A stretch of 40,708 nt of DNA from positions 9,263 to 49,970 of the forward strand of contig CAYIDV010000001.1 in assembly GCA_964362315.1 (NCBI GenBank). The letters run 5' to 3'. This document shows, piece by piece, positions 1 through 40,708 of this stretch; within the stretch, counting starts at the first letter, position 1; every line of letters starts with the position of its first letter. The notes beneath the pieces are model-generated. The model worked only from the letters and a program-made list of their open reading frames with translations. It was not told the origin of the DNA and ran no database searches. This DNA is from an uncultured Candidatus Saccharibacteria bacterium. GTDB lineage: Bacteria > Patescibacteriota > Minisyncoccia > Minisyncoccales > Staskawiczbacteraceae. Position numbers and translations under genes: made by a program.

Positions 1-236
1 GACGTATCGGTGGACGTCGGGCGTCCACTTATTTTTCTGGAGACTAATCTTTTAAATCTATTTCTCTCTTCTCTTCTTCTTTGAATTGTAGTCGGCTTGG
101 AGCTATTAAATTCATATATAGAAAAGATACCACGATAATGATCGTTAATATCCTTAAATATTAAATTATCATCTATTGCTCTAATAATAGTGTGATAAAC
201 CTCATTATCAGCAAATGCTACTTTTCTATATGGCAT
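1..236 (-). CDS. Partial ORF running off the window start; N-terminal part of an IS200/RAYT-like (Y1 HUH) transposase-like protein
   Basis: Hand translation from the ATG at 236-234 gives MPYRKVAFADNEVYHTIIRAIDDNLIFKDINDHYRGIFSIYEFNSSKPTTIQRRREERNRFKRLVSRKISGRPTSTDT with no stop before position 1. That is why it is absent from the ORF track. The pattern YH-x3-R-x6-IF-x4-D-x2-R-x8-N resembles N-termini of REP-associated tyrosine transposases. The call rests on a short motif match only. Confidence 0.3.
   Translation of the reverse strand, partial: MPYRKVAFADNEVYHTIIRAIDDNLIFKDINDHYRGIFSIYEFNSSKPTTIQRRREERNRFKRLVSRKISGRPTSTDT
10..28. repeat. Hairpin palindrome GTGGACG-TCGGG-CGTCCAC followed by TTATTT
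   Basis: It has a perfect 7-bp GC-rich stem. The same stem and the same 3' flank recur at 247-271, but there the 5-nt loop is reverse-complemented. Confidence 0.85.
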
Positions 237-246
237 ATAAAGAAAG

Positions 247-265
247 TGGACGCCCGACGTCCACT
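247..265. repeat. Hairpin palindrome GTGGACG-CCCGA-CGTCCAC; probably also the ruvA terminator
   Basis: This is the second copy of the stem at 10-28. It abuts the ruvA stop codon (265-267). On the minus strand it is followed by TTTCTTT. Confidence 0.8.
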
Positions 266-828
266 TATTTACCTAGATTCTTTAATGCAATTTTTACTAT
301 TTCTTCTACGTTTTTAATATTTTGTGGTACGGCTTTTAATGCTTCTTTTGCTTGCTGTTTTGAAAAGCCCAATTGTACTAAGGCGTCTTCGGCTGGGTCA
401 GCAGCTGATTTTTTTTGCATAGACAGCAATTTTATCTTTCCCGTTAATTCCAAAATAATAGTGCTGGCTTTTTTGGCGCCAATACCCGGGATACCGGCAA
501 ATATCTTTGGGTCTTCTGCCAAAATCCTATCTTTTATTTTTTCCAGAGAACCAAGAGAAGAAATTTCCAAAGCCGCCTTGGGTCCTACGCCGCGAATGTC
601 ATTTAGCACTTCAAAAAATTCTAACTCTTCGTAAGTTAAAAATCCATAAAGGTCTGAGGCGTCTTCTTTTACATTATGAAAACAGAATAGTTTGATGTTG
701 TCTGTATTTTCTGGTAAATTTAAAAGGGTTTTGCGTGACAAAAAAACCTTATAGCCAATACCGCCTACTTCAAGGATAATGAATTTTTCCTTTTTTAGAA
801 TTACTTTTCCAAATAAGTATGATATCAT
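265..828 (-). CDS. ruvA: Holliday junction DNA helicase subunit RuvA
   Basis: The 187-aa product starts MISYLFGKV...LEVGGIGYKV. It has the helix-hairpin-helix motifs GVGPKAALEI and IPGIGAKKA and a C-terminal domain III. Confidence 0.9.
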   Translation of the reverse strand: MISYLFGKVILKKEKFIILEVGGIGYKVFLSRKTLLNLPENTDNIKLFCFHNVKEDASDLYGFLTYEELEFFEVLNDIRGVGPKAALEISSLGSLEKIKDRILAEDPKIFAGIPGIGAKKASTIILELTGKIKLLSMQKKSAADPAEDALVQLGFSKQQAKEALKAVPQNIKNVEEIVKIALKNLGK

Positions 829-873
829 ATGTTACAATTTAAAATTAAAGATTGCTTATATTAATTATACACT

Positions 874-2868
874 ATGAATTTTAAATTAGTATCAAAGTTC
901 AGACCCAGGGGGGACCAGCCAAAAGCTATAAAAAAGCTTTATGAAAATTTAAAAGGGGGTGTAAAGCATCAGGTGCTTTTGGGTGTTACGGGCTCGGGCA
1001 AAACCTTCGCCATGGCCAAAGTTATTGAAAGGCTCCAAAAGCCGGCTTTGGTTATTTCTCCCAATAAAACACTGGCCGCCCAGCTTTATCAGGAGTTTAA
1101 AGAATTTTTCCCTCACAACGGCGTCCATTATTTTGTTTCTTATTATGACTATTACCAACCCGAGGCCTATATCCCCCAAACTGATACTTACATAGAAAAA
1201 GATGCCAAAATAAACGAGGAAATTGACCGCTTAAGGCATGCGGCAACCCAAGATGTGTTGACGAGAAAAGACGTTATTGTGGTCGCTTCGGTATCTTGCA
1301 TTTACAACATCGGCTCACCTGCAAATTATCAGAAAGTTGCCATGGATATAAAAGCGGGCCATAAAATAAAGCAGCGAGATTTTATGTTGCATCTAATTAG
1401 CATGCAATATAAAAGAAATGATATTGAATTTAAGCCGGGCACTTTCCGTGTGCGAGGAGACATTATTGAAATATACTTGGTAACCGGAGAAAAGTTGTTA
1501 AGAGTAGAATTTTCTGGCGACAAAATAAATAAAATTTTTCTGTCACCGGCCGGCGTTAGTTCTAAATTCCTAATTCTAAATTCCAAATTCAAATTATTTC
1601 CTGCCACATTCTGGGTTGCCCCCCAAAACAACTTACCCATTGCCATTGAAAATATAAAATTGGAACTGCAGGAACGGTTAAAATTTTTTAAAAAACAAAA
1701 TAAATTAGTTGAATACCAACGGTTGGAACAAAAAACAAACTATGACTTGGAAATGATTCAAGAAACCGGTTTTTGCCACGGCATTGAAAATTATTCCAGA
1801 CAATTGGAATTTAGAAAACCCGGTTCACCTCCTTTTTCTTTGGTTGATTACTTTAAATACGCAACGAAAAATGATTTTTTAATTTTTATTGACGAGTCGC
1901 ATATTTCACTTCCCCAAATAAGAGCGATGTCCATTGGCGACAGAATGAGGAAAGAAACGTTGATTGATTTTGGATTTCGCCTGCCTTCGGCACTGGACAA
2001 CCGACCACTTACATTTAAAGAATTTCAAGAGAGGCAACCATCAACTGTCTATGTTTCCGCCACGCCGGCTGATTACGAAAAAGAAAAATCTGGCAAATAT
2101 ATTATAGAGCAATTAGTAAGGCCCACTGGACTGTTAGAACCTTCAATAGAAATTAAAAAAACTGAAAACCAAATAAAAAACCTAATAGAAGAAATTAAAA
2201 AAGAAATCTTAATTGGTCAGAGAACCCTGGTGGTAACCCTAACCAAAAGACTGGCTGAGGAAATTTCAGACTACTTGGTTGAAAGGGGAATAAAAACCCA
2301 ATACCTGCATTCGGAAGTAAAAACATTGGAAAGGCCGGAAATTTTAAAAAATTTAAGGGAGGGAAAATATGACGTCTTGGTGGGAATAAATCTTTTGAGA
2401 GAGGGGTTGGATTTGCCCGAAGTAGCTTTAATCGCCATTTTGGATGCTGATAAAGAAGGTTTTTTAAGAAACCAAACTACTTTAATACAAACAATGGGCC
2501 GTGCCGCCAGGCATCCTGACGGCCGTGTAATTTTATACGCTGACAAAGTTACCCAATCAATCAAATCTGCTGTAGATGAAGTTAACAGGCGAAGAAAAAT
2601 ACAAAAGGCCTATAACAAAAAACATCACATAAAGCCCCAAGCGATTATTAAAGACATCCGCGACTGGGGTTTTTCCAAGAAAGAAGATATTGCTGAGGAG
2701 TTTGAGACCGTTCACGACCGCAAGCTGTTGGAGAGAGAAATGAAGCAGGCAGCCAAAAACCTGGATTTTGAACGCGCCACCCAATTAAGAGATTTAATTG
2801 CTAAAACAGACAAACGGCCAAGGGAGCCAGAATCCGAACCAGAATCAAGTTTAGAAGCCCAAAAATGA
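874..2868 (+). CDS. uvrB: Excinuclease ABC subunit B
   Basis: The 664-aa product has the Walker A motif GVTGSGKT, YYDYYQPEAY, a DESH box (IDESH), helicase motifs, and a C-terminal UVR domain (LEREMKQAAKNLDFERATQLRD). Confidence 0.97.
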   Translation: MNFKLVSKFRPRGDQPKAIKKLYENLKGGVKHQVLLGVTGSGKTFAMAKVIERLQKPALVISPNKTLAAQLYQEFKEFFPHNGVHYFVSYYDYYQPEAYIPQTDTYIEKDAKINEEIDRLRHAATQDVLTRKDVIVVASVSCIYNIGSPANYQKVAMDIKAGHKIKQRDFMLHLISMQYKRNDIEFKPGTFRVRGDIIEIYLVTGEKLLRVEFSGDKINKIFLSPAGVSSKFLILNSKFKLFPATFWVAPQNNLPIAIENIKLELQERLKFFKKQNKLVEYQRLEQKTNYDLEMIQETGFCHGIENYSRQLEFRKPGSPPFSLVDYFKYATKNDFLIFIDESHISLPQIRAMSIGDRMRKETLIDFGFRLPSALDNRPLTFKEFQERQPSTVYVSATPADYEKEKSGKYIIEQLVRPTGLLEPSIEIKKTENQIKNLIEEIKKEILIGQRTLVVTLTKRLAEEISDYLVERGIKTQYLHSEVKTLERPEILKNLREGKYDVLVGINLLREGLDLPEVALIAILDADKEGFLRNQTTLIQTMGRAARHPDGRVILYADKVTQSIKSAVDEVNRRRKIQKAYNKKHHIKPQAIIKDIRDWGFSKKEDIAEEFETVHDRKLLEREMKQAAKNLDFERATQLRDLIAKTDKRPREPESEPESSLEAQK

Positions 2869-2925
2869 GATGATTTCAAGGATTTTGCGACGAAATAAAA
2901 GTGAGGTCTGACCTCACTAAAAATC

Positions 2926-3066
2926 TCTAAGAAGGGAGATATAGCTGAGGAATTTTATTTAATTGGAGACCGAAAACTATTAGAGAAGGAAATGCGTGAT
3001 ACCGCCAAAAATCTGGACTTTGAAAGAGCGGCTCAGCTCCGCGATTTAATAGCCAAGTTAAAGTAA
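2926..3066 (+). pseudogene. Relic second copy of the uvrB 3' end (UVR domain), in the same frame as uvrB
   Basis: It translates to SKKGDIAEEFYLIGDRKLLEKEMRDTAKNLDFERAAQLRDLIAKLK*. This parallels uvrB residues SKKEDIAEEFETVHDRKLLEREMKQAAKNLDFERATQLRDLIAK. 2926-874 is a multiple of 3, and in-frame stops lie between the two copies. Confidence 0.75.
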
Positions 3067-3095
3067 ACAGCTAATATGGTCCATATTAGCTGTTT
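3067..3095. terminator. Bidirectional hairpin terminator between the uvrB relic and the 3108-4541 gene
   Basis: AAACAGCTAATATGG-T-CCATATTAGCTGTTT is a near-perfect palindrome, followed by ACTTTTCT. Confidence 0.6.
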
Positions 3096-3107
3096 ACTTT
3101 TCTAATG

Positions 3108-4541
3108 CTACGAATGCCATAATTCCTTCCATGCTTCTTTCCAAAATTCTTTTGTGGTAAACATGCGCTTTATATCTCTGCCAATATCTTCAAAATCTCT
3201 GATAATATCTTTAACTCGATTACTATATTTTCTTTGCCCATTTTCTTTGAATCTTCTTGCTGCCTCAGATCTAGATAAACTGGCCCTTTTATAGGCAAAA
3301 TTTCCTTCTTTATCTTCATACCTACGCAAACCCTTGGCAATCAGTTTTATTTCTTCTTCTTTCTTTCCCTCTAATTTTAGTTTAAAAGGTTTACCGTCCT
3401 CCCTTATGTATACATTTCCATCTTTTGGTAGCTCTTCACTTTTTTCTATCTTTTCCCACTCTTGATACTTTGTTTTGCTGATATTATAGTTATTTTTTCT
3501 CTCTTTCTCGCTTCCATCTTCATTATAAACTACAAGAGTAGCTGTCCACATACCCTCTTTATCTTTACTAATGTTCTCAAGAGTTACATACTGTTTCTCG
3601 CGGACCCCACCTTCTTTGATAAAACGGTAAACTCTTTCGCCTGCCAGTTGTTTTTTTAAACGCTCAAATTCCGCTTTATCTGGTTTTTCAGAAAGCTCAT
3701 TTAAACTTTCTGAAAGGTTCCTTCTTTCGGGGATCTTTAATCTTTTTTCTTTTGCTTCCGGCAGAACCATGCCCTCCGCCAGAATCCTGTATTGTTCTGC
3801 TAATTTTTCTTGTTCATCCCCCTTAATTTCTTTCTCTTTAGAGGGCGGGACCATCCCTTCAGCTAAAATTCTGTACTGTTCCCCCATCTCTTTCTGTTTC
3901 TCCGTTTGTTCTGTTTCTTCTTTTACTTTTTCCTCTCGTTCTTTTACTCTTTCAGCTACTTCTTTATCAGATATCTTACCGCCAAGCTCCCTTATCAATT
4001 CTTTTCGCGCCTCTACCTCTTCATATCCGGTTGTTTTTCCTTTTTTACTTTTATTAATATCGGTGAACTTCTTTTGCAGTTCCTTATCATCCATATCAGC
4101 ACTATGGGTTAAAAATCTTAGTCTTTTCCATCGTTCACTCAATATATCCAAAACAGCGTCGTACTCCTTTTTAAGATCCTCCATGGCAATATCAAAACTT
4201 TGGTCCCTTGATATTTTACTGCCAGATTTTTTTGCCTTTTTATAATGAGATTCGGCAATTTGGGCTAATTTTTTCTGTAAAAATTCTTCATCTTCAACCT
4301 CATTTCCTCCTCTATTTATCTTCTCTAAGGAACCCTGGGCATTCTCAATGTCTTCCCTTAAAATATCGTGTGTTTCCTCTATTTCCTTTAGCCAAGAACT
4401 TTTCTCCTCTTTGCCATTTTGTTCTGCCGAAAGTTTATCAATTTCAGGGAAATCAAAATCAAACTTTTCTCTTTCCCCTGTCGGCTGGGTTTGTTTTTCA
4501 GCCGATTGTTTGTTTGAATCAGGTTGCCGTTCTTGTTTCAT
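3108..4541 (-). CDS. Hypothetical Lys/Glu-rich protein with an internal 28-aa repeat
   Basis: This is a 477-aa ORF with no long competing ORF of better quality. It carries the repeat EQYRILAEGMV(P/L)P. I recognise no family. Confidence 0.6.
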   Translation of the reverse strand: MKQERQPDSNKQSAEKQTQPTGEREKFDFDFPEIDKLSAEQNGKEEKSSWLKEIEETHDILREDIENAQGSLEKINRGGNEVEDEEFLQKKLAQIAESHYKKAKKSGSKISRDQSFDIAMEDLKKEYDAVLDILSERWKRLRFLTHSADMDDKELQKKFTDINKSKKGKTTGYEEVEARKELIRELGGKISDKEVAERVKEREEKVKEETEQTEKQKEMGEQYRILAEGMVPPSKEKEIKGDEQEKLAEQYRILAEGMVLPEAKEKRLKIPERRNLSESLNELSEKPDKAEFERLKKQLAGERVYRFIKEGGVREKQYVTLENISKDKEGMWTATLVVYNEDGSEKERKNNYNISKTKYQEWEKIEKSEELPKDGNVYIREDGKPFKLKLEGKKEEEIKLIAKGLRRYEDKEGNFAYKRASLSRSEAARRFKENGQRKYSNRVKDIIRDFEDIGRDIKRMFTTKEFWKEAWKELWHS

Positions 4542-4672
4542 AAAATTATAAATATTTATTGCTTAAAGTTATCACGCGGAACGCATAAAGTCAAAATTTT
4601 TTACGCTCTTGCAAAATATAATACTATTTGTTATATTATCCTATATCATAAATATACTAAATTTTATTTGAA

Positions 4673-4939
4673 GTGGCAATCACCAAATCGGCCAAAAAAG
4701 CCATAAGGCAAAATAAGAGGAGAAGGGTTTACAATCTCGTCTACCTAAATAAAATGAAAAGCTTACTGAAAGAAGCAAGAGCTCTTGTTTTGCAAAAGAA
4801 AATTCAGGAAGCTAAAGAACTGTTGCCAAAAGTTTATCAAATCTTGGATAAGGCAACCAAGGTTGGAGTTATAAAAAAGAATACGGCCTCTAGAAAAAAA
4901 TCTAGAATTGCCAACCTGATTGAAAAATCTTTAAAATAG
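4673..4939 (+). CDS. rpsT: 30S ribosomal protein S20
   Basis: It uses a GTG start. The 88-aa product begins AITKSAKKAIRQNKRRRVYN, the typical S20 N-terminus. Confidence 0.9.
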   Translation: MAITKSAKKAIRQNKRRRVYNLVYLNKMKSLLKEARALVLQKKIQEAKELLPKVYQILDKATKVGVIKKNTASRKKSRIANLIEKSLK

Positions 4940-4945
4940 AAATGT

Positions 4946-4972
4946 AAAAAGACCCTTTAAAGGGTCTTTTTT
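4946..4972. terminator. Bidirectional rho-independent terminator
   Basis: AAAAA-GACCCTTTAAAGGGTC-TTTTTT lies between convergent genes. Confidence 0.75.
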
Positions 4973-4974
4973 AT

Positions 4975-5388
4975 TTATTTAACAACTTCGTTTCTCAATA
5001 ATTCAACTATTTTGTTTTTTAATGCTTTGTTGAGTTTTTCGTTGTATAAGTTAACGCCAGAAAACAATTCTTCATAATTTCCTAAAAATTTTTCCGCTAT
5101 CCTACCTAAATTTTCAAAATCCTTTTTACTCTCAACAAACTGAACTAACTTATCTCTTATTTTGGTACTCTCAATGTTATCCTGTACACTCTTAAAAATA
5201 TCTTCATAGTCTTTTAAAGATTTTTTAAGATCCTCAAAGTTTTGGGCCTCATTTAACTTATCCTCAAACTCTTTAAGTTGTTTATCTATTTCTTCTTGGG
5301 GAATTTCAACTGTGTCATACACATCTTTTTCTTTTTCCTTTGAACCCAATACATCTTCACTATTATTTGATTCTTTTTCTGGACTCAT
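4975..5388 (-). CDS. Hypothetical acidic coiled-coil protein
   Basis: The 137-aa ORF is tightly packed upstream of holA on the same strand. I recognise no family. Confidence 0.5.
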   Translation of the reverse strand: MSPEKESNNSEDVLGSKEKEKDVYDTVEIPQEEIDKQLKEFEDKLNEAQNFEDLKKSLKDYEDIFKSVQDNIESTKIRDKLVQFVESKKDFENLGRIAEKFLGNYEELFSGVNLYNEKLNKALKNKIVELLRNEVVK

Positions 5389-5403
5389 ACTTTTAATATT
5401 ATA

Positions 5404-6339
5404 TTAAATACTGGAAACCAAAACGGCTAAGGCTGTTTCTGGTTCTATTTTACCTGTTTTAATATCTAAGTCAATCTGAAAAATAGCACTGTAGATTTTC
5501 TTTAATTCTTCAAAAGAAAACTGTTGGCAAACGAAGTAATTTTTTTTGACTACAAAGGGATGCAATCCGCTCTTTTTAACAATAGAGGCGTACATAAAAC
5601 CTTTCTCTGCCAATTCTTTTATTAAAAGTAAATTTCTGAACTGATATGTCAGCATGGAGAGCAAATACATAGAATTGTCGCCGTTATCCAAATGTTTTTG
5701 TAAAAATTCTATTGCCTGTTTTTTGTTTTTTGTCGCCAAAGCGTCAATAGTTTTAAAAATATCTGTTTCAATGTTTGGTTTCACTAACAGCTCAATGTCA
5801 TCTTTTTTAATAATTAGTCCCTGTTTAAAATTTGCCAATTTTTTAATTTCATTGGAAGCTCTCCACAAATCATTGCCAATATATGTCAAAAAAAGATTCA
5901 AAGCGTCTAAATTTAACTTTACTTTGTAATTTTCTGTTTCTTTTAAAGCCCACTGTTTTAAGCTTTTAAAATCTAATAAATTGAAATTTTGTGATTTGCA
6001 TTCTTTTATTAAGGTTTTAAATAATTTTAACCTTTGGTCAACTTCCTGGTTTTCATAAACAATGATAACGTCTTTTAAGGATTGTAGTTTTTCAATTTCT
6101 TCTGTAAAATTTTCTTGAAAACTTTTATTCAAAAAAAGGTTTTTTAATATTACCAGTTTCTTTTCAACAAACATTGGAGAAATTTTAAAATTATTGTAAA
6201 AGTCGGAGAAATCTGTAGTGTTGGCATCTATGTAAATTAAATTCAATCCACTTTTATTGGAATTTTTGTAATGGATTATAATCTCCTCTAATTTCTGCTT
6301 TGACCTGTACGAATCAGGCCCATATAAAAATATAATCAT
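5404..6339 (-). CDS. holA: DNA polymerase III subunit delta
   Basis: The 311-aa product has the N-terminus IIFLYGPDSYRSKQKLEEI and a C-terminal helical domain typical of HolA. This is a recognition-level call. Confidence 0.7.
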   Translation of the reverse strand: MIIFLYGPDSYRSKQKLEEIIIHYKNSNKSGLNLIYIDANTTDFSDFYNNFKISPMFVEKKLVILKNLFLNKSFQENFTEEIEKLQSLKDVIIVYENQEVDQRLKLFKTLIKECKSQNFNLLDFKSLKQWALKETENYKVKLNLDALNLFLTYIGNDLWRASNEIKKLANFKQGLIIKKDDIELLVKPNIETDIFKTIDALATKNKKQAIEFLQKHLDNGDNSMYLLSMLTYQFRNLLLIKELAEKGFMYASIVKKSGLHPFVVKKNYFVCQQFSFEELKKIYSAIFQIDLDIKTGKIEPETALAVLVSSI

Positions 6340-6356
6340 AAATTAACTTCTAACCA

Positions 6357-6390
6357 TCTTACAACTTTCACAGCTGTGAAAGTTGTAAGA
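6357..6390. repeat. Perfect 34-nt palindrome TCTTACAACTTTCACAG|CTGTGAAAGTTGTAAGA
   Basis: All 17 pairs were checked by hand. It lies 3 nt downstream of the stop of the 6393-6923 gene. The same sequence is embedded in the palindrome at 6961-7010. Confidence 0.95.
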
Positions 6391-6392
6391 CT

Positions 6393-6923
6393 TTAAATTT
6401 CTTCTATTAAAAGTATCTTTACGTAATTATCCAAACTGTATAATTGAAGTAATTTTTCTGTTTTTTCTGAAACATCATAGGGAGTTATCCAAACGCTTTG
6501 CTGAAACATTTTATAACCTAAATTTATTAGAATACTTCTCATTAAATCCCTCTTTTTCCTGTTTTTAGAGGGCATATCAAAAATCAACATTATCCACTTC
6601 TTATCTTTTCTTTTATTGTTTTTGTTTTCAATAAAACTTGCTTTTAATGCTTTAGATAAGCCGTATTTAGTAATAATAAAACCTTTTTTATTTTCTAAGT
6701 TCTTAGCTTTTATATAGTTCTTTCTCTTTAAATAGTAAATAAAATTATTAAACTCCCTCCTCCCCATTTCTCTTTGGTATTTTCCAATAATTGGGTCTAC
6801 ATCACCCATTAAAATGCTTTTTTGTTTGTATTTGTTGCTTAAAACAAAATCTATGACATTATCTGCCTTTTCTAAGAACTTATATAAATCCCATAAAAAT
6901 TGATCGGTAACTCTCAATTTCAT
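6393..6923 (-). CDS. wHTH + Cas2-like (PaaX-like) small DNA-binding protein, copy 1
   Basis: The product is 176 aa. The C-terminal half, WIMLIFDMPSKNRKKRDLMRSILINLGYKMFQQSVWITP, follows the Cas2/PaaX-middle-domain pattern (beta strand-FD-x-P ... R..L...L...G....Q.SVW). The N-terminal half (FIYYLKRKNYIKAK...ITKYGLSKA) looks like a winged helix. A paralog lies at 35701-36228. Confidence 0.6.
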   Translation of the reverse strand: MKLRVTDQFLWDLYKFLEKADNVIDFVLSNKYKQKSILMGDVDPIIGKYQREMGRREFNNFIYYLKRKNYIKAKNLENKKGFIITKYGLSKALKASFIENKNNKRKDKKWIMLIFDMPSKNRKKRDLMRSILINLGYKMFQQSVWITPYDVSEKTEKLLQLYSLDNYVKILLIEEI

Positions 6924-6960
6924 TATTATCTATTATACCAACAATGAGCGCTCTTATATA

Positions 6961-7010
6961 TCACACCATCTTACAACTTTCACAGCTGTGAAAGTTGTAA
7001 GATGGTGTGA
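6961..7010. repeat. Perfect 50-nt palindrome with core TCACAGCTGTGA
   Basis: TCACACCATCTTACAACTTTCACAG|CTGTGAAAGTTGTAAGATGGTGTGA lies 38 nt upstream of the start of 6393-6923. A TATAAT box sits between the palindrome and the gene on the minus strand. Confidence 0.95.
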
Positions 7011-7121
7011 GAACCTAGAGAATCATGAAGGCAGAATTATATTATAAATAGGTAACAATGAATACTAATTAATTACTAATGGTGGAGATAGTAAGTATTA
7101 CATCACACAATATACAGAGTA

Positions 7122-7997
7122 CTATAATTTTTGGCATTGGGGACAGAAAAAGGCACTTCTGCCGCCGAATTTCAATCTTTTAATTATTGTTTTGCAACGA
7201 AAACATTTTTGCCCTTCTCTTTTATAAGCTTTTCTTTCATCGTCAAAATTGCCTTTTTTGCCTTCAACATTTCTATAATCAGAAAAACTTTCTCCGCCCA
7301 ACTCAATTCCTTTATGTAAAACCCTTTTTATGGATTGATAAAGTAAATTTAATTCTTTTTGGGTTAATTTTGAAGTTTCTTTTTGAGGATGAATTTTTGC
7401 CCACCATAAAGCTTCACTGGCATAAATGTTGCCAACTCCGGAAATTACTTCTTGGTTCATTATCACTTGCTTTATTTTTCCTTTTTTATTTTTCAATCTT
7501 TTCTTGAACTTTTCCAATGTAAAACCTTTTTCCAACGGCTCTGGCCCTAAATTTTTAAATTCTTTTAAATTTAATAAATCCTTTGTCTTCCATAGCTCCA
7601 CTTTGGCAAATTTTCTCAAGTCAGACAAGGCAATCTGTTGCCCGTTATCCAAAAAAAACATTATGTGTATGAATAAATTTATTTTTTCATCTAAGGGACC
7701 TCTTTTTACTGGTTTCCAACTTCCAGCTTCCAACTTCCAGTTTCCCACCAAGAGATGCCCCGTCATTTTTTGGTGAACCAAAAGAGAATAGCCGTCAGAT
7801 AAATCAAAAATAATATTTTTTGCCCGGCGCCAGACTTTTTTTATTTCTTTGCCTTTTAATTCTTTTTTAAAAATTTTAAAATCCTTTGGTTTTTTAATTG
7901 TCTTTACCCAATCTGACCAGACATCAACAAAGGTCCTTTTGAGGACCTTTGTATTTAAACCGTTTACCGTCGTCTCTACCTCGGGAAGTTCGGGCAT
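7122..7997 (-). CDS. mutM: Formamidopyrimidine-DNA glycosylase
   Basis: The 291-aa product has the N-terminus MPELPEVE and a C-terminal zinc finger, CFRCKTIIKRLKFGGRSAFFCPQCQ. Confidence 0.93.
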   Translation of the reverse strand: MPELPEVETTVNGLNTKVLKRTFVDVWSDWVKTIKKPKDFKIFKKELKGKEIKKVWRRAKNIIFDLSDGYSLLVHQKMTGHLLVGNWKLEAGSWKPVKRGPLDEKINLFIHIMFFLDNGQQIALSDLRKFAKVELWKTKDLLNLKEFKNLGPEPLEKGFTLEKFKKRLKNKKGKIKQVIMNQEVISGVGNIYASEALWWAKIHPQKETSKLTQKELNLLYQSIKRVLHKGIELGGESFSDYRNVEGKKGNFDDERKAYKREGQKCFRCKTIIKRLKFGGRSAFFCPQCQKL

Positions 7998-8001
7998 AAT
8001 A

Positions 8002-8541
8002 TTAAACCTTCTTTTTTTTGGGGCTCTTTTTACTTACCTGACTTTTTAAGTTTAAAATTTCTTTGTCTTTATTTTTTAATTGCCCCTGCAAAACTTCTAA
8101 TTCTCCGGCTACCTTTTCAAGCTCTATTGTCCTGTTTTTTACTTTTTGTTCCAAAACATTAATTATTTCTTCCAATGCTTTAGTTCTCAATTGGATATTT
8201 TTATCAAGACTATCAATTTTACTTTTATTTTCCTCAAATTCTTCGGCTATTTTATTAAAAGTTTTAGCCAGTTGCCCCAACTCGTCTTTGGTTTCCAAGT
8301 TAAATCTGCTGTCTAAGTTTCCTTTGCTTAAGTAATCGGCCTCTTTTAATAATTTTTTAACAGGAAAAGCCAGTCTCTGGCCAACGGCAAAACCAAATAA
8401 AAACAGAAAGGCGGTAAGAGGTATAAGGATAATATAAAAATTGGGACCTAAAAGTTCGTAGTATATTGAGACAAATACCACAATAATAAAGAGTCCGGTG
8501 AGAATAATGGGATAGGCTACTTTTGAAGAAACGCTGGGCAT
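8002..8541 (-). CDS. Membrane-anchored HAMP-domain / coiled-coil protein
   Basis: The 179-aa product has two N-terminal hydrophobic helices, then a HAMP-like segment (PVKKLLKEADYLSKGNLDSRFNLETKDELGQLAKTFNKIAEEF), then coiled coil. Confidence 0.6.
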   Translation of the reverse strand: MPSVSSKVAYPIILTGLFIIVVFVSIYYELLGPNFYIILIPLTAFLFLFGFAVGQRLAFPVKKLLKEADYLSKGNLDSRFNLETKDELGQLAKTFNKIAEEFEENKSKIDSLDKNIQLRTKALEEIINVLEQKVKNRTIELEKVAGELEVLQGQLKNKDKEILNLKSQVSKKSPKKKKV

Positions 8542-8563
8542 GTATTTATCATATCAAATGTAA

Positions 8564-9448
8564 CTAAAAAACAATAGTGGATAATCTGTCAACAAGGCTA
8601 TTGAATCCTAATTGATAAAAGACGTTTTTTACTTTCTGCTGGTCAAAATTTCCAAACTTGCATAACTCCAAATCAAAATCTAAGGGAACGTCTTTTTTAG
8701 TTTGGACCAATTGCAAGGACAAAAAAGCGCTTTGTTTATTGTTTTTCAACGCCTCTTTGATTTTCGGCTTTAAAACAGCCGTGTCGGTTGCCAGTTCTGA
8801 GTAAAGGTTTTCAATTCTGCCGAATTTTTGGATTAATTCGGCCGCCGTTTTTTTTCCAATTCCTGGAACACCGGGCACATTGTCTGAAGCGTCTCCGGTC
8901 AGAGCCTTAAAATCGTTCATTTGTGAAGGTTTTACGCCGAATCTTTCCAAAACTTTTTCTTCATCATATAAAACACTGTCTTTTATGCCTTTACCTAAGG
9001 TATATACTTTTATTTTTTCATCAACAAGCTGAAGATTATCCAAATCTCCGCTTAAAATAAAAACTTCTGCCTCGCCTTTAACTTTGTTGGCGATAGTAGC
9101 AATCAAATCATCGGCTTCAAAACCGTCTTTTTCAAAAATAGGCACCTTAAATGATTCTAAAACTTCTTTCATTATTGGTATTTGAGAAACTATTCCTTCT
9201 GGCGTTTGGGGCCTGTGTATTTTATATTCTTTAAACTCTTGGTGACGAAAAGTCGGCTTTTCGGTATCAAAACAAGCAACAATGTAGTTTGCTTTTAAGT
9301 CTTTTATCGCCTTGAATAGAGTTAATAAAAAACCATATACTGCGCCCGTCGGCTGCCCCTTTTTATTTGTCAGCGGCGGCAAAGCATGAAAAGCCCTATA
9401 TAGTAAAGAATGACAGTCTATGATAATAAGTCTCTTATCTGTGGCCAT
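8564..9448 (-). CDS. Stand-alone 5'-3' exonuclease (Pol I N-terminal domain / FEN-like)
   Basis: The 294-aa product begins LIIIDCHSLLYRAFHALPPL. It also carries GFEADD, LSGDLD, and the H3TH motif LTGDASDNVPGVPGIGKKTA. Confidence 0.9.
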   Translation of the reverse strand: MATDKRLIIIDCHSLLYRAFHALPPLTNKKGQPTGAVYGFLLTLFKAIKDLKANYIVACFDTEKPTFRHQEFKEYKIHRPQTPEGIVSQIPIMKEVLESFKVPIFEKDGFEADDLIATIANKVKGEAEVFILSGDLDNLQLVDEKIKVYTLGKGIKDSVLYDEEKVLERFGVKPSQMNDFKALTGDASDNVPGVPGIGKKTAAELIQKFGRIENLYSELATDTAVLKPKIKEALKNNKQSAFLSLQLVQTKKDVPLDFDLELCKFGNFDQQKVKNVFYQLGFNSLVDRLSTIVF

Positions 9449-9480
9449 AAAAATAATACGAATTTTCTATTTTTTAAAAT

Positions 9481-9515
9481 TTCCAATTCCTAATTCCTAA
9501 TTTCTAATTTCTAAA
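9481..9515. repeat. Tandem array of five heptamers (TTCCAAT TCCTAAT TCCTAAT TTCTAAT TTCTAAA)
   Basis: This was read directly from the sequence. It lies 33 nt upstream of the exonuclease start codon. Confidence 0.85.
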
Positions 9516-9569
9516 AAAATCCGTATTCTAAAAACCAAAAATTAAGTTATTTTATCACTTTTGGAAATA

Positions 9570-9597
9570 AAAAAAAGCCGCTATTTTCTTGCGGCCT
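9570..9597 (-). terminator. Rho-independent terminator of the HTH gene
   Basis: The minus strand reads GGCCGC-AAGAAAATA-GCGGC followed by TTTTTTTT. Confidence 0.65.
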
Positions 9598-9604
9598 AAT
9601 GGGA

Positions 9605-9964
9605 CTATTTCTTTTTCTCAACCAATTCTAAGGAATCGTAGGCAATGACTGCTTTAGCGATTCTTTGGCGAACTTCTAAAGGAAGTTGTAACAACTGATA
9701 AAAAACATCTATTCCTTGCAGTTTGTTAAAATTACTTTTTAGACCAATCAAATCTTTAAGTTGTTCTTCCTCAGAATTATTAAGCTGGTATCCCTTTGTC
9801 ACCTTTTCCAAATTGATATTTGAAACGTTCCTGGTGGATGTTTCAAGGTGCGATATTTGAGATTTAGTTACACCCATTCTCTCTGCAACCTCCTGTTGGA
9901 TTTCTCTCTTTTTATCCCTCACTCCTCTCAGAAACTTCCCGACCGGACTACGCTCTCTCTTCAT
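9605..9964 (-). CDS. XRE-family helix-turn-helix transcriptional regulator
   Basis: The HTH is REIQQEVAERMGVTKSQISHLETSTRNVS. I moved the start to the ATG at 9964 (MKRERS...) because GGAGG precedes it. The ORF-track start is 9994. Confidence 0.7.
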   Translation of the reverse strand: MKRERSPVGKFLRGVRDKKREIQQEVAERMGVTKSQISHLETSTRNVSNINLEKVTKGYQLNNSEEEQLKDLIGLKSNFNKLQGIDVFYQLLQLPLEVRQRIAKAVIAYDSLELVEKKK

Positions 9965-10033
9965 AGTAACCTCCAAAAGAAAAGGTGTTGTCATTGTGTT
10001 GTCCCTTAGATGAACTATTAAAAGTCTATTACT

Positions 10034-10594
10034 TTATATGCTGATTGTCAATTCTCTTTTGTCTTCTTTAAAATGTTTGAATTTTATTGAAATTATACTT
10101 TTAGGTAATATTTTAGAAACTTTTTCAGGCCATTCAACGGCTACGATATTTTGAGGATTTGAAATTACTTTTTCAAAACCCAACATTTCTAAATTCTTTT
10201 CATCCTTTAATCTATAACAATCTATATGGTAAAACCATTTATACCACAAAACCTGTGATCGCAGGTTTTGTGGCATATTACTTTTTGGGGGGATTTGGAA
10301 TTTTTTCATAAGTATGAAAGTGGGGCTCAATATTTTTTCTTTAATTCCCAGGCCCATAGCAAATCCTTGTAAAAAAGTAGTTTTGCCAGCCCCCAAGTCT
10401 CCTTCTAAGCCCAAAACCAGCGCGGATTTACCGGGTTTTTTCCGTAAAATTTGCTTAGCAAATTTTACGGCGACTCTCTTTGTCTCTTTTTGGCTGTTAG
10501 TAATAATTTTTTCCGAGGGCGAAGATTTGACTTTAATATGTAAATAGATTAGTTTGAAATAAATATCATGGAAGAAGCAAATCAAACAAAACAA
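10034..10594 (-). CDS. tsaE: tRNA threonylcarbamoyladenosine biosynthesis ATPase TsaE
   Basis: The product contains LEGDLGAGKTTFLQGFAMGLGI, SPTFILMK, YHIDCYRL and VEWPE. The true start is uncertain, because the ATG at 10594 overlaps the divergent gene by 27 nt. Confidence 0.85.
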   Translation of the reverse strand: MFCLICFFHDIYFKLIYLHIKVKSSPSEKIITNSQKETKRVAVKFAKQILRKKPGKSALVLGLEGDLGAGKTTFLQGFAMGLGIKEKILSPTFILMKKFQIPPKSNMPQNLRSQVLWYKWFYHIDCYRLKDEKNLEMLGFEKVISNPQNIVAVEWPEKVSKILPKSIISIKFKHFKEDKRELTISI

Positions 10595-11653
10595 TTAATC
10601 TTGGACGCAAAAAATATTTGCTTAATTCCTTTAGAAAGCGAGCCAGAAAGCTTAACAAGCTGCTTGGCTCTTTTTTATACTTTAAAAGAATTGGGCAAAA
10701 ATGCAAATTTAATTATTGAAAACTTCCCAGAAAAGCTTAACTTTTTGATTCCTTCGTTGGGTTTTATATCTTCTCCTAAAAATTTTGTGATTTCTATCCC
10801 CAAAGATACTGCTGATGTCTCGCAGATATATTATGAAAAAAACGATGACAATTTAAAAATACATTTAACGGTAAATAAGGGCAAAATTAAGAAAGAAAAT
10901 GTTAATTTTTACTTCCAAGAGCCAAAACCAGACCTGATAATAACACTGGGGGTAAAAGATTTTAAAAAACATTTGGAAAATAAACTGGATTCCTTTGGAT
11001 TTCTTTTGGACGCTCCCATAATAAACATAGACAATAACCAAGACAACATAAAATTTGGAAAAATAAATTTAGTCCAAGAAAAATCAATTTCTCAAATAAC
11101 TTTGAACCTCATAAAATCCGTTGACGATAACTTGATTAAAAAAAGCGTGGCTAATTGTCTTTTGGCAGGGCTAACTCTTTACTACGAGGACTTTAAAAGC
11201 AAAAAAACAACGCCGGAAATTTTTGAAATGGCAGCTGATCTAATAAAAAAGGGTGCCGAACACCAACAAATAGTTGAAGGCCTGAATCAAACCAGCGAAA
11301 AAGAAAGTGACTTTTTGAGAGAAATTTTAAAACAATCAAAAACCGGAGATGAGCTTTCTGTTGCTGTTTTAGATTCTGACCAATTTGAAAATTTTGGTGA
11401 AACTCAAGCGCAAGTGGCAATGGAGAAATTAAAAGTAATTGGCATTAAAAATGACTTTCTGGTGCTGTGGCCAAGCCACGCTTCAGAACCTGTGGTCAAA
11501 GGTTTATTTTATTCAAAAAAACCAGACTTACTAAGTAAAATTGCCAAAAACCATCAAGTCATTCTTAAAAAAGACGGGTTATTTTTATCAATACCTGAAT
11601 CAGATGTTAATTTAGCCAAAGAAAAAATTATAAAAACTATAATCAACGAATAA
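10568..11653 (+). CDS. DHH-family phosphoesterase-like protein with degenerate catalytic motifs
   Basis: At 361 aa the overall layout resembles NrnA/DHH proteins. The DHH and GGGH motifs are not recognisable, and the site normally holding DHH-type residues reads LESEPESLTS. Confidence 0.4.
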   Translation: MEEANQTKQLILDAKNICLIPLESEPESLTSCLALFYTLKELGKNANLIIENFPEKLNFLIPSLGFISSPKNFVISIPKDTADVSQIYYEKNDDNLKIHLTVNKGKIKKENVNFYFQEPKPDLIITLGVKDFKKHLENKLDSFGFLLDAPIINIDNNQDNIKFGKINLVQEKSISQITLNLIKSVDDNLIKKSVANCLLAGLTLYYEDFKSKKTTPEIFEMAADLIKKGAEHQQIVEGLNQTSEKESDFLREILKQSKTGDELSVAVLDSDQFENFGETQAQVAMEKLKVIGIKNDFLVLWPSHASEPVVKGLFYSKKPDLLSKIAKNHQVILKKDGLFLSIPESDVNLAKEKIIKTIINE

Positions 11654-11702
11654 CTAATCTATACTAATTTACCAGTAGCGATTAGTAAATTTGTTGTAAA
11701 CT

Positions 11703-13022
11703 GTGACAGAAACAGCAGAAAAAGTACTAGGCAAAGTAACCATCAGCCAAGAAATTGTTAAAGACATTAAAAAAAATGTCAGCAACATTACTGGCTTTGA
11801 AAAAAAGATTAGAGACTATAGCAGGCAAGACACAACTGATTTTTTGAGCGCCATTTTATTTGGCGCCATTAACCTTGAGTCATCTGACGTTCACATTGAA
11901 CCCCAAGAAGACAGGGTAAGATTAAGAATAAGGATTGATGGCATCTTGCGCGACGTTATTTTTTTTGAAGAAAGCACTTATAACTCATTGCTTTCAAGGC
12001 TTAAGCTGCTATCTAATATTAAATTAAACATCTCAGAAAAGCCCCAGGACGGTAGGTTTACCATTGTTGTAGAAGATTTATTTATTGAAATAAGAACTTC
12101 CAGTTTGCCGTCTGAAAAAGGCGAATCCATTGTCATGAGGGTGTTAAACCCTAAAAATTTAATGGCCCTTGACACCCTGGGGTTAAGAAATGATGTGTAC
12201 GCCTTGTTAGAAAAAGAACTGGCAAAGCCCAATGGCATGATTGCGGTTGCCGGTCCCACTGGCTCTGGAAAAACCACCACCCTTTATGCTTTTTTAATGA
12301 AGATACAAAATCCGGGCATTAAAATTATTACCATTGAAGACCCGATTGAATATCATTTAACCGGAGTTTCCCAAACTCAGGTGGCTCCTGAAAAAGGATA
12401 CGACTTTTCAGAAGGACTGGCTTCTATTGTCCGCCAGGACCCAGATGTTATTTTAGTTGGTGAAATCAGGGATTCAAAAACCGCTAAAATAGCTCTGCAG
12501 GCGGCCTTAACTGGCCATTTAGTGCTTACCACCATTCATACCAACGATGCTGCAGGCACCATCCCCAGATTGGTTGATTTGGGGGCCAGTGTTTCATCCA
12601 TCGCTCCTGCTTTAAAAATGATTGTCGGCGAGAGGTTAATTAGAAAAGTATGCCAAGAGTGTTCAGTATTTGCCAAGCCCTCCCCAAAAGAACTTTTGGA
12701 GATAAAAAAAGGGTTAAAAAACGTTTCCAGCCAAACAAGCATCCCCAAAGACTTAGATAAAATAAAAATCGCCAGAGTAAAAGAAAAAATGTGCAAAACC
12801 TGCAGTTTTACCGGCTACAAAGGAAGAAAAGGGTTATTTGAAGTAATGATTGTTGACCCAAAAATGGAAAAATTTATTCTAACCAATCCGCCGGTGTCTG
12901 CCATAAAAAAAATGGCTGTCAAAAATGGGATGATTACCATGTACCAATCGGGTTTAATTGAAGTAGTATCGGGCCAAACCACCTTAGATGAGGTTAAAAG
13001 GGTAATTGAGGCAGATGAATAA
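11703..13022 (+). CDS. Type II/IV secretion / type IV pilus assembly ATPase (GspE/PilB family)
   Basis: It uses a GTG start and encodes 439 aa. Motifs are the Walker A GPTGSGKTTT, the Walker B region ILVGEIRD, the His box TGHLVLTTIHTN, and a tetracysteine motif (CQEC...CKTC). Confidence 0.9.
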   Translation: MTETAEKVLGKVTISQEIVKDIKKNVSNITGFEKKIRDYSRQDTTDFLSAILFGAINLESSDVHIEPQEDRVRLRIRIDGILRDVIFFEESTYNSLLSRLKLLSNIKLNISEKPQDGRFTIVVEDLFIEIRTSSLPSEKGESIVMRVLNPKNLMALDTLGLRNDVYALLEKELAKPNGMIAVAGPTGSGKTTTLYAFLMKIQNPGIKIITIEDPIEYHLTGVSQTQVAPEKGYDFSEGLASIVRQDPDVILVGEIRDSKTAKIALQAALTGHLVLTTIHTNDAAGTIPRLVDLGASVSSIAPALKMIVGERLIRKVCQECSVFAKPSPKELLEIKKGLKNVSSQTSIPKDLDKIKIARVKEKMCKTCSFTGYKGRKGLFEVMIVDPKMEKFILTNPPVSAIKKMAVKNGMITMYQSGLIEVVSGQTTLDEVKRVIEADE

Positions 13023-13047
13023 CCCCACAACAAAGTTTGATGTGGGG
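13023..13047 (+). terminator. Hairpin directly after the ATPase stop codon
   Basis: CCCCACA-ACAAAGTTTGA-TGTGGGG has no clear T-run, so terminator function is uncertain. Confidence 0.35.
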
Positions 13048-13053
13048 ATAAGC

Positions 13054-13188
13054 AAAACAACCCTGAAGTTGGAGGCGCATTATGTCTGGGACATAAGTAA
13101 AGATTTGTCTGAGGAATAATCGAGCCAAAGCAAGATTACCCGAAACTGAGATAAATCCATATAAAGCCTCCAACTTCAGGGTTGTTTT
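13054..13188. mobile_element. 135-bp MITE-like element or structured RNA with perfect 23-nt terminal inverted repeats
   Basis: AAAACAACCCTGAAGTTGGAGGC (13054-13076) is the exact reverse complement of 13166-13188. Internal hairpins are present and there is no ORF. Confidence 0.5.
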
Positions 13189-13312
13189 AACAAATTATAT
13201 TGCGAGGTCCGACCCCGCAATAATCTAAAATGGTGTTTTCCATCTAAATTAGCCATTTAGATGGAAAATGAATCCATATTTTAATTATAGCACCATATAG
13301 TTTATGTGTCAA

Positions 13313-13586
13313 CCCTTTCACCAATTTTACGATGATTAACAAAGCGAAGTGCGAGTTGTTCACCCCGCACCAATTTCGTAGATGAACTTAGTAATACTAC
13401 CAATTACAGGCGAAGCCGCTTCGCTCTTGAGAGTGGTACTTCTAAATACATAATACATAGCTGAAATTGGTGCAGGGGCAAGTAGCAACATTCCTTACAT
13501 GGGTAGAGCCACTTCGCCCAACAAGGGATGCACCTATTCGGTGCACGCACTGCGCTTGGTAATTTGGTGGTAAAATTGGTGATGGG
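13313..13586. ncRNA. Candidate structured non-coding RNA or motif array of unknown class
   Basis: There are three nested hand-checked helices: 13318-13330/13570-13582 (13 bp), 13342-13353/13546-13557 (11 of 12), and 13363-13377/13463-13478 (15 bp plus a bulge). There are also local hairpins. The region is visibly more GC-rich than its surroundings and has no ORF of 60 aa or more. Confidence 0.3.
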
Positions 13587-13610
13587 TCAAGCGTCTAGAG
13601 TCTTTAAGAA

Positions 13611-14621
13611 ATGAACACTATATTATCAAAAAAATCAGGTGAAAGAGATGAAATTTTAGATTCTTCTTTAAGGCCTAAAAATTGGTCAGATTATGTTGGT
13701 CAGGAAAAAATTAAGGAGAATATAAGAATAATTATTACCGCGGCAAAACAAAGAGGCCAATCCCCTGACCATTTATTGTTGTACGGAAACTCGGGACTGG
13801 GCAAAACTACACTGGCTCATTTAGTGGCTTTGGAAATGGGAAAGCAAATAAGAATAACCTCGGGACCGGCTATTGAAAGAGCTGGAGATTTGGCGGCAAT
13901 TTTAACTAATTTATCAGAAGGTGACATCTTATTCTTAGACGAAATACACAGAATCCACAAAACCGTTGAAGAATATATTTATCCGGCTATGGAAGAATAC
14001 AAATTAAATCTGATTTTGGGCAAGGGCCCGATGGCCAGGACCATGGAGCTAAAACTGCCCCATTTTACATTAGTTGGAGCCACTACCAGACCAGGGCTAT
14101 TGTCAGCTCCCCTAAGAAACCGTTTTGGCGCCACATTCGGACTTAATTTTTATAAAGCCCAAGATATTGAAAAAATCGTAGAAAGATCGGCTAATATTTT
14201 AAAAATACCAATTGATTTAGAAGCCATAAAAATAATAGCTCAAAGGTCTCGTTTTACTCCAAGAGTGGCTAATCGGCTTTTAAAAAGAATTCGCGACTTT
14301 GCCCAGGTAAAAAACATAGGTAAAATAAACAAAGAAATCGCTGAGCATGCCCTGCAATCTTTGGATGTTGATCAAATGGGGCTTGAGCCGGGCGATAGAA
14401 AAATTTTACTCACCCTTATAGAAAAATTTGGCGGCGGGCCAGTCGGCTTGCAGTCTTTAGCGGCGGCTGCCTTAGAAGAAGAAGATACTATTTTAGATAT
14501 CTATGAGCCCTATTTAATGCAATGCGGGTTTATTGAAAGGACTCCCAAGGGTAGAGTTGCCTCAAGGCTGGCTTACGAGCACTTGAGATTAAAGCAAGAC
14601 AGGCAACACAACTTAATTTAA
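13611..14621 (+). CDS. ruvB: Holliday junction DNA helicase RuvB
   Basis: The 336-aa product contains [13 protein letters not shown], the Walker [12 protein letters not shown], the Walker B LFLDEIHR, and a sensor region. Confidence 0.97.
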
Positions 14622-14715
14622 CAAGGAAGACTTACCTTTTTAAATAACGCATCAAATTAGAAACCTACTGGCTCTTTTAAAAAACAAATAAATCTACGGG
14701 AAAGGAGGCAATCAC

Positions 14716-15009
14716 ATGATAAGGATTTGCGACAAATGCAAAGACGACAGGGGATTGGTATTGGTTCATAAAAACCGGAAGTCCGGTAAGTTAATTTGTC
14801 GTAACTGTTACCACATGGCTCGTTATCACGATACTTCTATTTACGAAAAGTGTGTTCGGTGTAGAAAATTCAAGTACGTACATGTAAGAACAGCTACTGG
14901 GAAACCGATTTGCCCAAGCTGCTACAAAAAACTACGGGAACTATTTTTACGCTTGACCCTCGTTGTGGTTGTTTTAAATGAAAATAGTTCCCAAAAACAA
15001 CTTGTCTAG
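14716..15009 (+). CDS. Small double zinc-ribbon protein
   Basis: AAGGAGG lies 7 nt upstream of the ATG. There are two C-x2-C ... C-x2-CY modules (CDKC...CRNCY and CVRC...CPSCY). The module resembles the repeats in the partial gene at 40431-40708. Confidence 0.6.
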   Translation: MIRICDKCKDDRGLVLVHKNRKSGKLICRNCYHMARYHDTSIYEKCVRCRKFKYVHVRTATGKPICPSCYKKLRELFLRLTLVVVVLNENSSQKQLV

Positions 15010-15092
15010 ATTATGCCTTATTTAATATCTTGGTATCTTGGTGATTTTAAATAGGGCTTTTTTGTTTAATATTTTTTGATACAATAAAGACA

Positions 15093-16052
15093 ATGAAAAA
15101 AAATTTATTTATACTTTTTGTCTTTTTATTTTTGCCGGCTTTTGTTTTAACCCAAGGAAATATTGAAATTAACACCGCCTCATTGGCTCAGTTAGATGAG
15201 TTGGTGGGAATTGGGCCGGTGCTGGCACAAAGAATAGTAGATGCCAGGCCATTTTCATCGGTTGACGACCTATTGAGAGTAAAAGGTATTGGGGAAAAAA
15301 CTTTACAAAAAATAAAAGACCAGGGTTTGGCTTATGTTTCAGGGGGAACAAAACCTCCAACTCAATTAGAAAATCAGGCCCAAAATACAAATCCTGATAA
15401 TAACCAGATTTCCAGTACTCAAAACCCAACACCCATAACTTATCCTGATGGTGTTTTTATAAATGAAGTTATGCCTGCTCCCGATGGACCCGACGAGCTT
15501 AACGAATGGTTTGAGTTACAAAATAGCAATAATTTTGATGTTGACTTATCTGGTTGGAAAATAAAAGATATTGAAGGAATAACAACAACCTACCTTTTGC
15601 CGCAAAACCAGAAAATATTAGCTGGCGCCTATTTAGTTTTAAAAAAACCAGATACAAGAATTACCCTCAATAACGACAAAGATGGGCTTAATTTAATTCA
15701 ACCCAGTGAAAAAATTGCTGATTCTGTATCTTTTCAAAAAGCTTTGAGGAATCAATCATATAATAAAACCGACGCGGGCTGGCAATGGAGTAGTACTCTA
15801 ACGCCTGGCGGTAAAAATAACATTGCCCAAGCTTTAGCAGAGGAAAAAACATTGCCAGAAACCCCAAAAACTGCTAACACAAGTAATAAAGTTTTAACGG
15901 CGGCGGTAACTAATCCCTCTAAAGTTCAGGAGGAAAAATTAAACCAAATAGATAATCAATTAGATCCTTTGATTATTTTTTGGGTGGCCTTAGGTCTCAC
16001 TTTGGTTTCGGGTGGAGTAATTTTGTTTTTAAGGTTTAAAAGAACACAGTGA
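15093..16052 (+). CDS. ComEA-like helix-hairpin-helix DNA-binding protein fused to a lamin-tail-like domain, with a C-terminal membrane anchor
   Basis: It has a signal peptide. The HhH pair is INTASLAQLDELVGIGPVLAQRIV...LLRVKGIGEKTLQKI. VFINEVMPAPDG...EWFELQN...LSGWKIKD is typical of an LTD. The C-terminal hydrophobic helix is followed by RFKR. Confidence 0.75.
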   Translation: MKKNLFILFVFLFLPAFVLTQGNIEINTASLAQLDELVGIGPVLAQRIVDARPFSSVDDLLRVKGIGEKTLQKIKDQGLAYVSGGTKPPTQLENQAQNTNPDNNQISSTQNPTPITYPDGVFINEVMPAPDGPDELNEWFELQNSNNFDVDLSGWKIKDIEGITTTYLLPQNQKILAGAYLVLKKPDTRITLNNDKDGLNLIQPSEKIADSVSFQKALRNQSYNKTDAGWQWSSTLTPGGKNNIAQALAEEKTLPETPKTANTSNKVLTAAVTNPSKVQEEKLNQIDNQLDPLIIFWVALGLTLVSGGVILFLRFKRTQ

Positions 16053-16055
16053 GTT

Positions 16056-16126
16056 CACCCGCCCAAGTTTTTGTCCTTATGTGATTTCTATTTTATATGC
16101 GTACCAGACAAAAACTTGGGCGGGTG
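16056..16126. repeat. Hairpin with a perfect 20-bp stem and a 31-nt loop
   Basis: CACCCGCCCAAGTTTTTGTC (16056-16075) pairs with GACAAAAACTTGGGCGGGTG (16107-16126). It lies between the ComEA-like stop and the yebC start. Confidence 0.85.
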
Positions 16127-16140
16127 CTCCTTTCAGTCGC

Positions 16141-16860
16141 ATGTCAGGACATAGTCATTTTAGAACAATTAAAGCCCAAAAAGAATTGGCTGATGCAAAA
16201 AAGGGTAAAATATTTTCCAAACTGGCCAGGGTTATCACTATTACCGTTAAAGAAGGAGGAAACAACCCAGACACCAATTTAAAGCTCAAAACTGCCATAG
16301 AACAGGCAAAAGAGTTTAATATGCCTAAAGAAAACATTGAAAGGGCTATTAAAAAGGGTACAGGTGAGCTGGCTGGTGAACAGTTAGAAGAATTTTCTTT
16401 TGAAGGCTTTGGGCCCGGCGGCATTGCCATTATAATAGACGGGATAACAGACAACAAGAACAGAACTCTGGGAGAGATAAAAAGCATTTTAAGCCAATAT
16501 GAGGGCAAAATGGCCGGTACCGGGGCGGTAAAATGGATGTTTGATAGAAGGGGATTTATTGCCATAGATTGCCAAGGAAAATCAAAAGAAGAATTAGAAT
16601 TTTTAGCAATAGAAATTGGGGCAGAAGACGTTAAACAACAAGATACTATGCTTTATATTTATACCAAGCCAGAAGACTTAGAAAAAATAAAAAAAATCTT
16701 AGAAGAGAAGCAATTAAAAGTTGAGTCAGCATCATTAGATTGGATTGCCAAAGAAGAAATTGTGATAGATGACAAAAAAAGCCAAGCGGCTCAAAAACTT
16801 TTTGAGGCTTTAAATGAAAATGATGCCATACAAAACATTTATTCAAATCTAAAAGAGTAA
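16141..16860 (+). CDS. yebC: YebC/PmpR-family transcriptional regulator
   Basis: The family N-terminus MSGHSHFRTIKAQK begins at the ATG at 16141. The ORF-track GTG at 16081 would read through the hairpin. Confidence 0.93.
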   Translation: MSGHSHFRTIKAQKELADAKKGKIFSKLARVITITVKEGGNNPDTNLKLKTAIEQAKEFNMPKENIERAIKKGTGELAGEQLEEFSFEGFGPGGIAIIIDGITDNKNRTLGEIKSILSQYEGKMAGTGAVKWMFDRRGFIAIDCQGKSKEELEFLAIEIGAEDVKQQDTMLYIYTKPEDLEKIKKILEEKQLKVESASLDWIAKEEIVIDDKKSQAAQKLFEALNENDAIQNIYSNLKE

Positions 16861-16865
16861 CTATT

Positions 16866-17387
16866 ATGATTATCATAGGAATTGACCCAGGAAATGCCAT
16901 TACAGGATACGGAATCATTGAAACAAAATTCCCAAAAAATTTTGGTCAAAACAAAAATGAAAAGCCGAAAGTTCTTGACTTTGGTTGTATTGTCACTAAA
17001 GCTTCCTGGCCGGCAGCCGAAAGGTTGAAAGTAATACACGATGAAGTAAATAATTTAATTAAAAAACATAAACCAGACTTAATATCAATTGAAAATATCT
17101 ATTTTTTTAAAAACCTCAAGACCGCCATACCAGTTAGCCAGGCAAAAGGAGTTATCTTGTTGTCGGCAGCCAAAAAAAACATACCAATTTATGAATTTAC
17201 CCCCCTGCAAGTAAAAATGGCTGTTGTTGGTTATGGAAGGGCAGATAAAAAACAGATGCAAAAAATGGCAAAAGAGCTTTTAGATTTAAGTGCTTTTAAT
17301 TTGAAAGAAAAAAACAGAAAAAGAGACGATGCTGCAGATGCATTGGGAATAGCGCTCTGCGGTTTTCTTAAAAGAACGACTGTTTAA
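16866..17387 (+). CDS. ruvC: Crossover junction endodeoxyribonuclease RuvC
   Basis: The 173-aa product begins IIGIDPG...TGYGII and ends with DAADALGIALC. Confidence 0.93.
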   Translation: MIIIGIDPGNAITGYGIIETKFPKNFGQNKNEKPKVLDFGCIVTKASWPAAERLKVIHDEVNNLIKKHKPDLISIENIYFFKNLKTAIPVSQAKGVILLSAAKKNIPIYEFTPLQVKMAVVGYGRADKKQMQKMAKELLDLSAFNLKEKNRKRDDAADALGIALCGFLKRTTV

Positions 17388-17465
17388 TGTTAACTATGTA
17401 GAGGGGTAAAGGATTAAGCCGATGGAAGCTATTTTTTTAGATTTTCTCACACAGAGTTTTGTAAG

Positions 17466-17474
17466 TTATCCACA
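17466..17474 (+). promoter_or_regulatory. Perfect DnaA-box 9-mer TTATCCACA
   Basis: This is an exact match to the consensus, 21 nt upstream of a near-consensus -35 box. Confidence 0.45.
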
Positions 17475-17494
17475 ATTATCAGCTTTTGACGGGG

Positions 17495-17522
17495 TTGACA
17501 ATAGTTTTTGAAAAAATATAAT
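17495..17522 (+). promoter_or_regulatory. Near-consensus sigma-70-type promoter (TTGACA-16 nt-TATAAT)
   Basis: TTGACA lies at 17495-17500 and TATAAT at 17517-22. No annotated gene follows for about 340 nt. Confidence 0.45.
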
Positions 17523-17632
17523 AGGAACAAGTCCAACAGGTCTAATTATAAAGGTCTAATAATTTAAAATTTTCAAATTAAAAAATATTTTAACACATGG
17601 AAAAGGATTTTTTAAATCAACTCGTCAGCCAA

Positions 17633-17761
17633 AATGAAGATGACTTTGATGATAATGTGGATATGGATGACGATGATGGCACAGATAATGTAGAAGAAAA
17701 AGACGCTGATGAGAAAGAAGAAACGGACGATGATAATGAAATAGAGACAGAAGAGGAATAA
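17633..17761 (+). CDS. Possible 42-aa hyper-acidic micro-protein
   Basis: The ORF encodes MKIDFDDNVDMDDDDGTDNVEEKDADEKEETDDDNEIETEEE*. It lies between the promoter at 17495 and the terminator at 17788. I found no convincing SD, and the transcript could equally be a non-coding RNA. Confidence 0.25.
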   Translation, partial: NEDDFDDNVDMDDDDGTDNVEEKDADEKEETDDDNEIETEEE

Positions 17762-17787
17762 AACTAATTATAGAAAACTAATACCAA

Positions 17788-17813
17788 CAAAAGCCCTTTT
17801 AAAAGGGCTTTTG
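17788..17813 (+). terminator. Rho-independent terminator
   Basis: CAAAAGCCCTTTT|AAAAGGGCTTTTG is a palindrome followed by TTCTG. Confidence 0.6.
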
Positions 17814-17861
17814 TTCTGAATATTGCTTTTTATGATAAACTGAGTAAAATGAATATTCTTA

Positions 17862-20027
17862 TTGGTAAAAATGTTATTGGTAAAAATGTTTAAAGACAAA
17901 AAAGTTAAGATTTTATTGAAAATTTTAAAATATGCGGCTTTTTTATTTTTGGCCCTTATTGCTTTGGCGCTGATTTTGTTTTTCTACTATACTTGGAATC
18001 TGCCCAGACCGGAAAAGTTTGCCGAATCTCCTTTCATCCAATCAACTAAAATTTATGACCGGACAGGCAAGGTTCTTTTGTATGATATCTACGGAGAAGA
18101 AAAAAGAGAAATTGTTCCTTTTGACAAAATTTCAGACAATTTAAAAAAAGCTGCAGTAGCCGCTGAGGATGCCAGATTCTATCAGCATAAAGGTATAGAT
18201 TTTAAAGCACTGGCTAGGTCTATGTTGGTTAATCTAAAATTGAGATCGCCCAGCCAAGGAGGCTCTACGATAACTCAACAACTTATCCGTTCGGTTTATT
18301 TGACCAACCAAAAAACATTTGTTAGAAAGGTAAGGGAAATAGTCTTAAGTGTAGAAATAGAAAGAAGGTATAGCAAAGACCAAATTCTTGATTGGTACTT
18401 GAATAAAATTCCCTTTGGCCAAAATACCTATGGAGTCCAAGCAGCCAGCCAGACATATTTTAATAAGCCCTCATCTGACCTTACCTTAGCTCAAGCGGCT
18501 ATTTTGGTCGCCTTAATACCAGCCCCCAGCTACTACTCACCCTATGGATCTCACAAAGACCTTCTTTTGCAAAGAAAGGATCATATTTTAGAGCGAATGA
18601 AAGGCCTCGGTTATATCAATGACCAACAGTTGGTAGAAGCCAAAAAAGAAACAATTGGCCTCTCTGATGACTTGTATCCCATTAAAGCGCCTCATTTTGT
18701 AATGTATGTAAGACAGTATTTAGAAGACAAATACGGGCAAGACTTTTTAAAAGAAAAGGGGTTAAGGGTCTATACCACTTTAGATTGGGAATTACAAAAT
18801 TATGCTGAACAGGTAGTTAAAGAGGCTGACAAAATAAATGTGCAATTTGATGCTAATAACACGGCTTTGGTGGCAATTAACCCCAAAAACGGAGAGATTT
18901 TATCTTTAGTCGGCTCAAAAGATTACTTTGAAAAGTCCTATCCTGTAGGCTGCGACGAAAAACCTGGTGGCAGTTGTTTGTTTGACCCAAAATTTGACGT
19001 GGCAACTTTAGGCAAGCGCCAACCGGGGTCTGCTTTTAAACCTTTTGTCTATGCCACTGCCTTTAAAAAAGGTTACACGCCAGACACCATTTTATGGGAC
19101 GTTAAAACAGAATTTAATGCAAACTGCAACCCTCAGGCCGATCAAGAAAAAGATGAATATGGGGAAATCTGTTATCACCCCCAAGACTACGATGAAAAAT
19201 ATAGGGGTGCGGTTTCTTTAAGGAGTGCTCTGGCTCAATCCCTTAATATACCATCTGTAAAGCTTTTGTATTTGGCCGGGCTTAAAGACAGTTTAAAAAC
19301 AGCCAGAGATCTTGGCATAACCACCCTTAATGAACCAGACCGTTATGGATTATCTTTGGTATTGGGCGGTGGTGAGGTTAACTTACTGGAAATTACTTCT
19401 GGCTACGGAGCATTCGCCACTGAAGGGCTTAAAGTTTCCCCGGTAAGTATTATAAAAATAGAAGACAGTAATGGCAATGTAATTGAAAAAAATAATAAAG
19501 AATCCACCAAGGTTTTGGACACTCAGGCGGCAAGAATTATTAACGATATTCTATCAGATAACAATGCCAGAGCTCCGATGTTTTCTGCAAATAACGCCTT
19601 GCATTTTGATAACTATCAGGTTGCGGCTAAAACCGGCACCACCCAATACTTCAACGACGCCTGGACAATAGGCTATAGCCCTTCTTTTGTGGTTGGGGTA
19701 TGGGTTGGAAATAATGACAATTCTTCAACAAATAAAAAAACGGGTATTGGATTAGCCGCTCCTATTTGGAGAAGAATTATGGAGAAGTTGTTAACCCAAA
19801 ATCAAGCCGAAAGCTTCACCAAACCCGAGACTCCTCAGAGTGTAAATCCAATTTTATTGGGACAGCTACCACCAGACTCCCCGCCTCACAGTATTTTGCA
19901 TTATATCAACAAAACCAATCCCTTGGCTTCGCCGCCACAGAATCCCACCGACGAACAGATGTATATCTTTTGGGAGGAGGGAATAAAAAACTGGCTAAGC
20001 AGTAATAGTAGTAACGAAAATAAATAA
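17862..20027 (+). CDS. Class A penicillin-binding protein (transglycosylase + transpeptidase)
   Basis: GT51 motifs are AAEDARFYQHKGID and GGSTITQQL. Transpeptidase motifs are SAFKP, SLN and KTGT. The start may be the ATG at 17871 or 17886, because a perfect 15-nt tandem duplication covers the 5' end. Confidence 0.9.
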   Translation: MVKMLLVKMFKDKKVKILLKILKYAAFLFLALIALALILFFYYTWNLPRPEKFAESPFIQSTKIYDRTGKVLLYDIYGEEKREIVPFDKISDNLKKAAVAAEDARFYQHKGIDFKALARSMLVNLKLRSPSQGGSTITQQLIRSVYLTNQKTFVRKVREIVLSVEIERRYSKDQILDWYLNKIPFGQNTYGVQAASQTYFNKPSSDLTLAQAAILVALIPAPSYYSPYGSHKDLLLQRKDHILERMKGLGYINDQQLVEAKKETIGLSDDLYPIKAPHFVMYVRQYLEDKYGQDFLKEKGLRVYTTLDWELQNYAEQVVKEADKINVQFDANNTALVAINPKNGEILSLVGSKDYFEKSYPVGCDEKPGGSCLFDPKFDVATLGKRQPGSAFKPFVYATAFKKGYTPDTILWDVKTEFNANCNPQADQEKDEYGEICYHPQDYDEKYRGAVSLRSALAQSLNIPSVKLLYLAGLKDSLKTARDLGITTLNEPDRYGLSLVLGGGEVNLLEITSGYGAFATEGLKVSPVSIIKIEDSNGNVIEKNNKESTKVLDTQAARIINDILSDNNARAPMFSANNALHFDNYQVAAKTGTTQYFNDAWTIGYSPSFVVGVWVGNNDNSSTNKKTGIGLAAPIWRRIMEKLLTQNQAESFTKPETPQSVNPILLGQLPPDSPPHSILHYINKTNPLASPPQNPTDEQMYIFWEEGIKNWLSSNSSNENK

Positions 20028-20036
20028 AAGAGATTA

Positions 20037-21161
20037 CTATATAGATTTAATTGGCATTACTACATAAATATAGCTGGTGTCAGCCATTGGTTTTAAAATA
20101 CAGGGCCCATCTTCTTTGCTTATGGCAAATATGACCTCAGAGCTTTTGATATTTGAAAGTCCGTCTATTAAAAATTTGTAATTAAAAGAAATTTCTGCCG
20201 GATCTCCTTCTATTTTTGCTAAAAGGTTTGATTTATTTTGGCCAACGCTTGGATTTTGGGCAAAAATTTCAACTTGTTTGTTTTTCGGGTTTACTGAAAT
20301 TTTCACTTCGTTATTCCTGTTTGAAAATAGCGATGCTATTTTTATTTGGTTTAAAAATTCGTCTTTTTTTAACACGATATTGGTTTGAAATTTGTTTGGA
20401 ATAATGTCTTTGTAGTTTGGATAGTCGCCCTCAACCAATCGTGAGGTAATCTGAATTTGTGGATGCTTAATTTCTTTTAAAGGAAACTCACATAATACTT
20501 GATTTTCAGAAAAATATATTTTAAGCAAGCCTTCCTTATCTTCTAAAATACTTATAATTTCCCTGGCTGACTTTTGGGGTAAAATAAAAGAGCGTTCTTT
20601 ATTAACAGAATTTTCTAATATGATATTTTTTTCCGCCAATCTAAAACTGTCTGTGGCAGCAATGGTGACGGTGTTTTTGGAAAACGAAAAATAAATGCCA
20701 GAAATTTCCGGTCTTGTCGTTGACTGGTAAGCAATATTAACTACCTGAGAGATGCCTTGGCAAAATCTTTTATTGTCAATCTCTAAAACTTCTAATTCTT
20801 TAAATTCTGGAATAATAGGAAATTCTTCTGGGTCGTATCCTTGAATCTGGGTTTTAAAGTTTTGACACTCAATATGAAGATTTTGCCCCTTTACTTCAAT
20901 TGCAATTTTTTCATCGGGCAGAGAAGAAATAAAATTAGAAAGAAATTTTACTGGAATAACCGCTTTTCCTTTTTTAATAACTTTTGTTAAAATCCATAAC
21001 CTAATAACCGTTTCTAAATCAGTAGAAATTAAATTTAAAAAACTATCTTCCGTGTTTATTAATACATTATCTAAAATCGGCAAAGATAAATTTTTACCAA
21101 TATTTTTTTCTACCACACTAAGACCGGATTTTAAATTTTCCTTCAAAATTTCCAACTTCAT
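20037..21161 (-). CDS. dnaN: DNA polymerase III beta sliding clamp
   Basis: The product is 374 aa, sits downstream of dnaA, and has a three-domain clamp-like sequence. Confidence 0.93.
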   Translation of the reverse strand: MKLEILKENLKSGLSVVEKNIGKNLSLPILDNVLINTEDSFLNLISTDLETVIRLWILTKVIKKGKAVIPVKFLSNFISSLPDEKIAIEVKGQNLHIECQNFKTQIQGYDPEEFPIIPEFKELEVLEIDNKRFCQGISQVVNIAYQSTTRPEISGIYFSFSKNTVTIAATDSFRLAEKNIILENSVNKERSFILPQKSAREIISILEDKEGLLKIYFSENQVLCEFPLKEIKHPQIQITSRLVEGDYPNYKDIIPNKFQTNIVLKKDEFLNQIKIASLFSNRNNEVKISVNPKNKQVEIFAQNPSVGQNKSNLLAKIEGDPAEISFNYKFLIDGLSNIKSSEVIFAISKEDGPCILKPMADTSYIYVVMPIKSI

Positions 21162-21362
21162 TAGTTAATATAATAATTAATCTTTATAGTAGTTGTTATT
21201 AATGTTAATAATTGTTAAAAAAATAAATTTTTTATACTTATTTCCACCTATTTTTTAAAAGTAATAAACTGTTAATAATATAGATTATAATTATAGAAAT
21301 AATATGTTTGGATTTTTATAACATTCTTTTATTTATTTTTAATAAATAGTTTATTATATGAG
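21162..21362. other. Extremely AT-rich dnaA-dnaN spacer; candidate oriC / DNA-unwinding element
   Basis: The 201-bp spacer is almost devoid of G/C. An 8/9 DnaA box, TTATCCACT, at 21363-21371 overlaps the dnaA stop. The position is canonical. Confidence 0.4.
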
Positions 21363-22721
21363 TTATCCACTATATACCCTCTGTTTTATTAAACTTAATT
21401 CTTCTGTTAATTTATTATTCTCTTCACTTTCTTGTAGTATTTTTTTGTAAGCGTAAATAACAGTAGTGTGGTCTTTGTTGCCGAATTTTCTAGCAATAGA
21501 AGGGAAAGAATACTTTAGCTCTTTTCTTAGTAAAAACATTGCGATCTGTCTTGGTTTGACAATTTCTTTTCTTCTGGTTGGATCAAAAAGATTTTTTTCT
21601 TCTAAGTTGTAAAATTTAGCAACAGTCTCAATTATTTTTTTGTAATTAGCCACATTAAAGGGAGAAAAAACATAGCTCTTTAATAATTTTTTGACCACTT
21701 CCAAGTCGGGCACACTGTTATTGGTTTTATAATAAATTAACAGACCATTAAGAGCTCCTTCTAATTCTCTAATATTTTTTTTGACATTAGAGGCTATATA
21801 TTCCAAAATATCTTCTGGTAATTTTAAGTTTTTTTCCTGAAGCTTTGTTTTTAATATTACCAGTCTTGTTTCGTAATCGGGCAAATTGACGTCGGCAATC
21901 ATACCCCCCTCAAATCTTGACCTTAGTCTTTCTTCTAATTCTGGTATGGCATTGGGAGGCCTATCTGATGAAAGAATAATCTGCTTGTTTTTTTCGTACA
22001 AAGAGTTAAAGACATGGAAAAATTCTTCTTGCGACTTATTTTTGCCGGCAAAAAATTGGACGTCGTCTACAATTAAAACGTCAATAGGAGACAAGCTGGC
22101 CTTAAAAGACTCCATACTTTTAGTCCTGATAGCTGAGATAATATTGGAAACAAATTTTTCAGAAGAAATATATTTTACCCTCTTTTTTTTGAGATTACTA
22201 TTTATTTTATTGCCAACCGCTTGTATTAAATGAGTTTTACCTAATCCCACTCCACCATAAATAAATAGCGGATTGTAGGCGTTGCCAGGATTTTCTGAAA
22301 CTGCCAAACTGGCTGCATGGGCTAGTTCATTAAATGAGCCTACGACAAAGTTCTCAAACAAATAACGAGGATTAAGATTGGTTTCTTTATTGACTTTAAA
22401 TTCATCAAATTTTAATTGTTCCGCATTTATTTTTTCCTCCTCTAAAGTCCTTTTTACCACCAGGTTTTTTAATGACTGGGGGTTAATGGTAAACTCTAAC
22501 CCTTTAACGCTACTGTCTATATCATAAAATGTTTTAAGCATTAATTTATAGTATTTATTACTTAGCCACTCTTTGGAAAAAGCATTGGGCACGGAAATTA
22601 CTATTTTGCCGTCTTCTTTTGAGATAATCTCAGTATTTTGAAACCAGGTAGCAAAATTTGCCTTAGAGATACAAAGCTGCATCTGGGCCAGAACCGATTG
22701 CCAAAGTTCATTATTATTCAT
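21363..22721 (-). CDS. dnaA: Chromosomal replication initiator DnaA
   Basis: The 452-aa product has the Walker A GGVGLGKTHL, the Walker B LIVDDVQF, and the C-terminal DNA-binding domain (FGNKDHTTVIYAYKKI). Confidence 0.97.
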   Translation of the reverse strand: MNNNELWQSVLAQMQLCISKANFATWFQNTEIISKEDGKIVISVPNAFSKEWLSNKYYKLMLKTFYDIDSSVKGLEFTINPQSLKNLVVKRTLEEEKINAEQLKFDEFKVNKETNLNPRYLFENFVVGSFNELAHAASLAVSENPGNAYNPLFIYGGVGLGKTHLIQAVGNKINSNLKKKRVKYISSEKFVSNIISAIRTKSMESFKASLSPIDVLIVDDVQFFAGKNKSQEEFFHVFNSLYEKNKQIILSSDRPPNAIPELEERLRSRFEGGMIADVNLPDYETRLVILKTKLQEKNLKLPEDILEYIASNVKKNIRELEGALNGLLIYYKTNNSVPDLEVVKKLLKSYVFSPFNVANYKKIIETVAKFYNLEEKNLFDPTRRKEIVKPRQIAMFLLRKELKYSFPSIARKFGNKDHTTVIYAYKKILQESEENNKLTEELSLIKQRVYSG

Positions 22722-22829
22722 AATTATTTATTAATTTATTATTTATATTAATTTAAATCAATAGTATATTGTTTTTTATTGTTATTTGTTTGTCAAATTA
22801 AAATAAAATAAGAATGTATGTTATTAAAC

Positions 22830-22838
22830 TGTGGATAA
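22830..22838 (-). promoter_or_regulatory. Perfect DnaA box (TGTGGATAA on the plus strand) upstream of dnaA
   Basis: This is an exact consensus match in the dnaA-rpmH intergenic region. Confidence 0.5.
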
Positions 22839-23031
22839 ACTGTGTGATTTATTTTTACACAGACGCATAATAATAAAATTAAAATTTCTGAGATTTGAAT
22901 TTTTGGTTTATTTATATTATACTAACCATATTATAATTATGAAAGAGGCAGGAATAGAAAAATACAATTTTTCTATTCCTGCCCAATTATTAGTTATATT
23001 TTTTATATATAATTCAAATATTTAGATCATG

Positions 23032-23165
23032 CCCCGTTAGAAATTTTGATAAAAATGGAAAATTAACGAGGTAAGATTTAATTTTATGAAATAATACTTA
23101 GAAATTAGTACACAAAGATTTATTTTTTTAAAAAAATAAATCTTTGCCCTAAATTTCTAACGGGG
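23032..23165. mobile_element. 134-bp MITE-like element with 15-nt terminal inverted repeats CCCCGTTAGAAATTT / AAATTTCTAACGGGG
   Basis: The arms at 23032-23046 and 23151-23165 pair perfectly. There is an internal perfect 34-nt palindrome at 23113-23146. The same termini occur inside comM (39811-39872). Confidence 0.55.
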
Positions 23166-23166
23166 T

Positions 23167-23301
23167 ATGAGCTTTACTTATAATCCCAAAAAGAAAAAAA
23201 GGAAAAAAACACACGGTTTTTTGAGTCGTAAAAAAAGCAAAACCGGTAGACGAGTTATTAAACAAAGAAGAAGAAAAGGAAGAAAAAAGCTTACTGTCTA
23301 A
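23167..23301 (+). CDS. rpmH: 50S ribosomal protein L34
   Basis: Hand translation gives MSFTYNPKKKKRKKTHGFLSRKKSKTGRRVIKQRRRKGRKKLTV*. It is too short for the ORF track, and it sits at the canonical position before rnpA. Confidence 0.9.
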   Translation: MSFTYNPKKKKRKKTHGFLSRKKSKTGRRVIKQRRRKGRKKLTV

Positions 23302-23305
23302 ATTT

Positions 23306-23638
23306 ATGTTGCCAAGGATAAATAGATTAACCAAGAAAAAAGATTTCCAAGCAGTTTTTCAGAAAGGAAAAAGCATAAAATACGACTTTTTATTATGCAA
23401 AACATTAAAAAATAATTTAAAAAAAAGCCGTTTTGGTTTTATTGTCAGTAAGAAGGTTTCCAACAAAGCCGTTCAAAGGAACAAAATTAAAAGAAGATTA
23501 AGAAAAGCAGTGTTAGATAATCTGAAAGAAATTAAAGGTTCAAAGGACGTTATTTTTATTGCCTTGCCCCCAATAAAGGAAAAGAATTTTTTGCAAATAC
23601 AAGAAGTAGTTGCCAAACTTTTTAAGAATATAAATTAA
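23306..23638 (+). CDS. rnpA: Ribonuclease P protein component
   Basis: The 110-aa basic product begins LPRINRLTKKKDFQAVF and follows rpmH. Confidence 0.9.
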   Translation: MLPRINRLTKKKDFQAVFQKGKSIKYDFLLCKTLKNNLKKSRFGFIVSKKVSNKAVQRNKIKRRLRKAVLDNLKEIKGSKDVIFIALPPIKEKNFLQIQEVVAKLFKNIN

Positions 23639-23643
23639 AAAAG

Positions 23644-24369
23644 ATGTTCAGTTTTTTAATAAATATTTTTGATATTTTTTTATATCGTCCACTCTTTAAT
23701 TTCTTGGTTTTATTGTATAACTATTTGCCAAATCATGATTTCGGGCTGGCAGTTATTTTGCTAACAATAATTATAAGATTCATTCTTTATCCAATTTCGG
23801 TAAAGGCTTTTAACTCACAGAGAGTTCTGCAAAAACTACAGCCGCAGTTACAAGAAATACAAAGCAAATATAAAGGCGACAAAGAAAAACAGACTAAAGA
23901 AACTTTAGAGCTTTACCGCAGAGAAAAAATCAATCCTTTTAGCAGTTTGTTTTTGGTGATTGTCCAATTCCCCGTATTAATTGCCCTTTATAGGGTTTTT
24001 TGGTTGGGGTTAAAACCACAAGAGCTTGATCATTTATACAGCTTTGTCAAAAATCCAGGACTCATCAACCCTGTTTTTTTAAATTTAGTCAATCTATCTG
24101 AAATTCATAATTTATGGTTTGCGCTATTGGCAGGAGTTTTGCAGTTTTTCCAAACGAAAATGTTAGTACCCAACCCAAAAGACCATCCCGCCAAAACCAG
24201 AGACATCAGTTCAATAATGCAAAAACAAATGGTTTATTTTTTTCCAGTCATTACTGTGATAATACTTTATAACCTGCCATCAGCCCTATCTTTATACTGG
24301 ATAGTCAGCGGATTATTTTCAATAGTACAACAGTACTTTATAATCAGAAACAATGATAAATCAAAATGA
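23644..24369 (+). CDS. yidC: Membrane protein insertase YidC (short form)
   Basis: The 241-aa multi-pass product contains the conserved P...QP.....QE....KYK..D..K...E...LY...KINP. Confidence 0.9.
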   Translation: MFSFLINIFDIFLYRPLFNFLVLLYNYLPNHDFGLAVILLTIIIRFILYPISVKAFNSQRVLQKLQPQLQEIQSKYKGDKEKQTKETLELYRREKINPFSSLFLVIVQFPVLIALYRVFWLGLKPQELDHLYSFVKNPGLINPVFLNLVNLSEIHNLWFALLAGVLQFFQTKMLVPNPKDHPAKTRDISSIMQKQMVYFFPVITVIILYNLPSALSLYWIVSGLFSIVQQYFIIRNNDKSK

Positions 24370-24880
24370 AACTAAAGAAATCAAAAATATTACAGAAGAG
24401 TTATTGCAAAAAATGACAATGGACAATTTTAATGTAGAGTTAAAATCGTCTTTAATGAGTTCATCTAAAAAAAAGCTGTTAGAAAATGGCACCGACTTGG
24501 AGCTTGGAGAGCCGGAGGCCATTGATATAATTGATGTCAGTATAAAAATAAAAGAGCCACAGATTTTAATAGGCCAAAACGGCCAAACGTTATTGGGGCT
24601 GGAACGTATCTTGAGAATAATTTTGAGTAAAAAATTAAAAAAAACTTTTTACCTAAAATTAGATATCAACGACTATAAAAAGAAAAAAATTGAATATCTT
24701 AAAGAATTAGCCAGAGAATCGGCTAATGAAGTCTCTTTGACTAAAAAGAAAAAAATATTATCTCCTATGCCTGCCCATGAGAGACTCATTATCCATACGG
24801 AGTTGGCTCAAAGGCAAGATATCATTACAGAAAGCCAAGGAGAAGGTTCTCAGAGATACATAGTAATTTCTCCCCGTTAA
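24353..24880 (+). CDS. jag: Jag-like KH/R3H RNA-binding protein
   Basis: The 175-aa product follows yidC. It has a KH-like segment (IGQNGQTLLGLERIL) and an R3H region (ERLIIHTELAQRQDIITESQGEG). Confidence 0.8.
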   Translation: MINQNETKEIKNITEELLQKMTMDNFNVELKSSLMSSSKKKLLENGTDLELGEPEAIDIIDVSIKIKEPQILIGQNGQTLLGLERILRIILSKKLKKTFYLKLDINDYKKKKIEYLKELARESANEVSLTKKKKILSPMPAHERLIIHTELAQRQDIITESQGEGSQRYIVISPR

Positions 24881-24884
24881 ATCG

Positions 24885-26423
24885 CTATTCTACAATAATA
24901 TTAGTGCTGGAGGTAGGTATAATGTCAATTCTGTATAAATCGTAGTTCTCGGGTAAAAAGTCTAATTGACCGATATTTTTTATATCGCTTGCTCCCCCTC
25001 TAAATAATTTGCAGGTTCTGCGTTTTTGCCCCAGCTCATCTCCAATTTTATCTTCGCCGTGAAGAACTATATAGTAACTTCCCAGAGGCGATACTTCCCT
25101 TAAACAAGGGGCTTCAGGGTCTGCTAATTGACACTCTTCTAAATCTTCTATATCTTCATGAGTTTTGTTTGTGTATATCCAGCCATAACCCTCATAAGGA
25201 TCCTCAGGAAAAGAAAAATATCTTCGCCAAATAAAGTCATCGGGATGTACGTCGTAAAAACATCCCTGACATATTGAAAGGCCGGCTTGTATTTCATCTT
25301 TGTCTATAAATACCGCTAAATTTGTGCTATAGAGCAAAACTCCGTCTCCAGAAGTTTCCAAAAACGGGTTGGGTTTTATGATATATGCCCATTTAGGGTT
25401 AAAGGGGCCCGTGGCGGGCGACCGGTTATCAGGAAGAGTGCAACAAATGGTTGATGGTGATTTTTTTCCATCATCTTCCTCTTTTCTGGTACAACCTGAC
25501 CGCTCTGTTGTTTCATCCAAATTCATAAATGGCCCTATGCACTCTGAAGTAAAACCAGCAGCTTTAGCCATATAAATTCCAAATTTTTCGTTCTGGGCAG
25601 AGCCGCTGACTATTTGTATAGAACGCACTACTTGGTCAGGGTCTCTTAAATCGTCAAATGAAGGTATAAGCCCGTCTGATTTTTTAACGCAAGTGGTGCG
25701 GTTGGGCTCGCAAGTACTGATGCCAGTGCAGTCATTGGTGTTGTAAAAATAAACACCGGTGTCTTTTTTAATCCATTGTACTGACTTTCCCAAAATTATT
25801 GTTTCAACATTGCATTTTATTTCTTTGGTAAAATTTGTACCTACTGGTCCTCTTCTAAAATTAATTTGGCCAAACTGTCTTAATAAAATAGTTGGGCCAG
25901 GCGATTGGCAATTATAGACGAATGTGGGATTTAATAAATTTAAGGGGCTGGTATCAGCAATACCAGTTCCAGGCAGTGATTTATAGCTTCTACCCTCAAG
26001 ATTAGTCTCAGTTTTGGGTGTGTCTGTAACAATATAAGTTCCGTAAGAAAGAGTTGTTTTGGGGCTAGATATCTCTATCAGCTGCGGGTTTATTGTATTC
26101 AATAGTACTACAGATGTCACTAAAAGAACTATTCCCATAACAGCGTCAAAAATTCTTTTTCTGGCAGCGCTTACTGCCTCCGGTCTGCCAAAGTTTAATA
26201 ATATCTGAAATCCCCCAATGACTATTGATAAAATACCCATGCCTCCAGCCGATAATAATAAGAAGTAAAAAATATATAAAATGAATTTAGGCAAAGCAGT
26301 TGCCCCTGTCGGCTCCAATCCAAACAAGGGAGGGTATTTTAATTCCAAAGCTAAAACAGACGGGGCTAAAACCAATAGCAAGATAGACGTCAAAACAAAT
26401 AGATAATTTTTATATTTTTTCAT
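24885..26423 (-). CDS. T4SS pilin-like N-terminal module fused to a large Cys-rich extracellular domain
   Basis: The product is 512 aa. It has a signal/TM helix, then two hydrophobic helices separated by NFGRPEAVSAARKRI, an arrangement like the VirB2/TrbC-type pilins of Gram-positive and CPR T4SS-like loci. About 390 aa follow, with about 18 Cys. Confidence 0.5.
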   Translation of the reverse strand: MKKYKNYLFVLTSILLLVLAPSVLALELKYPPLFGLEPTGATALPKFILYIFYFLLLSAGGMGILSIVIGGFQILLNFGRPEAVSAARKRIFDAVMGIVLLVTSVVLLNTINPQLIEISSPKTTLSYGTYIVTDTPKTETNLEGRSYKSLPGTGIADTSPLNLLNPTFVYNCQSPGPTILLRQFGQINFRRGPVGTNFTKEIKCNVETIILGKSVQWIKKDTGVYFYNTNDCTGISTCEPNRTTCVKKSDGLIPSFDDLRDPDQVVRSIQIVSGSAQNEKFGIYMAKAAGFTSECIGPFMNLDETTERSGCTRKEEDDGKKSPSTICCTLPDNRSPATGPFNPKWAYIIKPNPFLETSGDGVLLYSTNLAVFIDKDEIQAGLSICQGCFYDVHPDDFIWRRYFSFPEDPYEGYGWIYTNKTHEDIEDLEECQLADPEAPCLREVSPLGSYYIVLHGEDKIGDELGQKRRTCKLFRGGASDIKNIGQLDFLPENYDLYRIDIIPTSSTNIIVE

Positions 26424-26473
26424 ATAAGATAACTATTATTTTATTATATCAAATTATATATTTAAAAAAACTA

Positions 26474-28270
26474 TTACCCCGTTGCCAATTTCTTTCTGGC
26501 TTCTTTGATTTTTTCCACTTCCTCGGGATTAGTGGTTATAATTTGGTCTTCTGTATAGCTGGCTTTTACGCTGATAAAAACGTGTTTTCTTCCGGCAAAA
26601 AAAAGTCCTTCACCCACTGCCGATTCTAACAACAGCATTTTTTCTTGTTCAGTCAAATCAAATGTTTTCTGCAACAGCTCAATGGCTGCGGGCGACTGTT
26701 TTAGCAAAAGCTGCAGAGAGGAGTTTGTAATAATGGCTTTTCCATAAGACGACTTCATAAAATCTTCTACATCTTGGGTAATAGTGGTTACCCCCAGCCA
26801 GTATTTTCTGGCCCTTTTTACCACACCAAACAAAAATGAGGCGCCGTCTTCTGAATTAATCAACCACCAAGCCTCGTCAATCACCAAAATTCTCCTTTTG
26901 GCTTCCGTCCTGATGATGTTCCAGACATAACGCATTATCATAAACAAAGCCACTGGTTTTAAAGATTCCTGCATGTCTTTTAAACCAAAGACGATAAAGT
27001 TTTTATCAATTTCAATATTGGATTTTTGGTTGAAAAACCCAGCAAATGTCCCCTGGGTGAATTTTTTAAGCCGTCTGGTCATAGATTCTGCTCCTGACAT
27101 GTTTTCTAAAATCTCAGCCAAGTCAGACATAACAGGTATCTTTTCCTGCCAAGTATTTGGGTTAGATTGCGGGGTAATGTCTCTGAGGGAGTAAGTTTCG
27201 CTGATGGCCTGGTCTAAAATACTGTCTTCTTCAATGGTTAGCCCTCCTAACATTATTCTTAAAAATCCCACTAAATTTATTACGTTTGACCTTAAAATGT
27301 CTTCTGGGTTGTCATCGGGCCCTGGAGTAGGCAAGTCAAATGGATTGACGTGGCTTTTTGAGGTTAAAGATATCCTAAAAAAATTACCACCGACGCCGTC
27401 GGCCAAAAATTCGTATTCGTTTTCCGGGTCAATAACAATAATATCAATTCCCGTCATCAAATACCTTAAAATTTCCAGTTTGACCGCGTACGATTTGCCC
27501 GCTCCCGATTTGGCAAACACCACCATGTTAGAATTTTCCAGAGAGAACCGGTCAAATAGCACCAGAGAACTGTTATGGCCGTTAATGCCATATAAAATTC
27601 CTTCATTAGAGCTTAAATCAAAAGAAATAAAAGGAAAAGTGGTTGAAAGTGGCTCTGTGTTAATGGGGATATTGGTTGAAAGCAGGTCTAAGCCGTAAGG
27701 GCTGGTTGAAATAAAACCTTCTTTTTGCCTGAAGAGAGCTGGTTTTATGTATATTAAACGGGATTCAAAAATAGACCTTAAAGTTGTCTCTGTTTCTTTT
27801 ATTTTTTCTTCTGTATTCTCATATACGGTAAGATACAACCCAAATCTGAACATTTTTTCTTGGGATGTTACTATTTTATCCCTCAAATTCTCAATATCTT
27901 GATAGCCGGCTTCCAAAACAGGGTCGCGGATAAGCCCCTTTTCCTGCCTTTCTAATAATTCCGAAGATACTTGGGTAATTTTTTTTCTCAATTTTTTTAA
28001 AATCAACTCGTTGCTTACCGGGTAGATAAAAAAAGATATGTCCATTGGCGAATTTAAGTTAATGACCGGAGAAAGCCATCCTGTATCCAAATACCTGGGA
28101 TAGGAAAAAATAAAAAATGATTTGGCAATTCTTTCCTCAAGCTTTATATAATTTTGAGTTATCCCCAAGTAGGGCGGGGCAATAACATCCTTTATGTTAA
28201 AACTTGCCTCATCAACTATTTTATCCTCTGTTTCAACCTCTTTTTTCTTTTTGAAAAAGGGAAAATCCAT
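26474..28270 (-). CDS. virB4: VirB4/TrbE-family type IV secretion ATPase
   Basis: The 598-aa product has the N-terminal motif FIFSYPRYLDTGWLSPV, the Walker A FAKSGAGKSY and the Walker B RILVIDEAWW. Confidence 0.85.
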   Translation of the reverse strand: MDFPFFKKKKEVETEDKIVDEASFNIKDVIAPPYLGITQNYIKLEERIAKSFFIFSYPRYLDTGWLSPVINLNSPMDISFFIYPVSNELILKKLRKKITQVSSELLERQEKGLIRDPVLEAGYQDIENLRDKIVTSQEKMFRFGLYLTVYENTEEKIKETETTLRSIFESRLIYIKPALFRQKEGFISTSPYGLDLLSTNIPINTEPLSTTFPFISFDLSSNEGILYGINGHNSSLVLFDRFSLENSNMVVFAKSGAGKSYAVKLEILRYLMTGIDIIVIDPENEYEFLADGVGGNFFRISLTSKSHVNPFDLPTPGPDDNPEDILRSNVINLVGFLRIMLGGLTIEEDSILDQAISETYSLRDITPQSNPNTWQEKIPVMSDLAEILENMSGAESMTRRLKKFTQGTFAGFFNQKSNIEIDKNFIVFGLKDMQESLKPVALFMIMRYVWNIIRTEAKRRILVIDEAWWLINSEDGASFLFGVVKRARKYWLGVTTITQDVEDFMKSSYGKAIITNSSLQLLLKQSPAAIELLQKTFDLTEQEKMLLLESAVGEGLFFAGRKHVFISVKASYTEDQIITTNPEEVEKIKEARKKLATG

Positions 28271-28278
28271 GACTATAG

Positions 28279-28732
28279 ATTAAAAATTAAAAATTAAATA
28301 TTAAAAATACAAAGTAAAAATTAAAAATCACCTCTTGCCTTTTAAAGTAATAATACTTGAAGCGAAGATATTTGATATTTCATTTAACTCTTTTAAAAAC
28401 CATTCTACATCTTCTGGCTTCACTCTTTTAGTATCTCGCAATAAAGCCAACCACAACTTGCTTTCATTAGCTGATTTTAATGAAATAGAGAAAAAGTTTG
28501 TAAAATCTTTTTTACTACTGGCAGCTTGTCCCTCTATGTAGTTACTAAGAATACTTGTTCCGCTTCTTAAAAGTTGGTCGCTAATCCTTTTAGATACATT
28601 ATCGTTGTGTAGCCTATCTATAAATTGAATGAGCTTTATAACGAAATTATACAATCTTCTCTTAAAATCACTCTTATCTTTTTTCATTTTAATCTGTATT
28701 TTTGATTTTTGATATTTTATTTTTTTAAATTT
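28279..28732. mobile_element. Cassette 1: four-helix-bundle gene plus inverted A/T heptamer arrays
   Basis: The left flank carries TAAAAAT-type heptamers (28281-28329). The right flank carries their complement, (A/G)ATTTTT-type units (28694-28732). The inner inverted repeat 28300-28318 versus 28688-28706 matches 16 of 19. Confidence 0.4.
28328..28687 (-). CDS. Four-helix-bundle protein (23S rRNA intervening-sequence protein / Avd-like family)
   Basis: The 119-aa product carries the motifs QLLRSGTSILSNYIEGQAASSKKDF and ESKLWLALL. Confidence 0.85.
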   Translation of the reverse strand: MKKDKSDFKRRLYNFVIKLIQFIDRLHNDNVSKRISDQLLRSGTSILSNYIEGQAASSKKDFTNFFSISLKSANESKLWLALLRDTKRVKPEDVEWFLKELNEISNIFASSIITLKGKR

Positions 28733-29395
28733 TTATCTAAGTAGTTCCGGTGCTATTTGGGGAGAATACCCAACTTCTGCTTCTGACGGATGATGTATTG
28801 ACCAAAGCAATTCAATCAACTCAGGAGTTGTTAGGGGGAAAACATCAAGGCCGCATCTTTTTAATCCCATTGCCAAAAACTCCATTCTTTGCCAGAGCTG
28901 GCCCTTGAATTTTTCAAAATCCTCATCTTTCATCTGCTGGTCTCGACCTCTCCCTTTACCGAATAACTTTGCAAAAGTAGATTGGCTTACCGCAGTTTTT
29001 ACTCCTAACCCCTGTATGAGTGTGTAGGGCACGATCAGGTAAAAACTTTTGGTCATAATTTGCTCTCCCTTTACTAATTCTTTTATAAATTCAGCGTAAG
29101 AAGATATTTGTGTTTTCAGAAGTTCATTGGTTTGTCTTTCTTCTAAAGCCCTGATACTTTCTAAGTAAGGAGTGATATTGATATGTCTTGACTGAATGAT
29201 GATTTGACAAAAAAAATCCAAAGAGTTTAAAAAACTTTGAAAGCTGTAAATGATAGCTGACTGGGTCTCTAAAGACTGCAAAGCAAAATTTACAGAAGAA
29301 ACCTGCAAAATTCCTCGTATATCGTTGTTTTCTAAAATTAAGACTCCGTCTTTAATGTCTTTTATTTTTAAAAATTCCTGGGTAGTTGGCTCCAT
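28733..29395 (-). CDS. Hypothetical protein of the T4SS-like operon
   Basis: The 220-aa product has an N-terminus (FLKIKDIKDGVLILENNDIRGILQVSSVNFAL) reminiscent of the N-terminal region of Gram-positive VirB4-like proteins. It has no P-loop. Confidence 0.5.
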   Translation of the reverse strand: MEPTTQEFLKIKDIKDGVLILENNDIRGILQVSSVNFALQSLETQSAIIYSFQSFLNSLDFFCQIIIQSRHINITPYLESIRALEERQTNELLKTQISSYAEFIKELVKGEQIMTKSFYLIVPYTLIQGLGVKTAVSQSTFAKLFGKGRGRDQQMKDEDFEKFKGQLWQRMEFLAMGLKRCGLDVFPLTTPELIELLWSIHHPSEAEVGYSPQIAPELLR

Positions 29396-29401
29396 TTCTA
29401 A

Positions 29402-29852
29402 AATTTTAAATTCTAAATTTTAAATCAAATTTTAATTATTAAATTTTAAAACTCTATTTTATTTTGTATTTAAAGCTATTTTTGAAAATATCAAAGTCAA
29501 TTCTTGAGCTTCTTTCCATAATTTTCTACACTCGGGAGCAAAACTTTCAATTGTTTTTGCTAAAATTCTTAACCAATACTTAGTTTCTCTACACTCTTTT
29601 TTACATATAAATATTTTATTCTTGAAATCTTTCTTAGAACTTGCCCCATTTGCTTCCATATAATTAGCTCCTATGCTTGTTCCTGATTTTACTAGTTGAC
29701 CGATAATCGGTTTTGTTATCGTATCTTGTGGTAATTTTTTACAAAAGCTAATAATATTTTCTGAAAACTTAGCAGTTCTTTCTTCCAGGTCGTATTCCAT
29801 GTTTTTTAAAATTTTGGTTTCAATTAAAATTTAAAATTTAGAATTTAAAATT
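29402..29852. mobile_element. Cassette 2: four-helix-bundle gene bounded by perfect 24-nt inverted repeats
   Basis: AATTTTAAATTCTAAATTTTAAAT (29402-29425) is the exact reverse complement of 29829-29852, checked base by base. The cassette fills the intergenic gap to within 1-6 nt of the neighbouring stop and start codons. Confidence 0.6.
29459..29800 (-). CDS. Four-helix-bundle protein (23S rRNA IVS protein / Avd-like family)
   Basis: The 113-aa product carries the motifs QLVKSGTSIGANYMEANGASSKKDF and ETKYWLRIL. Confidence 0.85.
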   Translation of the reverse strand: MEYDLEERTAKFSENIISFCKKLPQDTITKPIIGQLVKSGTSIGANYMEANGASSKKDFKNKIFICKKECRETKYWLRILAKTIESFAPECRKLWKEAQELTLIFSKIALNTK

Positions 29853-29853
29853 A

Positions 29854-30141
29854 TCATTTATTTTCTTTCTTCCACACATAGTTTTTTGGTCCAGTCATAA
29901 ATCCAAAGTAATTAAAAACTGCCTTAATCACAGATTGGTTGTTAATTCTAATAAAAGCTATTGCTACAACTAAAATAGCAACAACCAATGAAAAAATCAC
30001 AAAAAGATAAACAGGCAGGGTTAAAAACATTATAAAACAAACAACTCCTCCTCCAACGAGCAGAAAAAACTGCCTGAAAGTCAGAAAAAAAACAATTTTT
30101 GATTCTTCTTCAATAAATTGAGGAATGGGGTACTGAGCCAT
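29854..30141 (-). CDS. PrgI/VirB3-like small membrane protein
   Basis: The 95-aa product has the N-terminus YPIPQFIEEESKIVFFLTFRQFFLL followed by two TM helices. This matches the PrgI-family pattern. Confidence 0.6.
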   Translation of the reverse strand: MAQYPIPQFIEEESKIVFFLTFRQFFLLVGGGVVCFIMFLTLPVYLFVIFSLVVAILVVAIAFIRINNQSVIKAVFNYFGFMTGPKNYVWKKENK

Positions 30142-30641
30142 TTGGGTGTTAGGTGTTAGATGTTAGGTTCTAGTCTTTCAAAGACTTTCCTAAATTAGTT
30201 AACATCTTTCCACAAACATCGTATTCTTTTAAAAAATAATTTAACTTTTCTTCATTTATACATCGTTTTTGAAATGATATTTTTAAATGATGAATTGTTT
30301 CCCTGATTTCTCCCTGTGCCCTGCTGATTCCTTCCAAATAGATATTTGTATGTTTATTATTAAATCCTTCCGCTAAATTTGCCGGTGCCGAATTTGAAGA
30401 TCTTCTTAGTTGCGAACCTATTTCAAATAATTCAAACCTTGGAAGAGACAAAGTTAAATTATGTATTTCAATGGCTAAATCAAATAGTTTTTTATAAACA
30501 TCTAAATCATCTACCGAATTAAATTTCATATTACCTAATATCTATTCTATGATTATACTACATCATAAGAAATATTAAAAACGTACTTGTGGATTAGATA
30601 AATTTATTCTAATATCCAATACCCAAAACCCAACACCCAAA
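30142..30641. mobile_element. Cassette 3: four-helix-bundle gene bounded by imperfect G/T-rich heptamer inverted repeats
   Basis: TTTGGGTGTTAGGTGTTAGATGTTAGG (30141-30167) compared with the reverse complement of 30615-30641 (TTTGGGTGTTGGGTTTTGGGTATTGGA) matches 20 of 27, and the first 10 nt are identical. Confidence 0.5.
30170..30529 (-). CDS. Four-helix-bundle protein (23S rRNA IVS protein / Avd-like family), divergent member
   Basis: The 119-aa product carries SQLRRSSNSAPANLAEGF and a C-terminal helix pair. Confidence 0.75.
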   Translation of the reverse strand: MKFNSVDDLDVYKKLFDLAIEIHNLTLSLPRFELFEIGSQLRRSSNSAPANLAEGFNNKHTNIYLEGISRAQGEIRETIHHLKISFQKRCINEEKLNYFLKEYDVCGKMLTNLGKSLKD

Positions 30642-30643
30642 GA

Positions 30644-30672
30644 TTGACAAACATATTGGTCTGTGATAAAAG
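30644..30672 (+). promoter_or_regulatory. Candidate promoter of the SPFH-like gene
   Basis: TTGACA (30644-30649), a 17-nt spacer, then TAAAAG preceded by TG (extended -10 type). It starts 2 nt after the cassette 3 inverted repeat. Confidence 0.4.
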
Positions 30673-30782
30673 AATGTATGGTTTAACCTGAGCGTTTCAG
30701 GTTAACTAAATCGCCCTTTGACAACTTGTCCCGTTAAGCTTCGCGTGTGCGGAGCATACCGGACTTTTCTGGAGGGATGAAT

Positions 30783-32090
30783 ATGGATAAGCATAAGCTA
30801 CTAGCACGGCTGTTGCGAGGTTTTGTCGTCACATTGGTGATAGCTCCCATTTTTGGGGCAGGTATTGCTATCTTTACCTTTGATTGGAGGTCTTTCAACT
30901 GGATTGACTGGCTTGTGTTTTCGCTTACGGTCATTTGGTACATCGGTTCGTGGTCCAACACCGTAAACCCCGACTTTATCGCCTTTCGTCAGTGGTTTGG
31001 CTATGTTGAAAGAAGAACCTTAAGGCCAGGTCCCCACTTTGTACCATGGTTTCCGGGCATAAGGTTGCGCCGTATGTATGTGGGGATGCATCAGTTCACT
31101 TACCAGGCGGACCCGAACTCAAACAAACCGAGCTATGAAAGGTCGGGGGACCAAATAGCCGTCCGCTCATTTGACCGGCAAAAAATGCACACTGATTCCA
31201 CCTTTTTCTTTAGGGTGCCATTAGAGGATGAAGACCAACTTATCCACATCATCGAATCTGGCGTACCAATCGATGATGTGGTCGAGTTAAAGCGTTGGGT
31301 AGAAAACGGATTTTCTACTCATATGCTTTCTGTATTTGGCAAGCACCCCTTTGATAAGGTGATTGGTGGCAAGATGAACGAAGAGCTAAGCAAGGATGTT
31401 AACGAATTGTTGCAAAAGCCCGACAGCCTGTTTGTCAGGTGTGGACTTTTCGACAAGAGCGCTACTACGTTCAATCTGGAAGGAACTGGCGAGGCGTACC
31501 TTAGGATTGAGTACGTCCATGTGTCCGAAGACCTCGGCAAGCGCCTTGAGGAGGTTGAAACATCCCGTATTGGAGAAGAGGCCAACATGGCAGCTGCTGA
31601 AGTTCGGGTGAAAACATCCAAACTAGATGCAGATGCCGCTTTAAACGTTGCTATGGGTAATGCTCACTTGGTTGGCGGCGTGGTTGAAATAGCGCTTGAC
31701 CAGTGGGTTGCGGGCGAAGCCAAGAGGATGGGTAAAACTGTTGCCGAAGCAGCAGCACTTCTTAAGAAAAGTGGTGCTTATGAATGGAAGGAAACGGCAC
31801 TTCACAAACTGCAAAGCCAAGCTTTGGCTGGTGGAGGCACTTTCACCCGCACCGAGCAGGACCTTAACATCCACTCTGGCGGAGAGCCTTTGGGAGACTC
31901 CAACATAGCCGGTTTTATCGGCGCCGCTGGTGGTGCTGCAATGGCAATAGCTGCTGCCATGAAAGGCAGTAGAGCTGATCCATCGGGTGGTGGTTCTGGC
32001 CAAGGCCAAAATCCCAGTGGAACTAGGAACAAGAACAAGAAGAAAAAGAACGAAAGCGATGAAGACTTCAAAAAGCGTTACGGAGGGTGA
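30783..32090 (+). CDS. SPFH/band-7 (prohibitin-like) domain membrane protein with a Gly/Ala-rich, Lys-rich tail
   Basis: GGAGGG lies 6-7 nt before the ATG at 30783; the ORF-track GTG is at 30747. Two TM helices are followed by FGYVERRTLRPGPHFVPWFPG, which is typical of SPFH entry strands. GC is about 48-57% in sampled lines. Confidence 0.55.
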   Translation: MDKHKLLARLLRGFVVTLVIAPIFGAGIAIFTFDWRSFNWIDWLVFSLTVIWYIGSWSNTVNPDFIAFRQWFGYVERRTLRPGPHFVPWFPGIRLRRMYVGMHQFTYQADPNSNKPSYERSGDQIAVRSFDRQKMHTDSTFFFRVPLEDEDQLIHIIESGVPIDDVVELKRWVENGFSTHMLSVFGKHPFDKVIGGKMNEELSKDVNELLQKPDSLFVRCGLFDKSATTFNLEGTGEAYLRIEYVHVSEDLGKRLEEVETSRIGEEANMAAAEVRVKTSKLDADAALNVAMGNAHLVGGVVEIALDQWVAGEAKRMGKTVAEAAALLKKSGAYEWKETALHKLQSQALAGGGTFTRTEQDLNIHSGGEPLGDSNIAGFIGAAGGAAMAIAAAMKGSRADPSGGGSGQGQNPSGTRNKNKKKKNESDEDFKKRYGG

Positions 32091-32103
32091 TAGTAAAAAA
32101 CAA

Positions 32104-32146
32104 AGGGTTGAACACATAAACACATGTTTAACCCTCTTTTTTTACA
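32104..32146 (+). terminator. Rho-independent terminator of the SPFH-like gene
   Basis: AGGGTTGAACA...TGTTTAACCCT forms a stem followed by CTTTTTTT. Confidence 0.6.
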
Positions 32147-32150
32147 AAAA

Positions 32151-32771
32151 TTATTCTATTGGCTCACGATAAACGTCTGGTTTGTTTTTCTGTGTTTGTG
32201 GAGACTTAACTTCTTCTTTTTTAGTAAATTTATTTTTTTCTTTTGAAATAACATTCATTCCCTCTTTTTCCATCTCTTCTGCATTTTTCTCTACATCGGT
32301 AATTTCTATTTTTTTAAGGTAAGAAGCAGGTAGTTTTTCTTCTGATTTTTGGAACGGCATGTCGTTCCTTATCTTTTCTAACAATGCTTCTTGTATGTCT
32401 TCCTTTTGTTTTTTTGTCTTTTCTTCTTTTTCTCTTAATTCTTCCTCTTTTTTAACATCAATTATTTTAGCGTAGGGGATAAGTTTTTCTTTTATATCAG
32501 TTACCACCTTTCTAGCAATTTCCATAGAGATCCCCAAGTGTTTTTGTAGAAATTCAACCAGTTTTTCCTCGGAAATTTTTTTTTGTACAAGAATTATTGC
32601 AGCATCCCGTATTATTACTAGTTTTGAATCCTCATTATTTATAATTTTATCAAAACGTTCATCAAGAGTTTCTTTTAAATCATTATCTTTTAAAATCTCA
32701 TTAATAACATCTGCCGTATCTGCATCTGTGGGTAAATCAAAAATTATTCTTTTATTGTTATTGTTTACCAT
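32151..32771 (-). CDS. Hypothetical Glu/Lys-rich protein of the T4SS-like operon
   Basis: The 206-aa ORF starts 12 nt downstream of the stop codon of the 903-aa gene. I recognise no family. Confidence 0.5.
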   Translation of the reverse strand: MVNNNNKRIIFDLPTDADTADVINEILKDNDLKETLDERFDKIINNEDSKLVIIRDAAIILVQKKISEEKLVEFLQKHLGISMEIARKVVTDIKEKLIPYAKIIDVKKEEELREKEEKTKKQKEDIQEALLEKIRNDMPFQKSEEKLPASYLKKIEITDVEKNAEEMEKEGMNVISKEKNKFTKKEEVKSPQTQKNKPDVYREPIE

Positions 32772-32783
32772 GTTTTTTAACTA

Positions 32784-35495
32784 TTAGGCCGTATTAATTT
32801 TATCTATAACATCTTTCAAATTGTCTGCTTCCTTATTTTTACCTGCTAATCTTAATCTATCAAGCTCATCTCTCATTTCAGACATTTTTACAGGATCAGT
32901 AACCCACTTCTTTAACTCATTAAACTTAGATGTAGGCAACCTGTCTATTTGTTTGCCTAAAGATTTTGCCCTTATATTTCTTAGGAATGCTACATTTCCC
33001 ATTGCGCTCTTTGACAAGTTTGATATCTTATCTGTCCTTTGGTAATCTTCATTAACTAACTCTTGCTCAGCATCGCCATATGTCGTTTGCCAGGGCAAAT
33101 TTTTTGTTACGGCAATTTCTCTTGCTCTTCTCTCTATTGCTGGTCTGTCATATTTCCTGTATAGAGGATTTGACTTTATGGCCTCTCGTAAAGTATTTGA
33201 GCGATATTTGTCGTTTGATTCTTGCATCAATTCTCCAACAACCTTATAGTCGTCATCAATCATATCAAGTATATTTCTTTTATTTGCTTCATGCAAAAAC
33301 TTTGCTCCTCTGGCAGTTTTTTCTTTAGCCTCCTTTATAACGTCTTTGTCGCTCATATTTTCTATATTATCTATTTTCATCATAGCAAAGTTATGAGATT
33401 GCACATCTCTTGTAGCCTTTGTCTGGGCTTCTCCCAAAGACATTCCATTTTTTATGTCTTGGTCATACCTTGCCATAAATTCTTTAAATTTCTTTGCATC
33501 AACCAAATCGGCATTGTTTTTGGTGAAATCGCTTCCTGAAATTCCAAATCTCATTGCATTATTCATGGCTTCCTGCTGTTTTTCTTTGTTGCCGAGCAAA
33601 TAAAGCGCATCATTTTGGGCTAACACAGTATCAATAGCGGCTCGTTCCTCATCAAATACTGCGCTTTTTCTCATGTTAAATAGCGCTTGACTGCCTCTAT
33701 TTTCTTGCACGGCTTTATATCTTTTTAATGGTTCTTCCGTCTTTTTTCTGTTTCTTTCTTGTTGCGCTAAATCAGCAGTTCCCGGGTCAATTGCCCCACT
33801 CCATTCTCCCACCCTTGTTGCCCAGTCAGACACTGTTGCCTTAATATTGCTTCTGCCACTTAATACAATACCCGCGCCCCTTAATGCAGTTGCCATTCCA
33901 TTTAGCGCCATATCTGTTGTAGCTCCTGCGCCAGTTGTTATTCCCTTCCATGCCACTGGTGCACCAGTTTTTATTCCTTGCCAAACAGAGCCTGGCGCAG
34001 CGTTTATTGAATTCTTTGTAGCTTCCCACCCGTTTCTCCATACATTTGGATCTTTTATAGCTGAAACAGCAGCTCCTCCAGTTTGCCATAGGGCACTTAC
34101 ACCGCTCATCAATGCCCCTGGAGCGGCTTTTATCCCTCTTAATCCCACTCCTGGCGCAGCTTTTAGCCCTTCCCACCCAGCTCTTGCTCCAGTTCTTATA
34201 CCTCGTGCTCCAGCTCTTATACCTCGTGCTCCTGTTTTTATGCCTTCCAAACTAAAAGCTTTGCCAGCCGCTGATTTAATGCCGCTTGCCATACTTTTCC
34301 ATCCCTCCTTACTCCCTAATTTGGTTAATCCCTTCCCGCCCATCTTTAATGCCCCTTTTCCTACTGTTCCCGCCAGAGAAGCGCCGCCAGTGATAATTGC
34401 TGCTACAATTGCGGCGGTGGCTGCCATTACCAATTTAGCTATGGCGCTGGATTTCATTGCCAATTTTAGGCCAATGAGCATAAACATTAAAACAATTAAA
34501 AGATGAGTCGTATTTTTGACAAGTGCTATATAGATGGCTTGTGCTCCACTTGTATCTATAAATTCAGGGTTGAAAGATGCAAGCACATCCATAGCTAATC
34601 TTAAAAAAAAGGTTGCTATCAACCCGGCAAAACACCATTTCAAGAATTGCTGCCACCAAGTGCTCCAAGCCTTCTTTGCCCCCTCAAAAGGAAAAACCCT
34701 TAAGGCAAAAGCCAAGGGCGACAAAATAAACAAAATTGCCAACATAGCGTATCTTATTACATATGTTAATATTAGCCAGAAAAAAGTTGCCGCAACCGTA
34801 AGATGAATCAAACCAAGATAAGAGCTAATCCCAAAAAACTCTGCCGCCTTCACTATATCAGGAGTCCTTTTATCTAATTCTCCCCAGATTGCATGTATTT
34901 GACCTACCATCCCAGTTGAAGAATCAACAGTGTTAATTCCCAAAAAACTTAGCATAGCGATATTGGCTATATCAATCATAAAGCCGACAAATACTAAAGA
35001 AAAATTGATTAAAAGAGCGGTTATTAACAAAGGAACTAATAATTTTTTGTACTGGTCCAAACTTAAAATGAAAGCCACGGCCACCCCTATGAATCCCAGC
35101 GTTAAAATTATATTGGCCCATAATTTTACAGCATTCCAGGCAGCTACAAAAACAGGGGCTAAATAAGAAGTGTCAATATTTGTTATTGCCCATCTGCCCA
35201 ACTCATCTTTTAAAAGAATATTGGTAACAGCACTAAATACATAAGACAAAACATAAGCAGCGGTGTAACCAATATAATAAATAGAATAGGCAAGTCCTTC
35301 TAATATTGCAATCGCAATCTGTTCTAAACTAGGAATAACTGCTTTAATACCTGCAAAACCTAGACGCAATACTTTGGCTATGGGGCCGAATTGAGCTTCT
35401 ACTCTGTTTGGCAGTAAAATTCCTAATAAAACAAAAAACAAAACAAGAGAAAACCCTATTCTTTTATGTTTTAACAAAGAGTTAAAAATGGACAT
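32784..35495 (-). CDS. Large polytopic membrane protein (VirB6/TrbL-like role inferred) with a Gly/Ala-rich repeat linker and a soluble C-terminal domain
   Basis: The product is 903 aa. The first ~370 aa hold at least 8 hydrophobic segments. GARGIRAGARGIRTGARAGWEGLKAAPG repeats follow, then a charged domain of about 350 aa. The role is inferred from its position next to VirB4/PrgI-like genes. Confidence 0.45.
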   Translation of the reverse strand: MSIFNSLLKHKRIGFSLVLFFVLLGILLPNRVEAQFGPIAKVLRLGFAGIKAVIPSLEQIAIAILEGLAYSIYYIGYTAAYVLSYVFSAVTNILLKDELGRWAITNIDTSYLAPVFVAAWNAVKLWANIILTLGFIGVAVAFILSLDQYKKLLVPLLITALLINFSLVFVGFMIDIANIAMLSFLGINTVDSSTGMVGQIHAIWGELDKRTPDIVKAAEFFGISSYLGLIHLTVAATFFWLILTYVIRYAMLAILFILSPLAFALRVFPFEGAKKAWSTWWQQFLKWCFAGLIATFFLRLAMDVLASFNPEFIDTSGAQAIYIALVKNTTHLLIVLMFMLIGLKLAMKSSAIAKLVMAATAAIVAAIITGGASLAGTVGKGALKMGGKGLTKLGSKEGWKSMASGIKSAAGKAFSLEGIKTGARGIRAGARGIRTGARAGWEGLKAAPGVGLRGIKAAPGALMSGVSALWQTGGAAVSAIKDPNVWRNGWEATKNSINAAPGSVWQGIKTGAPVAWKGITTGAGATTDMALNGMATALRGAGIVLSGRSNIKATVSDWATRVGEWSGAIDPGTADLAQQERNRKKTEEPLKRYKAVQENRGSQALFNMRKSAVFDEERAAIDTVLAQNDALYLLGNKEKQQEAMNNAMRFGISGSDFTKNNADLVDAKKFKEFMARYDQDIKNGMSLGEAQTKATRDVQSHNFAMMKIDNIENMSDKDVIKEAKEKTARGAKFLHEANKRNILDMIDDDYKVVGELMQESNDKYRSNTLREAIKSNPLYRKYDRPAIERRAREIAVTKNLPWQTTYGDAEQELVNEDYQRTDKISNLSKSAMGNVAFLRNIRAKSLGKQIDRLPTSKFNELKKWVTDPVKMSEMRDELDRLRLAGKNKEADNLKDVIDKINTA
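34186..34248. repeat. Three tandem 21-nt units inside the 903-aa gene
   Basis: The units are GCTCCAGTTCTTATACCTCGT / GCTCCAGCTCTTATACCTCGT / GCTCCTGTTTTTATGCCTTCC. They encode the (A/T)GARGIR repeats. Confidence 0.8.
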
Positions 35496-35605
35496 ATTTT
35501 GAATATTTATTGATTATATCATAAATTAAACAGTCAACGAGCTGTTAATATCCACAACCAAGATTCATTAACTATTTTGATACTAAGGACTATTAAGTTT
35601 CAAAT

Positions 35606-35651
35606 AAAACACTCTGCAATTCTCACAGGTGTGAGAATTGCAGAGTGTTTT
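35606..35651. repeat. 46-nt palindrome with core TCACAGGTGTGA
   Basis: AAAACACTCTGCAATTCTCACAG/GTGTGAGAATTGCAGAGTGTTTT forms 22 bp with a GG centre. It lies 50 nt downstream of the stop of 35701-36228. Confidence 0.95.
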
Positions 35652-35700
35652 ATAATTAGGGAATGCTTTAAGATTTTATAGATATTGTATTTGATTAGAG

Positions 35701-36228
35701 TCATATTTCTTCAATTAAAAATATTTTTACGTATTGGTCTAAAGAATGTAATTGCAATAATTGTTCTGTGTTTTCAGAAACATCATAAGGGGTTATCCAT
35801 ACACTTTGCTGAAACATTTTATATCCTAAATTTTTCAAAATACTTCTTAATAGATCCCTAGATTTTCTATATTTGGCAGGCATATCAAAAATTAACATTA
35901 TCCATTTACTGTCTTTCCTTTTCTTTTTCGTTTCAACTCTAAAACTTGATTTGAGAGCCTTGTCTATCCCCTTTTTAGTAATAATAATCCCTCTTTTACC
36001 CTCTAAGTTTTTAGCTTTTATATAATTTTTTCTCTTCAAATAAATTATTAATTTGTAGAATTTTTCTCTGCCGATTTGCTTAAGATATTTATATGAAATG
36101 GAATCTTTAGGGCCAAGCAAAACAGTTTTTATTGTGGGGTATGGGTAAAATTCTGGAATACTATCAACAGTTCTTTCCAAAAAATTATATAGATCCCAAA
36201 GAAATTTATCTGTAATTCTTGTTTTCAT
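35701..36228 (-). CDS. wHTH + Cas2-like (PaaX-like) small DNA-binding protein, copy 2
   Basis: The product is 175 aa. Its C-terminal 75 aa are nearly identical to copy 1 (WIMLIFDMPAKYRKSRDLLRSILKNLGYKMFQQSVWITPYDVSENTEQLLQL...). The N-terminal half is more diverged. Confidence 0.6.
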   Translation of the reverse strand: MKTRITDKFLWDLYNFLERTVDSIPEFYPYPTIKTVLLGPKDSISYKYLKQIGREKFYKLIIYLKRKNYIKAKNLEGKRGIIITKKGIDKALKSSFRVETKKKRKDSKWIMLIFDMPAKYRKSRDLLRSILKNLGYKMFQQSVWITPYDVSENTEQLLQLHSLDQYVKIFLIEEI

Positions 36229-36270
36229 TTTCTACTTAATTTTACCATTCGGCAAAATATCCCACAATAC

Positions 36271-36316
36271 AAAATACACCACAATACTCACAGCTGTGAA
36301 TATTGTGGTGTATTTT
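36271..36316. repeat. 46-nt palindrome with core TCACAGCTGTGA (one mismatch)
   Basis: AAAATACACCACAATACTCACAG|CTGTGAATATTGTGGTGTATTTT lies 43 nt upstream of the start of 35701-36228. A partial extra copy of the left arm lies at 36250-36270. Confidence 0.9.
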
Positions 36317-36379
36317 GCCGACTATTAGGCTATAAACTGACTGTCGACTTGGCTAAAGGCTATTTAACAATTTTAAATT

Positions 36380-37258
36380 TTATATGTTTATAGACTGACT
36401 ATTAGCTAACTTTTCCCAGTCAAGAACGCTTAAAGTTTCTGCCCTTTGTTTTGGATTTATTTTATTTTTTAAAAGCCAGGCATTTACCTGGATTTTATCA
36501 ATTTTTAATGAACCAGACAGGTTATTTGCCAATTGTTTTCTGGGTTGGGAAAATCCGGCTTTAACTATTTTAAAGAATTTTTTGGCATCTATTTTAAGGT
36601 TTTTAATATCTGATATTTTAATGATGGCCGAGTCAATTTTTGGGGCGGGCCAAAAACATTTTTTTGAAATATAAGAAATTATCTTTGGTTTTGCGTAAAA
36701 CTGAACAGAAACCGCCAACAAACTCATTCTTGCCCCCACACCAGAAGTTCTTTTAGAACTTTGGTGTGGGGGTGAAGGCGGTCTGGCGCAAATTCTTTGC
36801 GCTACCTCCTTTTGAATCATTAAAATAATTTTGTCAGGAGGGTTTTTTGACTCCAAAAATTTTCTTATAAGAGGCGAAGTTAAATAATAGGGAATATTAG
36901 CAACTAACTTGTAGCTTTTAGCTTTTAGATTATAGCTTTTAGGGTTAAATTTTAAAATATTATCATTGATAGTTTCTATGTTTTTGTAATCTTTCAGTGT
37001 TTCTTTTAAAATTTCAATCATTAACTTGTCCTTTTCTACAGTAATAACTTTACCCGCTCTTTTGGCCAATTCTTTTGTAAGAGTTCCTATGCCCGGCCCC
37101 ACTTCCAAAATAATGTCTTTTGCAGTCAGTTCAGCCGCTTCAATTATCTTATTTAAAGCTCCTTGGTTTACTAAAAAATTTTGGCCCATTATTTTTGAAG
37201 GCCTGTTTTTGTATTTTGATAGCAGCAGTTTTATAGTTTTAACAGAAAGTAGGTTCAT
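36380..37258 (-). CDS. rsmA: 16S rRNA (adenine1518/1519-N6)-dimethyltransferase
   Basis: The 292-aa product contains GQNFL, the SAM-binding motif EVGPGIGTLT, NIPY, and FWPAPKIDSAII. It also carries an extra segment, PSPPHQSSKRTSGVGAR. Confidence 0.93.
   Translation of the reverse strand: MNLLSVKTIKLLLSKYKNRPSKIMGQNFLVNQGALNKIIEAAELTAKDIILEVGPGIGTLTKELAKRAGKVITVEKDKLMIEILKETLKDYKNIETINDNILKFNPKSYNLKAKSYKLVANIPYYLTSPLIRKFLESKNPPDKIILMIQKEVAQRICARPPSPPHQSSKRTSGVGARMSLLAVSVQFYAKPKIISYISKKCFWPAPKIDSAIIKISDIKNLKIDAKKFFKIVKAGFSQPRKQLANNLSGSLKIDKIQVNAWLLKNKINPKQRAETLSVLDWEKLANSQSINI
36733..36772. repeat. 40-nt hairpin palindrome inside the rsmA coding sequence
   Basis: CCCCCACACCAGAAGTTCTTTTAGAACTTTGGTGTGGGGG forms 18 bp with one bulge and a 3-nt loop. 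It coincides with the extra peptide in RsmA. Confidence 0.85.
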
Positions 37259-37286
37259 TTTTAGATTATAGCAAAAATATTAGAGT

Positions 37287-37295
37287 TGTGGATAA
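37287..37295 (-). promoter_or_regulatory. Perfect DnaA-box 9-mer (TGTGGATAA on the plus strand)
   Basis: This is an exact consensus match that overlaps the GTG start of the M23 peptidase gene. Its function is unknown. Confidence 0.3.
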
Positions 37296-38466
37296 AAACT
37301 TGACCGAGGCAGTGTTAAGTGCTAACCTTACCGTATCAAAATCAAAGCAAAACATTTTGTTTACATTTTTTAAAAGAAAATTTAAGCAGATAAAACTACG
37401 AGGGTTTTTCAAAAATCCTTTTCTTTATTTACCTTATAAAAAACCACGCCGTTCTATTGACGGAGGTTTTTATTTTGGGTTATCTTGCTTTGTTTTATTG
37501 GGATTATTGTTTTTGTCATCTGCCAACTTGAATAAATTAAGTTATTTTGAAAACGGAGACACATTATTTAAATCATTTTTTCAGAATAATTCAAACTCCC
37601 AAGACAACAGTTTATTTTTTGACCAAAACAAAGCCTTGGCGCTGGAAACTCCTGACTTGAAAATAGGAGATAATTTTATTTACGGAATTTCCACTCCCAG
37701 AGTCTTAACCACCCAAACCCTGGGAGATATTTTTGGGGAATTTTCCAAAAAACAGGAAATTACAGACTACACTGTGCAGCCGGGCGACACTATAAAGTTA
37801 TTAGCCAAAGAATTTAAAGTTCCCCCAGAAACTATTGCCGATGCAAACAAAGTTTCAAAAGACTCCCCCCTGCAAGTAGGGCAGAATCTTGTTATTTTGT
37901 CAGTTCCCGGAGTTATACACGTTGTCAAATCGGGAGACACCATAAACCAAATAGGCAAAACCTATAAAGCCAAAACAGATGACATAATTGCCTTTAATAA
38001 TCTGACAAACGAATTAGATATTTTTATAGGAGATATTCTAATTGTTCCAGATGGCGTAATGCCTAAAAAGCCAGCACCTTCTATTGCCAAAGCTCCATTG
38101 CCAGACACCTTCTTTATTTATCCTACAGAAGGCATAATTACGCAGGGTCTCCATTACTACAATGCAGTTGATATTGCCAATAAATTAGGAACGCCTGTTT
38201 ATGCGGCAGCTTCCGGTATAGTGCAGAGAGTCAGATATGACTACAGGTACGGAAATTATCTAACAATTTTACATAACAATGGAGTAGTGACTTATTATGG
38301 CCATTTGCAAAATATTTTTGTCAAATCCGGAGACAATGTTACTGTTGGAGATAGAATTGCATTTATGGGAAACACAGGGAGTAAATCAACTGGCTACCAC
38401 CTGCACTTTGGGGTTTCAGGAGACAGGAATCCTTTAGCTGGGAAATCATCCATTAAGTATAAGTAG
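37288..38466 (+). CDS. LysM-domain M23-family peptidoglycan endopeptidase
   Basis: It uses a GTG start and has a TM anchor. There are two LysM repeats (YTVQPGDTIKLLAKEF and HVVKSGDTINQIGKTY). The M23 motifs are HYYNAVD and GNTGSKSTGYHLHF. Confidence 0.88.
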   Translation: MDKNLTEAVLSANLTVSKSKQNILFTFFKRKFKQIKLRGFFKNPFLYLPYKKPRRSIDGGFYFGLSCFVLLGLLFLSSANLNKLSYFENGDTLFKSFFQNNSNSQDNSLFFDQNKALALETPDLKIGDNFIYGISTPRVLTTQTLGDIFGEFSKKQEITDYTVQPGDTIKLLAKEFKVPPETIADANKVSKDSPLQVGQNLVILSVPGVIHVVKSGDTINQIGKTYKAKTDDIIAFNNLTNELDIFIGDILIVPDGVMPKKPAPSIAKAPLPDTFFIYPTEGIITQGLHYYNAVDIANKLGTPVYAAASGIVQRVRYDYRYGNYLTILHNNGVVTYYGHLQNIFVKSGDNVTVGDRIAFMGNTGSKSTGYHLHFGVSGDRNPLAGKSSIKYK

Positions 38467-38469
38467 CTA

Positions 38470-38515
38470 TTTTAACGGCTCTCATCCGCCAGCTGGCGGA
38501 TGAGAGCCGTTAAAA
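38470..38515. repeat. Perfect 46-nt palindrome centred on CAGCTG
   Basis: TTTTAACGGCTCTCATCCGCCAG|CTGGCGGATGAGAGCCGTTAAAA starts 4 nt after the peptidase stop. Confidence 0.95.
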
Positions 38516-38525
38516 ACAGTCAATT

Positions 38526-38560
38526 AAACGGCTAAAATGGCAATTTTAGCCGTTTTTTCT
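38526..38560 (+). terminator. Rho-independent terminator of the M23 peptidase gene
   Basis: AAACGGCTAAAAT-GGCA-ATTTTAGCCGTTT is followed by TTTCTGGTTTTTT. Confidence 0.7.
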
Positions 38561-38576
38561 GGTTTTTTATACCCAA

Positions 38577-38624
38577 AAACCCCCTGCAAAAAGTTGACGA
38601 CCGTCAATTTTTTGCAGGGGGTTT
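38577..38624. repeat. 48-nt hairpin palindrome (23-bp stem)
   Basis: AAACCCCCTGCAAAAAGTTGACG-AC-CGTCAATTTTTTGCAGGGGGTTT has one G-T pair. Its CCTGCAAAA...TTTTGCAGG motif is shared with the hairpin at 40395-40424. Confidence 0.9.
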
Positions 38625-38688
38625 AATATTGACGGGGTCGGACCCCGCCTAACTATTTTTAATCACAAGAACAGGTAAACATTTCAAT

Positions 38689-38728
38689 CACAAAAATTCA
38701 ATGGCTCACTCGAGTGAGCCATTGAATT
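38689..38728 (-). terminator. Rho-independent terminator of comM
   Basis: AATTCAATGGCTCACTCGAGTGAGCCATTGAATT is a perfect 34-nt palindrome, followed on the minus strand by TTTTTG. Confidence 0.7.
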
Positions 38729-38740
38729 ATTTAGTTTAAC

Positions 38741-40327
38741 CTACTCTTTAAGTCGGTACATTAAAGCTTCCGCCACGTGTTCTTTCTGGATATTTTCACT
38801 ATCTGCCAAATCGGCAATGGTTCTGGCTACTTTTAAAACCCTATGGTAGCCTCTAGCCGAAAGCTTTCCCGAATCCACATATCTTTTCAAAAGATTCTGA
38901 GATTCAAAATCATGCTGGCAGTATTTTTTAATTTCGGGGATGTTCATTTCTGAGTTGACCAAAATTTTATCATTTTTAAACCTTTCTTTTTGGATTTCCC
39001 TTGCCTTGGCTATTTTATTTCTTAAAACTTGGCCTTGATTTTGGCTAACTTCAGCCGCTAATTTTTCATATTTTACTGCTGGCACCTCAATAAAAATGTC
39101 TATTCTGTCCATTAGGGGTCCTGAAAGTTTTCTTTTATACATTGCCACTTGGGAACTGGTGCAAGAACAGGGATTTTCTGGACTGTTTAAGTAGCCGCAG
39201 GGACAGGGGTTGGAAGCGGCAATCAAGGTAAAACGGCTGGGAAAAGTAAGAGTGTTTTTGGCTCTGGAAACAGTGATTTTTCCGTCTTCTATGGGCTGGC
39301 GCAAAGATTCAAGGGCGTCTCGGTGGAATTCCGGAAACTCGTCTAAAAACAAAATTCCCCGATGGGCTAAAGTCATTTCTCCGGGCCTGGGCGGATTTCC
39401 CCCGCCTATTAAAGCTGCTTCAGATAAAGTGTGGTGAGGTGAGCGAAAGGGTCTGGCGTTGACCAAGATTTGATTTTCTCTTAACAATCCGGCAACGCTG
39501 TAGATTTTGGTAACTTCCAGGGATTCGGCAAAAGTTAGGGGAGGCAAAATTGAAGGCAAAGATTTTGCTAATAGACTTTTGCCTCCTCCCGGCGGCCCAA
39601 AGAAAAATAAGTTATGGGCTCCAGCAGCTGAAATCTCTAAGGCCCTTTTAGCATATTCTTGTCCCTTTATCCAGCTAATATCAACAGAGTTATCTGAATT
39701 TTCGTTGGTATTTTCAAACAAGTATTCTGAGGAAAACGGCTCAATTGGTTTTCTGTTTTCTAAATAAGCCAAGGCCTCAGTTAAAGACTCAACTCCGATT
39801 ACCTTTACTTCGTTAGAAATTTTTTCGTTAAAATTCTTACCGTTAGATTTCTCATTAAAATTTCTAACGGGGCTTACCAAACTAGCCTCCCTGGCATTTT
39901 GTTTTGGTAAAATTATTTCTTTTATTCCCAGATTTTTAGCCAACAAGGCAAAAGACAAAGCTCCTTTGACCGGCCTTAAGGTTCCATCTAAGGACAGCTC
40001 CCCCAAAAATATTTTGTCTTCTGGATTAAAATAGGTTTGTTTTGAACTCAATAAAAAAGCCAAGGCAATTGGTAAATCGTATAACGAACCTTCTTTTTTT
40101 AAGTCAGCTGGCGCCAGATTTACCAAAATTCTAAAAGGTCTTTGGTAAGGCGACAGCAATTTGGAGGTTTTGATTGCAGATTCTATTCTTTCTTTAGATT
40201 CCTCCACCGCTTTATCGGGAAGCCCCACAATAGAAAAAGAGCGCAGGCCATGAGAGACGTCAATCTCCACTTCTACGGGCCTGGCGTCTAAACCGACAAT
40301 GGCGGCTGAATATACTTTTGAGGGCAT
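38741..40327 (-). CDS. comM: YifB/ComM-family Mg-chelatase-like AAA+ ATPase
   Basis: The 528-aa product has an N-terminal Lon-protease-like domain (VEVEIDVSHGL..FSIVGLPD), the Walker A GPPGGGKS and the Walker B ILFLDEFPEF. It carries an extra NFNEKSNGKNFNEKISNE segment. Confidence 0.93.
   Translation of the reverse strand: MPSKVYSAAIVGLDARPVEVEIDVSHGLRSFSIVGLPDKAVEESKERIESAIKTSKLLSPYQRPFRILVNLAPADLKKEGSLYDLPIALAFLLSSKQTYFNPEDKIFLGELSLDGTLRPVKGALSFALLAKNLGIKEIILPKQNAREASLVSPVRNFNEKSNGKNFNEKISNEVKVIGVESLTEALAYLENRKPIEPFSSEYLFENTNENSDNSVDISWIKGQEYAKRALEISAAGAHNLFFFGPPGGGKSLLAKSLPSILPPLTFAESLEVTKIYSVAGLLRENQILVNARPFRSPHHTLSEAALIGGGNPPRPGEMTLAHRGILFLDEFPEFHRDALESLRQPIEDGKITVSRAKNTLTFPSRFTLIAASNPCPCGYLNSPENPCSCTSSQVAMYKRKLSGPLMDRIDIFIEVPAVKYEKLAAEVSQNQGQVLRNKIAKAREIQKERFKNDKILVNSEMNIPEIKKYCQHDFESQNLLKRYVDSGKLSARGYHRVLKVARTIADLADSENIQKEHVAEALMYRLKE
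39811..39872. repeat. Inverted-repeat mini-element inside the comM coding sequence
   Basis: CGTTAGAAATTTT (39811-39823) pairs with AAAATTTCTAACG (39857-39869). The right end AAATTTCTAACGGGG is identical to 23151-23165, and the left end is identical to 23036-23048. Confidence 0.8.
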
Positions 40328-40387
40328 TATAATAAAATCAAATATTAAATATAAAAGATTAAAATTATTTTATCAGATTTTGAGAAA

Positions 40388-40424
40388 GAAAAAAGCCCTG
40401 CAAAACTAAGAAATTTTGCAGGGC
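40388..40424 (-). terminator. Rho-independent terminator of the zinc-ribbon repeat gene
   Basis: The minus strand reads GCCCTGCAAAA-TTTCTTAG-TTTTGCAGGGC followed by TTTTTTCTTTC. Confidence 0.7.
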
Positions 40425-40430
40425 GGGTTT

Positions 40431-40708
40431 TCACAATATAGCTGCCATTTTTACACGTCTTTGCGACTGGTAGCAACCGTAGCAAAGCCCAAGCGCCTGA
40501 ATGGTTTTTGTTTCTTTGCACTTGGCGCATTTGCCAATTTTGCTCCGCCGGTAGCAGGCAGGACAGACAGCTTTGCCGTCTTCAGTGCGCATTGCCACCG
40601 GCTTGACCTCTCCACATTCAGAGCACTTCTCATGGGTGGAAGGGTCTTTGCGGTAGCAGGCATGACAGACAGCTTTGCCGTCTTCAGTGCGCATTGCCAC
40701 CGGCTTGA
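40431..40708 (-). CDS. Partial (N-terminus outside the window) multi-zinc-ribbon repeat protein, GC-rich
   Basis: The reading frame is open to the window edge. It has at least 3 C-x2-C...GK-x-VC-x2-CY modules (KCSECGEVKPVAMRTEDGKAVCPACYRR). The final module, KCAKCKETKTIQALGLCYGCY, is a variant that lacks the GK-x-VC spacing. Confidence 0.6.
   Translation of the reverse strand, partial: KPVAMRTEDGKAVCHACYRKDPSTHEKCSECGEVKPVAMRTEDGKAVCPACYRRSKIGKCAKCKETKTIQALGLCYGCYQSQRRVKMAAIL
40549..40708. repeat. Tandem 102-bp (34-aa) coding repeat
   Basis: The 58 nt at 40549-40606 and at 40651-40708 differ at one position. The repeat continues to the window edge. Confidence 0.85.

Follow-up and report, generated by a model that had tools for sequence, protein, structure and literature searches.

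Selfish DNA lodged in frame within protein-coding genes has so far been treated as peculiar to Rickettsia and a few other host-associated bacteria. The Rickettsia palindromic elements described by Ogata et al. (2000, 2002; RPEs) are short palindromes that lie in frame in unrelated, functional and often essential genes (PMC10969869, PMC3733652). They occur only in Rickettsia and its relatives, with lengths of about 100-150 bp and a CGTC tag on some (PMC3733652). RPEs are the closest analogue of the insert described here, the 65-base remnant of a small mobile palindrome that lies in frame in the comM gene of a groundwater member of the Parcubacteria. We refer to the family to which it belongs as the CCCCGTTAGA family. 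Both RPEs and the CCCCGTTAGA family are in-frame palindromic repeats that give extra peptide segments, and no transposase is known for either. Compared by description only, the CCCCGTTAGA family differs in its 4-nt direct flanks at TTTA^C (the caret marks the insertion point), its sizes of 36 to about 150 nt and its distribution over many phyla of mostly uncultured bacteria. The CGTC tag of RPEs (PMC3733652) is absent from its termini.

Classical MITEs (Correia/NEMIS, ERIC, Coxiella QMITEs and cyanobacterial elements; PMC10969869, PMC5896051) resemble the family in having TIRs, target duplications and no ORF, and also in forming near-identical copy families within a genome and in occasionally lying in frame within genes. 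The CCCCGTTAGA elements bear the marks by which MITEs are recognized, namely TIRs, target duplication with empty sites, small size without an ORF and multiple near-identical copies. Unlike classical MITEs, they have interiors that are unrelated between genomes, yet the first 10 nt of their ends are common across phyla. They differ from typical DDE-moved MITEs in their asymmetric target and orientation-specific insertion, and no parent insertion sequence was found in the fetched loci. We read the comM segment, with a probability of about 0.85, as a copy, now decayed and no longer mobile, of a small palindromic element of the non-autonomous MITE type that has a 13-bp TIR beginning 5'-CCCCGTTAGA and no coding capacity. 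A full-text literature search, covering both the terminal sequence and MITEs of the phyla concerned, returned no account of the CCCCGTTAGA family, which is apparently undescribed.

The insert and its host gene have the following features, numbered within the window, by which we mean the whole 40,708-nucleotide stretch of DNA analysed.

38741..40327, minus strand: host gene comM/yifB (528 aa), which retains its three Pfam domains intact
39808..39872, minus strand: comM element, 65 nt, encoding residues 151-172, SPVRNFNEKSNGKNFNEKISNE; identified from the sequence and from empty orthologous sites
39804..39807, no strand: flanking tetranucleotide TTTA (TAAA in the comM sense), one copy of the direct repeat; the empty ortholog has a single TAAA
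39873..39876, no strand: flanking tetranucleotide CTTA (TAAG in the comM sense), second copy of the direct repeat, with 1 substitution
39811..39823, no strand: left arm of a 13-nt perfect inverted repeat, CGTTAGAAATTTT, pairing with 39857-39869
39857..39869, no strand: right arm of the 13-nt inverted repeat, AAAATTTCTAACG
39809..39847, no strand: three forward copies of the terminal arm at a 15-nt period (TRF: period 15, 2.6 copies)
39838..39872, no strand: inner complete hairpin of 35 nt at the right end of the element, TACCGTTAGATTT..AAATTTCTAACGGGG

On the plus strand, the element has one degenerate end, CTTCGTTAGA (39808-39817), and one intact end, TCTAACGGGG (39863-39872). The base after its right flank is C (39877), matching the family consensus TTTA-element-TTTA-C. 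The two arms are exact reverse complements, as the original prediction held, and the internal repetition that it reported in the encoded peptide (EKSNG / KNFNE / KISNE) arises because the terminal arm is present in three forward copies at a 15-nt period. The hairpin at the right end is the usual architecture across the family, and as a single strand the element folds with z = -4.2 against shuffles. Decay of this copy is evident in the substitutions in one terminus and one flank and in the 15-nt repeats inside. Just downstream of the insert, 9 nt are absent relative to the empty ortholog.

Only two copies occur in the window, the one in comM and a sister next to rpmH, which at one end have 21 of the first 24 nt in common.

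23032..23165, no strand: sister element in the dnaA-rpmH intergenic region, 134 nt; perfect termini CCCCGTTAGAAATTT / AAATTTCTAACGGGG; fold z = -8.4
23028..23031, no strand: left flank of the rpmH copy, CATG
23166..23169, no strand: right flank of the rpmH copy, TATG, including the rpmH start codon (23167-23169)
23114..23145, no strand: perfect palindrome of 32 nt within the rpmH copy, AAAGATTTATTTTTTT/AAAAAAATAAATCTTT

This 134-nt element adjoins the rpmH start codon and has 15-nt arms, with 13-nt inverted termini as in the comM insert. The two copies had been predicted to match at both ends. The right end of the comM element, AAATTTCTAACGGGG (39858-39872), is indeed identical to 23151-23165, and the left-end 13-mer is likewise common to both, at 23035-23047 rather than at 23036-23048 as first placed. 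The rpmH copy is missing from the close relatives L259 and L260 (DnaA 87-88% identical), and the empty site in relatives reads ..tt^ATGAGC. No joint that skips the element was found among the assembled contigs, which break in the inner palindrome. Inside the copy, no promoter or terminator signals were found, and no Rfam family matched in the whole window at gathering thresholds.

To take a census of the family, we searched for the paired termini CCCCGTTAGA...TCTAACGGGG in genome and metagenome scans, each of which yielded at least 120 stretches. Both in size and in spread the family goes far beyond what was first suggested, with the matches listed falling in the Patescibacteria, Omnitrophota, Planctomycetota, Desulfobacterota, Nitrospirota and other phyla. 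In-frame insertion of this kind is found here in free-living or episymbiotic, mostly uncultured lineages of many phyla, in a single family that can be recognized by a 10-nt end. Among the matches listed, element sizes range from 36 to 154 nt, the smallest being plain hairpins of 36-40 nt, and the arms usually pair for exactly 3 nt past the searched 10-mer to give a 13-bp repeat. The same matches contain 18 clusters of copies with similar interiors and unrelated flanks, and one contig (L024) alone carries 3 copies. Since the interiors of different genomes are unrelated, the family is defined by its ends only. Carriage by phages was considered and rejected: 4 of the 9 viral-contig matches do not pair past the 10-mer, only 1 has matching flanks, and the matches look like chance.

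Perfect 4-nt direct flanks, mostly TTTA/TAAA, border 155 of the 274 copies among the matches listed (67/132 and 88/142). Left and right flanks co-vary over at least 15 tetranucleotides, also within one family. The co-varying pairs among the matches listed include TTCA/TTCA (33) and TTGA/TTGA (17) as well as TCTA, TTTG, CTTG and others, and near-identical members of family c1 have TTTA, TTCA and TTTG flanks. On this co-variation we take the 4-nt flanks to be true target duplications.

Insertion is also orientation-specific and adjoins an asymmetric TTTA^C target. The strand of the flank is coupled to internal orientation in 24 of 26 informative copies (P = 5e-6), orientation being taken from interior-similarity clustering, which gave a clear result and replaced interior composition skew, a weak marker. 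Among the matches listed, a C follows the right flank in 129 of 231 copies, with no base preference before the left flank; where the flanks are unequal, the canonical TTTA is the left one 44 times and the right one 7 times; and TTAA and TATA flanks are almost unused (1 each of 153). The flank pair TTTA..TGAA is recurrent, sometimes within one family. We found no convincing guide position in the element that covaries with flank type (mutual information at most 0.16 bit). A symmetric DDE dimer does not predict the orientation coupling, the C after the right flank or the bias of TTTA to the left.

A putative transposase acting in trans would make a 4-nt staggered cut at this target and insert the element in one orientation. 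The most likely mover, at slightly under even odds, would be a DDE enzyme working on asymmetric ends as in piggyBac/IS1380, proposed because one end carries an extra internal arm. The piggyBac element likewise carries its additional internal arm at a single end. It too duplicates 4 bp at a T..A tetranucleotide, and its 13-bp terminal repeat likewise starts with CCC and continues with TAGAAA. Its end is CCCTAGAAAGATA (PMC5861402), and the commonest end form in our family, among the matches listed, is CCCCGTTAGAAAT. IS1380 is a prokaryotic relative that serves as an outgroup for piggyBac (PMC10813416). Unlike piggyBac, whose target is the palindromic TTAA (PMC7351741), the CCCCGTTAGA family almost never uses TTAA, and no IS1380-like transposase lies near any copy in the fetched loci. 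The resemblance of the ends is short and may serve as a lead.

The search for a mobilizing enzyme covered 120 and then 240 loci (1.7 Mb). All-against-all BLASTP of these loci revealed no recurrent transposase-like ORF family, the recurrent neighbor genes being housekeeping and pilus genes only, and no transposase was found between paired copies. No parent insertion sequence with CCCCGTTAGA-type ends emerged from the 1.7 Mb of fetched loci, either as pairs 0.5-5 kb apart or as solo termini. The best such pairs enclose ordinary genes, encoding a secreted hydrolase-like protein (L022), a Clp ATPase (L010), an ECF sigma/anti-sigma pair (L159), and a membrane protein with a methyltransferase-like gene (L192). 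Solo termini are almost absent from the fetched loci, and the ORFs adjoining them in L083 and L088 are housekeeping genes.

We consider movement as single-stranded DNA by an IS200/IS605-type HUH (Y1) or RAYT-like enzyme somewhat less likely. The hairpin would be pasted 3' of TTTA (then C), and the right "duplicate" would be the cleavage tetranucleotide of the element itself. IS608 inserts 3' of TTAC. The IS200/IS605 elements, the ORF-less PATEs and the REP/REPIN-RAYT systems resemble the CCCCGTTAGA family in their hairpins, AT-rich tetra- or pentanucleotide target, strict orientation and movement in trans. The asymmetric AT-rich target and the strict orientation (24/26 concordant) favor this route, as do the constant left and variable right flank (44 to 7), the recurrence of TTTA..TGAA even within a family and the existence of elements that are plain hairpins. 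However, these systems make no target duplication and have no whole-element TIR, whereas the CCCCGTTAGA flanks co-vary as duplications do, over many tetranucleotides and even among near-identical members, which is not expected for IS200/IS605. As in PATEs, insertion occurs in one orientation 3' of a fixed tetranucleotide, but here with a target duplication. No Y1 or TnpB ORFs of at least 100 aa recur near copies among the 240 fetched loci. REPs carry GTAG or CGTC tags and lie near RAYT genes (PMC3733652), whereas the ends here read TTTA-CCCCGTTAGA without either tag. An integron attC or dif-like site was also considered and rejected, as the GTTAGA/TCTAAC order is opposite to that of an attC site.

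Target duplication, strict orientation and an asymmetric target together fit neither the standard DDE nor the standard HUH model. More speculatively, and with considerable doubt on our part, the family may represent a cross-phylum class of hairpin transposons that had escaped recognition and has its own chemistry, combining a DDE-like true 4-nt duplication with an HUH/recombinase-like asymmetric TTTA^C target and a single orientation. Its ends and lengths would let copies persist in essential genes (SecA, DnaE, UvrA, PheT and ComM) as translated loops, and the family would then supply insertions to proteins generally in CPR bacteria, Omnitrophota and Planctomycetota.

Under our preferred reading, a MITE-type insertion, the element would have entered comM at G^TAAA (TTTA^C on the other strand), at codon 150/151, duplicating 4 nt. 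Later changes would have been two substitutions in one of the termini, a single one in a flank, and the 15-nt repeats of one arm. Empty orthologous sites bear on the original prediction that a relative of the TIR element had inserted in frame: of the 73 ComM relatives that could be scored, 68 lack additional residues at the insert point (..EAALV^KDIKIIG..), which answers the objection that orthologs might have a linker of the same length. The inserts of the window ComM and three others begin xPVR (CCC GTT AGA) and finish SNG (TCT AAC GGG). At the DNA level, the empty site reads G-TAAA-A (as in L004, ..TTGG TAAA AGAC..) and the filled site TAAA-CCCCGTTAGA...TCTAACGGGG-TAAA, so the TAAA that is single in empty genes is doubled around the inserts. 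The filled genes L001 (59 nt), L002 (131 nt) and L248 (38 nt) each have TAAA-CCCC...GGGG-TAAA, and the window copy has TAAG/TAAA. These empty sites, together with the common termini and the 4-nt flanks, uphold the predicted insertion.

Every filled gene is filled at the same comM nucleotide position, as would follow from a single ancient insertion that passed down by vertical descent, with precise loss from most lineages and divergence in the others, and with no recurrent targeting. Further in favor of that history, one clade (P0109, P0106, P0107 and P0120) has 7-11 extra residues at the site without recognizable termini, which looks like an old relic of insertion. We nevertheless regard it as improbable. 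In a neighbor-joining tree of 120 ComM proteins, the filled genes fall into four separate clades, every one of which has sister lineages with an empty site, and the nearest relatives of the window ComM (81-85% identical) have an empty site. Beyond the core, the arms of each filled gene match each other but differ by lineage (AAATTT, GGTCAG/GGTTTG, ACTTTGC), and the flanks are intact. Moreover, because the empty comM gene offers no more than 9 consensus target sites, of which 6 are compatible with the frame, recurrent insertion at this site is plausible. Hit at least four times and, in one clade, apparently decayed to plain loop sequence, the comM site shows how parasite DNA can become part of a protein in particular lineages.

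Insertion within genes is biased toward frame preservation. Among the matches listed, copies in open frames of at least 200 aa have a length of 2 modulo 3 in 31 of 32 and 9 of 9 cases, whereas other copies are distributed 90/81/62 over remainders 2/1/0, an excess with P = 1.3e-9 once the stop codons of the termini are taken into account. The termini are stop-free in two of three frames, encoding PVR...SNG or PLE...LTG, and coding copies avoid the one stop-containing frame; 40 of the 41 listed keep the reading frame. By Pfam, the host genes include those for SecA, DnaE, UvrA, PheT, indolepyruvate oxidoreductase and a radical-SAM enzyme. The family thus accounts for unusual lengths of conserved proteins in MAGs and for their "PVR...SNG" or "PLE...LTG" loops, and it provides a simple DNA signature with which to flag them. 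It is very improbable that ComM is left unaltered through removal of the insert ahead of protein maturation, either as an intervening sequence in the RNA or by protein-level excision. The strong hairpin potential would suit such removal, and the two ends of one copy at another locus exactly enclose a tRNA gene, perhaps a hint of a processing stem. Yet splicing needs no multiple of three and no avoidance of the stop-containing frame, and nothing in the window matches Rfam.

The original prediction also raised the concern that the shared 13-15-mers might arise by chance in an AT-rich genome. The window contains just four copies of the 12-mer CGTTAGAAATTT, which form two inverted pairs; allowing up to one mismatch, 0.82 matches are expected and at least 4 occurred in 0 of 100 shuffles, and the expectation for the paired-terminus pattern is 0.00. 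A low-complexity linker expansion with a chance likeness to the sequence upstream of rpmH, and no mobile DNA, can be dismissed despite the repetitive peptide and the 35% G+C of the genome, since these controls exclude chance, both window copies have empty sites, and the same termini with 4-nt direct repeats recur at hundreds of unrelated loci in many phyla.

In the host gene, the element and its 4-nt duplication together make 69 nt, a multiple of three, and the termini are stop-free in two frames, so comM stays open with 22 additional residues. Read-through of the insert would place these residues in a loop on the surface of the N-domain, and the insert is probably translated and tolerated. 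An identical 528-aa ComM is present in three separate assemblies, which argues against an assembly artefact. The protein retains the ChlI N-domain (E = 1e-41), the Mg_chelatase AAA+ domain (5.5e-91) and the C-terminal domain (1e-31), and it matches ComM in PDB 8rxd with E=1.8e-110. The insert had been placed in the linker between the Lon-like N-domain and the AAA+ domain. It does lie between the two, but it forms a loop at the C-terminal edge of the N-domain and is not in the inter-domain linker proper: residues 151-172 follow ChlI (20-144) and precede VKVIGVESLTEALAYL, which forms a conserved strand and helix, and 44 residues separate the insert from the AAA+ domain (216-422). An AF2 model built from a 22-sequence alignment is poor overall (mean pLDDT 43) and was used only for local contrast at the insert, where residues 153-171 have pLDDT <50 between elements at pLDDT ~77-83.

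The comM gene of the window encodes a protein with the expected set of three Pfam domains, which also matches the solved Legionella ComM structure 8rxd and is found in identical form in three separate assemblies. The genome belongs to the Parcubacteria (CPR), near Staskawiczbacteria, and comes from a Hainich groundwater assembly.

Features of the window.
38741-40327, minus strand: comM/yifB, 528 aa; Pfam search places ChlI at residues 20-144, Mg_chelatase at 216-422 and Mg_chelatase_C at 433-525
39808-39872, plus-strand sequence CTTCGTTAGAAATTTT..AAAATTTCTAACGGGG: element within comM (the comM copy)
23032-23165: second element, with perfect ends CCCCGTTAGAAATTT and AAATTTCTAACGGGG (the rpmH copy)

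The original prediction described the first element as an inverted-repeat mini-element, inserted in frame in comM and sharing its termini with the second. The proposed pairing of 39811-39823 with 39857-39869 is indeed a perfect 13-nt inverted repeat. The window holds four occurrences of the 12-mer CGTTAGAAATTT, as two inverted pairs, and the shared termini are not due to chance, as 0.82 occurrences are expected with at most one mismatch and four were reached in 0 of 100 shuffles. The left 13-mer is present in the rpmH copy as predicted, but at 23035-23047, one base from the predicted position.

Most ComM relatives are 505 to 509 aa long. Aligned with its orthologs, the window protein carries 22 extra residues (SPVRNFNEKSNGKNFNEKISNE) after ..EASLV, and three further ComM proteins have inserts at exactly the same alignment point: P0007 (NPVRGLTSQTFNG), P0028 (NPVRGQGDLMGAHKEQTSNG) and P0080 (44 residues, NPVR..SSNG). 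All four of these inserts start with xPVR and end with SNG, which are translated CCCGTTAGA and TCTAACGGG.

Empty and filled comM sites in the window and in fetched relatives' loci.
L004, empty: ..GCTTTGG TAAA AGAC..
L001, filled: TAAA-CCCCGTTAGAGGT..(59 nt)..ACCTCTAACGGGG-TAAA
L002, filled: ends as L001, around 131 nt
L248, filled: ends as L001, around 38 nt
Window, filled: TAAG-CCCCGTTAGAAATTT..(65 nt)..AAATTTCTAACGAAG-TAAA

The filled sites read TAAA..TAAA against a single TAAA in the empty gene of L004; therefore, the insert is flanked by a 4-nt direct repeat, the target-site duplication that the original prediction proposed to look for. The element and the 4-nt repeat together amount to a multiple of three in every filled comM. 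The predicted in-frame insertion is supported.

The comM copy is an old insertion: one terminus carries two altered bases and a flank carries one, and 9 nt (codons D-I/L-K) of the empty ortholog are absent just downstream. Its interior contains the terminal arm three times, all forward and with a period of 15 nt, which explains the internally repetitive peptide noted from the start. The insert lies past the last Pfam ChlI residue, ahead of a conserved strand and helix (VKVIGVESLTEALAYL) and 44 residues from the AAA+ domain, and the HMMER alignment of the window ComM to 8rxd is interrupted there. In an AlphaFold model built on a shallow alignment and poor overall (mean pLDDT of 43), local pLDDT is about 77 for residues 131-150, below 50 for 153-171 and 77-83 for 171-200. 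The insert is a loop bordering the N-terminal domain, near the inter-domain linker originally proposed but not identical with it.

The rpmH copy is flanked by dnaA on the minus strand and by rpmH-rnpA-yidC-jag on the plus strand. In two relatives whose DnaA is 87-88% identical, the site reads ..tt|ATGAGC.. without the element, where the window reads ..gatcATG-[134 nt]-tATGAGC. By this comparison, the rpmH copy is an insertion too, and the rpmH start codon was part of the target.

Filled comM genes fall into four separate clades of a neighbor-joining tree of 120 ComM proteins, with empty sisters for each. A clade beside P0007 has 7-11 extra residues at the site with no recognizable termini, which looks like a fully decayed relic. 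The arms within each filled comM match each other past the common core and differ between lineages (AAATTT, GGTCAG/GGTTTG and ACTTTGC), which speaks against a single ancient event and in favor of separate insertions. Only nine sites of an empty comM fit the 5-nt target consensus, six of them frame compatible, which makes it understandable that the one in a tolerant loop was used again. Near the C terminus, after QKERF, several relatives have inserts at a second hot spot. In L001, the sole relative checked there at the DNA level, the insert belongs to a related family with ends CCCRGTYAAAT...ATTTRACYGGG, whose copies (11346-11446, 12818-12877 and 13759-13862) sit in frame in comM, a LysM/M23 peptidase gene and ksgA; two of the three have the flank pair TTTA..TGAA. 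Upstream of the intact L001 comM (10001), three 54-aa ORFs at 5849-9044 with weak or faint ChlI (ComM N-terminus) matches are separated by unrelated genes, a pattern that looks like successive island integrations at the comM 5' end, each duplicating the gene start. L004 carries a 129-nt family copy (7659-7787, flanks CACA/CACA) in the intergenic region beside its comM-adjacent peptidase gene, immediately preceded by TTATCCACA, which we take to be a perfect DnaA-box consensus.

The suggested wider search for the termini, with sizes and frame tabulated, was run on genomes and metagenomes, and the family extends far beyond the window. In a scan of one genome per species, CCCCGTTAGA followed by TCTAACGGGG after 15-75 nt was present in at least 120 stretches, against about 30 chance hits for the whole genome collection by a rough estimate assuming uniform base composition. 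The 80 matches listed come from metagenome-assembled genomes of many Patescibacteria classes, including Saccharibacteria, and of Omnitrophota, Planctomycetota (Pirellulales, Phycisphaerae), Cloacimonadota, Bacteroidales, Thermodesulfobacteriota, other Deltaproteobacteria, Syntrophaceae, Nitrospirota and Nitrospinota. A metagenome scan with gaps of 76-136 nt yielded at least 120 stretches, other Hainich wells among them, while viral contigs gave nine matches in all, about half of them chance-like. Both scans combined comprise at least 274 elements of 36-154 nt. Arm pairing usually continues exactly 3 bases past the searched ends, giving a 13-bp repeat, and 155 of the 274 elements have perfect 4-nt direct flanks; the scan matches are therefore not chance. 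Element interiors are unrelated from genome to genome, and near-identical copies occupy unrelated loci within one genome or sample.

Some copies stand in unusual surroundings. Inverted identical copies bracket a secreted hydrolase-like protein gene in L022 (2046-2369 and 4832-5155, a repeat of about 325 nt that includes flanking sequence) and an ECF sigma/anti-sigma pair in L159 (7079-7186 and 9136-9243); these may be composite-like structures or inverted duplications. In a Saccharibacteria MAG (L060, 4971-5128), a tRNA-Thr(CGT) sits exactly between CCCCGTTAGA and TCTAACGGGG, followed by a duplicated tRNA 3' half that ends in the same terminus, which could represent a captured tRNA, an integration scar or a processing stem.

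We counted a copy as coding when a stop-free frame of 200 aa or more ran through it and extended 30 aa or more beyond either end. Coding copies make up 32 of 132 elements in the genome set and 9 of 142 in the metagenome set, and 31 and all 9 of these, respectively, have a length of 2 modulo 3, such that length plus 4 is divisible by three. The other 233 copies split 90/81/62 by length class. The termini carry a stop codon in one frame per strand (CCC CGT TAG; TC TAA), which alone pushes the favored class to about 56%, and at least 40 of 41 still gives P = 1.3e-9. Noncoding copies show little or no length bias, and for this reason we attribute the frame rule to a survival filter and not to design. 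Coding frames read xPVR...SNG(V/A) or TPLE...LTG, and short elements are found in genes more often than long ones (24% versus 6%). Pfam-confirmed hosts are SecA, DnaE, UvrA, PheT, an indolepyruvate oxidoreductase subunit and a radical-SAM/NirDL fusion. The matched stretch exceeds the profile by 18-25 residues in DnaE (HHH_6), UvrA (UvrA_inter) and PheT (B5), consistent with an insert inside the domain, and the insert lies just beyond the matched domains in SecA and the radical-SAM fusion. At L192 (3430-3560), a copy occupies the very start of a methyltransferase-like ORF and encodes its annotated N terminus (MNPVRSL...TSNGV); the true start codon may be downstream.

Reconstructed targets follow G|T(A>G>C)AA and show no preference past the duplication; TAAA accounts for 73 of 153, TGAA for 31, TCAA for 17 and the palindromic TTAA and TATA for 1 each. 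Read from the opposite strand, sites take the general form N-TTTA-[CCCC...GGGG]-TTTA-C, with C directly after the right flank in 129 of 231 copies. Orientation was assessed by grouping elements by interior similarity and orienting them by their interiors; outer flanks are unrelated within groups, and the copies are therefore independent insertions. Members of such a family share one flank type, with 24 further copies in agreement and 2 exceptions (P = 5e-6). Where flanks are unequal, the canonical TTTA is on the left 44 times and on the right 7 times, and the pair TTTA..TGAA occurs 15 times. At least 15 tetranucleotides show covariation between the left and right flanks, which is also seen within a single family (TTTA/TTTA five times, TTCA/TTCA and TTTG/TTTG once each) and is the signature of real target duplication. 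In many copies, a third, forward arm forms a small hairpin of its own at the right end (14 versus 4), and the window comM copy shares this architecture, in the same orientation on the plus strand.

The leading candidate for the mobilizing enzyme would be a piggyBac/IS1380-like DDE transposase, by analogy: the 13-bp repeat beginning CCC..TAGAAA resembles the piggyBac terminal repeat CCCTAGAAAGATA (PMC5861402), both duplicate 4 bp at a T..A tetranucleotide (PMC7351741), and IS1380 is a prokaryotic relative of piggyBac (PMC10813416). The main rival is that an HUH enzyme moves the family. The orientation rule is not predicted for a symmetric DDE dimer, nor are the co-varying duplications for an enzyme of the IS200/IS605 type. 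Since neither model fits and no transposase turned up in the fetched loci, whether enclosed by paired copies, beside solo ends or as a gene that recurs next to copies, we commit only to a trans-acting enzyme that would cut an asymmetric target with a 4-nt stagger and act on asymmetric ends. The family shows target duplications, unlike IS200/IS605 derivatives, and lacks the REP tag.

The family is a known kind of thing, an in-frame palindromic mobile element, and fits the structural definition of a MITE save for a known parent element. In behavior it comes closest to the Rickettsia palindromic element, the classic example of palindromic repeats that are translated within functional genes (PMC10969869, PMC3733652). 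Other examples are Coxiella MITEs (PMC5896051) and REPs that lie inside genes and carry GTAG or CGTC tags (PMC3733652). A full-text literature search for the terminal sequence and for MITEs in these phyla, of incomplete coverage and hence only absence of evidence, returned no description of the family. Several points appear to be new: the family itself, its cross-phylum breadth, a frame rule kept almost without exception in essential genes, the recurrent filling of one comM codon, and insertion that is oriented and yet duplicates its target.

The window contains further repeats. Paralogous ORFs at 6393-6923 and 35701-36228 (175-176 aa; DNA 77% identical over 300 nt), the latter with a PaaX_M/Cas2-like domain, are each bracketed by long, perfect or near-perfect palindromes built on ACAACTTTCACAGCTGTGAAAGTTGT (6353-6390 and 6965-7010; 35604-35653 and 36270-36317), which resemble operator sites or the termini of a small module that was duplicated. 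GC-rich palindromes GTGGACGTCGGGCGTCCAC and GTGGACGCCCGACGTCCAC lie 236 nt apart at 10-35 and 239-264 in AT-rich surroundings. A Cys-rich ORF at 40431-40708 (minus strand), with a weak double-zinc-ribbon match, continues past the window end and contains a 102-nt tandem repeat whose copies are 98% identical over 58 nt.
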